NCBI GenBank assembly: GCA_001774395.1
Contig: MEZX01000001.1
Location: 27,643 to 91,642 of the forward strand
Length of the DNA stretch: 64,000 bases
Source of the DNA: Candidatus Berkelbacteria bacterium RIFCSPLOWO2_01_FULL_50_28
GTDB lineage: Bacteria; Patescibacteriota; UBA1384; 2-12-FULL-50-11
Direction of reading: 5' to 3'
Under the pieces are notes generated by a model. That model was not told where the DNA came from. It saw only the letters and a list, made by a program, of their open reading frames with translations, and made no database searches. A program made the translations under genes and the position numbers. Shown here piece by piece: positions 1-64,000 of this stretch. Numbering within the stretch: position 1 is the first letter of the stretch; each line of letters opens with the position of its first letter.

Positions 1-274
1 CTACGCGATCCCAAGTTTAGTATCGCCACTTGTTTGGTATAGAGTCTCTGCTTATGCTCTGGGGACAAGAGTATATTCTTTAGCCAAGAGCTGAGCGTAC
101 TTTTAGAAACATCAATTTCTTGTTTTATTTCTCGGTAACTCAACCCTTTCATCCTTAGCTTAATGGCGTCGTCTTTTAGTTGGGGCTTTGCTTTCATACT
201 TCAATCATAGCATTATGTGGGAGGTGTACTAAGTGCAGTTTATGCCCAGCATCTAATAAGCTATGAATCTTCTT

Positions 275-283
275 GGTATAATA
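275..283 (+). promoter_or_regulatory. Putative extended -10 promoter element (TGgTATAAT) for tRNA-Lys
   Basis: TGGTATAAT lies about 19 nt upstream of the tRNA 5' end. No clear -35 box was seen. Confidence 0.3.
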
Positions 284-301
284 CATAGGAGCTTAATTAC
301 C

Positions 302-373
302 GGGTCGGTAGTTCAGTGGTAGAACAACGGGCTCTTAACTCGTGTGTCGTGGGTTCGATCCCCACCCGACCCA
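302..373 (+). tRNA. tRNA-Lys (anticodon CUU)
   Basis: Cloverleaf folded by hand: acceptor GGGUCGG/CCGACCC, anticodon stem ACGGG/CUCGU, loop CUCUUAA, T-arm GUGGG-UUCGAUC-CCCAC, discriminator A. Confidence 0.85.
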
Positions 374-456
374 CACTTCGAGTCGCTTCGCTTTAGCCTG
401 AGCTAAAGTCGAAGGCTCCCTCAGTGTAAACTGAGAGGAAGAAGAGACCCGAACTA

Positions 457-495
457 CTCTGAGCGACGAATGAAGTGAGGAGTCGAAGAGCTCCC
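457..495 (+). repeat. Dispersed ~35-nt repeat, copy 1 (CTCTGAGCGA..AGTGAG..GTCGAAGAGC)
   Basis: Near-identical motif recurs at 11223-11256 (+) and 15057-15093 (reverse complement). Degenerate AGTCGAAGRGCTCC sub-repeats lie upstream at 376-440. Confidence 0.5.
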
Positions 496-610
496 ATGAA
501 GATTCCAGCACAACCCACTTCTCGGCGGGCTCGAAGCAAACTCCTTATTTACGAGAGATTGCCGAGAAACCCGTTACCAATTCACTCAATTAACGTATAC
601 TACAAAAAAA

Positions 611-1738
611 ATGACGAATCCTAGTTTGAAGATAGCCGTTAGCGACCAGGTCAGTGATATTCCGGAGATTCCCTACGAGCAACTCGAAAAACTCTGGGAA
701 CGAGAATACAGCCTGTTCACCCTCTCATCTTATCGCGTTGCGCTTGAGATGTACGCCACTCAAATTGACCGTTCTCAATCGCTGTCATTCTTTCTCCTTC
801 TTAATCACGACAATAAAACCTCTGGCTACCGCAGTTTTGAGGAGCAAAACCAAATGGATAAAAACGTCTCCGAGCACCTGATCGCCGATCCGAAATTTCA
901 TGACGCCCTGCTTTCATCCTACGATTCTGAGGGTCAAACCATCGAAAAAATGTTTCAAACCATAAAGACTGCAACGGCCTTCTCCGCTGATTTTGTCCAG
1001 GAGTTTAATACCCACTACGGTAAGCTTTCGGGTTATGTCTTGCCGATTCAGCGTTGTGTAGATTACCTTAAAGATTTCGAAGAGCATCAAACGCTTTTTA
1101 ACGAGCTTGTTGATTTACGAAAGAAGTACGAATATATCTTAGGCGGCGGTGATTTCGATAAGCATGTTCGACTGATGAACGAGAAAATCGTCAAAGACCG
1201 GAAACTAACAATTGATCCGTTATTATTACGCCATCTAGTAGTTGACGAGTACGTAACTTTCCTGAAGGGAGGAGAACTGCCGACTAACTTAGCCAAGCGT
1301 GCCGAACTTTCAGTTCTGGCAATTAGTCCGAGCGGGTTAATTGTTCTGTATGGCAATGCAGCTAAAAAAATATTCTCAACGGTTCAAGAACTAGAAGCAA
1401 AAAATGCTAAACAAACAATTGGCAAAGGGATGCCAGCATATGGTGACCAGGTAATCGGGACGGTTCAGGTTATAAAAGACTTCATCGACCTAAAACAGTT
1501 TGTCGCAGGACGAATCCTGGTTGTTCCATCGACACTGCCAAAGTACGAACAGTACTACAAGAAGGCGAAAGCAATAATTACTGATGAGGGTGGAGTTCTA
1601 TCCCACGCCGCAATTTTTTGTCGGGAATTCAAAATACCTAGCGTTATCGGTACCAAAAACTCAACAAAGATATTAAAAGACGGTATGTCTATTAAGCTTG
1701 ATTGCAAGACCGGTGTGGTTGAGATCCATTGCAACTAG
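611..1738 (+). CDS. PEP-utilizing enzyme mobile-domain protein (phosphohistidine-carrier domain at the C-terminus; N-terminal ~280 aa unassigned)
   Basis: C-terminal TDEGGVLSHAAIFCREFKIPSVIG matches the PEP-utilizing enzyme phosphohistidine swivelling-domain signature. 375-aa ORF. Confidence 0.6.
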   Translation: MTNPSLKIAVSDQVSDIPEIPYEQLEKLWEREYSLFTLSSYRVALEMYATQIDRSQSLSFFLLLNHDNKTSGYRSFEEQNQMDKNVSEHLIADPKFHDALLSSYDSEGQTIEKMFQTIKTATAFSADFVQEFNTHYGKLSGYVLPIQRCVDYLKDFEEHQTLFNELVDLRKKYEYILGGGDFDKHVRLMNEKIVKDRKLTIDPLLLRHLVVDEYVTFLKGGELPTNLAKRAELSVLAISPSGLIVLYGNAAKKIFSTVQELEAKNAKQTIGKGMPAYGDQVIGTVQVIKDFIDLKQFVAGRILVVPSTLPKYEQYYKKAKAIITDEGGVLSHAAIFCREFKIPSVIGTKNSTKILKDGMSIKLDCKTGVVEIHCN

Positions 1739-1822
1739 TTAGCCAGTTCTCAAGTATGGCTTTTTGCTACGGCCCTAATTATTGCTCGACAATCTTAGGC
1801 TAAAACATATAATCAGTTAATA

Positions 1823-2674
1823 ATGAGTGAATTTCTTAGGCCAGAGGAGGGCATAAGTAATATTGAGGGTGCTCCAGAACTCAACCTTGAGCGTGAGGAT
1901 TGCGAGAGAACAGCGACGTTCATTAGACACCCAAGTACGCGTCTTGCCGAAGCCATGCAACAGGGGACTATGGAAACTCCCTGGGACGAAATTGAGGACA
2001 AGATTAAGATTCAACGAGGGCCGGGGCACGAGATGTCCAAACTTTTAGCAAATCACCTACTGGAAGAAATACCCCAACTGATTGATGTGAAAGGTAGTGC
2101 AGAAAGTTACATGATCAGCTCCAGTCCCTTACCACGAGCAGAGGCGATCGCGCGCTACGTCAATCAACACATTATCGAAGAACATAAAATGCACCCCGGT
2201 TACCCTCTCCCCATCAACAGGGATGTTCAGCTAAATTCTAATTTCAGAGAAATTCCGATCGGTCACACGAAGGGTCAGCTAGCGGTGATGCTAGGGAAGA
2301 TACAGCAAGAAGGTAAGCCGATAACAGCCATATTGGAAGAATGGTTCAAGTCTGATCCTGAATATATTGCTTCGCTGTTTGAAGAAGGGAGAGTCAGGGT
2401 ATTAGAGGGGCTAGCCCAACTAGAACATTCCCCCGCTTGGATGAACCTAGTTTTTACCCATCGCATGATTACGGGGTTAACGACTTGGCTCATCGAACGT
2501 GAGGATAAGCAACGACCGATCGAAGCGCAGGACTTGCCGGGGATAATGGAACACACACGCATATTAGCCAATACCTCAGAAACGGAAATCGGCTTAAGTA
2601 AGGGCGTGTGGCATGTTTTAAGGCGAGGAGAAACTCCTCATCTAGACGAAAGTTTACGCAAAGGTGTTTTCTAG
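1823..2674 (+). CDS. Hypothetical protein, weak resemblance to the histidine-phosphatase superfamily (IRHPST ... FTHRM)
   Basis: 283-aa ORF. The RH-x-x N-terminal motif and a distal His are suggestive only. Confidence 0.35.
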   Translation: MSEFLRPEEGISNIEGAPELNLEREDCERTATFIRHPSTRLAEAMQQGTMETPWDEIEDKIKIQRGPGHEMSKLLANHLLEEIPQLIDVKGSAESYMISSSPLPRAEAIARYVNQHIIEEHKMHPGYPLPINRDVQLNSNFREIPIGHTKGQLAVMLGKIQQEGKPITAILEEWFKSDPEYIASLFEEGRVRVLEGLAQLEHSPAWMNLVFTHRMITGLTTWLIEREDKQRPIEAQDLPGIMEHTRILANTSETEIGLSKGVWHVLRRGETPHLDESLRKGVF

Positions 2675-2737
2675 GCTTTGGCGAAGATTCTGCGTGTCCT
2701 ACTACATATGGGATTGATTTCCAGGTAGAATTAACCC

Positions 2738-3343
2738 ATGGACTTTTTCGGATCCGGACTAAAAGATCTACTGATCAGCATCGGGCTTTTTGGCGCCTGG
2801 CTGATACTATTTGCCGAATCGGGCTTGCTGATTGGTTTTTTTCTACCCGGCGACAGCTTATTGTTTACCGCCGGCTTGCTCGCTTCACAGGGACACTTTA
2901 GCGTCTGGGTGCTCGCAATCGGAGGGACAATTGCGGCGATTATTGGTAACCAGGTTGGCTATTATCTCGGCCATAAATTCGGTCCGAGGATTTTTCGTCA
3001 TGAAGACTCGGTTTTTTTCCATAAAGACCACATCGAGCGCGCAAAAACGTTTTACGCTAAGTACGGGCCCGTTACGCTGATTCTCTCCCGTTTCACGCCG
3101 ATTATTCGCACGTTTGTGCCGATTTTGGCTGGCGTCGGAGGAATGGATCGAACAAAATTTGCGCTCTATAATATCGTGGGCGGAATTCTCTGGGTCTTTG
3201 GGGTAAGTTTGGCGGGATATTACTTGGGTAAAATCATACCCGATATCGATAAATTTATTCTGCCAATTATTGCAGCAATTGTGCTTTTCTCAGTTCTACC
3301 AACGGTGATAACCTACCTGAAGCACCGCGCCCGAAAAAATTAG
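2738..3343 (+). CDS. DedA/VTT-family membrane protein
   Basis: LLFAESGLLIGFFLPGDSLLFTAGLL is the characteristic DedA signature. Multi-TM, 201 aa. Confidence 0.75.
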   Translation: MDFFGSGLKDLLISIGLFGAWLILFAESGLLIGFFLPGDSLLFTAGLLASQGHFSVWVLAIGGTIAAIIGNQVGYYLGHKFGPRIFRHEDSVFFHKDHIERAKTFYAKYGPVTLILSRFTPIIRTFVPILAGVGGMDRTKFALYNIVGGILWVFGVSLAGYYLGKIIPDIDKFILPIIAAIVLFSVLPTVITYLKHRARKN

Positions 3344-3594
3344 CGCGTTGGCAAGGAATTGCTGATGCTGTTCAACCAGTTTCCGATTACTGGAAGACCG
3401 CCGAACTCACGCAAGAGAAATCCAAGTAAGGCAAGAACTATTGCCGCTCCGATCGTCGCCCCCAAACCAGAGGCTAAACCAATTAGAAACCCCCGCCAAA
3501 CAAGTAAGCCGGGACGGTGATAAGCTCTGTCGAGCGCGGTGATAAGCCGCTCAACTCGGTCGACTTTTTCTTTCTGTTCCATTTCATTTAGCAT
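3340..3594 (-). CDS. Small hypothetical membrane protein
   Basis: 84-aa ORF with a Gly-rich TM segment (GLASGLGATIGAAIVLALLGFLL). Convergent with the DedA gene. Confidence 0.35.
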   Translation of the reverse strand: MLNEMEQKEKVDRVERLITALDRAYHRPGLLVWRGFLIGLASGLGATIGAAIVLALLGFLLREFGGLPVIGNWLNSISNSLPTR

Positions 3595-3645
3595 AGCAGA
3601 ACCAGCAATTTGCGCCCAAGGCGAATACTAACTGCACAAAGGGGG

Positions 3646-4125
3646 CTAGTTGCTACGATGAGACCGGATAATCTTTTTTATTATCCGCGTCGTTGAGTTC
3701 ACCTTCTCTCTGGGCACTGTTACAAGTTTTACACCAGACTTTTCAAACTGACCCACATTTTTCTCCCAACGCTTATCAGCAGTTACGAACACATCTGGGC
3801 TCAACAGGCGAATTATCCTGAACGTTGGAAGCGGCTTATTTGGATGTGGTCGCGGCATTCTAACCACATAATCTACAGCTTTCAGCGAATCCATTATTTT
3901 TGCTCGTTCGACTTGATTAATAACTGGCCGGCCCGGACCCTTTAATAATCTTGCCCTCATGTCCGACATTAGTGACACTACTACGACGTCACCGTAGTTG
4001 CGTAACTTTTCGAGGTGACGAATATGGCCATAATGCAGCAAATCAAATGTTCCACCGGTGAGCACTATTTTCCTACTTTCACATTTCTTCCTAAGACTCT
4101 TGAGCTCTGACAGCCTAATTATCAT
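3646..4125 (-). CDS. HIGH-motif cytidylyl/adenylyltransferase-like nucleotidyltransferase (RfaE domain II / CTP-transferase family)
   Basis: TGGTFDLLHYGHIRHL is the HxGH nucleotidyltransferase motif. 159 aa. Confidence 0.65.
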   Translation of the reverse strand: MIIRLSELKSLRKKCESRKIVLTGGTFDLLHYGHIRHLEKLRNYGDVVVVSLMSDMRARLLKGPGRPVINQVERAKIMDSLKAVDYVVRMPRPHPNKPLPTFRIIRLLSPDVFVTADKRWEKNVGQFEKSGVKLVTVPREKVNSTTRIIKKIIRSHRSN

Positions 4126-4130
4126 TCCTG

Positions 4131-4204
4131 CGCGCCCGGAGGGAATCGAACCCCCGACCCTCTGTTCCGAAGACAGATGCTCTAATCCGCTGAGCTACGG
4201 GCGC
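4131..4204 (-). tRNA. tRNA-Arg (anticodon UCG)
   Basis: Reverse complement folds as acceptor GCGCCCG/CGGGCGC, anticodon stem UCUGU/ACAGA, loop CUUCGGA, T-arm GGGGG-UUCGAUU-CCCUC. Confidence 0.85.
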
Positions 4205-4314
4205 ATATGTATCGGCTATCAGCAAAAAGCAGTTAGCTGTCAGCAACAAGCCGAGAGCCGCAGGCTGTTAAGCTATTTAGCCCTGCTAATTTTAGTTGAA
4301 AATTAGCAGCTTAT

Positions 4315-5289
4315 CTAGTGGCGGATGATCCTTGGCACGATCTTGCGGTGTTCGTGCAGCGAATCTTGAAGTTTTTCTCTGTCTGGCAAGCCGGCCTCGG
4401 GACCGATTGCACCCACCACGCCAGCCGAGCAAGCGTTGCCCCAACGCATAGCTTCGGTAAGATCTTTGCCGTCCAGTAAGGCCGCCGTAACACCAGAAGC
4501 GTACGCATCACCAGCACCAGTTCGTTCAACAACCTTACTGGGGAATGTTTTGCAAAACAGTAAGTCGCTACCATCAAACGTATAAGCGCCCTTTGGACCG
4601 TCAGTTATCACAACTATCTTTGGCCCCAAGTCGTATAGTGCCTCACAGAGTGACCGAATCTTGGCGCTGGCCGATAACTCTGTTAGATGCTGTGCCTCTT
4701 CCACGTTCACGAACAGTACATCCGTTACGGTCAGGTACGGCATTAACGCTTTCACCCCAGATTTGAGCTGATACGATCCTGGGTTAAAACTAACTTTTGG
4801 ACGATACTTCTTTATAAAGGTAAGGGCCTTGTCGTAAGCTAATTTGTAGGATTTTCCCATACTAGTCAGGTAAACCCAATCAACTGGTTCAAAGTTCGGT
4901 GGATCGTACTGGTGCGGCACGTGGTGAATAAGTAGCGTGCGCTCACCACGAAAAACTAGCGCCGTAGTGTAGGACGTCGTGCCTTTGTAATGTTCGAGGT
5001 AACGCAGGTCGACTCCCTCTTTCTCTAGGGTGTGACGAATTTGGCTGGCCAAAAAATCACTGCCGATAATACTATACAGTTGGCTCGAAAAACCCAGCCG
5101 CGCGAACGAAACCGCGGTGTTGGCGGCGTTGCCGCCGACGTCAAACTCGAGCTGCTCCACGGGAATTTTTTCGGAGAAGTTTAGGCGCAGTTCAGCGTGC
5201 TGATGAGAGAGTGTTACCCTCGCGTCTCCTTCATGGAGCATCACAAACACGTCCATGGTTGCCTCGCCGATTGAAAGGATCTTGCGCAT
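4315..5289 (-). CDS. PfkB/ribokinase-family carbohydrate kinase
   Basis: N-terminal GGNAANTAVSFARLG and C-terminal GAGDAYASGV motifs of PfkB kinases. 324 aa. Confidence 0.8.
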   Translation of the reverse strand: MRKILSIGEATMDVFVMLHEGDARVTLSHQHAELRLNFSEKIPVEQLEFDVGGNAANTAVSFARLGFSSQLYSIIGSDFLASQIRHTLEKEGVDLRYLEHYKGTTSYTTALVFRGERTLLIHHVPHQYDPPNFEPVDWVYLTSMGKSYKLAYDKALTFIKKYRPKVSFNPGSYQLKSGVKALMPYLTVTDVLFVNVEEAQHLTELSASAKIRSLCEALYDLGPKIVVITDGPKGAYTFDGSDLLFCKTFPSKVVERTGAGDAYASGVTAALLDGKDLTEAMRWGNACSAGVVGAIGPEAGLPDREKLQDSLHEHRKIVPRIIRH

Positions 5290-5390
5290 AACTTTATCTT
5301 AACAGACAGCCCAGAGTAATTGAAAAGCGGGGACACTCCATCGCACCTCGTTGTGCAACTTCGTGTTCCCGCTCGGTTCCCTCTGCAAGC

Positions 5391-5879
5391 CTAGTGGGCC
5401 CGCAACCATCTTGGTAGCCATCTGCTACCGATGATCTTGCCCGACAGTCGCCCATCGGGGGCCTCCCACTCAATCACGTCACCAACCGTCCGGCCGATGA
5501 TAGCGGCGAACAACGGCGTATTCCTTGATACGCACGTCACGCCTATAGACTGAGGGGGGCAGCACGGCGCCAGGAGCCTTTCGATGACTTCGGATTTTCC
5601 CCCGAGGGGGTCTTTCACGCGAAGTCTGACGATGTCTCCCAAAACCATGACCTTCTTCGGACGCGGTCGATTCCAGGGCAAGCCCTTCACCCAAGGAACG
5701 AACCTCGTGCCGTCTGCGGCGTCCCAGACCGCAAGGTTGTTGAGTAGCTCCTCCCGTGGGGAGTTGAAAGCTAACTCTTGTTGAATCGCGCTCCGATCGA
5801 CTTCGTTGCTGTCGACCGGTAGTCTTGGCGTCTTTGTCGCCTTTGTTGACAAGCTGGCTATCATCGCCATTGTCGTCAT
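5391..5879 (-). CDS. GreA/GreB C-terminal (FKBP-like) domain protein, Rnk-like
   Basis: The C-terminal region (VSRNTPLFAAIIGRTVGDVIEWEAPDGRLSGKIIG) resembles the GreA C-terminal domain. GC-rich. The N-terminus is unlike GreA. Confidence 0.45.
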   Translation of the reverse strand: MTTMAMIASLSTKATKTPRLPVDSNEVDRSAIQQELAFNSPREELLNNLAVWDAADGTRFVPWVKGLPWNRPRPKKVMVLGDIVRLRVKDPLGGKSEVIERLLAPCCPPQSIGVTCVSRNTPLFAAIIGRTVGDVIEWEAPDGRLSGKIIGSRWLPRWLRAH

Positions 5880-6012
5880 TCCCTATCCTCCATTTTTCCC
5901 GCGCTTCCTGCGCAGGAGTGCGCCAGCTAGAGCTGGAAGATATATTAAAGCATATAAACTGCTCGTTTTCCAGCTTAATCTTTGGGGCTTTCTCTGGTAA
6001 AATAGCAGGTAT

Positions 6013-6086
6013 GGTGGCTATGGTGTAGCGGCAACACGAGAGGTTGTGGTCCTCTAATCATGGGTTCAACTCCCGTTAGCCACCCA
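6013..6086 (+). tRNA. tRNA-His (anticodon GUG) with encoded G-1
   Basis: G-1 precedes acceptor GUGGCUA/UAGCCAC with discriminator C. Anticodon stem AGAGG/CCUCU, loop UUGUGGU. T-arm GGGUUCAACUCCC. Confidence 0.85.
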
Positions 6087-6221
6087 AATTAAGTTTGATT
6101 ACGAGCAAATGGAGTTTGCGAGGAATGCCGGAGCAACGCGACGGATATTCTTCTCAGGTACCCAAAAAAAGAAGCCCGCCCTCATCACAGCTCTGTGAAT
6201 CGGGCGAGCGAAGTAGTCCAG

Positions 6222-7496
6222 CTACGGACAGCCCTCAGCGATCTGGTTGATGATCGAGAGAGCAGCGGCGTTTTTCGAGCGGAGACACTCGAGACGTTCG
6301 CCACCGAGTTGGCCGATAACCGTTTGGAATAGGCTGAAGAGGGCTTCTTCCTCTTCCAGCAGTATCCCAATTGCCTTGCGGGCTTCGGGACGATGAAGCG
6401 GGACGATCCCCGAATCACCTAGCCATCGGTTGTTAAGCGCGCTGCGCACTTTGCGCATGAATGCCAGCCGCTCCAAAGCGTTCCGGAACATTTCCTGCCC
6501 GAGAACGCCGGCAGCAATGCCGTCAGCGGTCAGCTCGAGCTCTTCGAACATCGTCGCTTGACCAGCAACTTCCTCCAGCCAAACGTGCAGGTGCGATTTG
6601 AACTGAGCGACGTTTTTCATCGCCGCCTCACTCGCCGATAAAGCAAGCAGAATGCGATTAATCTCGTCCTCGGTCCGCCTTTCACCATCGGCTTTTGGCT
6701 TCTCGCGAAGCGTCCGTTGAATCATCGTGAGCTCCAACGCACAGCCCCACTTGAATGCCCCCGCTTCCACCGAATGCTGGATGATCCTGGGCAAGTCGCA
6801 GAACTTCAGCGAGTCTCGAACCATATCAGGCTTGATCTGAAGCCGCCTGGCAAACTCACTCACGGTGATCACGGCTCCATCTTCCAGACACTCAAGGTCA
6901 TACAGCCCCTTGATCGCTTTCGCCTGAACTGGGCGAGAGACGCCCTCCCGGTTTAGGTTCTCCTCGAGCTGCAGGCCGACTCCCCTTTGCGGCAGTATGC
7001 CCTGATACATCCGAGCCGGTACACCGTTCGGAAACTGCCGAGCGAAGCACTCTTCGCCAGAAACTTCCCCGTACGCCTGGCGATAGGCTTCGGATCCTTC
7101 CGCTTTCAACAGCAGTAAGCTTCTCATCCTTCGATGACCCGCCACAAGAACGTAGTACTTTCCACCATCATATGGTTTGAAATTCTCGAGCTCGTGGCCT
7201 CCGTCCCCGTTGAAGATCTTCTCCACCAACTGTTTGTACTCGAGAACCATCTTCCGGCTCCAGACACAAACGGTTAACGGAGTCAGTAAGTCGTTGCTAG
7301 CGATACTATCAGCTAGCTCAGGGATACCCTCGTATTCTTCGCCTTCGCAATCGCGAACTTGGCGGAAAATACAGAGCTTGGCAATGTCGACAAATCCCGC
7401 CTCACCGCGAACGATTGTTCCAGCGTTTTGCACGTAGCACCTCCACAATTTAAGGTCCGAACGAAAAAGCACGGCCCCCTTAACTTCTGTATGCAA
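6222..7496 (-). CDS. ParB/Sulfiredoxin-fold (ParB-like nuclease domain) protein, orphan (no ParA partner)
   Basis: YYVLVAGHRRMRSL is the ParB GxRR box within a ParB N-domain-like region. 424-aa ORF. The start is uncertain (an internal Met precedes the domain). Confidence 0.6.
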   Translation of the reverse strand: MHTEVKGAVLFRSDLKLWRCYVQNAGTIVRGEAGFVDIAKLCIFRQVRDCEGEEYEGIPELADSIASNDLLTPLTVCVWSRKMVLEYKQLVEKIFNGDGGHELENFKPYDGGKYYVLVAGHRRMRSLLLLKAEGSEAYRQAYGEVSGEECFARQFPNGVPARMYQGILPQRGVGLQLEENLNREGVSRPVQAKAIKGLYDLECLEDGAVITVSEFARRLQIKPDMVRDSLKFCDLPRIIQHSVEAGAFKWGCALELTMIQRTLREKPKADGERRTEDEINRILLALSASEAAMKNVAQFKSHLHVWLEEVAGQATMFEELELTADGIAAGVLGQEMFRNALERLAFMRKVRSALNNRWLGDSGIVPLHRPEARKAIGILLEEEEALFSLFQTVIGQLGGERLECLRSKNAAALSIINQIAEGCP

Positions 7497-7556
7497 TTAA
7501 TAAAATCACCTGTCAAATTTTGTAAAAATTGTGCCAGCAGGGGTTGCCTGCCGGCA

Positions 7557-8771
7557 CTAAGTTGCCTCCTCCGCCAGTGCGGAAGTGGTTTCGGACGTCT
7601 CGTCCAACACCAGCTCAACGAGCGAAGGGTCAACGTAGCCGTTGAAATACTCCGCGCCGAGTAACTCAATCTGAGTGTCCCTGGCTTCTTGTCGCCTAAT
7701 GGCCCTTGCCTTGACGATCGCGTGCCCACCGAAGTTTCTCGGCTTCGGAACAAAGTCCTTAACCAGAAAGCCGGGGTCACTGTCCGTTAGGTCGGCTAGA
7801 TCAACTGCAGGGTGACTTTCACTCCGCCCCCACTGCATCGAGGCAAGGCGCCCCGAAGCGCTGCCAGTGAGACGTCGCTCCAAACTGTAGTTAGCCGGAA
7901 CAACCCTTTGGCAAACTTCGAAAGCTGGACAGTAAGCCTTGCAATAACGACGAAACTTGACAGCATCATTACGCGGTCGTCGTCGGCAGATAACCGCACC
8001 GATGCGCCACAAGGCCTGACCAACCGCGTGATGCTCGATACCTTCCTCGTAACAGATCTGGCAAAGCGTGTCCGAGATCGGCCCGCTGATGGCGGTGTGA
8101 ATGTCTGTATCCCAGCTGGTTATGTAACCGAACTGGTAAACAAGCCGCATCAACCACAGATCCACCGCAATTGCGGGAATCGTCCGAATGTAGTGCCAAC
8201 GCTCCAAGTCATCCGACCAGTTAACCTCCTGAAACCACTGGATAATCAACTGGGCAATCTTGGGGCCAACGCCAGGCAGATCGTCAAGGCGCCCTATCAG
8301 CTTCTTTCGATCAACGATCGGGTCGGCGCTGTAATCGAGCGTTAGGAAGATGTGGCGCCAATCACCGGCGTAGCGTTCCCTAATTATCTGCAAAGCGTCA
8401 AACCACATTGTGATGGGCTTGTACAAGTTCTCCTTATCCCGGCTGGAGTACGGGATGAACTGATACAGAAAGGTAAACTCAGATCGATCTTGGCTCTTTG
8501 GGTGACGCGGATCGAAGACCCACGGACACTCGGTTGCAAGATGCGAGGCGTACTTGGCCAACATCTCCCCGTCCATGCCGTTTCTTTGCAACCAGCCAGC
8601 AAACCCCAGGAAAAGGGCGTGCTCCAGGCTGCCATAGGCTAATTGTTCAGGGAAATGGAACTGCTCCGGCGGCAGATGGTTAAACGGCGGTTGACGGTTC
8701 AAATACATTGATGCCAGCCGACGAATATCTTTCGCGATTAGATCGCGGTCAAAACCCAGGTTAGCTGGCAT
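7557..8771 (-). CDS. HhH-GPD superfamily DNA glycosylase-like protein with Cys cluster and ~150-aa N-terminal extension
   Basis: LPGVGPKIAQLI (HhH) is followed by TIPAIAVDLWLMRLVYQFGY, matching the EndoIII LPGVGRKTA...TIAVDTHIFRV region. A C-terminal Cys-rich segment is compatible with a 4Fe-4S loop. Confidence 0.55.
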   Translation of the reverse strand: MPANLGFDRDLIAKDIRRLASMYLNRQPPFNHLPPEQFHFPEQLAYGSLEHALFLGFAGWLQRNGMDGEMLAKYASHLATECPWVFDPRHPKSQDRSEFTFLYQFIPYSSRDKENLYKPITMWFDALQIIRERYAGDWRHIFLTLDYSADPIVDRKKLIGRLDDLPGVGPKIAQLIIQWFQEVNWSDDLERWHYIRTIPAIAVDLWLMRLVYQFGYITSWDTDIHTAISGPISDTLCQICYEEGIEHHAVGQALWRIGAVICRRRPRNDAVKFRRYCKAYCPAFEVCQRVVPANYSLERRLTGSASGRLASMQWGRSESHPAVDLADLTDSDPGFLVKDFVPKPRNFGGHAIVKARAIRRQEARDTQIELLGAEYFNGYVDPSLVELVLDETSETTSALAEEAT

Positions 8772-9036
8772 TGTCTTGAACCTCCTTCAAAAGATGTACA
8801 CGGTTTTAGCCGCCCCCGCAGTATACACAGGCAAAACCTGATTGGAAGTCTCTCTCGGCTTGTTGTGACCCTTGACAGACTATGTTCGACTGGTAAACTA
8901 ATACTCGTCTTTCAAAAGGAGGACTATAAAGTCTTCAAAACGATTTATAAGAGACACTGCAAATCAGTTCGGTAAATTTATAGTAAAAAATCTTTCTGCG
9001 GCCCGTAGACAACTCAAACCGCTCAGGGCACTATTT

Positions 9037-9945
9037 TTGAGGTGGGCGCGTCTAATTCTGGGCTTTAAGCCGATGAGCCCCAGTAAATTATTCGATAAAT
9101 ATCGCGTTCAGTTGTGCTACTGCTTGGTACTAATCACTTTCTTGGCAGCCTCTGTGGGTGAAGGCCAGGCCTCGAATATGGAACCGTATAACTTATCTGA
9201 TGAGGTTATTGCCACCAGTGGTTTTATCGGCAAACCCCAGCTCATGGGCGGTCAAACCATTCTTACCGGTGAAATTCAGCAATCAGTAGTTATTGTTTAT
9301 CGCGTTGCCAAAGGCGACACGATATTGGATATCGCCAAACGCTACAACTTGAGTGTTGGCTCGATACTTGATGCAAATCATATGAAAGCCCTCGATGCCG
9401 CAAATATCCAGCCACGACAGAAACTAATCATTCCGGCCGAGGATACCAACACCTCCCTGGCGTGGCTGAAGGAGATCAACAAGGAAAAAGAGCGTCAGGC
9501 AAGGCTAGCCGAGGAAGCGAGACTAGAAGCGCTAGCCTCCCAATACTCCTGGAACGGCGGCGGTTACAGCCAGCCGAGTTACACCACCTACTCCGGTTAC
9601 CAGGTAATCGGCACCGATTGGGGTTCGTACGGCGGGTCCATTCCCGGGCAGTGTACTTCGTACGTCAATAAGATCTTCAACCTACCCAACCTGATGGGCA
9701 ACGGTAACCAGTACCTGGCCAGTGCGCGGGCTTACGGCATGGCAACGGGGTCTGTGCCACGCAACTATTCTATCATTCAAACTAACGAGTCCTGGTACGG
9801 TCACGTTGGCGTAGTCGTTGAGGTGAGTGCCACCACCATTACAATCCAAGATATGAACTACGCCGGAGAGGGTGTGATAACCCGCCGAACGTTATCTGTC
9901 AATGACCCGCGGATTGTTGGCTACGTCTACGCTCCCTTGAATTAA
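9037..9945 (+). CDS. Secreted LysM + CHAP domain peptidoglycan hydrolase
   Basis: N-terminal signal/TM. LysM motif (YRVAKGDTILDIAKRYNLSVGSIL). C-terminal CHAP-like region (GQCTSYVNK ... WYGHVGVVVEV). Confidence 0.7.
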   Translation: MRWARLILGFKPMSPSKLFDKYRVQLCYCLVLITFLAASVGEGQASNMEPYNLSDEVIATSGFIGKPQLMGGQTILTGEIQQSVVIVYRVAKGDTILDIAKRYNLSVGSILDANHMKALDAANIQPRQKLIIPAEDTNTSLAWLKEINKEKERQARLAEEARLEALASQYSWNGGGYSQPSYTTYSGYQVIGTDWGSYGGSIPGQCTSYVNKIFNLPNLMGNGNQYLASARAYGMATGSVPRNYSIIQTNESWYGHVGVVVEVSATTITIQDMNYAGEGVITRRTLSVNDPRIVGYVYAPLN

Positions 9946-9996
9946 CGCTCAATTTCAGCAAAGATACTGGTGAATCTTGCGCATGGAGGTGCAAAG

Positions 9997-10587
9997 ATGC
10001 GACTTTTCGTTCTTTTCGTCATTGTGTTGCTGGGACAAGGTAGTCCGGCAAACGCCCAGGAAACGTTCGGCGAGACCGAGCTCATTTCGGCTACCCGCGT
10101 CTGGCTTGATCGAATTTGGGACTTCGGGCAGAAAGCCCGTGAGACCCATCAGGAGATCGCGACTTCGGAGCTGACAACGGCAATCAACGATCTCATGCTC
10201 GGGCCGAGCGTCTTGGCTTCGGAAACCAAAAAGACTACCGAGGAACGGCGCGACACCTTGACAGCTTTTGCCGAAGGACTAGCAAAGATCTCGAAAGAAT
10301 ATCCGCCATACCGGATGAAACCGTTCGTGCTCGGTCTTCGCCTGGCCAAATCCGGCGAAGCGCCAGTGACGGAGAACTCGGTCGTTTGGATTGTTCGGGT
10401 TAATACGCCCGGAACCACGTCCAACGCTATAAAGTGGATCTTCCACTTGGTGGACGCGGCTAGCGCCGAACCGAACCTGATCGGTCAGAGGGTGCTGAAA
10501 CTTCTGGCCGTGTCCAAGGTCCTGCTGATCCTTCCGGACAACATCGACAATGCCCCGGCCGACAACGGCTGGGGCGGATTCTTATAA
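9997..10587 (+). CDS. Hypothetical secreted protein
   Basis: Start chosen at MRLFVLFVIVLLG (signal peptide) with GGAGGTG 7 nt upstream. No recognisable domain. Confidence 0.45.
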   Translation: MRLFVLFVIVLLGQGSPANAQETFGETELISATRVWLDRIWDFGQKARETHQEIATSELTTAINDLMLGPSVLASETKKTTEERRDTLTAFAEGLAKISKEYPPYRMKPFVLGLRLAKSGEAPVTENSVVWIVRVNTPGTTSNAIKWIFHLVDAASAEPNLIGQRVLKLLAVSKVLLILPDNIDNAPADNGWGGFL

Positions 10588-10650
10588 GAAGTATCCCAGC
10601 TTCAACTATATTTCAACAGTTTCAAGCCAAGATTCTGCTACGATACTGAT

Positions 10651-11136
10651 ATGCGACGAGGATATTTGCGAAATTTCATTTTTGGAGCCGAAGATAGTTT
10701 AGTCTCAACTGTCGGGTTGCTCTCTGGCGTCTCATTTGCTGGTTTTAGCAGTCACGAAGTTATCCTTAGCGGAATAATTCTCATCCTGGTTGAATCAATT
10801 TCTATGGGCGCCGGAGTTTACCTGTCGGAAGATTCGGCCAACGAGCTACCGCAAGCGGGCGAGCACGACAACACCGTGGCCGATGCTGGGATTATGTTCA
10901 TTTCTTATTTGATAATTGGTTTGATCCCGCTCTTACCCTATATATTCTCCGCTGATACCAGGTTAGCTTTTTACTACTCAGTAGGTTTTTCGCTGATTTC
11001 TCTGTTCTGCCTCGGGTTATTCAAAGGCCAAGTTGTTGGCAAACATCCGATCTACAGCGCGATAAAAGTGTTTCTTGTGGGCGGGGTGGTCACGGCAATC
11101 GCAGTGGCGGTTGGTTTCTTCATTAAAACTGCGTAG
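10651..11136 (+). CDS. VIT1/CCC1-family (DUF125) putative Fe/Mn transporter
   Basis: FGAEDSLVSTVGLLSGVSFAG and the multi-TM layout are typical of the VIT family. Confidence 0.65.
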   Translation: MRRGYLRNFIFGAEDSLVSTVGLLSGVSFAGFSSHEVILSGIILILVESISMGAGVYLSEDSANELPQAGEHDNTVADAGIMFISYLIIGLIPLLPYIFSADTRLAFYYSVGFSLISLFCLGLFKGQVVGKHPIYSAIKVFLVGGVVTAIAVAVGFFIKTA

Positions 11137-11222
11137 CGTATTAGCCCCTCGACTACGCTCGGGGTTCTTCGGTTTCCAGTACCAGAGTTAACCTACCTCA
11201 CTAGCTAACTCGAGAAGTTTAC

Positions 11223-11256
11223 TCTGAGCGAACGATAGTGAGTCGAAGAGCGCCCC
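11223..11256 (+). repeat. Dispersed ~35-nt repeat, copy 2
   Basis: CTCTGAGCGAACGATAGTGAGTCGAAGAGCGCCC. Followed at 11253-11268 by GCCCCCGGTAGGAAT, a near-duplicate of the tRNA-Arg(UCU) 3' end (GCCCTCGGTAGGAAT at 11306-11320). Confidence 0.5.
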
Positions 11257-11306
11257 CGGTAGGAATACTCCCAAGTCGTCCCTACCGTGTTCACTCATTA
11301 CATTCG

Positions 11307-11380
11307 CGCCCTCGGTAGGAATCGAACCTACGACCTTGACGATAGAAGCGTCCTGCTCTAATCCGCTGAGCTACGAGGGC
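11307..11380 (-). tRNA. tRNA-Arg (anticodon UCU)
   Basis: Reverse complement folds as acceptor GCCCUCG/CGAGGGC, anticodon loop CUUCUAU (one G·A mismatch in the anticodon stem), T-arm GUAGG-UUCGAUU-CCUAC. Confidence 0.8.
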
Positions 11381-11450
11381 ATGGGGTCAATTTTCAATTT
11401 ACAGTTTTCAATTTTCATTGAATACTCAATGTTCAATTTTCATACAGCCA
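11381..11450. repeat. Cluster of tandem degenerate heptamers (TCAATTT / CAATTTT)
   Basis: tcaattttcaatttacagttttcaattttcattgaatactcaatgttcaattttca lies directly upstream of the tRNA-Arg(UCU) 5' end and upstream of ORF 11555. The same heptamer cluster recurs at 61921-61970. Confidence 0.6.
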
Positions 11451-11554
11451 CGTAATTCTACCTCTTTCGGGCTGAGAAGTCGACGGGTATGGGCTGGATT
11501 TTTGGTCACAAGTATGGTACATTGTCCTCGCATCTAACGGAGGTGACTTAGGAA

Positions 11555-11842
11555 ATGGCTGGCACACGTGCAAGTTTATCAGCGGGCAAAGGGGCGGTTA
11601 GCAAGTTCCAACTTGCCGACAAGAGCGAGGGAACGATCACGATCGGCACCACGGAGGTCAACGTGAAAGTTGGTGGCACCGACACCAACTTTCAGAAGAT
11701 TTGCGGTGTCTTGATTGAGTACAAAGGTGGCGTCTGGGGCGAGACGATGAGCGAGGCGGAGACAGCCGTCTTTCTCAATGGTGTGAAGGCCTTTCTGGAA
11801 TGCACCGGGGGCACCTTCGGGTGGCCCAAACCATTCCCCTAA
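11555..11842 (+). CDS. Small hypothetical protein
   Basis: 95-aa ORF with GGAGGTGA 8 nt upstream. Gly/Thr-rich, no recognisable domain. Confidence 0.4.
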   Translation: MAGTRASLSAGKGAVSKFQLADKSEGTITIGTTEVNVKVGGTDTNFQKICGVLIEYKGGVWGETMSEAETAVFLNGVKAFLECTGGTFGWPKPFP

Positions 11843-11925
11843 CTCATCTTGTGGCTAGAACCCACGATCCGCGTCCGACCAGGCAATCTCTGGCGGGCGC
11901 GCTTTTTTTAAGCTATTTTATCGTT

Positions 11926-12492
11926 ATGGTCACACGCGAAGAAGCCTACAAACTACTAACCGACCACGTTCAGGGCGAGAGCTTAATCCGTCACTGCTTG
12001 GCGGTCGAGGCGTCAATGCGTTCGCTGGCTAAATTTTTCAGTGCCAACGAGGAGGCCTGGGGAATAGCTGGACTTTTGCACGACGCCGACTGGGAGGAAA
12101 CCAAAGACACGCCCGAACAACACACTTTAGTACTGTCTGAATGGCTGGAAGATTGGGATTTGGGCGACGAGGGCATAAAAAAAGCAATTCTGGCCCACAA
12201 TCATTTCCACAACGGTCACGAGCCGCCAACGAGCCAGTTTGAGTGGTCGCTTTACTGCGCCGACGAGCTAACCGGCCTAATCGTCGCCTGCGCGTTAGTT
12301 CAGCCAAATAAAAATATTGGTACCGTCACGGTTGATTCCGTTATGCGCAAATTCCCCGAAGCGGCTTTTGCCGCCGGGGTCGATCGCTCCAAAATCGAAC
12401 TATGCGAAACCGAGCTTAGTATTGATCTGGAAAGTTTCGTCGAAGTTGTACTCAAGGCAATGCAGGAAATCGCCGACCCGTTGGGTCTCTGA
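11926..12492 (+). CDS. HD-domain phosphohydrolase
   Basis: H ... LLHDAD ... H pattern (HCLAVEA, GLLHDADW). Start set at MVTREEAY; the upstream in-frame extension lacks features. Confidence 0.6.
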   Translation: MVTREEAYKLLTDHVQGESLIRHCLAVEASMRSLAKFFSANEEAWGIAGLLHDADWEETKDTPEQHTLVLSEWLEDWDLGDEGIKKAILAHNHFHNGHEPPTSQFEWSLYCADELTGLIVACALVQPNKNIGTVTVDSVMRKFPEAAFAAGVDRSKIELCETELSIDLESFVEVVLKAMQEIADPLGL

Positions 12493-12498
12493 ATTCTC

Positions 12499-12561
12499 GC
12501 CTTCGGCTCGAAGTCGCCGAAGACTTGGGGTTATAAATAACCCGACAGAAGATCCGTCGGG
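12499..12561. terminator. Two adjacent stem-loops between convergent HD-domain and pyrE genes (putative bidirectional terminator)
   Basis: CTTCGGC-tcgaagtc-GCCGAAG at 12501-12522 and CCCGAC-agaagatcc-GTCGGG at 12541-12561. The second is followed by a U-rich run on the minus strand. Confidence 0.35.
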
Positions 12562-12601
12562 TGGTTGTCGGCTACACGCGAGCTTGCTGGCGAGCCAGAG
12601 A

Positions 12602-13192
12602 CTAGCGACCATGACCGAGTACAGGATCAACAGGTATCTTCTTTAGCCAATCCGGACATTCAGCATAGCTCCAGTCTTCCAGATCGAGAGTGATTAGTGA
12701 AAACCGTTTAGGAATATCATCAAGGTTTGGCAGACTAACCTTTGTGCGATCAAATATCGTTCCCAAACCTACGATGATACCACCATTGGTACGAGCGATC
12801 TCGATCACTTTTCCCACTGAACCACCAGTGGTCAAGACGTCGTCAACAATCAGGACATTTTTGTCTTGGATTGGCGCATAGCGGCTACCCCGGAGGATTC
12901 CGTCTTTGATGAACGGTGTTCGGATGTCGTTGCCGGTCATTTGGATCAAGAGTGTGGCGACGGAACTTGCCATCAGATTACCACCCCCTGCCGGACCGAT
13001 GACGAAACTGATATTGTCATCAAGAAACGCCAACGCAATATCTTGGCAGCAGGTAAGCAGTAGCTTTGGGTTGGTCAGAATAACATCTTTGTCGAAATAC
13101 GTATTGCTGTGTCTACCGGAGGTGAGAATAAAATGACCAGCGACGATTGCGCCGGCATCTTCAAGAATTTTGAGGAACCGACCATTGTCCAT
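12602..13192 (-). CDS. pyrE: Orotate phosphoribosyltransferase-like type I PRTase
   Basis: PRPP-binding motif VLIVDDVLTTGGS. 196 aa, typical OPRTase size. Confidence 0.7.
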   Translation of the reverse strand: MDNGRFLKILEDAGAIVAGHFILTSGRHSNTYFDKDVILTNPKLLLTCCQDIALAFLDDNISFVIGPAGGGNLMASSVATLLIQMTGNDIRTPFIKDGILRGSRYAPIQDKNVLIVDDVLTTGGSVGKVIEIARTNGGIIVGLGTIFDRTKVSLPNLDDIPKRFSLITLDLEDWSYAECPDWLKKIPVDPVLGHGR

Positions 13193-13444
13193 AAATCTCC
13201 ATGTTGAGGTACAAAATTAGCCAGCTTGTGCTGACCCCTCCTCTTACGGGTATCGTACTCTATCTGACCCACAACATAAAGAAAACGCGCCCACCACTGG
13301 GCTACATTTTAGCAACAAATAGGCTAGGAATACAGGTGGACCCCTTGACTTTCACCTAGTTTTAATGTATAAACATATAACTAAATGAAAAAATACCCGT
13401 TAACGTTGGAATGTTCGTTCCGGCAACTATAAAATGATTGCAAT

Positions 13445-14767
13445 ATGATCAAAGTAACCGACCTCACAAACCAGGAGGCTTTCCCTAACACAAAGTACAG
13501 ATTCTCAAAAGTCACATTAGAAAACGATGATGCCGTTGTACTTGAGAGAGATTTTATCGGTGAAAATCCGCTCCACTATTATCTGGACCCCAAATTGCAA
13601 GAAGTCATCGTCGCCAGCTCAATAAGAGAAATCAATGGCTACCTTAAAAGCAAGGGGAGTAAATTTTTGTGGGAACACGTCAGGGCGGTCTCTAACAACA
13701 AAAAGGTCACAATAACCTCCAACACTTTTTATACCGCTAACCCCAGCATCATCGAATTGGGGCCAACGCTTCAAGAAATGCCAGAGCCCACAGTAGACGT
13801 TTCAAACATTCCTGCGGCAGGTGGATACATAAAGAACTTATTCGTCCAGTCGATTAAAGACCGGCTTCAAACCATTAACGATACAACAGTCGGTTTACTT
13901 CTTTCGGGAGGTCTTGATAGTATCACCACCGGTTTTTACCTAACAAAGAACCTGAACGGCAAAAAATTGCGCGCATTTACTCTGAAAGTGAACGAGGACG
14001 AGGCCGACATCAGCAAAAGCCGGGAAGTAGCAAAGCAGTTAGAAATACCCTTGACCGAAGTGAAAATAGGCCGAGACGGTGACAGTATCTCTATCGACGT
14101 TCAAGTCTACGATTCCAGTCGTTCCTTAGAGAAGGAGTACCACCTCTCAGATGAAAATATCAACGAAATTGTTAAGAAGGCTTTAACGATTGCGGAAAAT
14201 CCCAAGCGCGATAATCTGTTCTGCTCGCTGGCGATGTATCTAATTGGCCAGGCCGTCAAGAACGAGGGTGTAAAAATTGTTTTCTGCGGCGAAGGGCCAA
14301 ACGAGATGATAAACGACTACGGCTTCCAGCCACCGGCAGAAGGTTATCCGGACATGGGAGTTAGTAGCACCTACTTTCGACAAGCTCTGACGTTTGGCCT
14401 AAAGGAATCTGACTTGCAGCTAGGTCGAGGTGGACTTGGCAAACACGCCCTGCCCAGAATGGGGAAGATGTTTGCGTACTACGGCATCCGTCTAGAGTCC
14501 CCGTTTTTTAATCCTGACATTGCAAACACGCTAACTCGGGTCCCCTACGAAGATAAAGATTACAGTGTGATCAAACCAAAAATTGACGAGGCCATCCTCG
14601 GCGAAGACGGTCAGAAAGTGCTTGGAGCCTTTGAAGGTATATCAAAGGAAAAGTTCCAAGACGGTTCGGGAATAAGCAAAATATTCGAAGATTACTCGCA
14701 GGAACAGTTGGTAGAGCTGTTCAAAAAGATCTATGGGGCAAACAAGGAAGCGTATATAAAGGGTTAG
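13445..14767 (+). CDS. Asparagine-synthetase-domain (PP-loop ATP pyrophosphatase) protein lacking the glutamine amidotransferase domain
   Basis: GLLLSGGLDSITT (SGGxDS PP-loop) and KIVFCGEGPNEM (matching AsnB SGEGADE) are present. There is no N-terminal Cys GATase. AT-rich relative to neighbours. Confidence 0.6.
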   Translation: MIKVTDLTNQEAFPNTKYRFSKVTLENDDAVVLERDFIGENPLHYYLDPKLQEVIVASSIREINGYLKSKGSKFLWEHVRAVSNNKKVTITSNTFYTANPSIIELGPTLQEMPEPTVDVSNIPAAGGYIKNLFVQSIKDRLQTINDTTVGLLLSGGLDSITTGFYLTKNLNGKKLRAFTLKVNEDEADISKSREVAKQLEIPLTEVKIGRDGDSISIDVQVYDSSRSLEKEYHLSDENINEIVKKALTIAENPKRDNLFCSLAMYLIGQAVKNEGVKIVFCGEGPNEMINDYGFQPPAEGYPDMGVSSTYFRQALTFGLKESDLQLGRGGLGKHALPRMGKMFAYYGIRLESPFFNPDIANTLTRVPYEDKDYSVIKPKIDEAILGEDGQKVLGAFEGISKEKFQDGSGISKIFEDYSQEQLVELFKKIYGANKEAYIKG

Positions 14768-14782
14768 CTGGCCAATTGGGTG

Positions 14783-15049
14783 CTACTTCAATTCGCCAGA
14801 GATTAGCTTGAGCTTCTTGGCTTGGGACCAATCCTTGATTTGGATTTCTCTTTTTCTGGCAAAAGACTTATTTGGAATAGCAGGCGAAATGTATACAAGA
14901 TTAAACGGACCTTGCTCAGTAGCCATCATCGCTCCCTCACCACGATTATGCTCTTGAATTCTGCGATCTGGATCTGTAGTTATACCAGTATAGAATCGGC
15001 CGGTTCTAGCTTTAGCAATGTAGAGAAACCACGGCTTTGACATACGCAT
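14783..15049 (-). CDS. GIY-YIG nuclease-family protein (UPF0213-like)
   Basis: WFLYIAKARTGRFYTGITTDPDRRIQEHN matches the GIY-YIG core (YxY...YxG...R..EH). Confidence 0.7.
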   Translation of the reverse strand: MRMSKPWFLYIAKARTGRFYTGITTDPDRRIQEHNRGEGAMMATEQGPFNLVYISPAIPNKSFARKREIQIKDWSQAKKLKLISGELK

Positions 15050-15056
15050 ATTATAC

Positions 15057-15093
15057 GTCGAAGAGCCTCTCGACTCACTACGTTCGCTCGAGG
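15057..15093 (-). repeat. Dispersed ~35-nt repeat, copy 3 (reverse orientation), imperfect palindrome
   Basis: Reverse complement reads CCTCGAGCGAACGTAGTGAGTCGAGAGGCTCTTCGAC. It sits at the low-GC/high-GC transition just upstream of the GIY-YIG start. Confidence 0.45.
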
Positions 15094-15299
15094 TTTCTCG
15101 ACTGGCAAGTCATGCAACCTCAAAAACCTCTCTGGCAGAGAGAGTTAGTTTACTTCGAATGAGCGTAGCGAATCGAGAAGTGGGCTTGGCGGGAGCGTAT
15201 TCGCACTCTGTTAGCAGGTTTGTCCGAAGACGACCGGCGTTTCGTGGACGCAACTCCCTTTGACAGCAACCCAGATTCTTCGAAGAATGGAGGAGTAGT

Positions 15300-16126
15300 A
15301 TGAGCAAGGCGAACCATTCCGATTTAACCGCATTCTATCAACACATCTCCGAAATGGGCAGACTGGAGGTTGCCAGGAGGCGAGTCCAGGGAGAAACTAT
15401 CGGTCAGCCGCCGCTGGGGTTTCGAAAGGTCCAGGTGAATGGCAAAACCACCAACGCTCCAGATCCAGAGACCTTCCCTTTGTTGGTGCTGGCCCTCCAG
15501 ATGCGCAAAGAAGGCAGTACGCTCCGTGAGATCTGTTCGGTCATGTCCAAAAAGGGCTTGCAGTCGAAGCGTGGCAATCCGATTCAGCCAAACGGGATGC
15601 ACAAGATCCTCAAAACTTTCATCCGTTTGATTGGAGAAGCTTTTGTGGATACAACTTCTTTTGACAGCATCAGCAGCCAAGCTGAACTTAGCAAAGCAGC
15701 ATGACCAACGAGATGCAAGATTTCAAACGAGCATACTTCGCCCAAACGGGCCGAATGGCTCGGGAAGCAATGGCGGCCAAAGCCCGTAGCGGCATCTACC
15801 CGCTCAAGCTCCCGATTGGTTACAAGCGCGTTTTCGCCGAAGGCGAGGAACGAATCGAGCCCGATCCACAGACAGCCCCGATCATCAAACTCGCCTTTGA
15901 GCTAATCGCTCGCAAACGATCCTCGTTGTCCAAGGTGCTGGCAACTGTCAGAGCCAAGGGACTGAAGGGCCATTCAGGTCAGCCCATCAGCTTAAGCGCC
16001 CTGCATCGGCTCCTGACAAACTCGTTCTACTTTGGAGAGTACAAGTACAACGGGAGTGTCGTGCAAGGGAACTACCGGCCTCTGGTCAACCGAGGTGTTT
16101 GGAATCTTGTCGGCCGCTGCTCTTAG
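15300..16126 (+). pseudogene. Decayed large serine recombinase (two consecutive recombinase-domain fragments, no catalytic resolvase domain)
   Basis: ORFs 15300-15704 and 15701-16126 each carry recombinase-domain-like sequence (GQPPLGF..., LPIGYKRV...YFGEY...G.WNLV). This is similar to the central domain of the intact recombinase at 26728-28314. The N-terminal Ser-catalytic domain and the zinc ribbon are absent. Confidence 0.55.
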
Positions 16127-16227
16127 CGAGAGACGAAGACGGCCCGGATAGCTTCTAGGGTCCATCCCCAGGAATCACAAGGCCGGAAGGTGCGAGAGTC
16201 GTTGGTCGCAAGAATCCGGGTCAGGTT

Positions 16228-17022
16228 CTAGACCCCACCGTCTATCAACAGTGTCTTCCCCATGGTGCCCTTTGGGATTATTCTAATGCGACATCCCAAC
16301 TCTGCTGCGACCATGCGAAGATCTTCAGCTGGTCGACCAATCAACTTCTGCGAAATGCGTTCCCACAGTTCTCGCACATCGTCCGGCGATATTGCCCAAA
16401 TGCGCTGCTGAAGCCCGGCAAACTCAGCGCGAGTTTCGTCGTCACCAAGGATATGCAGATCCCAGAACCAAAGAAGATACGTTGGCAAAGGCCCGAATTT
16501 CTGCTTGCCCCGCTGATGGGACTCGGGGTTCTGTTCCGCGTATTCGATCGCATGCCGGAATCTAGCCATGGCAGCGGGACGGACTGGTGCGTGAAGGCCA
16601 AATTCATCCAACTTCTTGTGCACCTCCAAGTCCAAGACTATTGAGGAGAGACTGTGCCAGAATTCTTTTATTGAGACGGGATCACCAGTCATTCCCTGAA
16701 CATAGTCTACTACGCCAGCGCCATCTGCCGCTTGAAGGTGGTGGATTAGCTCTTCTCCGAGAGCAGCTTGGAACTCTTCGTCAGGCAATTCAGGCTTGAT
16801 CCAAATGGCGATGTACGCGTCAACGTTTGGCTCAGCCAATGCGCTGTGGATCGGATCAACCTCCCTCTGAAGCTCCTGACTTGCGTTGGCATATGGAGCA
16901 ATGCGTAATGTCTTCTTGGGGAATGTCGCCATTACCTCGGAGATTACGGGCAACAGCACATCATTAACTCGGTGCCCTAGAAATTCCATATGACTAAGCA
17001 ACAATGCGCAAGGAGCCGCCAT
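16228..17022 (-). CDS. Hypothetical protein (island cargo, downstream partner of 17041-17787)
   Basis: 264-aa ORF 18 nt downstream of the preceding gene on the same strand. No recognisable motif. Confidence 0.45.
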   Translation of the reverse strand: MAAPCALLLSHMEFLGHRVNDVLLPVISEVMATFPKKTLRIAPYANASQELQREVDPIHSALAEPNVDAYIAIWIKPELPDEEFQAALGEELIHHLQAADGAGVVDYVQGMTGDPVSIKEFWHSLSSIVLDLEVHKKLDEFGLHAPVRPAAMARFRHAIEYAEQNPESHQRGKQKFGPLPTYLLWFWDLHILGDDETRAEFAGLQQRIWAISPDDVRELWERISQKLIGRPAEDLRMVAAELGCRIRIIPKGTMGKTLLIDGGV

Positions 17023-17040
17023 ATCTGCAAAAGGCTCTCA

Positions 17041-17787
17041 TCATGAGTACTGCGTCATTTCATAAGTTAGCGAACCGTATCGGGACAGGTTCTCTTGAAT
17101 TTGTCCAATTAGATGTTCAAGGCCGGGCATATCGGGTTTTACGACACGTTCCCATGTTTCCGTTCCCGGTTGTACTGTGGAGACATGGTTGTCATTCTTA
17201 AACAAGAAGCCACGAGCAAGAACACAAATCAGTTCGGGTCCATAGGTGTAATAGTCATTATTGTACAGTGAGGCCGAACGGCCGATGAACTCAATGATGG
17301 ACTCCCAGGACGGAGCGTCAAATGCGATCACGTAGCAGTTTGCTCGTGTCGGAGGAATCGGAACTCGCTCATCTCCGTGCCCCGCGCGATAGAAACCATG
17401 ATGTGGGGTTTTCTGCAGGTCCTTCGTTCGAGCCACCTTCGCCAAAGCCAATGCCAATCCGCCATCCGGTCCAAGGGAGAGTATGGATTTGCTCTCGATC
17501 AAGCTCGCCGCCTCCACTGGCACCACAGACTCCCCGCCAACCTGGAGACGACCAATTTGGTTGTCAACTAGAACAATGTCAGCCTCGTCCGAAGAGGCAC
17601 CCCTGCTGTCAACTACCTCCCCTTGTTCAACGCCCAGCCGCTGGGGGACATGTTTCTGAAGAAACTCTTTGATAAGCTCTTCTCGCGCCCGCCCTTTTGA
17701 AAGAGGTGCTGTTAGGATGCCAGCCGCTTTCGCTTGACTCAGCATGGCTTGTTCCAGGTGAACATAGTATTCACGCTGACTTGTCAT
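17041..17787 (-). CDS. Hypothetical protein with PD-(D/E)xK-like nuclease signature
   Basis: GEVVDSRGASSDEADIVLVDN ... EAASLIESKS gives a D...D...ExK arrangement typical of restriction-endonuclease-fold proteins. Start set at MTSQREYY; the upstream extension is Cys-rich and may not be translated. Confidence 0.4.
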   Translation of the reverse strand: MTSQREYYVHLEQAMLSQAKAAGILTAPLSKGRAREELIKEFLQKHVPQRLGVEQGEVVDSRGASSDEADIVLVDNQIGRLQVGGESVVPVEAASLIESKSILSLGPDGGLALALAKVARTKDLQKTPHHGFYRAGHGDERVPIPPTRANCYVIAFDAPSWESIIEFIGRSASLYNNDYYTYGPELICVLARGFLFKNDNHVSTVQPGTETWERVVKPDMPGLEHLIGQIQENLSRYGSLTYEMTQYS

Positions 17788-17958
17788 TTCAAACCTCAAA
17801 CCCACGGAAACGCAGTCTGCTTTGCATTGGGGCCCATTATACCAATCAAACCTGAAGAGACAACTGTTGCATATTCCAACGAATTCGAACGCCTGTTCCA
17901 ACTGAAGTCGAACGCGCATTCCAACTGAAATCGAACGCTTTGAGCACCGTCGTTGGGA

Positions 17959-19297
17959 TCATCGGTCTTCAGGCCTTCGTTGTCTGGTCGAGCTTACCGG
18001 TTGGGTCCTTGTCGAGCCCTTGCTTTTGCGCAGGGATTCGCCTTGGATCTCGAGCCGGTAGGCGTAGTGGACGAGTCGGTCGAGTGTGGCGTCGGCCAGG
18101 GTCGGATCTCCGATGGCCTCGTGCCAGTGCTCAAGCGGGAGTTGCGCGCAGATCATGGTGGACCTGCGGTCGTACCGGTCGTCGAGGATCTCGAGCAGAT
18201 CGCGCCGGTGGACGTCCGAGAGGGGCGCGACGAGCCAGTCGTCGAGGATGAGCAGATCGATCCTGGCGAGGGAGGCGAGCCGGTTGCGGTACGTGCCGTC
18301 GCCCCGACCAATCTCCAGATCGTGCAGGAGCCTGGGAGCTCTGAAGTAGCGGGTGTCCGGAATGGATCGGAATGGGTGTCCGCTTTGAATTGGAATCACT
18401 GTCCGCTTTGCGTCGGAACGCGCAGCCCGCAACCCAGTCTCAACCTGATGACTTCTCTGATCTTGCGCACGGACAGCTTCTCCTGTCCATCCCGACCACC
18501 TCGTTTCAATTGTGAGAGGCCAAGGATCGCCGATGCGGAGTAGGGCATCGGGCGCCGGGCGAGGATCCCGGAGCATGCCGATCGCTCATTCCGGGGCAGA
18601 ACCGAGAAACGATCGACATGGCCCGGAACATGCGATCGCTTTGGGCCGCTGAATGCAAGCGTTCGTGAATAATAGGAGTGCAATGCCTTTTCTGTCTTCC
18701 TCTCCAGCACTCTTGCCGGAGAAAGGACTGCGCTCAAAACGAGGCAAAAATGTGTTACCTATGTAGAAATCCATGACAACAGCTTGACGCCATGCTCCTT
18801 CAAGCATAGAATGGGTGTGTCGGCGCCGGTTGAAAAGTGCACCGCTGTGCTGGCCCAATAGTGCACCACGCGCGCACGCAGTGTACGCCGGTTTCCCATC
18901 CGGATGAGATTGCGCGAGCAATCTGGGAATCGGGGGCGAGCGAAGCGATGCCCCCTTCCGTGCCTCAGGCCCTGGTTTTGGGGTTGTCTCTCGCCTTGGC
19001 CAGACTGTACGCGAGCCGGTAGCTCTGCCCGTTCATCTCGAGGATGTGCACGTGGTGCGTGAGCCGGTCGAGCATCGCGTGCACGAGGGCTTCGGAGGCG
19101 AGCACCGAGATCCACTCCTCGAAGGGCAGGTTCGTCGTAAGGACGATCGAGCCCCGCTCGTAGCGGTCGGAGACGACGTCGAAGAGGAGTTCGGCCCCGC
19201 TTGCCGGAAGCGGCACGAACCCGAGCTCGTCGAGGACCAGGAGGTCGACCTTCCGCAGAAGGGCGCGCGTGCGGCCATGGGTGGTAGATGAAAGCAC
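17959..19297 (-). mobile_element. IS21-family insertion sequence remnants (two IstB C-terminal fragments flanking an IstA N-terminal fragment)
   Basis: ORF 17959-18576 (RIDLLILDDWLV ... DRLVHYAYRLEIQGESLR) and ORF 18965-19297 (VDLLVLDELGFVP ... DRLTHHVHILEMNGQSYR) are both IstB helper-ATPase C-terminal halves. ORF 18396-18737 carries an IstA-like N-terminal HTH (KIREVIRLRLGCGL). All are truncated. GC is very high. Confidence 0.6.
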
Positions 19298-19300
19298 GCT

Positions 19301-19756
19301 ATGCGTGCCGAGCAGCCAAAAAGTCGTTGGCTGCTGGTCGTGCGTAGCACATTCAAGTCGGCTAAGCGCTCAGTTGCGCAGGTCGCGTTCATCATCATTC
19401 TGATCCCGCTCTCACAGTCATTGGGCTGCAGCAGTGGGCATCAGAAAAAAGCACTTGCCAATAGAACCTACTTCTTAGAATCTGCACTTCCAAACACACC
19501 TACAGCCAACGGTAAGGCTCGGTATTTTCTATCGACCTTGGAGGCCAAAGGACTGCACCGAGTAGACTCAAAACAAAAGGCCAGCACGGTCGTGCACTTT
19601 GGTTATCTTGGTGGAGTGTGGCTCTCACCGCCCGATTCACCGTTCATTGCTGAGTGGAAGGGCCTGCTAGGAAAAACGCCCCAAGACACGGAAGAACAGT
19701 GCAGGTCACTTGCCTCCTATCTTGAGACCTCACGCACAGAGTCAGCCACGAACTGA
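19301..19756 (+). CDS. Hypothetical lipoprotein-like protein
   Basis: Possible lipobox LSQSLGCSSG. 151-aa ORF. Weak. Confidence 0.25.
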   Translation: MRAEQPKSRWLLVVRSTFKSAKRSVAQVAFIIILIPLSQSLGCSSGHQKKALANRTYFLESALPNTPTANGKARYFLSTLEAKGLHRVDSKQKASTVVHFGYLGGVWLSPPDSPFIAEWKGLLGKTPQDTEEQCRSLASYLETSRTESATN

Positions 19757-19935
19757 GGCAACACGTACAGCGACGGCCGGACACTATCTACCGGCCGTCC
19801 TTTTTTTGACAGCCCTTTCCCCAACCCTTATTGCCCTAGCAACAAAAAACCGTCGCGTTGCTTCCGACATCCGGAAAGGTAGGCCGTTCATAACTGCAGA
19901 GCCCTCCGCCCTGAATCAAGGCAAGGAGTCTGAGT

Positions 19936-20202
19936 TTGAAGAGGTTAAGATTTAGCGAGGAGCACGTGGTTCGGGTCCTGCACGTGGCTCATTCGGGCGA
20001 GGCGGTCCGCGAGGTCTGCCCCGCGCATGGAGTGAGCGAGGGCACTCTTTACGTCTCGAAGCGCAAATACTCCGGCATGGAGACGCAGGACGTGAAGCGG
20101 CTGCGCGAGCTTGAAGCCGCGAACGCCGCACCCAAGCGGATCGTGGCGGACCGGGCTCTGGTCATCGACGCGACGGGCAAGCTGATCCAAGAATCCGGGT
20201 AG
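19936..20202 (+). pseudogene. IS3-family transposase OrfA (HTH) fragment
   Basis: MKRLRFSEEHVVRVLHVAHSGEAVREVCPAHGVSEGTLYVSKRKYSGMETQDVKRLRELEAANAAPKRIVADRAL matches IS3/IS911 OrfA. No OrfB follows. Confidence 0.6.
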
Positions 20203-20481
20203 GTGCGCCCCAAAGACGCCAGGGAGCGCGGATAGCCGGGCCAGAGAAACCAGGCGTCTCGGTGATGCTTGCCGGTGACACCGACCATGGTGTCCCGGAC
20301 GAACACGGAAAGCTGCTCGGTAATGCCCTTATACAGCCTATTGAAGCCCGCTTCACCCAATCCGTCGTCGGTCCCAAGCGCATCTCGCAGATCTGACTGA
20401 AGGTCATGACGAATCCTTGCAATGCCCCTAAGAGCCTCGAACTCCCAAAGCAAGGGATCGTCGACAAGCGCACTCTCAGAA

Positions 20482-21279
20482 TCAGTATAGTTTCTCATCG
20501 GCCAAACACACATTATACACGCCAAGTCGGCGTTCATAGAAATGAATCATAGTGTCGATGCTTGTCGTAATGTTGTCCACCAGAGACAGTGCCTGTTTCA
20601 TGATGGGTCCGTGAGTGTCACCGTCGAGTTGAATATGTGCCCTTAGAAACGCACAATAGCGATCAAATCGCGGATCGTTAATCTTCAGGATCGCCTTCTC
20701 AAGATTGTCGAAGGCTGTTGTTAGGGTAAGTTCCCTTAGCGCTACTGTCGAAAGTGCCCTCTGATAGGTTCCCGCACAACTCTCACTAAAAACCATGTAA
20801 TCGATTGCCTTCGGATGAAAGCCCTCGCGTTTCATCAATATTTGGAGATTTCCGGCCGCGACACTAGCAACTAGTGCCTCGATCGGGCCAGTGTCAATAC
20901 CAGCGTCCTGTGCTGCCTCCAACATGGCCACATAATGGGGCCCGCACTCAGTCCGCTTTGTAGGTATGTTGTTTGTGGACAGTTCTTCGTCCGAAAGAGA
21001 TAACAGCAAGTGGAGGAAGGTCCCATCCTCTTGAACCGCGAAAGGATGCTCTGGCAACGCAGATAGATAACCCCGAAGACACCCTAAGAGATTACCGTAG
21101 AAGCATACGGTAAACAGAAGGCTCGCACGTACCATGTTGTCGATTGAGCGATCCGGGTGCACCAAGTTGACTGCCTCGTGATCGTAAATGCGCCGCGTAA
21201 CCGCTTCCAAACGCGGGTACTTGGCATCAGCTTGGAAGCTGCCTGGGAAGTCCAAGAAGGGCGACTGTATGGGTGTCAT
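20482..21279 (-). CDS. Hypothetical protein translationally coupled to the ABC ATPase gene (possible all-alpha / heme-oxygenase-like fold)
   Basis: 265-aa ORF. Its start overlaps the upstream ATPase stop by 4 nt (ATGA). No motif could be assigned with confidence. Confidence 0.5.
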   Translation of the reverse strand: MTPIQSPFLDFPGSFQADAKYPRLEAVTRRIYDHEAVNLVHPDRSIDNMVRASLLFTVCFYGNLLGCLRGYLSALPEHPFAVQEDGTFLHLLLSLSDEELSTNNIPTKRTECGPHYVAMLEAAQDAGIDTGPIEALVASVAAGNLQILMKREGFHPKAIDYMVFSESCAGTYQRALSTVALRELTLTTAFDNLEKAILKINDPRFDRYCAFLRAHIQLDGDTHGPIMKQALSLVDNITTSIDTMIHFYERRLGVYNVCLADEKLY

Positions 21280-22019
21280 GCTGTTTCGTCCTCGGTGAGT
21301 TCGTCCGATGCAATCAGAAACTCTCTAAGTCGCGGGGAGGTGGGACTTGACAGAATCGAAACGCCACCAACTTCGTGGAGTCTCCCGTGATCAAGGAAGG
21401 CTACCCGATCCGTGATGCGGCGAACAAACGGAATGGAGTGGGAGACGAGAATGACGGCGGTGCCTTCATCCCGGAGGTTTGTGATTGTTTGCCGAAGTGT
21501 TCGCACATGCTCGACATCAATGGCGGCCGTTACTTCGTCCAGTAGCAGAACCGAAGGCTTCAGCGCAAGTGCCCTACATAGGGCGAAGAGCTGGCGTTGA
21601 CCACCCGAAACCTGGTTTGGAAACCGGCTGGCGAGCTCAGAGATCCCAAATCGGGCCATAAAATCAATTGCGCACTTGACCGCCGGTCCGCCCGGCTCCT
21701 TGCCTATTGGAAGCATGACATTGTCGCGCAGTGTCAGGTGCGGCCACAGGCAAAGCCCCTGAAAGACCAGCGTAACGGTGGGCCAGGGCCGGTTTGTGCG
21801 TATTGGATCGCAAGGGAACTTATAGTGGAAGCCGCTAATGGCCAATGACCCCTCATCGGCAGCATCGATTCCAGCGATAATTCGGAGCAACGTGCTCTTA
21901 CCGGCACCGCTTGGGCCGACGATCCCCGTCACCGTTCCTGCCTCCACATTTATGGAGACGTCATCGAGAATGACATTCCCTCGAAGCACTTTCCTCAAGC
22001 CCTTTGCGCACACAACCAT
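21276..22019 (-). CDS. ABC transporter ATP-binding protein (polar amino-acid importer type)
   Basis: Walker A GPSGAGKST, signature LSGGQRQ, Walker B LLLDEVTAAID. Confidence 0.85.
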   Translation of the reverse strand: MVVCAKGLRKVLRGNVILDDVSINVEAGTVTGIVGPSGAGKSTLLRIIAGIDAADEGSLAISGFHYKFPCDPIRTNRPWPTVTLVFQGLCLWPHLTLRDNVMLPIGKEPGGPAVKCAIDFMARFGISELASRFPNQVSGGQRQLFALCRALALKPSVLLLDEVTAAIDVEHVRTLRQTITNLRDEGTAVILVSHSIPFVRRITDRVAFLDHGRLHEVGGVSILSSPTSPRLREFLIASDELTEDETA

Positions 22020-22679
22020 CTAAGTCTCGGAGTAATCCCGGCTAACATGCTTTTGAAGAACGTTGGCCACAATATAGACGGGCACGGTTGCCAAAAGGAA
22101 AAATAGCGCCAACGCGGTGTAGATTTCCACGGGTTTGTAGATTTGAGCGTTGATCCGCTGGGCCGCTCGGAAGACTTCGTCAACTGAAATGAAGCTCGTA
22201 AATAGGCTGGCGTGAAGCATATTCATCTGGACGATCAGAATTCCCGGCAAGGCGTGGCGGGCGATCAAGGGGAGCGTGATCCTCCAAGAGATCGTCGAGC
22301 GTGGCAGACCACAGACGAGGGCGGCCAACCTATACTGGTTCGGGCATTCTACGTAACACTGCCGCCAGATGTCTGCCACCCAAAAGACATTCAACGTCGC
22401 CAAAGCAACGATAGAAGTGACCCTTGGGTCCACGACGATACCGAGCATATACTGTGCGGGGTAATGAAGCCAAAACAGCCAGACAACGATCGGGATACCG
22501 GCAAGACCAATGGCAAGGCAACGGACGGGGACGCCAACGCTTAATCTAAACCGCCCAGCAGCAACACCGAGAGGCGTCCCCAACAGCAGACCAATACCCC
22601 AGATGCAAGTGCACAGCAACATCGTCGTTCGCAAGCCGCCGAGAAATTCGGACGAGTGCTCTGTGAGGATCTTTAGCAT
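22020..22679 (-). CDS. ABC transporter permease (polar amino-acid family)
   Basis: Multi-TM protein with a conserved EAA-like loop region (ARHALPGILIVQMNMLHASL). Position between the SBP and ATPase genes. Confidence 0.75.
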   Translation of the reverse strand: MLKILTEHSSEFLGGLRTTMLLCTCIWGIGLLLGTPLGVAAGRFRLSVGVPVRCLAIGLAGIPIVVWLFWLHYPAQYMLGIVVDPRVTSIVALATLNVFWVADIWRQCYVECPNQYRLAALVCGLPRSTISWRITLPLIARHALPGILIVQMNMLHASLFTSFISVDEVFRAAQRINAQIYKPVEIYTALALFFLLATVPVYIVANVLQKHVSRDYSET

Positions 22680-22694
22680 AGTATGAATCCTCTG

Positions 22695-23564
22695 CTACTG
22701 TGATGCAAATGGAGTGGCAACTCGATAGAAAAGAAGGCTATCGCCTTCATATTTCTTGATTATCTTGTCAAGTGCACCGCTATATTGAAGCTCCTGCAAC
22801 GAGTTGTCAATCATAGATTTGAACTGAGGCTCGTTCTTGGGCATGATAAACACGTCCGCAAAGATGCGGAGTGGCTTGTCGACCGCAAGATTCTTCACTG
22901 ATCCCGGATTGCTTGAAAGGAATCGCATCCCCTGGTAGGGTTCAGCAAAGAAGACATCCGCTTTCTTTCCGACGATGTCCAGAAAGAGCTGAGATTCGGA
23001 GGTATGGTCAGGATAGGAAACGATTTTGGCGTTCGGAAACTGGGTTTGAGCGATCAGCATCGGTGTTGAACCATCAATGGCCGCGATTCGGATGTCAGGG
23101 TCGTTCAAAGAGGCCCAGTCGTTTGTCGGAGCGATTCGAGATTCACCTGGTCGAACCCAGATGCCGATTCCGCTGTAGTAAGCGGGCACCGATAGGGTTG
23201 CGAGTTTGCCGCGGGCGGCGTTCGCCCAAACGCCCACCCCGATCATGTCGTAGCGTCCGGTTTCAAGACCCTCCAGAAGGCTTGCCCAACTGACTTCCTC
23301 GTTGAACTCAACCTTGAGCTTGAGGTTCTTCGCCATCTCCCGCAGAGAATCGGGAAAGATTCCCGAAACTGCCTTGGTCTTGGGGTCGACTATGCCCGCA
23401 GGGGGATAATTGACGAAGGCTGCACGTATGACCCCGGAGTCGATAACGCGTTGGTAGGCGGAGGTTCCTCCGACAGCCGGAGACTTGCTTGGTTGGCAAC
23501 CCAAAACCGCCAATACCATCAATCCAACGGCGACCCCGATCCGAGTTCTGCTTGACTTTCTCAT
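22695..23564 (-). CDS. ABC transporter substrate-binding lipoprotein (SBP family 3, amino-acid binding)
   Basis: Lipoprotein signal (LAVLGCQPS). Family-3 SBP-like sequence. First gene of the operon. Confidence 0.75.
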   Translation of the reverse strand: MRKSSRTRIGVAVGLMVLAVLGCQPSKSPAVGGTSAYQRVIDSGVIRAAFVNYPPAGIVDPKTKAVSGIFPDSLREMAKNLKLKVEFNEEVSWASLLEGLETGRYDMIGVGVWANAARGKLATLSVPAYYSGIGIWVRPGESRIAPTNDWASLNDPDIRIAAIDGSTPMLIAQTQFPNAKIVSYPDHTSESQLFLDIVGKKADVFFAEPYQGMRFLSSNPGSVKNLAVDKPLRIFADVFIMPKNEPQFKSMIDNSLQELQYSGALDKIIKKYEGDSLLFYRVATPFASQ

Positions 23565-24015
23565 GGACTGCAGTGTAGAGGAAGGAGCATGAGATGAGAG
23601 ACACTCTCACGTTTGAGGAACGTTAGATCGGTTCATTCTTGAAGTGTCGTGGACCCTGCATATCTCACTGCGTCAACTGGGTCGAACTACTGTCAGACTT
23701 TACCAGGGAATCACGATGAGCTTGTTCATGGGATCGCGCCTGGTCACTGCACGGAGCCCTCGCCGTCCAACGGTGAGGGCTCCCTGTGGGTCGAAGCCCG
23801 ACGACGAAGCCTAGTGAGACTCGCTTAGTTACTCATCACCACCTCCATGACCTGAAGTTTGGGATAGAAGTCGAGGAGCGATCACAACTCTCACGTTTTC
23901 CGAACGCTAGGACGACTTATCTTGCGGATGGACGTTGGAATGGAGGCACCAACAGGCCAAACCAAAAAGGACCCTCACCTGGACAGGTGAGGGTCTTGGA
24001 TGGGACGCAGCCCAG

Positions 24016-24474
24016 CTATGATCGGTCAGAGGCGAGTAGGGGTCTGTACCCAATCTTTACCTCTTCCTTCTCGACGCTGAACGAGATACCCAGGCGTTCC
24101 GCATTGTCAATGCAGAACTGACCCAGCGCAGACTCGTTCTGTCGCCGATTCGCAGCTGGAGGCGGGAAGAGTTCGAGGAGCTCCCGCTTGGACCCCGGAT
24201 ACCGGCCATCCTCTCGGAATGTGCCGCCCAGTTCATAGCGAACAAGGCAGCCCACAGCCTGATGGACGGTCGGAGCGACGCAACCGAAATCAGTTCCGGT
24301 GAACGCCGCGACCCAGTTGCTTGCGCTCTTGGATCTGCCGATTACAGGCAATGATTGAATCTGTTGTAGAAGTACGTTCATGATTCCTCCTGTCCCCTGA
24401 GCCAAAACCGACCCAAAAGCACAGCGCGCATCGTAGCAAAGTGGAAGGTTGCTGTCAAGGGGTTTTGAGGCCAT
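24016..24474 (-). CDS. Hypothetical protein
   Basis: 152-aa ORF in the island. No recognisable domain. Low coding confidence. Confidence 0.25.
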   Translation of the reverse strand: MASKPLDSNLPLCYDARCAFGSVLAQGTGGIMNVLLQQIQSLPVIGRSKSASNWVAAFTGTDFGCVAPTVHQAVGCLVRYELGGTFREDGRYPGSKRELLELFPPPAANRRQNESALGQFCIDNAERLGISFSVEKEEVKIGYRPLLASDRS

Positions 24475-24730
24475 TTCCGGGCGGCTGTTAGGAAGCCAGT
24501 TAGAGGCTATAGCGCTGTCTGCAGTCCTTGAGAATCTGTCTGGAGTCTAGCCTGGCAGGCACGACGACACTTCAGCGGCTTCGCCGACGATGGTCGCGGA
24601 GTGGTGTTTCAATCCCATTTCCTTGATGAAGACCACTTTTCGCTTTCCAAACCCTATGTGTCAGGAGAGCTTCCAGCAGAGTTTCGCCAGGCTGTCCAAG
24701 AGGCCTATGATTGGTGGATGAAACTGTTCG

Positions 24731-25516
24731 GTGGTGGGGGCTCTTGTTGCATTGAAGGCTGATCGCGTCACGGAGGTCTCAGCACGGCCGTTCTACTTGT
24801 TCTTGGTGCTTGCCTTGGGTGGTCTGTTTGTTTCCGTATCACTAGCCGCCAACTATCTTCTTGGATCGGACTATATTCCGTGCCTTGCTGCTGCCGATTG
24901 TGACGGAGTTGTAAGTAGTCGGTATCCACTAGGCGATCCCAATGCGGACCTTAAGCTGGTAGTATTCTCAGACCTTATCTGCCCAGCCTGCAAGTCGGTT
25001 GTACCTCGACTTATTGCTGAGGTTCGGCGAAATCAACCCTCGTATCTGGTCTACCGGCATTTCCCGCTAAAATCCCATTCTGATGCCCGCTTTGCGGCGG
25101 CCGTTGCGGAAGTCGCGGCCGAGGTCAGTTGCCATTGCCTGACACACGGCGACCGTCCTCTCCCACTCGGGATTCTCGCGACCATTCGTCAGGTTCATGG
25201 GCAGACACACGTTATATTTTGTAAGGGCCGGATACCGCTTGAGTGCGGTCTCAAACGACTGCACGACTTGACTGCGTTCGGACGCTCGAAATCGTGCCCG
25301 ACCGGAGGCATCTGGGGAGAGGAAGTACTTGGCTTGCCAGCCTTCGAGTTCGCCCGATGGCCGCTCAAATGTCGCCTCGACTCCCCCCTCAGGCGGACGA
25401 AATCTGCGAAAGGCACCCGATTCAAGAAGTCGGTCGATACGAGCGACTTGGCAGCAAAACTCCTCAAAGCCCGCCGAAGCGCTGCCGTCAACGTGCCGGA
25501 TGTAACGGAAGTCTAG
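24731..25516 (+). CDS. DsbA/thioredoxin-like thiol:disulfide oxidoreductase, possibly disrupted in its C-terminal half
   Basis: N-terminal TM followed by VVFSDLICPACKSVVP (CxxC active site). The distal half is unusual and overlaps an antisense 153-aa ORF. Confidence 0.35.
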   Translation: MVGALVALKADRVTEVSARPFYLFLVLALGGLFVSVSLAANYLLGSDYIPCLAAADCDGVVSSRYPLGDPNADLKLVVFSDLICPACKSVVPRLIAEVRRNQPSYLVYRHFPLKSHSDARFAAAVAEVAAEVSCHCLTHGDRPLPLGILATIRQVHGQTHVIFCKGRIPLECGLKRLHDLTAFGRSKSCPTGGIWGEEVLGLPAFEFARWPLKCRLDSPLRRTKSAKGTRFKKSVDTSDLAAKLLKARRSAAVNVPDVTEV

Positions 25517-26727
25517 GGACTGGGGCATTGGATTCGTGGACGATTTGAAGCTGTACCGCTCACCATTCGTCTACATATAATACCGAAGGGCGGGCAATGC
25601 TAGGGTCGGAAGCCAAAATTGGCAGGAAGAACGTCACCATCGACTATGCTGAAGTGCGGCTAGGACATCCTTCGACCGTTGAAATGTGGGGATCGGTCGC
25701 CAAACAACGAGTAGTGTGTGCAACTCCATTTGCGACCTTTTCTGAGAGCATTCACGCTGGGATCAGAGATGTCCAATCCCGATCCCAGCGGAAACGCTGC
25801 CACAAAATGCCACAACCTAATCTCCGCGATCATGGCGCACATCGCGCGCTAAAGCTTTCGCGGGACCTCTCGTCTCGCTGCTGATGCCGGCGTCTCCAAG
25901 TCCACGATCAGCCACCTCGTGCGGGGGCTGAACAATCCCCTGTATATCACGGCTTGCCAGGTCGTCAAGACCCTGGAGTTCCAACTTGGCCGTTCGCTCC
26001 ATCTCGACGAGGTCATTTCGCTCGACGGATCGTATCCGACATCAGCAAGGCCATCGACGGGCTGGTCAGGACCGGGCTCATTATTGTTCGGGATTTGTCT
26101 GGTCAGCCGCTGACTAGCGCTCGTGATCGGCGGCAATCGCATTCTCGTCTCAGCTTCAGCCTCAATCCCGATCTGGCGTCCACTCGGTTCCAAGAGCAGT
26201 TCGCTCATGCGCGTTTTCAGATTTCAAAAAGAAGGAACAACAAAAGAAAGTTATACAAAAGAAAACAACAACAGCTGTTTGAGCGACTCGACGGGATCAG
26301 CCCTCATGAGCAAGGAAGGAAGCTCGGGGAATGACAATCTGGTTAGGAGGTCGGATCAATCTCCACCTTCCGACCGTAGCTGATCGCGTACCAGACACAG
26401 TTGTAGAGCAGAGTCGGGTCGTTCTCAAAGTCATCCAGCCGGAGTCGAAGAGCCGGACCAGTACTACCTTGCACCAGGTCCACGAATTCTGGAAGAGTCC
26501 TTTCAAGTGCTTCAGCAGCTCCGATTGGCATCTTCTTCATTGCCTGAATCTAACAAAGATCACGCCTGGCGGCAAGGCAGCTTAGATGTTGCGCCTGCCG
26601 GTTCCGAACGCTCAGGAGGTCGAGGAGTTCAGGGTCTTGTGCGAACGGCGGTTTTCTGTAACGCTCTCTAGCGCAGAGGCCTTGGATTGGGCGACCCGCC
26701 TACTCCACCTCTTCTACCTAACAAGCC

Positions 26728-28314
26728 ATGAGATATATTCTTTACGCCAGGAAGAGTAGCGAGTCTGAGGAACGCCAGGTCCAGAGCATCGACGATCAAC
26801 TCCGCGTGGTTCGAGACTTCGCCAAGAGGTCCGGTCTTGACGTGGTCGCCGAATTGACCGAGGCGCATTCCGCCAAAGCGCCCGGGACACGACCGGTCTT
26901 TGCCGAACTCCTCGCCCGGATCGAGCGAGGCGAAGCCGAAGGGATCGTCTGCTGGAGTATCAACCGGCTGGCCCGCAATCCCGTCGATTCTGGTCAGTTG
27001 AGCTGGCTCTTGCAGCGAGGCGTTCTCAAGTCCATCCGAACCATCGACCGGGAGTATCTGCCCGAGGACAACGTCCTGCTGATGGCGGTCGAGTCGGGCG
27101 TAGCCAACCAGTACATCCTCGATCTGCGCAAGGCCGTCATCCGCGGCATGGAAGGCAAGGCCGCCCGGGGTTGGATTCCCAATCGACCTCCCCAAGGGTA
27201 CGGCGTCAATCCGCTGACCAAGGAGATCGATCCCATCGAACCGCAGTTCCAATTGCTTCGACAGGCCTGGGATTTGCTTCTAACCGGCGCCTACACGGTG
27301 CCCCAGATACGATCAAAGTTACAATCCTGGGGCTACACCTATGGGAAGCTCGGTGCACCAGCTAAGCCCCTCTTTGCCGAATCTCACCTCTATCGAATCT
27401 TCGACAACCGCTTCTACTGCGGCTCTTTCACCTTTCGCGGCCAGACCTACCAGGGCCGGCACCGGGTGATGGTCAGCCCAGAGGAGTTTGATCGAGCCCA
27501 GGGGATCTTACACAAAGACAACCGGATTCAGCCCCAGAGGCATGAATTCCCGTTCACCGGACTCATCCGTTGTGGGCGCTGCGGTTGCCTGGTCACCGCC
27601 GAGCGCAAGATCAAACACTACAAGACGACCGCCCGAACGGCGGCCTACGAGTACTACCACTGCACACACCGCAAGGGTGACTGTAAAGAGGTCAGCGTCA
27701 CCGGCCCATATATCGACTCGACCATCGCCTGCGAACTTGAGAGCGTCCTGATCGATCCGGAATTCGGCCAATGGCTCCTCAAGGCCTTGGAACGGTTTTG
27801 GGACGAGCAGCCTCCGGTTGACCCCAAATTGATCAAACAGCACCAAGAACACGTTCGTGCGACCGAACAGAAACTCGAACGATTGATCCAGCTTAGGCTG
27901 GCCGGGGAACTGGACGCCCAGGAGTTCAGCCGCATCAAGACCCAAACTCAGGGAGAACTGGCCGATGGCCGAAGACAGCTTGAGAGTTTGTCAAAACGAG
28001 CCTCAACCGGACGACAGGCTCTCATCAATGCCGTTCGGTTCGGCCTCGATGCCCCGCGGCATTTTGCCGAAAACGACACTCATCTGAAAAGGTATGTCGC
28101 GACGATGTTTGGCATTCGCTACGTTCTCACTCTGGGAAAGCTGGAAATCACACCGCATCCGCTGCTGACGCAATTGGCCGCGTTAGAACCTCCAAAATCG
28201 CCACGCAATATGGTTGGAGCCGGGGCTTTGCGCCCCGACGCTCCCATTGAGTGGAGCTGGCGGGAGTTGAACCCGCGTCCGAAAACAAACGAACCAAATC
28301 ATCTACAAGCTTAG
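26728..28314 (+). CDS. Large serine recombinase (integrase/resolvase)
   Basis: N-terminal resolvase catalytic domain (YARKSSESEERQVQSIDDQ ... RLARN), recombinase domain (GWIPNRPPQGYG), zinc-ribbon Cys cluster (CGRCGC...YYHC...C), C-terminal coiled-coil. 528 aa. Confidence 0.85.
   Translation: MRYILYARKSSESEERQVQSIDDQLRVVRDFAKRSGLDVVAELTEAHSAKAPGTRPVFAELLARIERGEAEGIVCWSINRLARNPVDSGQLSWLLQRGVLKSIRTIDREYLPEDNVLLMAVESGVANQYILDLRKAVIRGMEGKAARGWIPNRPPQGYGVNPLTKEIDPIEPQFQLLRQAWDLLLTGAYTVPQIRSKLQSWGYTYGKLGAPAKPLFAESHLYRIFDNRFYCGSFTFRGQTYQGRHRVMVSPEEFDRAQGILHKDNRIQPQRHEFPFTGLIRCGRCGCLVTAERKIKHYKTTARTAAYEYYHCTHRKGDCKEVSVTGPYIDSTIACELESVLIDPEFGQWLLKALERFWDEQPPVDPKLIKQHQEHVRATEQKLERLIQLRLAGELDAQEFSRIKTQTQGELADGRRQLESLSKRASTGRQALINAVRFGLDAPRHFAENDTHLKRYVATMFGIRYVLTLGKLEITPHPLLTQLAALEPPKSPRNMVGAGALRPDAPIEWSWRELNPRPKTNEPNHLQA
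28252..28280 (-). other. tRNA 3'-end fragment (T-arm + acceptor 3' strand): putative att remnant overlapping the recombinase 3' end
   Basis: Reverse complement is GGACGCGGGTTCAACTCCCGCCAGCTCCA, i.e. T-stem GCGGG, T-loop UUCAACU, T-stem CCCGC, acceptor strand CAGCUCC, discriminator A. No matching 5' half or D/anticodon arms were found. Confidence 0.6.
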
Positions 28315-28683
28315 TTTGCTTTGTTGTCTTGAAATTGTGGCTCTAAACAAACGAAACACCGCAACTTCCAGCATCTATATCTTAATGTTCAAGCGATGCC
28401 TCTTGAACAGGCACCCGATAATATGACGCCTCAATCCTCCATCGGAGTCAAGGATTGAAACGGCCGAACGTTTTTTAGGCGACGGCGTAAGCTGGACTAA
28501 AACTGCCAAACGCGTTTGCTACAGCAGTTCGAGTTTTCGCTAATACGTTTGCACGTAATTTTTTTGTCCTCTAAGGCAGAGACTTCCGCTTGCAAATTTG
28601 GTTGTTAAAGTTCCCGTCGAATCCTTTACAGCCCCGTGCGACAACCTTACCAAACTTGGAGCCAAAAGTCAACAAGATAGGGA

Positions 28684-29385
28684 TTGAAAAATGGGGCTGA
28701 AATATGTAGCGTCAAAGTGATGCTAGAGCTCAAAAACGCTACAAAAAGATTTACCGACGGCGAAGTCGTCAACGCCCTGGACGGTGTCAGCATTACCGTC
28801 GAGCGCGGTGAATTCGTAGGCATTATCGGCCCGAGCGGCTGCGGTAAATCTACTCTGCTTTACACATTGGGGCTGCTCGATTCCACCGACGAAGGCGAGT
28901 ATCGGATCGGCGACCAGCTCGCAGACGAATTGACGCGTAAACAACGGGCGAAACTGCGCAATAAGAAGTTTGGCTTTGTATTTCAATCTTTCAACCTACT
29001 GGCTCGAACCTCATCGTACGACAACGTCATTTTGCCACTACTGTACGGCCAAACCGCTGGTGCCGCGACCAAAACCCAGGCGTCGCTGGAACGAGTCGGC
29101 TTATGGAACAAACGTAAGAACTGGCCAAACCAGCTATCGGGCGGCCAGCAGCAACGTGTCGCCATCGCTCGAGCGCTCGTAAACGAGCCGGAAATAATCT
29201 TGGCCGATGAACCCACCGGTAATTTAGATTCAAAAACTGGCGTTGAAATCATGAATTTATTCAAAGAAATTCACGCCAAAGGCACAACCGTGGTGATGGT
29301 TACTCATAACCCTGATCTTTTGAAATACGCCACGAGAATTATCGAGATGCGAGACGGCAGAATAGTGCGGGACGAAAATGTGTAA
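28684..29385 (+). CDS. ABC transporter ATP-binding protein (MacB/LolD/FtsE-like)
   Basis: [37 protein letters not shown]. Confidence 0.85.
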
Positions 29386-29541
29386 CCTTTTTGAGTACGA
29401 GTCCTCGCGTCCCAGCCGCCGCTCAGCTCTCGCGCTCCTCCTCGCTCGTCCTTCGGCGAGCTCAGGACACCGTGCCCGCTCGTCGTCCGCGACGCCTCAA
29501 AAAAGTTACACTTTCTCGTCCCTTGGGAAGGAAAAATTCTA

Positions 29542-30741
29542 ATGGGTATTCTACTTAACCTAAAAACAGCCCTAAAGTCACTTTGGAATAATAGGCTTCG
29601 CAGTTTTCTTACCTTGTTGGGGATTGTCATCGGGGTTTACGCCGTTGTCACACTTTTGGCCGCGGCCCAGGGTGTCCAAAACCAAATCGGCGGTTTCGTT
29701 GAAGACTTCGGACCCCGAACAATAATAATTATGCCCGGTGAGTCGGATTCTTCTGGAACGCCAAACTTTGCCGCTCAAGCCGCCCCGTCAACGCTGGTCG
29801 TTGATGACATTAGCTACCTTCGTCAACACGCAAACCTCATTGAAGACACGATCGACTACGCTGTTTTTATCGGAGGCCTTGCGGCTCACGGCGATAAGAA
29901 ATTGACCGGCATGCCTGTTGGCATCACACCGGGTGCGGAAGAACTGTTCAGCATAAAAATAATTGCCGGACGTAATTTTACCCAAAATGACCTAACCAAG
30001 AAAAGCCGAGTCTTGGTGCTAAGTGAGGCGGCGGCAGAAAAGCTAGCTGTAAAAGTGGGTGAAACGATGAATATCGGCCGTGATCAATTCAAGGTAATTG
30101 GACTCTTCGAAGTCGAGCAGTCGCTAAGTATCAGCTCCGCCCAGGGGGAGATGTTTCTCATTCCGGCACCAGTCGCAAATGAAATAAACAGGTCGCCACA
30201 GGTTAATCGCATCGTCGTCCACTCCAAAACCGTCGAAGACGTCGATAAGGCAATTGCCCAAGTAGAAAAGGTGCTTACCGCCAAACACGGCACGACCGAT
30301 TTCACCGTTATGAAACCGTCCGATATTCTGAAGACGGTTGATCAGATTATTAATGTGCTGAAATATATGGTTATCGGCATCACCTCCATTTCCCTGCTTG
30401 TTGGCGGCATTGGCATTATGAACATTATGCTTGTTACGGTGGCCGAACGAACCCGCGAGATCGGCATCCGCAAAGCAGTGGGCGCTACGGAAAGTGCGAT
30501 CATGTTGCAGTTTTTGATCGAATCGGTTGTGCTAACGGTAATTGGCGCGTTGATCGGTATTGGCTTAGCCTCTGTAACGTCGTATCTGGCCGCGAAATTC
30601 TCGCCGCTAGAACCACTCATCACCACCCAGACCATTTTGATCGCCGTAGCGATGGGCGTTATCGCAGGAGTTATCTTTGGCCTTTTCCCAGCCATTCGCG
30701 CCGCCCGTAAGAACCCCGTTGCCGCTCTCAAATACGAATAA
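29542..30741 (+). CDS. FtsX-like ABC transporter permease (MacB-type)
   Basis: N-terminal TM, large extracytoplasmic domain, C-terminal 3-TM FtsX domain with a conserved Gly-rich segment. 399 aa. Confidence 0.8.
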   Translation: MGILLNLKTALKSLWNNRLRSFLTLLGIVIGVYAVVTLLAAAQGVQNQIGGFVEDFGPRTIIIMPGESDSSGTPNFAAQAAPSTLVVDDISYLRQHANLIEDTIDYAVFIGGLAAHGDKKLTGMPVGITPGAEELFSIKIIAGRNFTQNDLTKKSRVLVLSEAAAEKLAVKVGETMNIGRDQFKVIGLFEVEQSLSISSAQGEMFLIPAPVANEINRSPQVNRIVVHSKTVEDVDKAIAQVEKVLTAKHGTTDFTVMKPSDILKTVDQIINVLKYMVIGITSISLLVGGIGIMNIMLVTVAERTREIGIRKAVGATESAIMLQFLIESVVLTVIGALIGIGLASVTSYLAAKFSPLEPLITTQTILIAVAMGVIAGVIFGLFPAIRAARKNPVAALKYE

Positions 30742-30903
30742 ACAACCTGGTTCTTGACCCCTCACTAAAGAGCTAACAGCTTTCTGTAGCCCTTTTGCCT
30801 GCGGAGTTTACTGAAAGACGACCCGGAGCAGAATGTAATTGTGCTATGTGAGTGAAAAGCTGTCGAGGCAAAAGATTAGCTCTTAAGTGCGGGGTTGACT
30901 CGG

Positions 30904-30921
30904 TGTAAAGTTTCCTTTACA
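30904..30921. promoter_or_regulatory. Perfect 7-bp inverted repeat TGTAAAG-tttc-CTTTACA (candidate operator), 11 nt upstream of the XRE-Hsp20 start codon
   Basis: Palindrome read directly from the sequence. Its position is typical for autoregulation by an XRE-family HTH. Confidence 0.4.
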
Positions 30922-30931
30922 TTGTTGGTAA

Positions 30932-31537
30932 ATGTCATCGGAATTACGCCTACTTTTACGGGACCTGCGTCAAGCCCAGGAACTGTCACAAGACGAGTTA
31001 GCCCATCAGCTGGGAATCTCTCGTCAATCAATCATTTCGCTCGAACAGGGCGCTTACTTGCCTAGTTTTCCACTGTTGATAACCATTATCGAGTTTTTCA
31101 ACTGTGACCTTGAGGAGCTTGTGGAAGGCCTGGGACAGAATGCAGCACAATTGCCCTCGAGCGACGAGGTGCCTATTCAGATGATTGAACAGCCAGCCAC
31201 CAGCTCGCTCTTTGGAGCAATCAATGTCTACGAAAACGAATCTGAGTACGAGGTTCAAGTTCAGGCGCCAGGGTTAAAAGAGAACGAGCTCAACCTTGAG
31301 TTTTCAGGTGACACGCTGACAATTACCGCTCAAACCGCGGTCGACAGGAACGATGCCACTAAAAAACTCATCCGTCGCGAGTGGGAGCACGACTCATTCA
31401 GTCGTCAGGTGCGCTTCGCTCACCCGATCAAGGAAGAAAAAGTTGAGGCCAAGCTCTCTGACGGGACGTTAAGAGTTACCGCCCCGAAAGTGGAGCCAGT
31501 CAAACCGAAGGTTAAGAAGATTGAAGTGAAGAAGTAG
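30932..31537 (+). CDS. Fusion protein: N-terminal XRE-family HTH + C-terminal Hsp20/alpha-crystallin domain
   Basis: N-terminus LSQDELAHQLGISRQSIISLEQG (Cro/C1 HTH). C-terminus INVYENESEYEVQVQAPGLKENELNLEFSGDTLTITAQ ... SFSRQVRFAHPIKEEKVEAKLSDGTLRVTAPK is a classic alpha-crystallin domain. Confidence 0.7.
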   Translation: MSSELRLLLRDLRQAQELSQDELAHQLGISRQSIISLEQGAYLPSFPLLITIIEFFNCDLEELVEGLGQNAAQLPSSDEVPIQMIEQPATSSLFGAINVYENESEYEVQVQAPGLKENELNLEFSGDTLTITAQTAVDRNDATKKLIRREWEHDSFSRQVRFAHPIKEEKVEAKLSDGTLRVTAPKVEPVKPKVKKIEVKK

Positions 31538-31585
31538 TCGCCTTCAAAAGCGAGCAAATTAGCGGCCAACTGGCCGCTAATTTAT

Positions 31586-32128
31586 CTACTTGACTGTGAT
31601 CGAGATTATTTTATCGCCGATGGCAATTTTATTGACGACATCCAGGCCAGAAGTGACGATGCCGAAGTTGGTGTACTGTTTGTCCAGAAAGCTCGATTCC
31701 TTTTTCACAATAAAGAATTGGGCGTCGTTAGAGACTTTAATGTCGCTACCGCGCGCCACCCCGAGCGAACCTAAAACAAACGGTTTATCGGAGAGCTCAG
31801 TAGCTATCTCGCCGCCGCCAGTACCGGTACCTAACGGATCGCCGCCCTGGATTACCCAATCTTCAACACGGTGAAAAGTGAGATTGTTATAGAAACCAGA
31901 CTTCACTTTGTCTTTGAAATTCTGAACCGTCTTTGGCGCCACGCTCGGATACAGTTCCAACGTAATATCGCCTTTTGAAGTTTTGATAACTGCCGTAGTT
32001 TTTTTGAGTGAGGCGTCCGCGTTATTTGGTTGTGGACCTGGCGCCACTGCTTTTTTGCCTGGAACCAACGCAAACAGACCCAAAATTGCCGCCAATACGA
32101 TCACACCGATAATAATATTGTTTGTCAT
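31586..32128 (-). CDS. Cyclophilin-type peptidyl-prolyl cis-trans isomerase, membrane-anchored
   Basis: FHRVEDWVIQGGDPLGTGTGG is the cyclophilin signature. N-terminal TM helix. Confidence 0.8.
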   Translation of the reverse strand: MTNNIIIGVIVLAAILGLFALVPGKKAVAPGPQPNNADASLKKTTAVIKTSKGDITLELYPSVAPKTVQNFKDKVKSGFYNNLTFHRVEDWVIQGGDPLGTGTGGGEIATELSDKPFVLGSLGVARGSDIKVSNDAQFFIVKKESSFLDKQYTNFGIVTSGLDVVNKIAIGDKIISITVK

Positions 32129-32133
32129 AGTTG

Positions 32134-32209
32134 TGCGCGGTAGTGGATTCGAACCACTGAAACCTCCTCGACGTCAACGAGGCGCTCTAACCAACTGAGC
32201 TAACCGCGC
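32134..32209 (-). tRNA. tRNA-Val (anticodon GAC)
   Basis: Reverse complement folds as acceptor GCGCGGU/ACCGCGC, anticodon stem CCUCG/CGAGG, loop UUGACGU, T-arm GGUUCGAAUCC. Confidence 0.85.
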
Positions 32210-32892
32210 ATTGTTGCTATCTTCTCACAAAATAACCTGCTAATCCAGACGAGCCTGCGTTGGATTGCAACCCGTCCGTACGAAACCACGCAAACCCCTT
32301 TATAATCTAAATAGGTGGGCTTTCCAGAAGTTCGCTTGTCTAAGGAAGTGGACTTAAAGTTCTCTATTGGAACCTTCAAGGTTTCCGCCCAGTACTCTCT
32401 TGTTTGCCCGATTTTTTGATCAGCTCGTAGATGGAGATAGAATCTGGCCTGAGTTGGACTTACTCCATAGAGCTTCTTCATACAATAAACAAAGAATTTC
32501 AGAATAGTTGGGTCAGAGCTACCAAGTGAGGTATCAGACGACTTTTTACTTCCCTCTCCCAAATAGAGAATCGCTAGGGCCAGTTCCAGAGTAGAAGCAT
32601 CCGTAAGATTTAACCTGCTCATCACCGCCTCCGCTTCTAAGCGCGCTACTTCAATACGACCCGCTTTCTGTCGATTGTGCCAGCGAATTGCGTTACCGCG
32701 CGATTCATTAATTGCCTTGAGCCAATTCGCTTTGATTGCAGTCCTTTGCTTATCGGTTAATTGGATACCAATGAACCAATAACTCAATGTTGATTTAGGA
32801 ATCCCCAGCTCTATCCCAATGCGCCCAAGTGGGACGCCTTCTTTGCGCATTTTCAACGCGAGATCTTTTAAGTGAAGGAATCTTGATTTCAT
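32200..32892 (-). CDS. Hypothetical HTH-containing protein, possible LAGLIDADG-like motif
   Basis: The N-terminal helix-turn-helix-like segment (GRIGIELGIPKSTLSYWF) and LALAILYLGEGSK are suggestive only. The stop codon overlaps the first ~10 nt of tRNA-Val. Confidence 0.3.
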   Translation of the reverse strand: MKSRFLHLKDLALKMRKEGVPLGRIGIELGIPKSTLSYWFIGIQLTDKQRTAIKANWLKAINESRGNAIRWHNRQKAGRIEVARLEAEAVMSRLNLTDASTLELALAILYLGEGSKKSSDTSLGSSDPTILKFFVYCMKKLYGVSPTQARFYLHLRADQKIGQTREYWAETLKVPIENFKSTSLDKRTSGKPTYLDYKGVCVVSYGRVAIQRRLVWISRLFCEKIATMRG

Positions 32893-32935
32893 TACAGTAT
32901 CCTCACTATGCTCTGCAGTACGGTTGCTGTCAATA

Positions 32936-33802
32936 CTAATCTTTGCTGCGTTGGGAAGGATCAAGAGCACCATCGGCAATAGCGATTTCTTCGTTGATGC
33001 GCTGCATTACGTCAGTGAAGTTTTTTACCCTTATGCGCGGCAGCTCAAATAGCGAAGATTGTTCTGTCGCCACGCCAAAATTTGTTGTTACTGCGGCACG
33101 TACCCCTAAACCAAAAACTAGATCAACAGTCTCCGCTTTGTACTGGCCGGATGGATAAGAAAAAACATATTCGGTATCTACCAAGCTGTTACTTATCTGC
33201 GTGTAAGCATTTTCGCGAGTCTGGTTGGCTAAATTAACGTGTGACATCGTGTGGCCACCAATTTCCATTCCCGCCTCCCTCAGCTTTGTTATCTGGTCGC
33301 GCGTCATGTAACCTTTCCTGCCAACAAAGTCACCAACGACAAAAAACGTCGCCGTCATTTTGTGATCCAGTAAAATAGGCAGGGCTTTTTTATAGGCATC
33401 AGTGTAGCCGTCGTCAAACGTTAAAATGACAGACTTTTCACCATATTTACCCTCCGCCAGCTCACTTAGGCTTATCGTGTGGTAGCCCTCAGCGACCAGC
33501 GCGTCCAGCTGGCTCGAGAGTATATCCGGCGCAACGGAGAGCTGGACCCCAAGCGGGTCATCCGTTCGATCCGCATAATCTCGAATATAGTGGTACATCA
33601 GTATCGGAACGCGGAAACTAGCACTCGAAGTGTTTGTTAGTGGAATTTGAGTTGTTGATTGGGACGGTTGGGACCCAACGACGTCGGCCGGAACTTCCGA
33701 TGGCGTTGGTGCCCTCTCCAGGCTAAAACCAATTTTCACCCACATAAATACGGCCGTGCCGACCAAACAAAAAACAAAGAGCCCAAACAGTATCCGACCC
33801 AT
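32936..33802 (-). CDS. Polysaccharide deacetylase (NodB-family) with N-terminal TM anchor
   Basis: FDDGYTDAY and the FFVVG ... GHTMSHVNL NodB motifs. The start was trimmed to MGRILFGLFVF so that the ORF no longer runs antisense across tRNA-Glu. Confidence 0.75.
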   Translation of the reverse strand: MGRILFGLFVFCLVGTAVFMWVKIGFSLERAPTPSEVPADVVGSQPSQSTTQIPLTNTSSASFRVPILMYHYIRDYADRTDDPLGVQLSVAPDILSSQLDALVAEGYHTISLSELAEGKYGEKSVILTFDDGYTDAYKKALPILLDHKMTATFFVVGDFVGRKGYMTRDQITKLREAGMEIGGHTMSHVNLANQTRENAYTQISNSLVDTEYVFSYPSGQYKAETVDLVFGLGVRAAVTTNFGVATEQSSLFELPRIRVKNFTDVMQRINEEIAIADGALDPSQRSKD

Positions 33803-33864
33803 TGCAGTAAGTATACCTCGGCTGTAATTGGGTTCAAAATAGGGTAGAATAGTTAAGATATTTG

Positions 33865-33938
33865 GGTCCCATCGTCTAGTGGCCCAGGACGCTGGATTTT
33901 CATTCCAGAAATCGCGGGTTCGACTCCCGCTGGGACCG
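33865..33938 (+). tRNA. tRNA-Glu (anticodon UUC)
   Basis: Acceptor GGUCCCA/UGGGACC, D-arm GUCU..GGAC, anticodon stem CUGGA/UCCAG, loop UUUUCAU, T-arm GCGGG-UUCGACU-CCCGC. Confidence 0.8.
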
Positions 33939-34154
33939 CTCTTCAAAAACACTCGCCACCGGCGGGTGTTTTTGGCGAATGCATTTGGGGAGACGAACCC
34001 ATTGCCGTTAGGCAATAGGTGCGATTTGTACGAGTTTACGAAGTACAAAATGAGCGTAGTGAATATAACGACTGAGCGGTCGCGAAGGAGTTATGCCGGA
34101 GCGAAGCGACGGATAATCCCGCTGGGACCGCACAAGTGGGGCGGCTAGGGTCGC

Positions 34155-34565
34155 CTAGCCGCCTTCGGGGTTATCAAGTGAGTCTTCCATCTCAGCTGCG
34201 GCTTCATGGAGACCTTCCAGGATTAGGCGCATTGCCAAGGGCAACTTTCTCTCGTCTTCCAACTGTGCTATCTGGCTACGAGCCTGGCCAATTAACTCGG
34301 AAAGCGCTATTTTCTTCTCGGGATCGACGGACTCACTCAGTTGCCCTTCCAATCCAGTAATTCGCTCGTGCAAAATCTTCGCTCGAAGATCGGTTCGAAC
34401 ATCAAGCTCGATAGAGCGTGCTTGCTCCTTCCCTTTGCCCTTATGCCGTACCAGCAACCAGGAAACGGCACCGATAGCGGCAAGTCCGGCTCCGACCCCC
34501 CAGAGTAGCTTGGTATCGAGCTTCTTGGACTTTAGTTCGCGTTTACTCAAAGGTTCACCTCCCAA
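34155..34565 (-). CDS. Hypothetical membrane-anchored coiled-coil protein
   Basis: 136-aa ORF with an N-terminal TM (LWGVGAGLAAIGAVSWLLV) and a charged helical C-terminus. Confidence 0.4.
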   Translation of the reverse strand: MGGEPLSKRELKSKKLDTKLLWGVGAGLAAIGAVSWLLVRHKGKGKEQARSIELDVRTDLRAKILHERITGLEGQLSESVDPEKKIALSELIGQARSQIAQLEDERKLPLAMRLILEGLHEAAAEMEDSLDNPEGG

Positions 34566-34602
34566 TGGATTGAATATTAGTCTAATTTAGGCGACGCTAG
34601 AA

Positions 34603-35202
34603 GTGATGAAACTACGAGCATTCACGCTAATTGAAGTTCTGACGGTTATCTTTATCATCGGCATCTTGGTGTCGCTCGGTGCTTACGGCTGGGCGGCAAG
34701 CCTGACGCGTTCACGTGACACACAACGGATTAGCGCCCTGCTGTCAACGAAGAACGCTTTGGAACAGTACTACCTGGAGCATCGAACTTATCCGGCGTAC
34801 AAGAGTCACGTGCCCGCAGTTTACGCCGCCCGTTGGCAGCTGGAAAGTAGCTTGCCCTGCCAGAGCGGCGGCGGTTACTTAACCCCAACTTACCTGACTT
34901 CCGTTCCCGAAGACCCCAGCCATAAGCTCGGCAGTCTGGTTGAACCGTGCCAAACAACACACTACGGCCAGTACCTTTATCTACCCACTCCAAAAAGCCC
35001 GCCTGCAACAGGGTACTACCTGATCGCTCGCATGGAACGCAACAATAACGTGAACTGGAAAAGCGAGGTGCTCACCAAACTTACGAGTGCTGGCTATAAT
35101 CTACCAACACAAACATTCGCGCCCTGCACAGCAGGGCAGTTCGGAATAGACCCCGTCCCTTGCAGCCACAATTATTTTATCTCTAGCTCTCGTAACAACT
35201 AG
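34603..35202 (+). CDS. Type IV pilin / pseudopilin-like protein (prepilin-type N-terminal methylation domain)
   Basis: MMKLRAFTLIEVLTVIFIIGILVSL is the class III signal peptide / N-methylation motif. Confidence 0.7.
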   Translation: MMKLRAFTLIEVLTVIFIIGILVSLGAYGWAASLTRSRDTQRISALLSTKNALEQYYLEHRTYPAYKSHVPAVYAARWQLESSLPCQSGGGYLTPTYLTSVPEDPSHKLGSLVEPCQTTHYGQYLYLPTPKSPPATGYYLIARMERNNNVNWKSEVLTKLTSAGYNLPTQTFAPCTAGQFGIDPVPCSHNYFISSSRNN

Positions 35203-35268
35203 TTCTAGAGTCCAGGCTGCCCTGCTCCAGGATTATTCTACGCTCGGGTATGATACAATTTCCCTGTT

Positions 35269-36813
35269 GTGCAACAGACGACGACTAAATTATCTGCGTT
35301 TTGGTGGCGGTTTTTTGAAATACTCCCAGGCGCTTTGACGTGGATTGCGTTACTAGGGACCATTTTCCTAAGCTTCAGTCATCCGGTGTTAGTGGCGATC
35401 TTTGTCATATGTTTTGATCTAAACTGGCTGTTTCGATCGTTGAGGATGATGAAAAATACCTTCCTAACTTACCTTTACATTAAGAGAGATCAAAGAATAG
35501 ACTGGAAAGAGAGGCTAGATTCTTTAAGCAAAAATCAGCAAATAAATAGCAGATTGGTTGTTGAGAGTATAAAACCAGACGAGCTTTACCACGCAATAAT
35601 ATTGGTCCATTACAAAGAGCCGCTTGAACTGTTAATTGGTTCGATTGAGAGTTACGCTCGGAGCCGTACCAACAAAGAACGTTTGTGGTTAATATTAGGT
35701 TCAGAAGAACGGGCGGGGAACGACATCCATCGAATTTTCGAGGCCATACAAAAACGTTTCGGCAATGAATTCGGCCATATCATGCAAACGATCCACCCAG
35801 CTAACATCCCGGGCGAGATCAAGTGCAAGTCTGCCAACGGCACTTGGGCGGCAAAAGAATTTAAAAAAGTACTTGATAGTCGCCAGATCGAGTACGACAA
35901 AGTGATTGTTCACAACTTCGATGCCGACACCATGGTTTACTCGAACTACTTTGACTATGTTGCGTATAAATATCTTACATCCCCACTTGGCCAGCCGACC
36001 TCCTTCCAACCTGTGCATGTTTACGCCAACAATATCTGGGACGTACCAGCATTGATGCGTCTTATCGCTCAAAGCTCTACACTAATTTTTATGCACAATA
36101 TGTTGCGGCAAAGCCGCTTCCATCATTTTTCTTCACGGAGTGACGTGTTTCAAACCATAGTCGACATTAACTACTGGACAGTAAATGCTATCCCCGAGGA
36201 CTCAAGACAGTATTACGATTCGTACTTTCACTATCACGGGAAATTGGTTATTGAACCAATCTATATCCCTTTACGTATGGATGCGGTTTATGCTGACGGC
36301 TACTGGCCGACAGTGCAGAATCAGTACTTCCAGTTACGTCGTTGGGCATGGGGAATTTCCGATCTACCGTATGTTGTTGACTTGGCAGTAAAAGACCAGG
36401 CCCTTAATTGGTGGAACAAACTCGTTAAAATTCTTCAGCTAATTGAAAGCCATTTCTCCTGGGCAACATCAGCCATCTTTATCGCCATCCTTGGCTGGAT
36501 GCCGCGATTATTTAGCGTCGACTTTTCCAACACCGTCTTGGGTTATAACTTCCCGATTGTTACAAGAACCATCCTGGGCTTGGCATTAGTTGGATTAATC
36601 AGCGGGATAGTTATCAGTTTCCTTCTGTTGCCACCCCGACCGCAACACCGCGGAAAGTGGTATTACCTCAATTTTGTCTGGCAATGGATTCTGGCGCCAA
36701 TTGCCAGTATCTTCATCAGTTCGTTTGCCGCCATCGATGCCCAAACGCGGCTGATGATTGGCAAACGGCTCGACTATCAAGTTACCGAAAAAGCGGTTAC
36801 CAGAGACCGCTAG
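35269..36813 (+). CDS. Polytopic membrane protein with central cytoplasmic domain (possible family-2 glycosyltransferase-like)
   Basis: 514 aa with TM bundles at both ends. A central soluble region carries a DxD-like motif (HNFDADTM). Assignment is tentative. Confidence 0.35.
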   Translation: MQQTTTKLSAFWWRFFEILPGALTWIALLGTIFLSFSHPVLVAIFVICFDLNWLFRSLRMMKNTFLTYLYIKRDQRIDWKERLDSLSKNQQINSRLVVESIKPDELYHAIILVHYKEPLELLIGSIESYARSRTNKERLWLILGSEERAGNDIHRIFEAIQKRFGNEFGHIMQTIHPANIPGEIKCKSANGTWAAKEFKKVLDSRQIEYDKVIVHNFDADTMVYSNYFDYVAYKYLTSPLGQPTSFQPVHVYANNIWDVPALMRLIAQSSTLIFMHNMLRQSRFHHFSSRSDVFQTIVDINYWTVNAIPEDSRQYYDSYFHYHGKLVIEPIYIPLRMDAVYADGYWPTVQNQYFQLRRWAWGISDLPYVVDLAVKDQALNWWNKLVKILQLIESHFSWATSAIFIAILGWMPRLFSVDFSNTVLGYNFPIVTRTILGLALVGLISGIVISFLLLPPRPQHRGKWYYLNFVWQWILAPIASIFISSFAAIDAQTRLMIGKRLDYQVTEKAVTRDR

Positions 36814-37116
36814 CTATCTGCCGCCCAAAAGAGTCACTAGTATCAGATAGGTAATCATCACAATCTCTAAACTCGCCATCAGTAAGAGGGCGATAGTCCT
36901 TATCTTGCCCTCCCGACGAGGAGTTGCAAAGAAGAGTAGAAAATCAACCGCGAATAACGAATAGAAATACCCGCCAACCCGGCTGTCAACGTTGGGCAGC
37001 GAGCGTGAGACAAAGAAAATGATTAGGGCGATTACTAGCGCTACCAACAACCCAAAGTTGCTTCTGTCGCGCCAAACGATCTTCAGAAAATCAAGTGATA
37101 TTTTTAGCCTAGACAT
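36814..37116 (-). CDS. Small hypothetical membrane protein
   Basis: 100-aa ORF with two predicted TM helices. Overlaps the next gene's stop by 8 nt (operon-like). Confidence 0.35.
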   Translation of the reverse strand: MSRLKISLDFLKIVWRDRSNFGLLVALVIALIIFFVSRSLPNVDSRVGGYFYSLFAVDFLLFFATPRREGKIRTIALLLMASLEIVMITYLILVTLLGGR

Positions 37117-38008
37117 TCAGTGAGGCCAGGATACTCTCTTGGGAAAATTTAGCAAGACCCACTGTTCCTTTAGCGCTGTAATAAAGGTGAAAGCTACCGC
37201 GTTGCAGCAGCAGACTGCTCCAACTTACCGCCGAGTTCGGAGATGTTGGCAGCCGCCAAAGCGGTTCAGTCGAACGCTTCAGAACGACTAGCGGGTTTTC
37301 TTTCGCCAGTAAGGCCGCTTCCAAATAGAGTTCGTTTTTCTCACTTCGGCCGTAGAGCAGTAGCCAGCCATTCTCGACAAGTATTGGCGGCGGGCCGAGC
37401 GAAAGAATGCCGCCTGTGGTCTTTCCTTCAGTGGAAAGCAGCTGCAAACTCCCCTCGAACTCGTCCCACTGTTTGGCGTTACTCAACATAAGGTTGCCAG
37501 AGAGCGCCTGCAGTAGCCACAGACGGCTGCTGATCCGCGCTGGAAACGAGACAGCAGCGTCGCAGCCCAAATTCGGCATTATCGGGCCGGTAAGCCTGAA
37601 ATGACGCAAGTCTTTCGTTGAGAGGGTAAAAATACTTTGCTTCCACGGCACCGCTTGTTCCGTGTCTTTGAGATTGATCGTGCCAATTGGCAGTACCGTT
37701 CGGCCGATAGCACAGATTATTGTTTCTTTACCAGAAGTGAGTATCGCCCGCGGTTGAATAAGGCCAAGGCGAGCATCTGGCACGTCGTCAGGAGTTTCGT
37801 AGATTGGAGAGTCCAGCCGTTTGAACAGCTCGCCGTCGTCACTCACGGCCAAGCCAAGTCGACTGATGCCGTCTTCGCCCAGAGCGGCGTAGAGAAGCTG
37901 GTATTTTCCGGCAAACTCAACCACGGCAGGGCTAGACAGCCCACCTCGTTCCCACCAAATATCCTGAGGCTCGAGAACGGTTGAGTGGATAACTTCCATC
38001 ATCACCAA
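37109..38008 (-). CDS. Beta-propeller glycosidase-like protein (GH130/DUF377-like), tentative
   Basis: W..GG..SP.VV...G.Y.LLY.A.G.DG.SRLGLAVSDDG..F patterns resemble the GH130/GH43-like five-bladed propeller family. Confidence 0.35.
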   Translation of the reverse strand: MVMMEVIHSTVLEPQDIWWERGGLSSPAVVEFAGKYQLLYAALGEDGISRLGLAVSDDGELFKRLDSPIYETPDDVPDARLGLIQPRAILTSGKETIICAIGRTVLPIGTINLKDTEQAVPWKQSIFTLSTKDLRHFRLTGPIMPNLGCDAAVSFPARISSRLWLLQALSGNLMLSNAKQWDEFEGSLQLLSTEGKTTGGILSLGPPPILVENGWLLLYGRSEKNELYLEAALLAKENPLVVLKRSTEPLWRLPTSPNSAVSWSSLLLQRGSFHLYYSAKGTVGLAKFSQESILASLNV

Positions 38009-38038
38009 ATTGGCAGTAAAGACCCCTCAAGTAAAGCT

Positions 38039-40147
38039 CTAAGGGGTAGCGGCTTTGAAACGACGTCCGCGCATCGCCAGTGTACCAGCAGCTAGACTAA
38101 GCAGGCCGAGGACGTTAACGCTCTCATTTTGCAGCGGCGAAGCGCCGGAGTTGCTAGTTGCCCCAGATACTTGAACCTGAGGCGCCCAAGGCAACTGAGT
38201 TGGTAAGGTGACGGAAGAAACTCTGACCGGAATCGAGCGCGAATTGGTCGAAGATGCGATTGGGCTGATGGTGGCGGTTGGGCTGCTTGCAACTGGCGCT
38301 ACCACAGGAGCTGGCGCTATCGGCCTTGAGATTAGCTTGAACTTTGAGCCCAGCGCCCAAGCCTCAACCTGACCAGCGGAAGCGTTCCAATCAACAACGA
38401 CCGGCACGCTTACCTGGTCCTTGGCAACAAAGCTCTCTTTGGCAAGCAAGAAATGCAGCTTGAGTAACGTTCCAGTTGCCTCAAGCGAGACGTAATCCTT
38501 ACTGACCGCGCTGACCAGGCCGCGTAAATCCACCGCCCGGCCCATGAGCGAGGCAAAACTGCTAACAGGGAATTCACTTCGCATGAATTGTTGTGTACCG
38601 CCCAACACCAGATCGTCGAGTGCATCCAGCGTGATGCGTTGCACCTGGCTTTCGCTTTTCTCTCCGGTGATAGTCGCAAAGCGATTAATCGACTCCGGCA
38701 GGCTGCCGTGAGTCGAACTGAGATAAACTTGGATTCCGGCCTGATCATCTTGCAAATAAACTACGTCGTCCGAAACGACTCCAGGACCAACAGCTAGTAC
38801 CCCGCTAGTTTCAAGTAGTGTGCCAGCGGGCAAGGCTCTTGCTTCTTTTAAGGAAACGCTAAGTGTCGGCTCAACGGGAAGTGTAGTTCGACTCCAGGAG
38901 ATAAAGTCGCTACTTTTATACAGGTTCACATTTCCCTGACCTGAATTTGTTACCACTGAAACTAGCCCCAGATTTGGACGGAAAAAAGTCGCCCTTATCG
39001 GAGAAGTTGTCGATGACCACGGATTAACTTTTTGGGCGACGGTCGAGCCAAACGGCAAGACGTGGCTAAGACCACCGGTGTTACCAGCAGTTTGCCAGAA
39101 GAAGAATCCCGAAGGTAGTGCTTGAACCTGGTTATAAACGCCCGTTGTCGTGAAAGTCTGCCAGAAGCCAACGAGTAAAGAAATCTTGTTACTTGTGCCA
39201 AAGATCACCGCGTGGCCGTAGTGAGGATCGTAAATTGCGTTACTAGCCTCGGTTACTCTTTCTAGCGTTTGACTGCCAACGTATGTTAGCTCGTACCAGC
39301 CTCCCGTAAAACGAAGTAGTACTCTATCAGAAATCGCTTTTACTTCGCTTAGGGTCGCCGGGTTAGGGTCAGTTAGTTCAACAGAATAAAGCAAGCCGTC
39401 TTTCCAAACATAAAGATCTTCCGGATTTCCGCGCCCGGACGCGGCCAGAATACTTGAGGTGACTGACGGCTGTTGAATCTTTGGCAGGCTAAACACAGCC
39501 CAGCTGTTGGCACCTGGCACGAAAACTTCCCCCGAGTTGCACCACATAAACGGAAAAGGATTCGGATACAGCGCGAACTCACCGCAGAGAATTGAGCTAT
39601 TGGGAATCCAGCCGCTCGGAGTGAGCTTGTACATTATGACGTTCGGGGCAGTTTCAAGCGCGTACCAGATACTTCCTGATGCTAGAAACAAGTTCTCGCG
39701 GCTAAGGTTGCGATTTGTTGGTAGCCCTGTTTTGGCTGTAAAAACCCCGTTGGCGTTCAGGATAAATGTTTGGGAGACCGCACCTTTTTTGGTGAAAGCA
39801 AAGAATCTTCCACCAACCTCCGTGAGCGTCAAGCTGTCCGAATCACCTAGAGTTTCGTCAAGGCGCCAGTCCAAACTAGTTCGACTGCGCAACAATCGAT
39901 GAGTGCCCTCTTGCTCAAGTATAATAAAACGCTCGGCGGTAAAATACTCTACTTGTTTAATATGACCAGTATCGGGTAACACCGCCAGCTGCCATTTCTT
40001 TAACACTCCACGCTGTTTGTAGGCGTTTGTTTCGGTGGCAAAAAGCGTTCCGTTATTGGTTTCGAGAAAGAAATGCGCTTGAGCAGATGAAATAGGGAGA
40101 AATAAAGCAATAACAACGGCTACGAACTCAAAGCTTCTCTTTAACAT
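38039..40147 (-). CDS. Large secreted/surface protein with C-terminal hydrophobic anchor
   Basis: 702 aa. N-terminal signal peptide, Ser/Thr/Pro-rich segment near the C-terminus, terminal hydrophobic stretch followed by basic residues (LAMRGRRFK). Confidence 0.55.
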   Translation of the reverse strand: MLKRSFEFVAVVIALFLPISSAQAHFFLETNNGTLFATETNAYKQRGVLKKWQLAVLPDTGHIKQVEYFTAERFIILEQEGTHRLLRSRTSLDWRLDETLGDSDSLTLTEVGGRFFAFTKKGAVSQTFILNANGVFTAKTGLPTNRNLSRENLFLASGSIWYALETAPNVIMYKLTPSGWIPNSSILCGEFALYPNPFPFMWCNSGEVFVPGANSWAVFSLPKIQQPSVTSSILAASGRGNPEDLYVWKDGLLYSVELTDPNPATLSEVKAISDRVLLRFTGGWYELTYVGSQTLERVTEASNAIYDPHYGHAVIFGTSNKISLLVGFWQTFTTTGVYNQVQALPSGFFFWQTAGNTGGLSHVLPFGSTVAQKVNPWSSTTSPIRATFFRPNLGLVSVVTNSGQGNVNLYKSSDFISWSRTTLPVEPTLSVSLKEARALPAGTLLETSGVLAVGPGVVSDDVVYLQDDQAGIQVYLSSTHGSLPESINRFATITGEKSESQVQRITLDALDDLVLGGTQQFMRSEFPVSSFASLMGRAVDLRGLVSAVSKDYVSLEATGTLLKLHFLLAKESFVAKDQVSVPVVVDWNASAGQVEAWALGSKFKLISRPIAPAPVVAPVASSPTATISPIASSTNSRSIPVRVSSVTLPTQLPWAPQVQVSGATSNSGASPLQNESVNVLGLLSLAAGTLAMRGRRFKAATP

Positions 40148-40724
40148 GGATACTCCGATGAAGCTCCAAGATTATCCGCGCTAAGCGGTTCGGGTCGGGT
40201 AGATCAGGAATAGTGAAATAGCCCTGCAAGCCGAACTTTGACTGCGTTTCACCGCTGCCCTCACCGGCTGTCTCCACTACCAAATGCCCGTAGTTAAAGT
40301 AATTTTGGATAAACCCCGAAACTTCAGCACTAACATTTTGTACTTGGCCTAAGCTCAGTTCGGAAACCTGTCGCGAAAGCAGTCCTTCTTGGGCAACGTT
40401 TAGGAGCCGTTCACTGGTGATGAAGATGATATCGTAATAGTAGTTAATCCAGGCGCCAAAGATAAAAGTCAGCAAGAAAAGATAGTAGCTCGCAACAAGT
40501 ACAATCAAGAAGAAAGTGAAGTTTGAGGGTGCATCGAAGACGTAGTGCGACAGGATTATTACTAACACTGGGAATATGGCCATCGCTAAACTGATCGCAA
40601 TTGTTCCCAAAAATCCCGCCCAGTGACGCCGAACCACGACCTTTATCTCCTCGTCGGTATGCAAATTTAGGTATAGAAACGCTGGGTCATTCACGTCAAC
40701 ATCAAACTGAACCAGGTGACTCAT
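40128..40724 (-). CDS. Bacterial PH-domain (YdbS/DUF304-like) membrane protein
   Basis: Hairpin of TM helices flanking a short soluble domain. 198 aa. Confidence 0.4.
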   Translation of the reverse strand: MSHLVQFDVDVNDPAFLYLNLHTDEEIKVVVRRHWAGFLGTIAISLAMAIFPVLVIILSHYVFDAPSNFTFFLIVLVASYYLFLLTFIFGAWINYYYDIIFITSERLLNVAQEGLLSRQVSELSLGQVQNVSAEVSGFIQNYFNYGHLVVETAGEGSGETQSKFGLQGYFTIPDLPDPNRLARIILELHRSIHVKEKL

Positions 40725-40755
40725 CTCGCGAACGTTAGTGAATGCAACGGTACGT

Positions 40756-40956
40756 TCATTTGCCTAGAATTATCACTGAGCTAGCCACCAAGACCGTCAT
40801 CATCAGGGCGCTGTGAATTCCAAGAACTACAAGCGATGCGTCGCCCGGCAGGCGGAAACGAAATATCTGAAAAACATAAAGGAAATTAATTACCAAAATA
40901 ACCAACAGAAATAGGCTGTAACCAAGCAGTATCCCCCCTTCGAGCGTTAGAGACAT
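40756..40956 (-). CDS. Small hypothetical membrane protein
   Basis: 66-aa ORF with two hydrophobic helices. Operon position between the hydrolase and PH-domain genes. Confidence 0.3.
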   Translation of the reverse strand: MSLTLEGGILLGYSLFLLVILVINFLYVFQIFRFRLPGDASLVVLGIHSALMMTVLVASSVIILGK

Positions 40957-40960
40957 AAGG

Positions 40961-42181
40961 TTATTTTCGCGTAATTATCATCGACCGAACTTGGTTAGCG
41001 GCGTAACTTCGCCCCGGCCCGAGCGGATCATGCATAATATATTTACCGCTGCTTCGACCGTATAAGACAATAAAGTGCGACGATCCATCGCCGTTAATTA
41101 CTCCCACGGCAGGGATATAGATGCTTACCATCACCGGAAATCCGCTATCAAGCTCGGAATTCACGGTTGCCCAGTTAATAGGTGATGTGGAAAAGGTTGA
41201 AAAACTGGTTGGCGACGGCGGCAGTTTCGTAAGATAACCACCGTAGTCGAAGTTACCTGGGTAGCGAGCGATCTGTGACGGCGTTACTCGTTTGCCGTTG
41301 AAGGTTGAGACCATCGCGATTGAAGTTATCAGACAGCCGTACTGCCCCACAGTGTACGGTGAATTTCCCAAGCGCGTACTGCTGTAAGCCGGATCGAGTT
41401 GGCTGAAGTACCAAGAGCCCTGCTGTACAGAAACAATATCACTCCCCCACGAAGCCTGAGCAATCAAGACGCTCATCTTGCGCTCGACTTCAGCAATATT
41501 TTGTTGAATTTCCTTACTTAGACCCTTGTAATAGGACGCGTTCGACTGGGCCACCGACAGCAGGTAGGTTTGCTGTGACTTTTTGTTTGAAAGCGCTAAG
41601 CGATCGGTTGATAGAGTCCGGCGCTGGGCTTCCAGGCCCTGGCGCTGAGTTTCGCGTTGGTCTTGCGATTCCTTAAGGCTTACCAGCTGTGCCTGGAGCT
41701 GTGTTTGAATAGACTGGAGATACTGCGCCTGAATCAGAGCGTCATTGATCGAGGAACTAAAGACTATGCCCGTTGGACTGGTTCGAGACATCTCATACAA
41801 ACTAACGTACGCTTCCGCCATTCTGTCTTGGCGTTTGATAATATCAGCTGAAAGCTGAGATAGAATTTTCTCCGCCAGCGCGATCTGACTTTCGGTGTTA
41901 GCAATTCGTCCTTCGGTATAGTAAATATCTCCTTGGATGTCCTGAACGACACCACGGAGGTTAGAGGCCTGATTAGAATTTTGCTTGTAGCTCGCGTCAG
42001 CCGCAAGCTGGCGTAGTTTCAGTTGCTGTTGGAGTTGAGTACACTCGGCTAACGAGCTGCAATTCTCAGCCTTTACTAGCTCTGGAAATTGACCAAAGGC
42101 CACGAGCATTACTAGAACTGCTCCAACTGTAGAAACTCTTTTTAGCCAATTAGAATTCATCTCGTGAACCAATCTTAACAT
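40961..42181 (-). CDS. Coiled-coil + C-terminal papain-like (NlpC/P60/CHAP-type) peptidoglycan hydrolase, PcsB/CwlO-like
   Basis: Signal peptide, ~230-aa Q/L/S-rich coiled-coil. C-terminal domain with candidate catalytic Cys (GQYGCLITS) and His (GSSHFIVLYG). Immediately downstream of ftsE-ftsX. Confidence 0.6.
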   Translation of the reverse strand: MLRLVHEMNSNWLKRVSTVGAVLVMLVAFGQFPELVKAENCSSLAECTQLQQQLKLRQLAADASYKQNSNQASNLRGVVQDIQGDIYYTEGRIANTESQIALAEKILSQLSADIIKRQDRMAEAYVSLYEMSRTSPTGIVFSSSINDALIQAQYLQSIQTQLQAQLVSLKESQDQRETQRQGLEAQRRTLSTDRLALSNKKSQQTYLLSVAQSNASYYKGLSKEIQQNIAEVERKMSVLIAQASWGSDIVSVQQGSWYFSQLDPAYSSTRLGNSPYTVGQYGCLITSIAMVSTFNGKRVTPSQIARYPGNFDYGGYLTKLPPSPTSFSTFSTSPINWATVNSELDSGFPVMVSIYIPAVGVINGDGSSHFIVLYGRSSGKYIMHDPLGPGRSYAANQVRSMIITRK

Positions 42182-42218
42182 AACAACTCAACAACGCACG
42201 TAAACATCCTCCAATTTC

Positions 42219-43151
42219 CTACGCCCGCAGATACCGACGGATTGAAACGAGACTAACGATCACCCCCAAACCCAAGCCCAAACCAAGTTGAGTGGCCAGC
42301 AAAATTGGCAGGTGGTTAAGAACGTAACCTTTTATATCAACCCCCAGGACCGTGAAAGCTTGTCCGATCTCTCCCCCAACGCCCAACGCAGATATCGCCA
42401 TTACCAAAGCCGGTAACGCTAGTAGCGTTAGTACTGTCCCAAGCAAACCGTACGCAATACCCTCTACAACAAACGGCCCCCGGATAAAAGCGTTCGAGGC
42501 GCCAACAAAACGCATAATCTCGATCTCGTCGGAGCGTGCGGCAACAGTTAGACGAACGATGTTTGAAACATTGAATATAGCGATAATGCCAAAGAACAAA
42601 CTCAGCATCCAGCCAATCTGCTGCAGAGCCCGAGTACCTCGAATCAACTGGTCAACTATCTCCTTGTTTTGCTTGTATGAAATACAATCGCTACAAATTA
42701 GCTTTCCTTTATCGATCGCGCCAATCTGCAGCGCTAGGTTCGGGAGGTTATCGACATCGCTCGAACCGACCTCCAAACTGCGGGGCAGGTAATTATTTTC
42801 GGTCCCGATCTGTTTCTTGATGTTATCGTTAACGTTTGGCAGTCGGTGGAAGATTGCCAACGCCGCCGTTTTGTCCGTAAAGTTAACTGAAGCCACACCG
42901 TCCAGGGTTTTAATCTTCTCTCCGAGAGCGATAATTTTCTGGTCGGGAACTTTATCGATCCGAAAAAAGATTGTTAAGTTTATTTTTTCCCGAATAAGAG
43001 TTGCCGTATCTTTAATCACAAAAGTAACAAGCAACGAAACCGACACCATCGTCAGGGTTAGCGTCATCAGTAAAGTTGCCCCAAGCGTCAACCAATTGTT
43101 GCGCCAGAAGTTCTTTAACCCCAGTCTGATGATTCGACCAAATGTTTCCAT
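42219..43151 (-). CDS. ftsX: Cell-division ABC transporter permease FtsX
   Basis: 4-TM FtsX topology with an extracellular loop. Adjacent to ftsE. Confidence 0.75.
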   Translation of the reverse strand: METFGRIIRLGLKNFWRNNWLTLGATLLMTLTLTMVSVSLLVTFVIKDTATLIREKINLTIFFRIDKVPDQKIIALGEKIKTLDGVASVNFTDKTAALAIFHRLPNVNDNIKKQIGTENNYLPRSLEVGSSDVDNLPNLALQIGAIDKGKLICSDCISYKQNKEIVDQLIRGTRALQQIGWMLSLFFGIIAIFNVSNIVRLTVAARSDEIEIMRFVGASNAFIRGPFVVEGIAYGLLGTVLTLLALPALVMAISALGVGGEIGQAFTVLGVDIKGYVLNHLPILLATQLGLGLGLGVIVSLVSIRRYLRA

Positions 43152-43252
43152 GGTCTACGACAGCTCCCAGCTTGCGGCTTGCGGCTTGCAGCTAAATCCA
43201 AAGAGCTGAATGCTGATAGCTGCTTGCTGATAGCCAAAAAGACTTTGATTTT

Positions 43253-44002
43253 TCATATGACGTATTTACCAGACTTCTGGTCGCTTATAATTTTGCCCGA
43301 TTTCATTAGGATTACTCGGCGTTGAATTTGGTCGACGGCCTGGCGATTATGCGTTGCCAAAATTACCGTCGTGCCTTTTTGGTTGATGCGATACAGAAGC
43401 TCCACAATCTCCCAAGTACTGACAGGATCGAGGTTTCCGGTTGGCTCGTCAGCTATTAGAAGTTTCGGTGAGTGAACAAGTGCCCGGGCAATGGCGGTTC
43501 GCTGTCGTTCTCCGCCCGAGAGTTCGGCCGGGTAGTTGGCGCGTCGACGAGTTAGATTAACTAAATCCAGTACTTTTTCTACGCGTCTCTTTATTTCCGT
43601 CGCCGATACACCGCAAACCTCCAGAGCAAACGCAACGTTCTCAAAGACGGTTTTTTGCGGTAAGAGTTTGAAGTCCTGGAACACGACACCTATTTTTCGG
43701 CGGTAGTACGGCACTTCCGAATCGCGCAGCTCGGCAAGCTCACGTCCAGCCACAAAGAGATGACCGGTACTAGGCGACTCTTGCTTCGTTAGTAACTTAA
43801 CCAGAGTAGTCTTGCCTGCCCCGCTCTGTCCGACCAAACAGACAAATTCCCCCTCGTAAATTACCAGCGTTACTTCCCCTACCGCCACGCGATTACCGTA
43901 CTTTTTAGTAAGCGATTTCATTTCGATTAGCGGCACCTTAACTTTGGATTCAACAGCAGGCCTTGTAAGCTTGGGTGAACCGACGGTCAAAATTTCCTGC
44001 AT
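43253..44002 (-). CDS. ftsE: Cell-division ABC transporter ATP-binding protein FtsE
   Basis: [30 protein letters not shown]. 249 aa. Confidence 0.8.
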   Translation of the reverse strand: MQEILTVGSPKLTRPAVESKVKVPLIEMKSLTKKYGNRVAVGEVTLVIYEGEFVCLVGQSGAGKTTLVKLLTKQESPSTGHLFVAGRELAELRDSEVPYYRRKIGVVFQDFKLLPQKTVFENVAFALEVCGVSATEIKRRVEKVLDLVNLTRRRANYPAELSGGERQRTAIARALVHSPKLLIADEPTGNLDPVSTWEIVELLYRINQKGTTVILATHNRQAVDQIQRRVILMKSGKIISDQKSGKYVI

Positions 44003-44046
44003 CTACCTGAGGATACCAGGCCTAGACGAAAGTAAAAAGGCTTATC

Positions 44047-45423
44047 CTACAAGAAAATCGAATAGATCGTCGCTAGGCCAACCACTGTCATGATTGCAGT
44101 CGTTAGCCAACCCAGAGCAGTAGAGAAGTGACCGTTGGTGTGCGAGCCCATCACAGAGCGGTTGCTTGCAATTTTGACAATTAGAAACAGGATTACTGGC
44201 GCTATCAGGCCGTTAGCAACAGCCGAATAGATCAGCGCCTTTATTGGGTCAAGCCCAACGAAATTCAGGAGAACACCAACTACCATTGAAAAAATGATTA
44301 CACCGTAAAAAGCATATGCTTCCTTCAGTTTCCACCGTAGTCCTTCTTTCCAACCGAACGCTTCAGATAGGGCGTACGAAGCGCTACCAGCTAGTATCGG
44401 AATCGCCAAGAGCCCCACCGCAAACATTCCGAGGGCAAACAGAAGATAAGCAGAGTTTCCCGCGAGCGGCCGCAGGGCTTCAGCAGCTTGAGCTGCAGTA
44501 CCGATATTTGTAATGCCATTTTTGAACAGCACCGCCGCACTAACAACAATAATGAAAAACATGACGGCGTTTGATAGGAACATCCCCGACCAGCTGTCAA
44601 TTCTCATTTCACGGATCTGTTTACGCGTGATGACTTCCTTGTCTAACGCCTCCTGGCTGCCATCTCGCTCGAGCGATTCTTCAACTTCTTGAGATGTTTG
44701 CCAGAAGAAAAGATACGGCGAAATTGTTGTACCGAAAACTCCACAGATTAAAATAACCTGTTCCCGGCTAAAATCAACAGACGGCAAGACGGCGCTCTTT
44801 AGAACCGAAAGCCAATTTATATCGCGGATAAAGAAAGCGGTAAGAACGTAGGAAAAAAGCAATAGCGTTAGATATTTTAGGTATCGGGAATAAATTCGGT
44901 AGTTGAAAAATATCTGCAATGTTAGGCAGAGAGCGGCGAAGAATATCACCAGCAAAGAATAATTTGCGCCCGGCCAGAGAAGTCTGGTTGACTCTGCTAA
45001 AGCCCCTAAATCGGCGCCGATGTTAAAGCTGTTGGCTGCAAAAAGTAATGTTGCACAAAGCAGAAGAACCCATTTCGGGAAAAGCGTACGAATATTTGCC
45101 GCCAAACCGCGCTTTGTGACCAAACCAATACGAGCGCACATCTCCTGAACAAGACCCATCAGCGGGAAAGTGAACGCCGCTAGCCATAAAAGTTGGAAGC
45201 CGTACTGGCTGCCGGTTTGTGAGTAAGTGGCTACACCGGAGTTGTCATCGTCAGCTCCACCAGTTACTAGCCCTGGTCCCAAAACCTGCCAGTATTTTTT
45301 TATCTGCTTGAACGGCTTTTGTGTTTTAAGGGTTTCGACGGCTGATACTGAGCCCTCGATGGTTTTCTCTACTGCAATTGCGGGTGCCTCAACGATCTCT
45401 TCAACAATTCCCTTTCTATCCAT
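44047..45423 (-). CDS. mntH: Nramp-family divalent metal (Mn2+/Fe2+) transporter
   Basis: GPGLVTGGADDDNSGVATYSQTGSQYGFQLLW ... MGLVQEMCARIGLVT matches Nramp consensus motifs. 458 aa, multi-TM. Confidence 0.8.
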   Translation of the reverse strand: MDRKGIVEEIVEAPAIAVEKTIEGSVSAVETLKTQKPFKQIKKYWQVLGPGLVTGGADDDNSGVATYSQTGSQYGFQLLWLAAFTFPLMGLVQEMCARIGLVTKRGLAANIRTLFPKWVLLLCATLLFAANSFNIGADLGALAESTRLLWPGANYSLLVIFFAALCLTLQIFFNYRIYSRYLKYLTLLLFSYVLTAFFIRDINWLSVLKSAVLPSVDFSREQVILICGVFGTTISPYLFFWQTSQEVEESLERDGSQEALDKEVITRKQIREMRIDSWSGMFLSNAVMFFIIVVSAAVLFKNGITNIGTAAQAAEALRPLAGNSAYLLFALGMFAVGLLAIPILAGSASYALSEAFGWKEGLRWKLKEAYAFYGVIIFSMVVGVLLNFVGLDPIKALIYSAVANGLIAPVILFLIVKIASNRSVMGSHTNGHFSTALGWLTTAIMTVVGLATIYSIFL

Positions 45424-45489
45424 CGGTATAATGATGTCAGAAAAACTGCCGCATCAACAGCCAAACGGAAAAGGTTAGATTGTGGCGGC

Positions 45490-46278
45490 TTACTGATCAA
45501 CCTCCGTCTGGAGTGAACGGGAGAGAAGCGGGTCAAATGTTGGGAGAGCCTGCGAAAAGACTTTCCAGCAGCGCTCGGCGGCAACTTGCTCACCACGAGA
45601 TCGGTACAGGACACTCAAAAACCCCGAGATCTCAGCAATCGGCAGGGTGTAATTTTGATCCGGATGGTCGGCCTCAAACCAACTTTTCGCCTCGAGTGCC
45701 AACGCCAGCGCGGGTTCGAGCTGTTCGCTCGCAGACAGAACTTTTGCTTGATCAAAAAGAACTATGGTGTTGTTTAATCCCGCTACCGGCACCTTGCGTA
45801 GGGTACTGAGCGCCTGCTCGATCTGAGCTAAGCCACCCTGACTATCACCCCAGCGGGAAAGCCATAGCCCGTATTTACTGTAAGTTATCCCCAGCTCCTC
45901 AAAACTATCTCTCCGGGATAGAGTTTCAATCGCCTCGGTGAATAACTCGATTGCTTCGCTTTTGGCCCCCATTTTTGCCGCGGCGACGGCCTCCTCACGA
46001 AGACACGCTCCCAGACCTGTTTCATCGTGAACGCCAATGTAAATATTTTTGGCCTTAGTCAGCATCGCTAGAGCATCGCGATACGTTGCGACTGTCTGGC
46101 TCGAGATAGTCATAATCAGACTGCTTGCAGCAAGTTGAAACGCTCTAGCCGCAACAGTCGACTCGCCTTGCCCGTTTGCCGAACTGGCAATGGAAAGATA
46201 CTTTTTCACGGCGTTTTCCACCTTGCCGTCGAAACGCAAATTGTCCGCTTCTAGCAGTAAGTCTTCAAACTCTTCCAT
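45490..46278 (-). CDS. TPR-like repeat hypothetical protein
   Basis: 262 aa of Ala/Leu-rich helical repeats. No catalytic motif. Confidence 0.45.
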   Translation of the reverse strand: MEEFEDLLLEADNLRFDGKVENAVKKYLSIASSANGQGESTVAARAFQLAASSLIMTISSQTVATYRDALAMLTKAKNIYIGVHDETGLGACLREEAVAAAKMGAKSEAIELFTEAIETLSRRDSFEELGITYSKYGLWLSRWGDSQGGLAQIEQALSTLRKVPVAGLNNTIVLFDQAKVLSASEQLEPALALALEAKSWFEADHPDQNYTLPIAEISGFLSVLYRSRGEQVAAERCWKVFSQALPTFDPLLSRSLQTEVDQ

Positions 46279-46334
46279 CTCTACTTTCAGTGCGGTTGGT
46301 GGGGGACTCCGCTTGGGCTTGACGGCTTTGGACG

Positions 46335-48899
46335 CTACTTACCATGGCAGTGTTTATATTTTTTTGGACGGCCGTCCGGAAGTGTCGCTCCGCACGGACA
46401 CGGGTCGTTCCGACCGATCTTCTTATCTTTCTGGCCCACCGGCGCGACAAGCTCGTCTTTGTTAGTTTGCTGGAAATTAGAGATCGGACTCTCGTCCTTA
46501 ACTGGCTGGACTTCTTCCACCTCGGCCCGAAGCAACAGTTCGATAATCTGAGTATCAATGGCGCTAGTAAGATTTTGGAACAGGTCGTAGGCTTCGCGTT
46601 TGTACTCAACAAGCGGCTCTCTCTGACCGTAACCACGCAGGCCGATGCTCTCGCGCAGAGACTCCATTGTCTTCAGATGCTCCACCCAGAGAACATCGAT
46701 CGAGCGCAGAGTGACCAGGCGTTCAACCTGGGGTCTCACTTCCTCAGTCCAGTTTATCGCCTTTTTTTCATACGCTTCTTTTTGTCCTTCAGCCATTATC
46801 GAGAGAATCTCTTCATGAAGTGCGGCGTTCGAGCGTGGATTGAACTCCAGAGCGCGGCGGCGACGGCGGTAAACCGATTCTCGGTGTTTATTCGCCACGT
46901 CATCGTAGTCAACAAGTTGTTTTCGTATTTCGAAATAATGCGATTCAACCTTGGATTGAGCCTGCTCGATCGCTTTTGAGAGTAAGGGGTTATTAATACT
47001 CGTCTCGTCGGGAATGTTAAGCCTCTGCATAATTGACTGCATTCTGGTTCCGCCAAAGATCCTCATTAGGTCATCTTCAAGCGAGAGGAAGAACTGGCTC
47101 ACTCCTGGGTCACCCTGTCTGGCACAGCGACCTCGTAGCTGATTGTCGATTCGTCGGGATTCGTGGCGTTCGGTTCCAACAACGAACAGACCACCCAGTT
47201 CTATTACCTTTTCATGGCTCGACTCCCACTCTTTCCATTCTTTTTGTTCGTCACGATTACCGGGCGGCGTACCACCAAGGATGATATCCACTCCCCGCCC
47301 AGCCATATTCGTCGCCACGGTGACCGCTCCTAGTCGCCCCGCCTCTTCAACAATCGAGCCTTCCCTTTGGTGTTGTTTGGCGTTAAGAACCGAATGCTTT
47401 ACCCCAGCGGCTTTGAGCAATTTCGAAAGCCTTTCTGACTTAGCGATAGAAATCGTGCCGATCAACACCGGCTGTCCGACGCCCTGTCTCTCTTTAACTA
47501 GCTCGACTACGGCGTGGAATTTTGCACTCTCTGTCTTGTAGATTAGGTCCTGACGGTCGGCTCTAATATTTGGACGATTAGAGGGAATAGCAATAACTTC
47601 TAGGCTGTAAATCTTGGATAACTCTTCCGCTTCAGTGATCGCGGTCCCGGTCATTCCCGCAAGTTTGATATACATTCGAAAGTAATTTTGCAGTGTAATC
47701 GTCGCCAAAGTGACCGACTCTTCCCTTACTTCAACTCCTTCTTTTGCCTCGATCGCTTGATGTAACCCGCCGGAGTAGCGTCTGCCCGCTAGCATCCGAC
47801 CGGTAAACTCGTCGATAATCACTATCTCACCGTCTTTTACCACGTATTCCTTGTTCTTTCGGAATAAAGCATATGCCTTTAAAGCCGAGTCGGCGTGGTG
47901 GACAAGCTCAACATGACGCGGATCGTATAAGTTTTCCAATCCCAATAGATGCTCGAGTTTTTTAATTCCCTCATCGGTTAGCGTTGAAGCATTGGCTTTC
48001 TCGTCAATCTTAAAATCTAATTCCTTTTTAAGTTTTGGAATGATAGCAGCAAATTTTCCATAAAGTTGGGCCGATTCGGTTGATGGAGCGGAGATGATGA
48101 GCGGCGTTCGCGCTTCATCAATAAGAATTGAATCCACTTCGTCGATAATAGCATATGTTAAGTCTCTTTGAGATAACTGCGTTTCGTCCTGGGCCATATT
48201 GTCGCGCAGATAATCGAAACCAAACTCGTTGTTGGTTCCATAGGTAATGTCGGCACCGTACGCCTCCTTGCGTGAAACTGGACGAAAATGCTTCAGGCGC
48301 TCATCGGTCTCGTCGAGACTGAAGTCCGGGTCATATTGGTACGAGAACTGCGGCCCGACCACCCCAATAGTTAAGCCAAGGAAATGGTAAACTGGTCCGA
48401 TCCAGCCGGCGTCACGCCTGGCCAAATAATCGTTGACTGTTACCAGGTGAGCTCCAAGCCCAGTCAGCCCGTTCAAGAAAAGCGGCAGGCTGGCGACAAG
48501 GGTTTTTCCCTCGCCGGTTTTCATCTCCGCAATCTGACCGCGCTGTAATACAGCGCCGCCGATCAATTGGACATCGTAATGGCGCAGACCGATCGTCCGC
48601 TTGCTAGCCTCGCGAACTAAAGCAAAAGCATATGCTTCGTTTTCGGACAGAAAATCATTAATTTGCTTGCGGCGAGCTTCGTTGCGGCCGCGAAGATCCT
48701 CAATTTCAATCGTCTGCTCAATTGTCTTGCGAGCCAGCGCCGAGATCTTCTCTTTGAGTTTTAAAGAGTCTTGCCGAAGCTCGTCGTCTGACTTACTCTC
48801 CAGGCCTTCCTCTAAAGCGTTAACGCTACCAACGAACTGGTCGTAACGGCCGACTTCCTTCTGATTAGGATCGCCAAACAGACGACGTAGAATTCCCAT
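46335..48899 (-). CDS. secA: Preprotein translocase ATPase SecA
   Basis: DEAD-like motor motifs (KTGEGKT; DEVDSILIDEARTPLIIS), C-terminal zinc finger CPCG...CHGK. 854 aa. Confidence 0.95.
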   Translation of the reverse strand: MGILRRLFGDPNQKEVGRYDQFVGSVNALEEGLESKSDDELRQDSLKLKEKISALARKTIEQTIEIEDLRGRNEARRKQINDFLSENEAYAFALVREASKRTIGLRHYDVQLIGGAVLQRGQIAEMKTGEGKTLVASLPLFLNGLTGLGAHLVTVNDYLARRDAGWIGPVYHFLGLTIGVVGPQFSYQYDPDFSLDETDERLKHFRPVSRKEAYGADITYGTNNEFGFDYLRDNMAQDETQLSQRDLTYAIIDEVDSILIDEARTPLIISAPSTESAQLYGKFAAIIPKLKKELDFKIDEKANASTLTDEGIKKLEHLLGLENLYDPRHVELVHHADSALKAYALFRKNKEYVVKDGEIVIIDEFTGRMLAGRRYSGGLHQAIEAKEGVEVREESVTLATITLQNYFRMYIKLAGMTGTAITEAEELSKIYSLEVIAIPSNRPNIRADRQDLIYKTESAKFHAVVELVKERQGVGQPVLIGTISIAKSERLSKLLKAAGVKHSVLNAKQHQREGSIVEEAGRLGAVTVATNMAGRGVDIILGGTPPGNRDEQKEWKEWESSHEKVIELGGLFVVGTERHESRRIDNQLRGRCARQGDPGVSQFFLSLEDDLMRIFGGTRMQSIMQRLNIPDETSINNPLLSKAIEQAQSKVESHYFEIRKQLVDYDDVANKHRESVYRRRRRALEFNPRSNAALHEEILSIMAEGQKEAYEKKAINWTEEVRPQVERLVTLRSIDVLWVEHLKTMESLRESIGLRGYGQREPLVEYKREAYDLFQNLTSAIDTQIIELLLRAEVEEVQPVKDESPISNFQQTNKDELVAPVGQKDKKIGRNDPCPCGATLPDGRPKKYKHCHGK

Positions 48900-48903
48900 T
48901 TAG

Positions 48904-50112
48904 TTAGCGTAAAGATCGCGGCAGCATAACTGTTCCGTCTGGCCGCTGGTTATTCTCTATGTAAGCCAACAGTAGTCGCTCCGTAACTAATGTACCATTT
49001 AGAGTATGAGCAAATTGAGTCACTCCCGCCTGATCACGATATTTTATCCCTAACGCTCGTGATTGATAATCGGTACAGTTGCTCGCCGAATGGGTCTCTC
49101 GATATCTTTGCTGCCCCGGAAACCAGGTCTCAAGATCGAAACGTTTTATTGCCTTCTTCTCTAGGTCACCTGAGCCAATCAAAACAGCTTGATAAGGAAG
49201 TTTAAACTGTTGAACGAAGCGCTCTTGCATCTCCAGGAGGAAATCGTGTTCGTTCTCTGACTGATCTTGCCGACAGATGGAAACCATTTCTACCTTATCG
49301 AATTGATGCTGGCGAAACATACCTTTGACATCTTTACCGTAGGAGCCAGCTTCTTTACGGAAACAAGTCGAGAACCCTACTAACCGTAATGGTAGTTCGT
49401 CTTTTTTAAATACCTTATTTGCTACAGAAGCAACCAATGAATACTCACTCGTCCCAACCAGATAAAGATCGTCCCCTGCCTTAAAGGTATCTTCTTCGCC
49501 TTCGGGGAAAAAACCGCCTTTCGTTAGGATGTCAGATCGGACTATAACCGGAGGGATTACCGGCTGAAAGCCGTGTTTAACAGCGAATCGGAAGCCTAAC
49601 CTGGATAGCTCCATCCAAGCAGACGCTGCCGGCCCCTTGAGATAACGAAACCTCGCTCCACTCACTTCAGCTGCCGTAGATAAGTCAAGCCAACCGAGCT
49701 CGGTCATTAGCTGTTGATGTGGCTTTCCAGTCATCAGTTTTGGCTTACCAACCTCTTTTATCACGGTGTTTGCCGACTCTCCCGCTCCCACCGGAACGTC
49801 CGGCGCCACCAAGTTAGGGATCGCTAGAAGCAGATCTTCCGCCTTTTTGGCGGCGGCGCTGACGACTTGGCTTTTTTTGGACAGTTGAGAGGAAGATTTC
49901 TTCGCAACCTTTAGCTCTGCCGCGCTCGGTTTGCCAGATCGAGACATATCGTTACGAGCCCTTTGAAGGATTTCCAATTTTGCTAGTTCGTTTCGCCACA
50001 GTTTGTCAGCGGCAAGAAATTTGTCTACTAGTTTAACATCACCACCTCGTTTAACCAGGCTGTTTATAACTGCCTGGGGGCTAGTGCGTAATAAATCTCG
50101 ACTAAGCATCAA
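48904..50112 (-). CDS. serS: Seryl-tRNA synthetase
   Basis: N-terminal coiled-coil arm. Class II motifs (FRKEAGSYGKDVKGMFRQHQFDKVEM; TCFR...). 402 aa. Confidence 0.85.
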   Translation of the reverse strand: MMLSRDLLRTSPQAVINSLVKRGGDVKLVDKFLAADKLWRNELAKLEILQRARNDMSRSGKPSAAELKVAKKSSSQLSKKSQVVSAAAKKAEDLLLAIPNLVAPDVPVGAGESANTVIKEVGKPKLMTGKPHQQLMTELGWLDLSTAAEVSGARFRYLKGPAASAWMELSRLGFRFAVKHGFQPVIPPVIVRSDILTKGGFFPEGEEDTFKAGDDLYLVGTSEYSLVASVANKVFKKDELPLRLVGFSTCFRKEAGSYGKDVKGMFRQHQFDKVEMVSICRQDQSENEHDFLLEMQERFVQQFKLPYQAVLIGSGDLEKKAIKRFDLETWFPGQQRYRETHSASNCTDYQSRALGIKYRDQAGVTQFAHTLNGTLVTERLLLAYIENNQRPDGTVMLPRSLR

Positions 50113-50172
50113 AAATACTCCAAACCATCAGAGTAAGTGTAGCAGAGCCCTCGAAAGAACCAAAGCCAAGTG

Positions 50173-50637
50173 TTAGGAAACGCTGACGATCTTGTAAGTC
50201 ACAGCGCCATCAGGGGTGCTGATTTTGACAACGTCCTTAGCCTTGTGACCTAGCAACGCTTGTCCCACCGGAGAGTCGGTAGAAATCTTGCCGTTAGCTG
50301 GATCTGATTCTGTTGAACCAACAATTTCGAAAGTGTCGGTGTCCCCCTCTATTTCGATGGTAATTTTGCTACCCACAGAAATTACGTCCTTGTGGCCGCC
50401 GTTGGCAACAACCTTTACGTGTTTAGTAATTTCCTCAATTTCCTGAATTCGGCCCTCTATAAACGACTGCTCTTCCTTCGCGGCAGTATACTCGGCGTTT
50501 TCACTCAGATCCCCCAACTCTTTGGCGGTTTTTATACGACTAATAATCTCTGGTCGGCGAACCTGCGACAGATCTTTCAATTCAGCTTCAAGCTTTAGTA
50601 AACCTTCGCTGGTAATGATGATTTCTTTTTTTGGCAT
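50173..50637 (-). CDS. greA: Transcription elongation factor GreA
   Basis: N-terminal coiled-coil (MPKKEIIITSEGLLKLEAELKDL) and C-terminal FKBP-like domain (GSKITIEIEGDTDTFEIVGSTESDPANGKIS). Start trimmed to MPKKE. Confidence 0.85.
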   Translation of the reverse strand: MPKKEIIITSEGLLKLEAELKDLSQVRRPEIISRIKTAKELGDLSENAEYTAAKEEQSFIEGRIQEIEEITKHVKVVANGGHKDVISVGSKITIEIEGDTDTFEIVGSTESDPANGKISTDSPVGQALLGHKAKDVVKISTPDGAVTYKIVSVS

Positions 50638-50834
50638 TTGATTCTCTCTTTTAAACCTAATGCGCCAGTCCATTAACAAGAACAACTGGCTACCTGGGAA
50701 TTTTACCAGCCCAACGATTGATGTCAAGACCTATTCGGCTAACTGTAAGAACTCACAACAAAACCACTCCTTTTACGGAGCGGCCGCCGGAAAGTTCCCA
50801 TTAATCAGTCACCGGGAACGGCTATACTTAGCCA

Positions 50835-52487
50835 ATGAGTAAAACAACTCGATTTTCCCGATTACCCGTTATCCCTTCTTGGGAACGACTGCTAACGCGA
50901 TTCTACACGATAAGCGAAGCCACTCCAGCAAACCTAGCAACTTACTTTGGGCTACTCGGAGCTCTGTCTAGCAATCGTTACTCAATTCTGCAACAGATCG
51001 GTCGGTTAGCAACCACCCTTCCGAAAATTACGGGACTGGAAGTTGTCGGTATTTTCCAGCTTTGCCTCGAAAACACTAATTGTTTAGCGGCAAACATCTC
51101 ACCCAACAGGATTGAGATGCTAATGTCTCAAGCGGTATTTAAACGCGAGCTGAAGGAAGTAACGATACGCAAACGGCTCTCTGGACTCGTTGGAACTCGG
51201 GGCAAAAAGAGTCTCCGTCATATCGTGATTGAACCACTTGGACGATACCTTGACCTACCGGTGGTATTAGTTGGTCTCAGTAGCCGGGCTATTCCTCAAG
51301 AAGAGGCAAAATTCACTGAGCTAGTAGCCCAGATTATCCGCCTACGGTTTGGCCATCAACACCTGGACCAAAAGCTGACCGAGCACAAAAATCAATTCCA
51401 AACGCTCGTCCAACACTTAAGTGAGGGGATGATAATTCTCAACAACGACTTACGCGTTTCACTTTGGAATCGTCCGATGGAAAAGATTACAGGCTGTGGT
51501 GTTAAGGACGTTGTGGGCAAGCCGTTTGAAGAAGCAATCCTCTGCCTCAATAAAAACGCCCTACTGGAGTCTCTTAACCAAGCTATCGCTACCAAGGGCG
51601 CCGACCAATTTGGGATTATAGTGGAGGTCGTGGCGCGTAAAGACACTAAACTTTGGCTTCGCCTCACCGGATCGATTCTACGCCAGCGTGACGGCAAGGT
51701 TGAGAGAGTGATAATCATCGCTCACGACGTCTCTAAGGAAAAACTCCTCGAGCAGAAGAAAAATGAGTTCATCTCGATTGCCACTCATGAATTCCGCACC
51801 CCCCTGACGGTCATCCGCGGTTACCTGAGCTTATTAGATAGAGGGGAGAAAAAACTGGACGAACGGCAGCGACGTTATCTGCGCCGAGTGACCGAAGCCA
51901 GTGATCGGTTAGTGAACTTGACTGAGGATCTTCTCCAGGTGGCCCAGATCGACCAAGATCGCCTGGAGATTAAAAACCAGACCTTCGATCTCTTCCGAGT
52001 TCTGAAAAAAATCTGTCACGATTTTAAAGCCAAAGCCAACCAAAAGGGCGTGTCTCTGACGATCGCCAGACCAACATTCTCCACTTTCGTCAGCCTCGAC
52101 CCCGTTCGATGTGAGCAGATTTTTAGCAATTTGGTAGATAACGCCCTAAAGTACACCCTACGCGGTTCGGTCAAGATATTTTTCGAAGAAGTCACTCACC
52201 CCAATCAACGCCAAACGAGCCTAATAGTGCACATTAAGGATACCGGCATCGGTATTGCCAAAGAGTCGTTAGAAGAAATCTTCGAGAAATTTCGACGGAC
52301 GCACAAAATTGAGGAAATTCGTGAACAGGGCGCGGGATTAGGACTATTTATTGTTAAATCCTTCGTTGAGCGACAGCAGGGAACTATCGATGTTCGAAGT
52401 CGCCACGGTCAAGGCACAACATTTTCAATAACTTTTCCTCTTGCAAATTTAGGTGCAAGGGCTAGAACTAGGAATAGTGATGTCTAA
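50835..52487 (+). CDS. PAS-domain sensor histidine kinase (soluble)
   Basis: HisKA H-box (IATHEFRTPLTVIRGY). HATPase_c N/G boxes (NLVDNALKYT; DTGIGI; GAGLGL). A PAS-like segment precedes the H-box. Confidence 0.8.
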   Translation: MSKTTRFSRLPVIPSWERLLTRFYTISEATPANLATYFGLLGALSSNRYSILQQIGRLATTLPKITGLEVVGIFQLCLENTNCLAANISPNRIEMLMSQAVFKRELKEVTIRKRLSGLVGTRGKKSLRHIVIEPLGRYLDLPVVLVGLSSRAIPQEEAKFTELVAQIIRLRFGHQHLDQKLTEHKNQFQTLVQHLSEGMIILNNDLRVSLWNRPMEKITGCGVKDVVGKPFEEAILCLNKNALLESLNQAIATKGADQFGIIVEVVARKDTKLWLRLTGSILRQRDGKVERVIIIAHDVSKEKLLEQKKNEFISIATHEFRTPLTVIRGYLSLLDRGEKKLDERQRRYLRRVTEASDRLVNLTEDLLQVAQIDQDRLEIKNQTFDLFRVLKKICHDFKAKANQKGVSLTIARPTFSTFVSLDPVRCEQIFSNLVDNALKYTLRGSVKIFFEEVTHPNQRQTSLIVHIKDTGIGIAKESLEEIFEKFRRTHKIEEIREQGAGLGLFIVKSFVERQQGTIDVRSRHGQGTTFSITFPLANLGARARTRNSDV

Positions 52488-52869
52488 AAACAAGTCTGTT
52501 TTATTGGTAGAAGACGAGTCGCTGATCGTTGAACTATACAAGGAGCGCTTTTCGGAAGAGAAGTTCGATCTGATAGTTGCCAAGTCCGGACCCGAGGCAC
52601 TGAAAAAGGCTAACGGGGAAATTGACCTAATTCTGCTCGACGTTCTTCTGCCTGGACTCAACGGGTTCGACGTCTTAAGGAAGTTGAAAAAAGACCCCGA
52701 CACACGGGACGTCCCTGTGATAATCCTAACTAATTTAGGGAGCGAACACTCCGATAACGATAAAAGGTTAGCCCTCTCTCTCGGTGCGATCGACTACCTG
52801 GTGAAGTCTTATCACACACCCGACGAGATGGTTGAGGTCATTAAACAGCGTCTCTATCCCGAAGGTTAA
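52480..52869 (+). CDS. Single-domain response regulator (CheY-like receiver)
   Basis: VLLVEDE ... DLILLDVLLPGLNGFDVLRKLK phospho-acceptor Asp context. No output domain. Overlaps the kinase stop by 8 nt. Confidence 0.8.
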   Translation: MSKNKSVLLVEDESLIVELYKERFSEEKFDLIVAKSGPEALKKANGEIDLILLDVLLPGLNGFDVLRKLKKDPDTRDVPVIILTNLGSEHSDNDKRLALSLGAIDYLVKSYHTPDEMVEVIKQRLYPEG

Positions 52870-53118
52870 TTTGTGGACACTTCCAAACGTTTCCCCTTTT
52901 AGAGCACGTATAATACTAAGGTGTTCCTAATATCACCAACTGTCGTCTGCTTCTTTGAAAATGTTTGGCCCGAATCGGCGCGAAATAAAAAAACGAGGCC
53001 GAGTAAGCCAAAACAATCGCCACAACAGACAACGGTAACACCCCAAGGGTGCTTGGAAAATCGTCGCGAGAATTTGCTCTTTATCGCAGTCGCGAGTGGG
53101 ATGTCCGAGCGCTTTTGG

Positions 53119-54345
53119 CTAGTCGGGAAAAATTCTGGAAAACATCAGCCCCAAGTGGAGCTCAACAGCATCGGCGAACTTTCGGGGATCTTTGCCAAGT
53201 TTCTCGGTAATTCGGTCTAACCGATAGATTACGGTATTACGATGGACGTGCAGAGCTTCTGCTGCAGACGTTAAGTTCAGGCTTGCCTCCAGAAAGGCTT
53301 GAAGCGTTTGAAGAAGCTGATCATCCTTTAAGCTCTCCTCGATATTTGCGGCAAAAGCCTTCTTCTGTTGGGCGGCCCCCGTCGCTATCAGAGGCAAGAT
53401 TCCCAGTGCCTCATACTGGTGAACTTTATCCGATCCCAAGACGCGACTGCCAATCTTTAGAACCTCCAGTGATTCTGTTACCGAACGTAAGATTCCGGCA
53501 GGAGAGGTGGCCGCCGTACCAACGCCCATCGTCACCTCCTTGATATGCACATTGCGCAACGGTCCGGTGATCTCTCGGTAGCTCTTTTTTATCAATTCAC
53601 AAAATCGTTCGTAGTCAGTGTTCTGAAGATCTTTGAGCACTAAGAAGGTGTCGTCACCGATGAATCCCACCAGGTTGTCAGGATTTTTGGTGAAAAAATT
53701 CATCAAGCTATGGCTAATATCTCTCTTTTTGGCGGCGATTAAGTTCTCCCTGTCGCCGCCAGGGGAGCCTAACTCACGTAAGTAATGTTCGTGAAAGCCC
53801 TTTAGCTCTATGGCCAAAGCCGCCCGTTGCAAATCGAGTCGATGACCGAGAGCCGCCAACTGGTGCTGGAACTCTTCGTGATCGATAGTTTCACCCTTGT
53901 GCGCAACTCTGGTAAGTAGAAGATCGATCGCGTCTGGGCGCGGACGGTGCTGTAGAACGAACTGTTCAGCCACGAGCTCCCCCAAGCTACTTACAATTTG
54001 CGCAGTTTGAGCATCGGCTGAGGGCACTTCAATAACAACTAAACAAATGAATTTGTCGTCATAATAAATCGGAACAGCCTGTAGATCGTCAGATTCCTCA
54101 ATAACTGCGGGCATCTGTTCCCTGGAGAACGAGCGAACGGGAAACCCTTTCCTGGTACCGAAATCTGAGAAATTGCGGTAAACCTGGCCGTGTTCGTTCG
54201 TCAGAGCGACTCTTTTAGAAAAAACTCTTTTTATCTGTTCAAACAGGCGCTCAAGAAGTTTTGGAGACATAGATATTAGTATATTCCTACAATCCGCCCC
54301 GTCTAGCAAGTAACTTTTAGGCAAAAAACCAACCCCTACGGGCAC
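53119..54345 (-). CDS. PucR/CdaR-family transcriptional regulator
   Basis: C-terminal PucR-type HTH (LHVHRNTVIYRLDRITEKLG). An alternative start at 54270 (MSPKLLERL) cannot be excluded. Confidence 0.5.
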   Translation of the reverse strand: MPVGVGFLPKSYLLDGADCRNILISMSPKLLERLFEQIKRVFSKRVALTNEHGQVYRNFSDFGTRKGFPVRSFSREQMPAVIEESDDLQAVPIYYDDKFICLVVIEVPSADAQTAQIVSSLGELVAEQFVLQHRPRPDAIDLLLTRVAHKGETIDHEEFQHQLAALGHRLDLQRAALAIELKGFHEHYLRELGSPGGDRENLIAAKKRDISHSLMNFFTKNPDNLVGFIGDDTFLVLKDLQNTDYERFCELIKKSYREITGPLRNVHIKEVTMGVGTAATSPAGILRSVTESLEVLKIGSRVLGSDKVHQYEALGILPLIATGAAQQKKAFAANIEESLKDDQLLQTLQAFLEASLNLTSAAEALHVHRNTVIYRLDRITEKLGKDPRKFADAVELHLGLMFSRIFPD

Positions 54346-54366
54346 ATGGTTGTGACTTTGTACAAA

Positions 54367-56334
54367 TTACTTAATTAGCGTAATCGGCAACCGGAAATAA
54401 CTCTCAATAATATTTTTCGCCACCGGTGCAGCAACAACATGTCCCTCACCGCCGCCCTCGACAATTACCACAAGGGCAATTTCGGGTTTGGAGTACGGCG
54501 CAAAAGCCGTGAACAAAGAGTGGGTCTTCTCTTTCACTTTGCCAAATTCAGCTGTACCAGTTTTAGCAGCCACCTGTATCCTTAAGCTGGAGAGTAGTTG
54601 AGCCGATCCGGACTCTACCGCGCGACGCATTCCTTCCCTTACAACCTGGAGAACCTGGTTTGAAGCGAGGTGGTCGCGCTCTATTTTCGTTTTGCCGATC
54701 ATCACCGACGAACCATCTGATCTCAGGATCCGGCTAATCATCCTTGGTCGAAGGAGCTTACCGCCGTTGGCAATCGCGGCAATGGCACGCGTTAGCTGTA
54801 ACGGAGTAACTAATAAGTCACCCTGACCGATAGCGAGATGGTATGTGTCGCCGATATACCAAGGCTCATCGCGAACGGATGCTTTCCATTTTGGGGTAGG
54901 AACTAGGCCTGGCATTTCGCCAGTTAAATCAACTCCGGTGTTCTCACCAAAACCGAATCGATACAGATATTCTGTCAGTCGCTTTACACCAAGCCCTCCG
55001 ATTTGCTTATAGCCGCCGCCCAAGGCGAAAAAGAATATGTTGTTACTCTCAGCAATTGCTTGACGGACATCCGCCATACCGTGAGTTTTCCAGTCCGGGA
55101 AGGTCCACTCCCCGATGGTGATGACGCCCGCCGATGTATCAAGCAGTGTCGAAGAGCTAATCACTCCCTCGTTCAAGCCTGCCGAGGCAATAATTGGTTT
55201 AATCGTTGAACCCGAAGGATACTGACCGGCAATTGCCCGATTGATAAGCGGAGCGTTCTGATCGGACAATATCTTACCGCGGAGAGCCACCCGGCTCGGA
55301 TCGGAGAATAGGTTATTATCAAAACTAGGCGAGCTTACCATCGCGATCACTTCGCCGGTATTAACATCCATCGCGACCGCTGCTCCAGATTTTGCCCCGC
55401 TTTTTTTGATAGACGTCTGAAGCGCTTTCGCAGCAACTTTTTGGACCTTAGCATCTAGCCCAAGGATCACCGAATTCCCCGGACGAGCGACGCTCGTGCC
55501 TATAAGCCTAATAACTTTGCCTGACGAATCGACCTCCATCACCTCCTGGCCCGGCGATCCTTGCAAGTACTCGTCGTAGGTTTGTTCAAGACCCGACTTG
55601 CCCACCATATCGTCAAAACGCAGTCGCGGTCTTGAGGTTAAATCCTCCGCCGAGACCAGACCGATGTAACCCAGCAGGTGACCCAAACCGGGTGTGTCGG
55701 CGTAAACACGTCTTGACGCCTCGGTGATAAGCACCGACTCCTCACCGTTGAATTTAAGCTGGTAGCGCAGCGCCTCGAGGCGAGTAAGATTAAGCGCCAA
55801 ACTAAGTACTCCTTGGTCGGTTTGGTTCTCCAGCCTCTTGTTGACCACACCTGGGGATACGTTTAGCACCTTGGCTAGTTTACGCACCAACAACTGGCGC
55901 TCAGACTCTTCAGGGGGTAGGTTCGCCACATCAATCTCCAAAGAAAAACTAGGCTGATTTTCCACCAGCAGGATTCCATTGCGGTCATAAATTAAGCCTC
56001 GCGGTGCAGTAACTTGCTTCGTCCGGAGTCGGTTTCCCTCCGCCAACCGATAGTTCTCTTGGCCGTTGGCAATTTGGAGCGCAATCAGTCGCCAACCAAA
56101 GACGGCAATAACTAAAAACAGAACCAATCGCAGAGGAATAAACTCTCTTTTCGCCTCTGGTTGAGACTCAAAATCGTCCTTATTGTTTGTCAGAGGATAA
56201 TCTGCCAAATACTCATTCTCTAAGCGTCGGAGTGATCCAAGCGGCACAAACGGGTCAAACAAACCCGAGTCGGTTGGCTTAATCCCCCGACGTCTAGCAA
56301 AAAACTTGCCAATCATTGAAAACAAATGTGGCAT
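54367..56334 (-). CDS. mrdA: Penicillin-binding protein 2 (elongasome transpeptidase)
   Basis: N-terminal TM, transpeptidase motifs SxxK (GSTIKP) and KTG (KTGTA). Directly downstream of mreD. Start trimmed to MPHLFSM. Confidence 0.8.
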   Translation of the reverse strand: MPHLFSMIGKFFARRRGIKPTDSGLFDPFVPLGSLRRLENEYLADYPLTNNKDDFESQPEAKREFIPLRLVLFLVIAVFGWRLIALQIANGQENYRLAEGNRLRTKQVTAPRGLIYDRNGILLVENQPSFSLEIDVANLPPEESERQLLVRKLAKVLNVSPGVVNKRLENQTDQGVLSLALNLTRLEALRYQLKFNGEESVLITEASRRVYADTPGLGHLLGYIGLVSAEDLTSRPRLRFDDMVGKSGLEQTYDEYLQGSPGQEVMEVDSSGKVIRLIGTSVARPGNSVILGLDAKVQKVAAKALQTSIKKSGAKSGAAVAMDVNTGEVIAMVSSPSFDNNLFSDPSRVALRGKILSDQNAPLINRAIAGQYPSGSTIKPIIASAGLNEGVISSSTLLDTSAGVITIGEWTFPDWKTHGMADVRQAIAESNNIFFFALGGGYKQIGGLGVKRLTEYLYRFGFGENTGVDLTGEMPGLVPTPKWKASVRDEPWYIGDTYHLAIGQGDLLVTPLQLTRAIAAIANGGKLLRPRMISRILRSDGSSVMIGKTKIERDHLASNQVLQVVREGMRRAVESGSAQLLSSLRIQVAAKTGTAEFGKVKEKTHSLFTAFAPYSKPEIALVVIVEGGGEGHVVAAPVAKNIIESYFRLPITLIK

Positions 56335-56338
56335 TAAT

Positions 56339-56821
56339 CTACAATCTTTCCCCTGACCACCAGACAAAAAGTTTCCATCGTGTTGCTGCAGCATAATAGA
56401 CGATCGCTCCTAAAATAAGATTGGAGAGGATCACAATCAGGCTGTAACGAAGGTCGTACTGCCGAGAAAGAAGCGAAAATAAGCTCTGGGACAGAACCGA
56501 CATCACCAGCAGGGCAGCTAAGGCGTGAGGTAGCGAAGCGACGCTTAAGAATCTCCGACGGAAAAAGTCCAGAGCGAAGACGAGAACAGAGAAAGTCAGC
56601 GTCCAGAGCCCAAAGGGGCTAAATTGCAGTAGATCGAGCAGAATGCCGCAGATAAGCGCTAGGCGAATTCCGGCTCCAAGATCCAAAAACCAAATAGTCG
56701 CCCAAAGACCAACAATAATTAGATCTGGTCCTCCAGTTCCCAGCATAAGATGATGCCCAACCGGACCAACCGATAGCAAGACCAGCAGCAAGCCAAAGAT
56801 AGCCTGGACGATAGTAGTCAT
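56339..56821 (-). CDS. mreD: Rod shape-determining protein MreD
   Basis: 160-aa polytopic membrane protein between mreC and PBP2. Confidence 0.6.
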   Translation of the reverse strand: MTTIVQAIFGLLLVLLSVGPVGHHLMLGTGGPDLIIVGLWATIWFLDLGAGIRLALICGILLDLLQFSPFGLWTLTFSVLVFALDFFRRRFLSVASLPHALAALLVMSVLSQSLFSLLSRQYDLRYSLIVILSNLILGAIVYYAAATRWKLFVWWSGERL

Positions 56822-56893
56822 CTTAAGGATGTTTGCGGATCAAAGAGCAGAATGCTCATTTTACGAACTCTAGTGAGTAAAAGAACAGAATGT

Positions 56894-57682
56894 TCATTTT
56901 GTAACAATCAACACCGAAGTTAGATTTCCAACCGAGACCGGATTTTCTATTCGAAGGGTCAGAAAGATTTCCTCTTTGGCGGAGATAATATCAACCACGT
57001 GCCCCACGGCAATGCCAGCGGGGTAGATTCCCTCGAGCGAGGAGGTTACAACTGCTTCGCCTATCTTTGTTTTAGTATCGAGTGGGATGTTTTCGACGAT
57101 CAACCCTCGAATACTGCCGCGTAGTAGCCCAATCGTTCCGGTTTTCGCTAAAATCACTGGGGTGAGGAGGTTGCGATTAGCTAGCAACCACACTTCAGAA
57201 GTAGCAAGCGACACTTTCCCAACTTTCCCGATCAGATATCCGGAAGCCACAACCACCTGGTTTTCCTTTAAGCCGTCCCGACTACCCCTGTCTATTATCA
57301 GGGTCTGGTAAAGCCCGGTGGGCGAGTAGCCGACCACATTAGCAGGTGTCAGACGCATCTGTGGATGAGCTTTCTTGAACTGTAAATCCTTGTAGAGATT
57401 GTCATTCTCCACCTTCAGGGCCTCCAGAGAAGCGGCTTTTGCCTTAAGCTCGGTATTCTCCGTTTTTAGTTCGGCGTTCTCACGAGCTAAGTTATTCACG
57501 GTGAATAGGACTTTGAAGGCGTCGATAACGCGCGTCGTCGCGACGTCAACCCAATGTGCCGGTAGGGCAACGCTCCGTCGTAGGCCGTCTCTCACCGGAG
57601 AAAAAAATCCGAATTGGCTGAAAACCAAAAAGAGAACCAAGAGTGCCAGCACTATTCCACCGGCCCTCCCGCGTCTGATCAT
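56894..57682 (-). CDS. mreC: Rod shape-determining protein MreC
   Basis: N-terminal TM, coiled-coil (NAELKTENTELKAKAASLEALKVEND), beta-rich C-terminal domain. Overlaps the mreB stop. Confidence 0.8.
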   Translation of the reverse strand: MIRRGRAGGIVLALLVLFLVFSQFGFFSPVRDGLRRSVALPAHWVDVATTRVIDAFKVLFTVNNLARENAELKTENTELKAKAASLEALKVENDNLYKDLQFKKAHPQMRLTPANVVGYSPTGLYQTLIIDRGSRDGLKENQVVVASGYLIGKVGKVSLATSEVWLLANRNLLTPVILAKTGTIGLLRGSIRGLIVENIPLDTKTKIGEAVVTSSLEGIYPAGIAVGHVVDIISAKEEIFLTLRIENPVSVGNLTSVLIVTK

Positions 57683-58722
57683 TTTTTGAGAGCGCTACCT
57701 AGCAGAACTGATTCAAGCGTTTCCAAATCTTCCAGTACCACTCCCGTTCCTCTCGCCACACAAGATAGAGGATCGTCAGCAATAAAAACTTTGGTTTGGG
57801 TAGCTTGGCTGATCAACGTGTCCAGACCTTGCAACAGCGCCCCGCCGCCGGCCAGAACAATTCCTCTTTCCATAATATCGGCTACCAGTTCTGGCGGCGT
57901 CTCCTCGATGGTTGATTTTACTGCATCGACAATTACCATAACTGACTTCGAGATGGCGCTTCGGATTTGGTCATCGTTGACTATTATCTGCCGTGGTAAT
58001 CCCGTAACCAGGTCGCGACCGCGGAGCGGTCTTTCAGCACGTTCTTTCAAGGGGAAGGCCGAACCGATTTCAATTTTTATTTTCTCGGCGGTCCGCTCAC
58101 CAACCAACAGGTTGAAACTCTCCCGAGCGAAATTAATGATGTCTTCGTTCATCTCATCGCCTGCCACCCGAATGGAGCGCGAGGCAACGATACCCCCCAT
58201 AGAGATAACTGCCACTTCGGTTGTACCGCCACCGATATCAACGATCATACTGCCAGTTGCTTCTTGAATGGGCAGACGAGCGCCGATGGCGGCTGCGACC
58301 GGCTCCTCGATCAAAAATGCCTGACGTGCCCCAGCGCTGATCGCCGCTTCTTCAACCGCCCGTCGCTCAACTTCCGTGACGCCATAAGGAATTCCTACTA
58401 GCACCCTTGGGCGTGGCATAAAGGAAAAACGCTCGCGGTGAACTCGGTCAATGAAGTGCCGCATCATCTGTTCAGTTACCTCAAAGTCGCTGACGACGCC
58501 GTCCACCAGCGGTCGAATGGCAATGATGTGGTTCGGTGTTTTACCGACCATAATCTGGGCGTCGGTGCCGATTGCCAGAACTTGTTTTGTCTTTTGGTTA
58601 ATCGCCACCACTGAGGGTTCGTTGATGACAATCCCTTTGCCGCGCACGTAAACGAGTGTGTTCGCGGTGCCTAGGTCAATGCCGATATCGTGCGAAAAAG
58701 AGCCGAATAATCGATTTAGCAT
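57679..58722 (-). CDS. mreB: Rod shape-determining actin homologue MreB
   Basis: IGIDLGTANTLVYV, MIVDIGGGTTEVAVIS, GIVLAGGGALLQGL. Confidence 0.9.
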   Translation of the reverse strand: MLNRLFGSFSHDIGIDLGTANTLVYVRGKGIVINEPSVVAINQKTKQVLAIGTDAQIMVGKTPNHIIAIRPLVDGVVSDFEVTEQMMRHFIDRVHRERFSFMPRPRVLVGIPYGVTEVERRAVEEAAISAGARQAFLIEEPVAAAIGARLPIQEATGSMIVDIGGGTTEVAVISMGGIVASRSIRVAGDEMNEDIINFARESFNLLVGERTAEKIKIEIGSAFPLKERAERPLRGRDLVTGLPRQIIVNDDQIRSAISKSVMVIVDAVKSTIEETPPELVADIMERGIVLAGGGALLQGLDTLISQATQTKVFIADDPLSCVARGTGVVLEDLETLESVLLGSALKK

Positions 58723-58770
58723 CGTGAAGACATTCTAGCAATCAACCCTACAAAAGCAATCCTAGCGACC

Positions 58771-59682
58771 TTAGAAGAATTGGGCTAGCTTTGCTTGATG
58801 CTCGGCGTAGGTTTTGGAAAAGTGGGTTTGCCCTTTGGCGTGGAAAAAGTAAAGGTAGTCGTGAGTTGCGGGCTTGGCTGCTGCTTCCAAACTTTTGAGT
58901 CCCGGGCTGCAAATCGGGCCCGGTGGCAGGCCATCATTCAAGTAAGTATTATACGGCGACTCAACAGATTCGGTGTCGCCGTATTCTAGCGCCTCCCACG
59001 ATCCCTTGGCGTACTGAACCGTTGGATCGGCCTGCAACCGCATACTTATTTTCACTCTGTTAGCATATACTCCAGCGATTGGGGGGCGGTCATCATCACT
59101 CAGCGCTTCTCGCTCCACGATTGAAGCCAAAATAACTGTCTCGGGCGTAATGCGCAAACCGGCGGTTCTCTCTATAAAAGTATCACGCATTAGCGCTATC
59201 AGCTCGTCGTCGGTGATGTCCACTTTCACTTCGTACGTGTCTGGAAAAAGGTAGCCCTCGTACTTACCGGCTTTGGCGGCAAACCCAACCATCTGCGACA
59301 GTTTCGCCTCGTCAACCAGATATTTTTCTGTTTGACTGACTCGCCAGCCCTCAATTATTGTAATCTTTGCTACTTTGAATTTTCCGGAAGCTAGCGTGTT
59401 GGCAATGTCGGAGGCCGACTCGGCGCTCGTTAATTCGTAAGTGCCAGGCAGAATCTTTCCCCCAATCAATTTCAGATAGACGTAAAAAGCAAAACTATTC
59501 TTGATCAGCCCAACATTCTCTAACCGTTTAGCGATATCGGCCGACCGCTCGCCGGAAACGACTGTAAGTGTCTGACCTTCGGTACTGGTAGCGTCTTTGG
59601 GCGCGAGCAAATATATACCCAAACCAACGACAACTAGAACAAAGACAAAAAATAGGACCGCAATTATTTTCAATACTTTCAT
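58771..59682 (-). CDS. mltG: Endolytic murein transglycosylase MltG (YceG-like)
   Basis: N-terminal TM, YceG-like domain with conserved ASIVEREA and GLPPGPICSPG segments. Confidence 0.75.
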   Translation of the reverse strand: MKVLKIIAVLFFVFVLVVVGLGIYLLAPKDATSTEGQTLTVVSGERSADIAKRLENVGLIKNSFAFYVYLKLIGGKILPGTYELTSAESASDIANTLASGKFKVAKITIIEGWRVSQTEKYLVDEAKLSQMVGFAAKAGKYEGYLFPDTYEVKVDITDDELIALMRDTFIERTAGLRITPETVILASIVEREALSDDDRPPIAGVYANRVKISMRLQADPTVQYAKGSWEALEYGDTESVESPYNTYLNDGLPPGPICSPGLKSLEAAAKPATHDYLYFFHAKGQTHFSKTYAEHQAKLAQFF

Positions 59683-60114
59683 CTAGGTGACGTTCTCTTC
59701 CAAAAACTGCTGCAGAATAAGTTGGGCCGCGAGCTGATCAACGCGCAGTTTTGCCTCGGCCACAGACAGACCTTGGCTCTCCAGCATTTCCGAAGCCATA
59801 AATGTGGTGAGTGTTTCATTGACGTAGTGCACAACACAGTCCAAAGCTTCTGTGAGGCCGTCACCAAATTTCTTTATCTTCTGCGCTTCACTCGTCAGCC
59901 CTCCCTCCTCGTTCACCGGCAAACCAACTACAATTGCATCGGTTTGCTCGCTTTGAATTATTTTTTCTAGTTTTTCGTAGGCCTCGTTTGCCGAGGCCGT
60001 CTCGTAAAATCCTTTGTTCTTTGCCGCTATAATCGTCGTTAGCTCGCTGGCTAGCGATTCCCCAACGGCTACCCCGATTCGTTTTTCACCGACGTCTAGT
60101 CCTAAATATCGCAT
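59683..60114 (-). CDS. ruvX: Putative pre-16S rRNA nuclease / Holliday-junction resolvase-like YqgF (RuvX)
   Basis: MRYLGLDVGEKRIGVAVGE N-terminal RNase H-like motif. Conserved yqgF-yceG pairing. Start trimmed to MRYLG. Confidence 0.75.
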   Translation of the reverse strand: MRYLGLDVGEKRIGVAVGESLASELTTIIAAKNKGFYETASANEAYEKLEKIIQSEQTDAIVVGLPVNEEGGLTSEAQKIKKFGDGLTEALDCVVHYVNETLTTFMASEMLESQGLSVAEAKLRVDQLAAQLILQQFLEENVT

Positions 60115-60193
60115 CACCAAAATCCTCCAGATTTTGGAATTTCCAAACTTAATTGATGTTTGGTTATTCGATGATTCGGTGACTCGATCATTA

Positions 60194-61909
60194 CTACTTG
60201 GTACTCTCGACAAATCCGTACTCGACAGTGATCATACTCGGCAATATCGGAAGACGGCGAATCCACCAACTTGGAGTGACGTCGACGGTCGTTTCCGTGA
60301 CCTCGCTCTGAGATTTCAGAGCCGCTTGGGCCGCGTCAAAGGTTAGGTTATTAATCTGCTTGGCGATGGCCGTTTTGTCGATTTTTGGCGCAACGAACCC
60401 CTCTGCTTCAACATTAAAAGTCATCACTGAATTGCTCGAATCGTACTTTTTGAAGGTCAGTTTTGGTGAGGTATTTTCCGGCAAAACAAGCTGTTGGTTG
60501 TCGGTTATGCCTTTACTAAGCTCGAGTCGAACTTTTTCCAGAACGGCGTTCTTGTCGAAAGCAATTACCGAGAGTGAAAGCGTTAGTTTCAGAGTGGCTG
60601 AATCGACTTGTTCACCAACAGAACGATCGATATCTTGCTCTTTAACCTTTTGCCGAACCGAACCATCGAGCACAGTCTGTCCCTCTCCCTTTTTTCCCAA
60701 ATCTTTCTCGGCCTCGGCGACCAGCTCTTTTTTGGCGCTACTGATTACCTTGTCTATGTCACCTTGCGACAGTACCGTCACCGTTTTCGTTACCCCGCCG
60801 CTCGTTGAGCCGGTGGCGTAAACCAACGCGCCTTGACCCGAGATGGTAAATTGCGCCGATTGAAGATTATAGGCGTTTCCCGAAACGGCCGCGGTAACAC
60901 TGCCGGATGCCTGACCCGGCACGACGCTGCCACCAGAAACCGATGCTCCAGGAATAGTGATGGCGCTATTCAATGAAAAAATCTTACCGCTGGAAGAAAC
61001 ACTTGCCAGCGCGGCCAGCGTGACGGATGAGGAACTGGCCTTGTTGTAAAATGTAATTCTGCCAGAAGATTTTGTGCCAATGTCTTTTTTGCCAGTCGCA
61101 GTAATTTTTTTCGTCGTCGAGCCCTCGGAAGTGAGTAAGCTGCCAGCAATAGTGCTGGGACTGCTGTCGGCCGTGGTTTTTGCGTTAAGAAGTAGCGTCT
61201 TTGACTTCGACTCGGCCTGCAGCGTTAGCGTCACTGTGGCCTTAGGCAGAAAAACAAAAATGATCGTAAAGCTTATGAGCAAAATTATCACCGTAGCAAT
61301 AAGCGATTTCCAGGGCAGTTTGAAATCGATGGGCGTTCGTTCAACTTTGTAACGCGGGGCTGTTTTTTGCCGTGAAACAATCGATGGCAGCTCATCGACA
61401 CTGATCGTCTCTCCTACCTTCGGAGGCACAGTTTCTGCGGGTTCGGGCGCTAGCTCGCTCCCTTCCTCTGGCGCAGGGGGACTCGCTTCTTCTTTCGGTA
61501 GTTCCTCAACTGGCTGTGCCGGCTCGGCGTCTTGAACCACCTCTCCCGATTCGGAGCCCTGCGGCCCGGTGTATTGGTTAACCTTGACCCCGTCAATCAT
61601 CGTCGTTGCCGCTAGGGGAATCGGGTTTGGTGTTGCGGTCGGAGCCGTACCGGCTAAACCACCGAGATTGGCATATGTTTCCAATCCCACTTGACGCGCC
61701 AGGCGTGCTCCAATTTTATTGGTCGAAATTAACGAAACACGCTTGTCGAGATTTGCCGCTTCACGTTGCAATAGTTTTAGGTTTATTAAACTTTGAAATA
61801 GGGTGCTATTTTTGGGCACTACTACAGCCACATCACGAGACTCAGCGCTTTTTAGTTTATCGATTACAGAAGTGATCTCCTCGTCTGGTTCAAGGTAGAT
61901 CGGCTTCAT
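60194..61909 (-). CDS. Hypothetical bitopic membrane protein (cytoplasmic N-domain, Pro/Glu-rich linker, TM, large Ser/Thr/Gly-rich beta-type ectodomain)
   Basis: 571 aa from MKPIYLEPDEE. TM at LIATVIILLISFTIIFVFL. No catalytic motif recognised. Confidence 0.5.
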   Translation of the reverse strand: MKPIYLEPDEEITSVIDKLKSAESRDVAVVVPKNSTLFQSLINLKLLQREAANLDKRVSLISTNKIGARLARQVGLETYANLGGLAGTAPTATPNPIPLAATTMIDGVKVNQYTGPQGSESGEVVQDAEPAQPVEELPKEEASPPAPEEGSELAPEPAETVPPKVGETISVDELPSIVSRQKTAPRYKVERTPIDFKLPWKSLIATVIILLISFTIIFVFLPKATVTLTLQAESKSKTLLLNAKTTADSSPSTIAGSLLTSEGSTTKKITATGKKDIGTKSSGRITFYNKASSSSVTLAALASVSSSGKIFSLNSAITIPGASVSGGSVVPGQASGSVTAAVSGNAYNLQSAQFTISGQGALVYATGSTSGGVTKTVTVLSQGDIDKVISSAKKELVAEAEKDLGKKGEGQTVLDGSVRQKVKEQDIDRSVGEQVDSATLKLTLSLSVIAFDKNAVLEKVRLELSKGITDNQQLVLPENTSPKLTFKKYDSSNSVMTFNVEAEGFVAPKIDKTAIAKQINNLTFDAAQAALKSQSEVTETTVDVTPSWWIRRLPILPSMITVEYGFVESTK

Positions 61910-61920
61910 CTCACACCTCC

Positions 61921-61970
61921 GGTGTGGCAATTTTCAATTTTCAGTTTCCAATTTTCAATTATGGTGTTGC
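61921..61970. repeat. Second cluster of tandem CAATTTT heptamers
   Basis: ggcaattttcaattttcagtttccaattttcaatt lies immediately upstream (minus strand) of the 60194-61909 gene and downstream of the ftsA-like stop. Confidence 0.6.
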
Positions 61971-62018
61971 TTCCGCAAGTACTTTGATAACCGGTAACTG
62001 GCAACTGATCACTGACTC

Positions 62019-63356
62019 TCATTGTTTCATCCCGCTAACTGCTCGTTTCATCAACGTCTCTAGGATACCCGTTTCGCCAACTAAATCTAAGGCGACATTT
62101 GCCAAAGCCATCGGTGTAACATCAGCCGTATTTTGCAACGAATGCGTCTCGTCTACCATATTGGCCACGTCTACGGGTTTGATGAACTGCACCTCTGGGG
62201 GGCGGGCAAAAGAGAGATCCTCGCTCCAGTCCTTGCCAGAGAGCGCCATTTTCACTTCGGGCAGGTCTGAACCACCGCCGCAAAGCAAGAGGCGTGAAGG
62301 CAGCGGGTCGGACTCACCGAAATCCTCCAAAGAGAGCTTCAGCGCCGAAAGCCAAACTTTTATGTCGCTACCCAACGCGTGCTTTACCAACGCCTCTTTT
62401 TCCATCTCAAGTTTGCCGGCAGAGTACTGAATCTTGGCAACTTCGGCGTCCTGGAAACTTTCGCCCAACACCGCCGCCACTCGTTTGGTGAAGGCGCGGC
62501 CGCCAATGGCAAACATTCGTGTGCCTTCGACTCCGCCGTTGCGTACCACGGCGATGTCGGTTGTGCCGCCACCGATATCAATAAAAATTGCTGCCAAATC
62601 AGTTGATTCTTCGTTTAGACACCGAGCGACGGCGTACGGCTCGGCCGTTACCGCGATTAGCTCTAGCCCCAGTTCGCGTACAATTGTTTCGAGCGCCCCG
62701 AGCTGAACAATTGGCGCAAAGGCGTTGTAGACCCCCACTGAAAGCTCTTTGCCCTGGTAGGAAAGGGGGTTGGAAACTTTGTAGCCGTCAATTACCACCG
62801 AAACTATCGCCGCGTTCACCAGTTGAACGTCGATCTCTTCCTGACCGGTTTCCACCGCCAGCTCGGCGCGGGCCTTACGAAAAGCCTCGGCCTGCACTTG
62901 ATTGACTAAAATTTGCAGCTCCGCCATTTGTATTTGAGTAGCCGGTTTCGCTCGCGTAACTTTCACCGCTGTCGTTGTGCCTTTCACCAGCTCACCGGCG
63001 ATACCGACGATTGCGCGTTCCGGTAAGAATTGGGCTTGAGTAGCCGCTTCTTCGATCGCTTTTCCGCAGTTTTTCGCCACGCCGTGGATATCAGTTACCC
63101 CACCGCCGTGCATATCAGAGAGCTTCTGCCGACAGCGTCCAACGCCGCGAATATGTCCTTCGCCGTCAACTACCTCGAATATTAAGGCCTTAACAAACTC
63201 CGTTCCAATATCCAGGCTGATAGCCCAAGAATGCTTCTGTTTTTTCTTCCCTCCAAACAGTCCCATAAGTGTTTTCAGCGTACCAGAGCTAACCCCTATG
63301 GCGCAATTGGGATATCGTGTACTGTTGAAGCATGGATGATATGGAGAAAGAGCCAC
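62019..63356 (-). CDS. ftsA: Actin-like ATPase of the FtsA/PilM family (cell-division FtsA-like)
   Basis: IGIAGELVKGTTT, IFIDIGGGTTDIAVV, LLLCGGGSDLPEV actin-fold phosphate/adenosine motifs. 445 aa. Confidence 0.65.
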   Translation of the reverse strand: MALSPYHPCFNSTRYPNCAIGVSSGTLKTLMGLFGGKKKQKHSWAISLDIGTEFVKALIFEVVDGEGHIRGVGRCRQKLSDMHGGGVTDIHGVAKNCGKAIEEAATQAQFLPERAIVGIAGELVKGTTTAVKVTRAKPATQIQMAELQILVNQVQAEAFRKARAELAVETGQEEIDVQLVNAAIVSVVIDGYKVSNPLSYQGKELSVGVYNAFAPIVQLGALETIVRELGLELIAVTAEPYAVARCLNEESTDLAAIFIDIGGGTTDIAVVRNGGVEGTRMFAIGGRAFTKRVAAVLGESFQDAEVAKIQYSAGKLEMEKEALVKHALGSDIKVWLSALKLSLEDFGESDPLPSRLLLCGGGSDLPEVKMALSGKDWSEDLSFARPPEVQFIKPVDVANMVDETHSLQNTADVTPMALANVALDLVGETGILETLMKRAVSGMKQ

Positions 63357-63772
63357 AATCAGGAGACAGCCCAGAGCAAGTTAGCCAAGAAGCCACACTA
63401 GAGCAACCAGCGCTAACTGCCCCTGAGGCCAGAAAGGCCGAGATCATGGCTGCTATCGAAGCGGGGGAGCTGTGGTCAAACGAGCGGTTCTTGGCGTTTT
63501 ATATTGCCAGACAGGATGAGATTGAGGCCGCCGGAGGCGATCAAGAGTTTGCCACGTTTAGCTTTATGCGTGAGTGTGGCGAGATACAGGCCGCTGGTGG
63601 CAAATTCGCCGAAGCTCTGGAAACTATGCAAGATTTAGCCGACTCTGCTTACGCCGCTGGCGAAATCTACGACGAATTTGTCGCCCAAGTCCGGCTACGC
63701 ATTCTCGAGCTACAAATCCGGCAACGCTTTGCCGAACTAGATGCCCTGGCTAAGCCACCAGGCGAGCTTTAA
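63332..63772 (+). CDS. Hypothetical acidic protein
   Basis: 146-aa ORF, Ala/Glu-rich, no motif. Divergent from the ftsA-like gene. Confidence 0.35.
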   Translation: MDDMEKEPQSGDSPEQVSQEATLEQPALTAPEARKAEIMAAIEAGELWSNERFLAFYIARQDEIEAAGGDQEFATFSFMRECGEIQAAGGKFAEALETMQDLADSAYAAGEIYDEFVAQVRLRILELQIRQRFAELDALAKPPGEL

Positions 63773-64000
63773 TCCGACGCATAGAACCGCTTCCCCCTCC
63801 GAGCATTCGCACGGAGATTGATTTACGCAATCTATTTCCGTATGGAAATTAATTCATTATTTTCTAAATTGAATTTACTCTTCAAGCGACTGGCACTGGG
63901 CAGATCGTTCGCCTCCATGAACAAAATGTACCCTTCAATCTCATAAAACCGGGCGATGATTGCCACTTGCTCTTCGCAACGATACGGGCAGACCAAAACA

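Follow-up and report, generated by a model that had tools for sequence, protein, structure and literature searches.

A single protein that joins an XRE (Cro/C1-type) HTH domain to a small heat shock protein (sHSP) is likely to repress both its own gene and the chaperone (heat-shock) regulon in Berkelbacteria-like Patescibacteria, with its sHSP moiety acting as the stress sensor. This assignment was made from sequence, in the absence of binding or expression data; on the same basis, the protein is probably the main heat-shock repressor of the lineage and one that has not been described. The original prediction had likewise called the regulator class undescribed and, consistent with this, our targeted literature searches, together with a bacterial sHSP review, revealed no account of an HTH-sHSP fusion, of its operator or of its regulon.

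Results

A 201-aa protein unites an HTH domain and an alpha-crystallin domain

The window (i.e., the whole 64-kb stretch of DNA that was analysed) encodes the fusion protein with the following features:

30932..31537, + strand: CDS of the 201-aa HTH-sHSP fusion protein (ORF, Pfam, homologues)
30944..31129, + strand: XRE/Cro-C1-type HTH domain, residues ~5-66 (Pfam HTH_3, invariant columns, AF2)
31130..31213, + strand: disordered linker, residues 67-94, 28 residues (AF2, alignment A1)
31214..31489, + strand: alpha-crystallin domain (ACD), residues ~95-186, a beta-sandwich (Pfam HSP20, AF2 strands, Foldseek)
31520..31528, + strand: I-E-V (IxI/V) motif at the C terminus, which anchors oligomerisation in sHSPs (alignment A2)
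31555..31584, no strand assigned: hairpin terminator between the convergent fusion and cyclophilin genes (13-pair stem with 6 G-C pairs)

That one protein joins a Cro/C1-type HTH to an alpha-crystallin domain, as originally predicted, was confirmed by Pfam matches above the respective cut-offs to both HTH_3 (residues 9-63, E = 4.6e-13, 49.4 bits versus a cut-off of 23) and HSP20 (residues 100-200, E = 1.3e-18, 67.4 bits versus a cut-off of 20.8). The AF2 model comprises two confidently predicted domains and a disordered linker between them, in which residues 69-91 have pLDDT values below 50. Five helices make up the HTH (residues 9-15, 20-27, 31-38, 46-56, and 60-63; pLDDT 80-90), and its recognition-helix segment SRQSIISLE, corresponding to columns S30-E38, is invariant in the family alignment A2. 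When the ACD was submitted to Foldseek, SpHsp16.0, wheat Hsp16.9, MjHsp16.5, and other solved sHSPs were returned with a probability of 1.00, and no solved structure uniting an HTH with an ACD was present among the matches.

The C terminus carries I197-E198-V199, of which I197 and V199 are invariant (alignment A2). In sHSPs generally, a motif of this IxI/V type is known to insert into the beta4/beta8 groove of an adjacent dimer. Judged from the model and the alignment, the sHSP features needed for assembly, namely the ACD fold and the IxV motif, are intact in the fusion; the formation of oligomers and an ATP-independent holdase activity are inferred. Pfam detected no HrcA domain in the 201-aa protein, and its DNA-binding part is of the XRE rather than the MerR type. 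The neighbouring genes encode a MacB permease and a cyclophilin, with no DUF2178 gene beside the fusion gene.

The fusion defines a family in Patescibacteria

Protein searches recovered more than 110 homologues with both domains in one frame, and an exhaustive profile search yielded 54 clusters at E ≤ 1e-30. As to the taxonomic spread of the architecture, which the original prediction had proposed to check, all named fusion homologues are from Patescibacteria, mostly Berkelbacteria; one in-frame HTH-HSP20 fusion is encoded by the closed chromosome CP066697.1. These independent in-frame fusions, including the one in a closed genome, contradict the reading that two separate genes were joined artificially by an assembly error or a frameshift, a reading that would have refuted the original prediction and for which practically no room remains. 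No support for it was found; two database entries are annotated as sHSP alone (P0112 and P0116), but both represent the same fused loci, one of which had its gene called at an internal start (L185) while the other is interrupted by a stretch of Ns (L184). For the same reason, P0112 and P0116 were rejected as unfused, stand-alone sHSP ancestors.

A conserved palindrome is embedded in the promoter of the fusion gene

Upstream of the fusion gene, the following elements were identified:

30895..30900, + strand: TTGACT, -35 hexamer of the sigma-70-type promoter of the fusion gene (promoter scan; orthologous loci)
30904..30921, no strand assigned: predicted operator TGTAAAG-tttc-CTTTACA, a perfect inverted repeat (search and 26 of 28 orthologous loci)
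30918..30923, + strand: TACATT, -10 hexamer, to which the right half-site and 2 further nt contribute (promoter scan)

The palindrome at 30904-30921 reads TGTAAAGtttcCTTTACA. It takes up the spacer of the promoter TTGACT-17-TACATT and runs into its -10; this promoter matches the consensus at 9 of 12 positions in the promoter scan. The fusion ATG is located only 8 nt downstream of the -10, and the mRNA is therefore inferred to be leaderless or nearly so. The perfect 7-bp repeat was correctly described in the original prediction, although the distance from its end to the ATG is 10 nt and not the 11 nt given there.

Within the window the palindrome is the sole copy, even when up to two mismatches are allowed, and at least one match was found in 16 of 100 shuffled windows, so that its occurrence in a single window is not significant alone. 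Its significance derives instead from comparison across loci. To this end, 28 orthologous fusion loci of ~12 kb each were gathered by protein similarity alone, using alignment A2; the diverse alignment A1 contains no stretch conserved enough. The palindrome precedes the fusion gene exactly in 26 of the 28 loci, and a 27th has it with a single mismatch, always as one copy per locus, inside the core promoter of the fusion gene. Its central 4 nt vary freely, whereas its half-sites do not change even where protein identity falls to 28%. TTGAC is located 4 nt upstream of the palindrome in nearly all of these loci, and the gap from the palindrome end to the ATG measures 7-15 nt in 24 of them. No match was detected in 32 unrelated loci, and no operator was found near the gene of one fused homologue (L030). 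Conservation of the palindrome at the gene's own core promoter supports autoregulation; that the fusion protein is itself the binder and that binding represses transcription are inferences from comparative genomics.

The location of the site between the -35 and -10, as is the case for MerR-type sites, raises the question of whether the fusion could, instead of repressing, activate transcription under stress from within the spacer, as MerR does. We consider this very unlikely, because the hexamers are near consensus and are separated by an optimal 17-nt spacer (MerR-type promoters have spacers of 19-20 nt), such that no spacer remodelling would be needed, and because the palindrome covers the -10 itself.

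The same palindrome marks chaperone promoters

The original prediction had also proposed a search for the palindrome before chaperone genes, and this search was fruitful at dnaK, grpE, groES-groEL, and dnaJ of the lineage. A metagenome scan in which the pattern TTGAC-N3-6-palindrome was imposed identified at least 101 distinct promoter-palindrome sites, which were sorted by the first downstream gene, with gene identities checked by means of Pfam. As the first downstream gene we found the fusion at ≥20 sites, dnaK at ≥16, groES at ≥8, and grpE at ≥4, these category counts being a sample. In related Patescibacteria, the unit of promoter and palindrome precedes dnaK, grpE, and groES-groEL, and dnaJ has the palindrome alone. 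The chaperone promoters carry TACAAT or TACATT as the -10 at the equivalent position, giving a near-consensus TTGACA-17-TACAAT/TACATT. Two dnaK loci harbor second palindrome sites, upstream of J-domain genes, and a relaxed search (≤2 mismatches) of the window and the chaperone loci added a single site, with 2 mismatches, before dnaJ in locus L182.

In the window's own species (RIFCSPLOWO2_01_FULL_50_28), the palindrome TTGACAaaTGTAAAGCAAACTTTACAAT is located upstream of groES-groEL, the only chaperone genes of this species for which we demonstrate it; the dnaK of this genome was not among the best 120 matches to a Berkelbacteria DnaK query. Linkage to the fusion gene within one molecule was observed twice, i.e., on a 75-kb contig, where the palindrome precedes both the fusion gene and dnaK, and on the closed chromosome CP066697.1, where the fusion gene and groES each have it. 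With sites at its own promoter and at chaperone promoters of the same lineage, genome, and contig, the fusion fits the original prediction of an autoregulated one-component repressor responding to proteotoxic stress. Conservation of the palindrome at the gene's own promoter agrees with the local autoregulation envisaged there, but the scope of that proposal was too narrow. Indeed, a role confined to the fusion's own gene, without a wider regulon, is hardly tenable: the single palindrome in the 64-kb window would accord with it, but the window contains no chaperone genes, and such a role is already contradicted by the groES-groEL promoter of the same species, as well as by dnaK, grpE, and dnaJ of relatives, including those that share a contig or chromosome with the fusion gene.

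In the 213 kb of chaperone loci, we found no match to CIRCE (TTAGCACTC-N9-GAGTGCTAA, ≤4 mismatches), nor to HAIR (CTTGAGT-N7-ACTCAAG) near chaperone genes, where the sole weak match (2 mismatches) was >6 kb from groES. No hrcA was found beside grpE-dnaK in the loci examined; a ComEC-like gene, a metallo-beta-lactamase-fold gene, and YebC were found upstream of grpE instead. No competing known heat-shock system was seen at the chaperone loci examined, a result that applies to these loci and not to whole genomes. The genes carrying the palindrome would constitute the regulon, the extent of which is drawn from comparison only; a full list has not been established genome-wide.

Most family members retain an sHSP N-terminal region and a predicted internal start

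The N-terminal region of sHSPs, which is variable and hydrophobic, serves in assembly and is a major client-binding site. In the 230-aa homologues, a canonical region of this kind (MQLxPWSPFQAIDRM...) is contained in a segment ~30 residues longer than the linker of the window protein (alignment A1). Relative to these forms, the window's 201-aa clade has the sHSP N-terminal region deleted, and the 28-residue disordered linker remains. Most homologues also carry an AAGGAG(GTGA) motif that is followed, after 6-10 nt, by a conserved in-frame ATG; the nucleotides of this motif are kept while the encoded residues change; in two loci, gene callers chose the internal start. Such an internal Shine-Dalgarno (SD) motif and ATG should yield a free sHSP in most homologues. 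By alignment, the window's clade has lost the conserved internal start. The window gene has GAGGTG-9-ATG at M84, but this is not conserved in its clade, and a short isoform is not claimed for it.

Discussion

A proposed one-component model of chaperone gene repression

In the mechanism that we propose, an ACD dimer would hold two XRE-type HTHs, each binding one half-site of TGTAAAG-N4-CTTTACA, the half-site centres being 11 bp apart, or approximately one helical turn. Support for binding as a dimer is only indirect, coming from the conserved palindrome at the gene's own promoter and from the occurrence of this palindrome at operons for related HTHs. Because the site takes up the spacer and runs into the -10, the bound protein would be expected to occlude RNA polymerase, and thereby to repress its own gene together with dnaK, grpE, groES-groEL, and dnaJ. 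Upon heat or proteotoxic stress, the sHSP moiety would be captured by unfolding clients, or its oligomeric state would shift, and the repressor would leave the DNA; both heat induction and stress sensing by the sHSP moiety are inferred, as is control of the oligomeric state by the sHSP, for which there are no experimental data. The induced DnaK-DnaJ-GrpE would then clear the sHSP-client complexes, freeing the repressor and shutting off the response. In most family members, one mRNA with two starts may supply two proteins, namely the full-length repressor from the leaderless 5' end and a free sHSP from the internal SD and ATG, and the latter may co-assemble with the former.

Client titration is less secure for the window protein, because its clade is devoid of the sHSP N-terminal region. 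It is also possible, albeit the less favored option, that the same repressor of the same regulon is an intrinsic thermometer, in which heat shifts the dimer-oligomer equilibrium of the sHSP or unfolds its dimer interface, so that the HTHs lose cooperative binding without any involvement of clients, as has been reported for RheA or CtsR. sHSPs are generally known for temperature-dependent subunit exchange and de-oligomerisation, and the window clade, despite having no N-terminal client-binding region, retains the ACD, the IxV motif, and the palindrome, as would suit a sensor for which the assembly elements suffice. On the other hand, most members keep the sHSP N-terminal region and a predicted free sHSP, for which client binding and co-assembly are the more natural explanation. 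The thermometer and client-titration modes are not mutually exclusive.

Taken at its widest, our proposal is that one polypeptide, an sHSP sensor fused to the repressor of dnaK, dnaJ, grpE, and groESL, runs the heat-shock response of a major CPR/Patescibacteria lineage, that most members add an SD-driven free sHSP which co-assembles with it and tunes it, and that this represents a new class replacing HrcA, HspR, or sigma-32; for this proposal in its entirety, we regard the case as evenly balanced. If true, it would provide a large uncultivated lineage of tiny genomes with its missing heat-shock regulator and regulon, and chaperone client load would be read out directly at promoters. Through the conserved internal start, one ORF would probably give rise to a functionally linked pair of proteins, namely a regulator and the modulator or effector that goes with it. 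Given that chaperone and DNA-binding domain reside in one protein, one purified protein and 18 bp of DNA would be enough to test their coupling. The promoter-operator module TTGACA-N3-4-TGTAAAG-N4-CTTTACA-AT may help to recognise stress genes in metagenomes and metatranscriptomes that contain CPR bacteria.

Comparison with known heat-shock regulators

To our knowledge, every well-studied bacterial heat-shock circuit (sigma-32/DnaK, HrcA/GroEL, and HspR/DnaK) consists of a regulator and a separate chaperone that is titrated by unfolded protein. With the GroEL-titrated HrcA/CIRCE system, the fusion would share negative control of the dnaK and groE operons, a palindromic promoter operator, and feedback from chaperone load. 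However, the two proteins are unrelated (XRE HTH plus HSP20, without an HrcA domain, in the fusion), their operators differ (TGTAAAG-N4-CTTTACA versus CIRCE, which is absent from the loci), and the chaperone is covalently built into the repressor instead of acting on it from outside. With HspR/HAIR, for which DnaK is the co-repressor, the common features would be autoregulated repression of the dnaK operon and dependence of activity on a chaperone titrated by unfolded protein; in contrast, HspR has a MerR fold and relies on DnaK in trans, whereas the fusion has an XRE fold, would employ an ATP-independent sHSP in cis, and has no HAIR near the chaperone genes here.

Regulation by an sHSP has been reported for E. 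coli IbpA, which represses the translation of two mRNAs, its own and that of rpoH, and which the authors who described it called an aggregation sensor (PMC10410725; bioRxiv 10.1101/2020.04.20.050740). By analogy, IbpA sets a precedent for an sHSP that senses aggregation and can be titrated, and in both cases an sHSP would regulate the heat-shock response as well as its own synthesis. IbpA acts posttranscriptionally on mRNA through the sHSP itself, whereas in the fusion a dedicated HTH would act on promoter DNA, which would extend the recent idea of sHSPs as aggregation sensors from RNA to DNA.

RheA, the Streptomyces albus repressor of hsp18, and CtsR are intrinsic thermosensor repressors. Both resemble the proposed role of the fusion in being autoregulated heat-shock repressors that lose DNA binding on heat, and differ from it in protein family and in being separate from the chaperones that they control. 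The fusion has the ACD fold and the C-terminal IxI/V motif of the canonical oligomeric sHSPs (wheat Hsp16.9, MjHsp16.5, and SpHsp16.0), and most family members have their N-terminal region as well; the fusion differs from them in its additional N-terminal DNA-binding domain and, for the window clade, in having no sHSP N-terminal region.

Palindrome sites in other lineages

Outside the Berkelbacteria-like lineage, the promoter-palindrome unit stands at the head of operons with a gene for a small XRE protein, the HTH of which is related to that of the fusion. A small XRE gene is directly downstream at ≥11 scan sites, and a small membrane-protein gene followed by the small XRE gene was found at 23 of 30 sites among the matches listed. 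One of these proteins is 40% identical to the HTH of the window fusion (E = 8e-13). The small XRE (DUF2178-type) operons and the fusion share the HTH subfamily (SRQ[ST]I helix) and an identical promoter-embedded TGTAAAG-N4-CTTTACA, which ties the palindrome to the HTH type of the fusion. In contrast to the 201-aa fusion with its HSP20 domain, the small XRE proteins, which are uncharacterised, comprise only an HTH (67-81 aa, without an sHSP part), and their target is their own DUF2178-type membrane-protein operon instead of chaperone genes. The G+C content of these operons reaches 0.70, indicating that they belong to other lineages, including high-GC ones.

These operons bear on whether a different regulator, such as a separate small XRE protein, binds the palindrome, with the fusion being merely a regulated heat-shock gene whose HTH has some other function, such as attaching the chaperone to DNA or to the nucleoid. 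Because sHSP genes commonly belong to heat-shock regulons, a palindrome upstream of the fusion gene would be expected under any regulator; moreover, there are small XRE proteins that have a related HTH and share the palindrome, binding data are absent, and a second XRE protein with an identical recognition helix, hrcA, hspR, ctsR, or rpoH has not been excluded genome-wide. Nevertheless, we consider this explanation unlikely, for the following reasons: (i) the G+C content of the small XRE operons points to other lineages; (ii) the fusion itself is the only HTH gene at the palindrome in every fused locus; (iii) the SRQSIISLE helix is invariant across the family, as are the half-sites; and (iv) no separate small XRE gene was found in the ~12-20-kb loci around the regulon genes. 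A chaperone tethered to DNA, which the original prediction had offered as an alternative to the stress switch, is not favored, the sites being specific promoter operators.

Finally, at least 11 palindrome sites were located in ParB promoters; they fall into 3 sequence clusters from low-GC organisms, and, being unexplained, were left out of the regulon.

A DNA-binding domain fused in frame to a small heat shock protein

The original prediction described a single 201-residue protein joining a Cro/C1-type helix-turn-helix (HTH) to a small heat shock protein (sHSP) domain, and this reading was borne out by Pfam, in which both domains scored above the curated cut-offs.

30932-31537, + strand, coding sequence of the fusion protein, 201 residues
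Residues 9-63, HTH_3 (XRE/Cro-C1), Pfam, 49 bits
Residues 100-200, HSP20/alpha-crystallin, Pfam, 67 bits

Judged by these matches, the protein is a member of both the XRE HTH and the sHSP families; NCBIfam sHSP models and XRE antitoxin/repressor models matched at sub-threshold scores only. Its AlphaFold2 model comprises a five-helix HTH (5-66), a disordered linker (69-91) and a beta-sandwich (97-186). When this model was compared with the PDB using Foldseek, the sandwich alone was matched, to canonical oligomeric sHSPs (S. pombe Hsp16.0, wheat Hsp16.9 and M. jannaschii Hsp16.5), and no solved chain carrying both HTH and sandwich was found. The C-terminal sHSP IxI/V motif (I197-E-V199) is invariant across the family.

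An identical protein is deposited as 'hypothetical protein A3A71_03365' of Candidatus Berkelbacteria bacterium RIFCSPLOWO2_01_FULL_50_28. A database search yielded 130 relatives, more than 110 of them with both domains in one frame, and all named fused relatives are Patescibacteria (Berkelbacteria, 'Patescibacteria group' and some labelled Saccharimonadales). These in-frame homologues, one of which lies on closed chromosome CP066697.1 (768,650 bp), rule out a frameshift or other artefact joining two genes. Across 1.84 billion cluster representatives, an exhaustive profile search gave 54 clusters at E ≤ 1e-30, and inspection of its best 150 showed some 70-80 full-length representatives with both domains; on these counts, the architecture is rare yet well established. 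The usual member has ~233 residues, with a complete sHSP N-terminal region (MQLxPWSPFQAIDRMHDEM...FGRGDWSRALG) between HTH and alpha-crystallin domain (ACD); this region is deleted in the window's 201-residue clade.

The gene order ABC ATPase, MacB-type permease, fusion gene, reverse-strand cyclophilin, reverse-strand (polysaccharide) deacetylase is common to distant Berkelbacteria (window 28684-34048; retrieved loci L183 and L188). Between cyclophilin and deacetylase genes, the window carries a tRNA-Val and an ORF without family match; no gene is called in this interval of CP066697.1 (tRNA presence unchecked). No chaperone gene was found elsewhere in the 64-kb window. Directly upstream of the ABC transporter genes lies a large serine recombinase (26728-28314), possibly left over from a mobile element, with Resolvase, Recombinase and Zn_ribbon_recom domains. 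Three long window ORFs lack a Pfam match at E ≤ 1e-5 (38039-40147, 702 aa; 60194-61930, 578 aa; 35269-36813, 514 aa).

A conserved operator within the fusion-gene promoter

A promoter scan placed a palindrome inside a sigma-70-like promoter with a 17-nt spacer.

30895-30900, -35 hexamer TTGACT
30904-30921, perfect inverted repeat TGTAAAG-tttc-CTTTACA
30918-30923, -10 hexamer TACATT
31555-31584, 13-bp hairpin between the fusion gene and the convergent cyclophilin gene
32133-32209, tRNA-Val
32200-32979, 259-aa ORF without Pfam match

The left half-site takes up the spacer, and most of the -10 comes from the right one; no second copy occurs in the window, even allowing two mismatches. The predicted perfect palindrome before the start codon thus stands, with its distance to the ATG corrected from 11 to 10 nt. 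Since the ATG lies 8 nt past the -10 and a Shine-Dalgarno sequence is absent, the fusion mRNA should be leaderless or nearly so.

We retrieved 28 fused loci from species-representative genomes by protein similarity only, leaving upstream DNA unconstrained. In 26 of these, the fusion gene is directly preceded by the exact 14 specified bases of TGTAAAG-N4-CTTTACA, and in a 27th by the palindrome with one mismatch; no operator was found near the fusion gene of homologue L030. The palindrome occurs exactly once per roughly 12-kb fused locus, and there were zero matches in 32 unrelated loci fetched alongside. Alignment of 28 exact fusion-gene sites, including the window itself and Logan contig locus L183, gave the consensus tcTTGACnnaaTGTAAAGttTnCTTTACATTa. 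The half-sites are invariant down to 28% protein identity, and the central four bases are free to vary; such a sequence pattern is typical of an operator for an HTH dimer rather than of a promoter spacer. The recognition-helix segment SRQSIISLE is also invariant in the fusion family. A palindrome-to-ATG gap of 7-15 nt in 24 of the 28 aligned sites supports leaderless transcripts. Such conservation within the gene's own core promoter supports the predicted autoregulation, with binding inferred and not backed by experiment.

The same operator precedes chaperone genes

Scanning metagenomes with the imposed pattern TTGAC-N3-6-TGTAAAG-N4-CTTTACA matched at least 119 stretches, which clustered at 90% identity into at least 101 distinct sites.

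First downstream gene at distinct sites among the matches listed (number of sites)
Fusion gene: 20
dnaK: 16
groES, then groEL: 8
grpE, then dnaK: 4
Small XRE gene: 11
Small membrane-protein gene: 29
parB: 3
Not assignable (mostly contig ends): 10

Pfam confirmed Cpn10, HSP70, GrpE, DUF2178, HTH_3 and ParB in representatives. Chaperone promoters read TTGACA-AAA-TGTAAAG-N4-CTT-TACAAT or -TACATT and are followed by leaders of 35-150 nt with good Shine-Dalgarno sequences. Copies before chaperone genes, for which the original prediction had suggested searching, are thus present in relatives at dnaK, grpE, groES-groEL and J-domain (DnaJ-like) genes, the last as a second exact palindrome in two dnaK loci. 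Three cases put the fusion gene and an operator-bearing chaperone gene in a single organism. In the window's species, loci of GroES P0124, named for the window's genome, carry gcggggTTGACAaaTGTAAAGCAAACTTTACAATaa 42 nt before groES-groEL, the sole such site within 20 kb. The operator lies at both fusion gene and groES on CP066697.1, and at fusion gene and dnaK on a single 75,148-bp contig, the latter also carrying a 2-mismatch site ahead of dnaJ. One operator-bearing DnaK has its best relatives among named Berkelbacteria or Patescibacteria; the best 120 hits to a Berkelbacteria DnaK query did not include the dnaK of the window's own genome.

The operator stands ahead of grpE-dnaK in L083, L094 and L106, and between an operator-less grpE and dnaK in L062, L108, L112, L117, L146 and L182; regulon wiring therefore differs within the lineage. 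Around the -35, regulon promoters have further bases in common within a genome but not between genomes: the fusion and groES promoters of the window's species both read GTGCGGGGTTGAC (window 30887-30900 versus L178 9928-9940), and those of CP066697.1 both read cTTGACGCTA (L186 2931-2944 versus L188 2957-2970). This pattern suggests that the promoters evolve in concert or that additional contacts are made.

A putative chaperone repressor with a built-in sensor

The operator-bearing set comprises dnaK, dnaJ, grpE, groES-groEL and the fusion gene itself, and the operator, with half-site centers 11 bp apart, overlaps the spacer and -10 of near-consensus promoters. We consider it likely that the fusion protein represses this chaperone regulon, on sequence grounds alone: biochemical and expression evidence is lacking, and whole genomes were not scanned for hrcA, rpoH or a second XRE protein. 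Binding within the spacer could instead signify MerR-type activation, which we do not favor, because such activation uses promoters with over-long spacers, whereas the 17-nt spacing here is optimal. As a repressor, an ACD-mediated dimer would set two HTHs on one DNA face and block RNA polymerase. Under stress, the sHSP part would be drawn into sHSP-client assemblies and/or change its oligomeric state, releasing DNA; the induced DnaK system would then resolve these complexes, returning repressor to DNA for shut-off. In bacterial sHSP networks, the DnaK system is known to resolve sHSP-client complexes (review PMC8155344). For an sHSP acting as the titrated sensor, the nearest precedent is E. coli IbpA, which represses translation of its own mRNA and rpoH mRNA, contributes to shut-off and was called an aggregation sensor by the authors who described it (PMC10410725; bioRxiv 10.1101/2020.04.20.050740). 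Of the two sensing modes, we give client titration a slight edge over a pure thermometer, and the two could coexist; for the window's own protein, which has lost the sHSP N-terminal region, a sensor based on assembly gains in relative plausibility.

Functionally, this scheme resembles HrcA/CIRCE and HspR/HAIR, in which an autoregulated repressor of dnaK and groE receives chaperone feedback. Membership in either system was nevertheless rejected, as the fusion protein is of another family and the loci lack both operators: in 213 kb of chaperone loci, CIRCE was absent even with up to 4 mismatches allowed, and no HAIR element lies near any chaperone gene there. In examined loci, hrcA was not found immediately upstream of grpE, where a divergent ComEC-like gene lies instead. 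What appears new is a sensor chaperone fused in cis and its operator, within the known type of heat shock repressor with chaperone feedback. The claim that this regulator class is undescribed holds insofar as we found no description of the fusion, operator or heat shock regulation in this lineage, including in a bacterial sHSP review; most subscription-journal papers were outside coverage, hence novelty is unproven.

The operator accompanies the same HTH subtype elsewhere

Outside the heat shock context, the same promoter-operator heads operons encoding a small XRE protein (67-81 aa), directly downstream at 11 sites and, in 23 of 30 cases, behind a small membrane-protein gene, among the matches listed. 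The membrane protein is DUF2178 by Pfam in those representatives that matched. These small XRE proteins share the SRQ[ST]I recognition helix, one being 40% identical to the window's HTH (E 8e-13); the fusion HTH belongs with these uncharacterized XRE/DUF2178-type regulators but does not share their architecture. As the operator accompanies this subtype at its own promoter in both contexts, we argue that the fusion-protein HTH is the operator binder, an inference without experiment. The co-occurrence of operator and HTH subtype further suggests an origin in which a small, autoregulated XRE repressor became fused to an sHSP, the operator being later recruited to chaperone promoters. Contigs of the small-XRE operons reach 0.70 G+C, pointing to other lineages, and the membrane-protein and XRE pair is apparently an uncharacterized, widespread, autoregulated module. 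Such operons, in which a 67-81-aa XRE protein follows a small membrane protein (DUF2178 or similar), lie among loci L069-L175 (e.g., L110, L087, L099, L132, L079 and L144).

In 11 further loci (3 sequence clusters) of low-GC organisms (L063, L064, L067, L075, L102, L115, L120, L138, L156, L161 and L164), the gene 29 nt downstream of the promoter-operator encodes ParB (Spo0J-like). These sites are unexplained and may reflect chance or cross-regulation by a small XRE protein.

A conserved putative internal start in longer homologues

In 230-aa homologues, the sHSP N-terminal region begins at a conserved in-frame ATG with a Shine-Dalgarno sequence (AAGGAGGTGA or AAGGAG) 6-10 nt upstream of it. 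AAGGAG(GTGA) precedes this ATG in most of them (L004-L027 and L183; e.g., L010 about 6220-6250), and the nucleotide motif is kept while the encoded residues differ (EEGGEQ, KGGEK, RKERN, KKENI, GKETK). Gene callers picked the internal start in two loci; the resulting 'stand-alone' sHSPs were rejected as separate genes, the ORFs there being intact and fused. The window's 201-residue clade has no conserved internal start; GAGGTG-9-ATG (M84; 31166-31183), unconserved in that clade, is a possible vestige. For most homologues, the conserved motif implies that the mRNA, itself probably leaderless, yields free sHSP as a second product. With the full-length protein initiated at a leaderless 5' end, one derepressed mRNA would give a little repressor and much free sHSP, and the two could co-assemble via the ACD and IxV motif.
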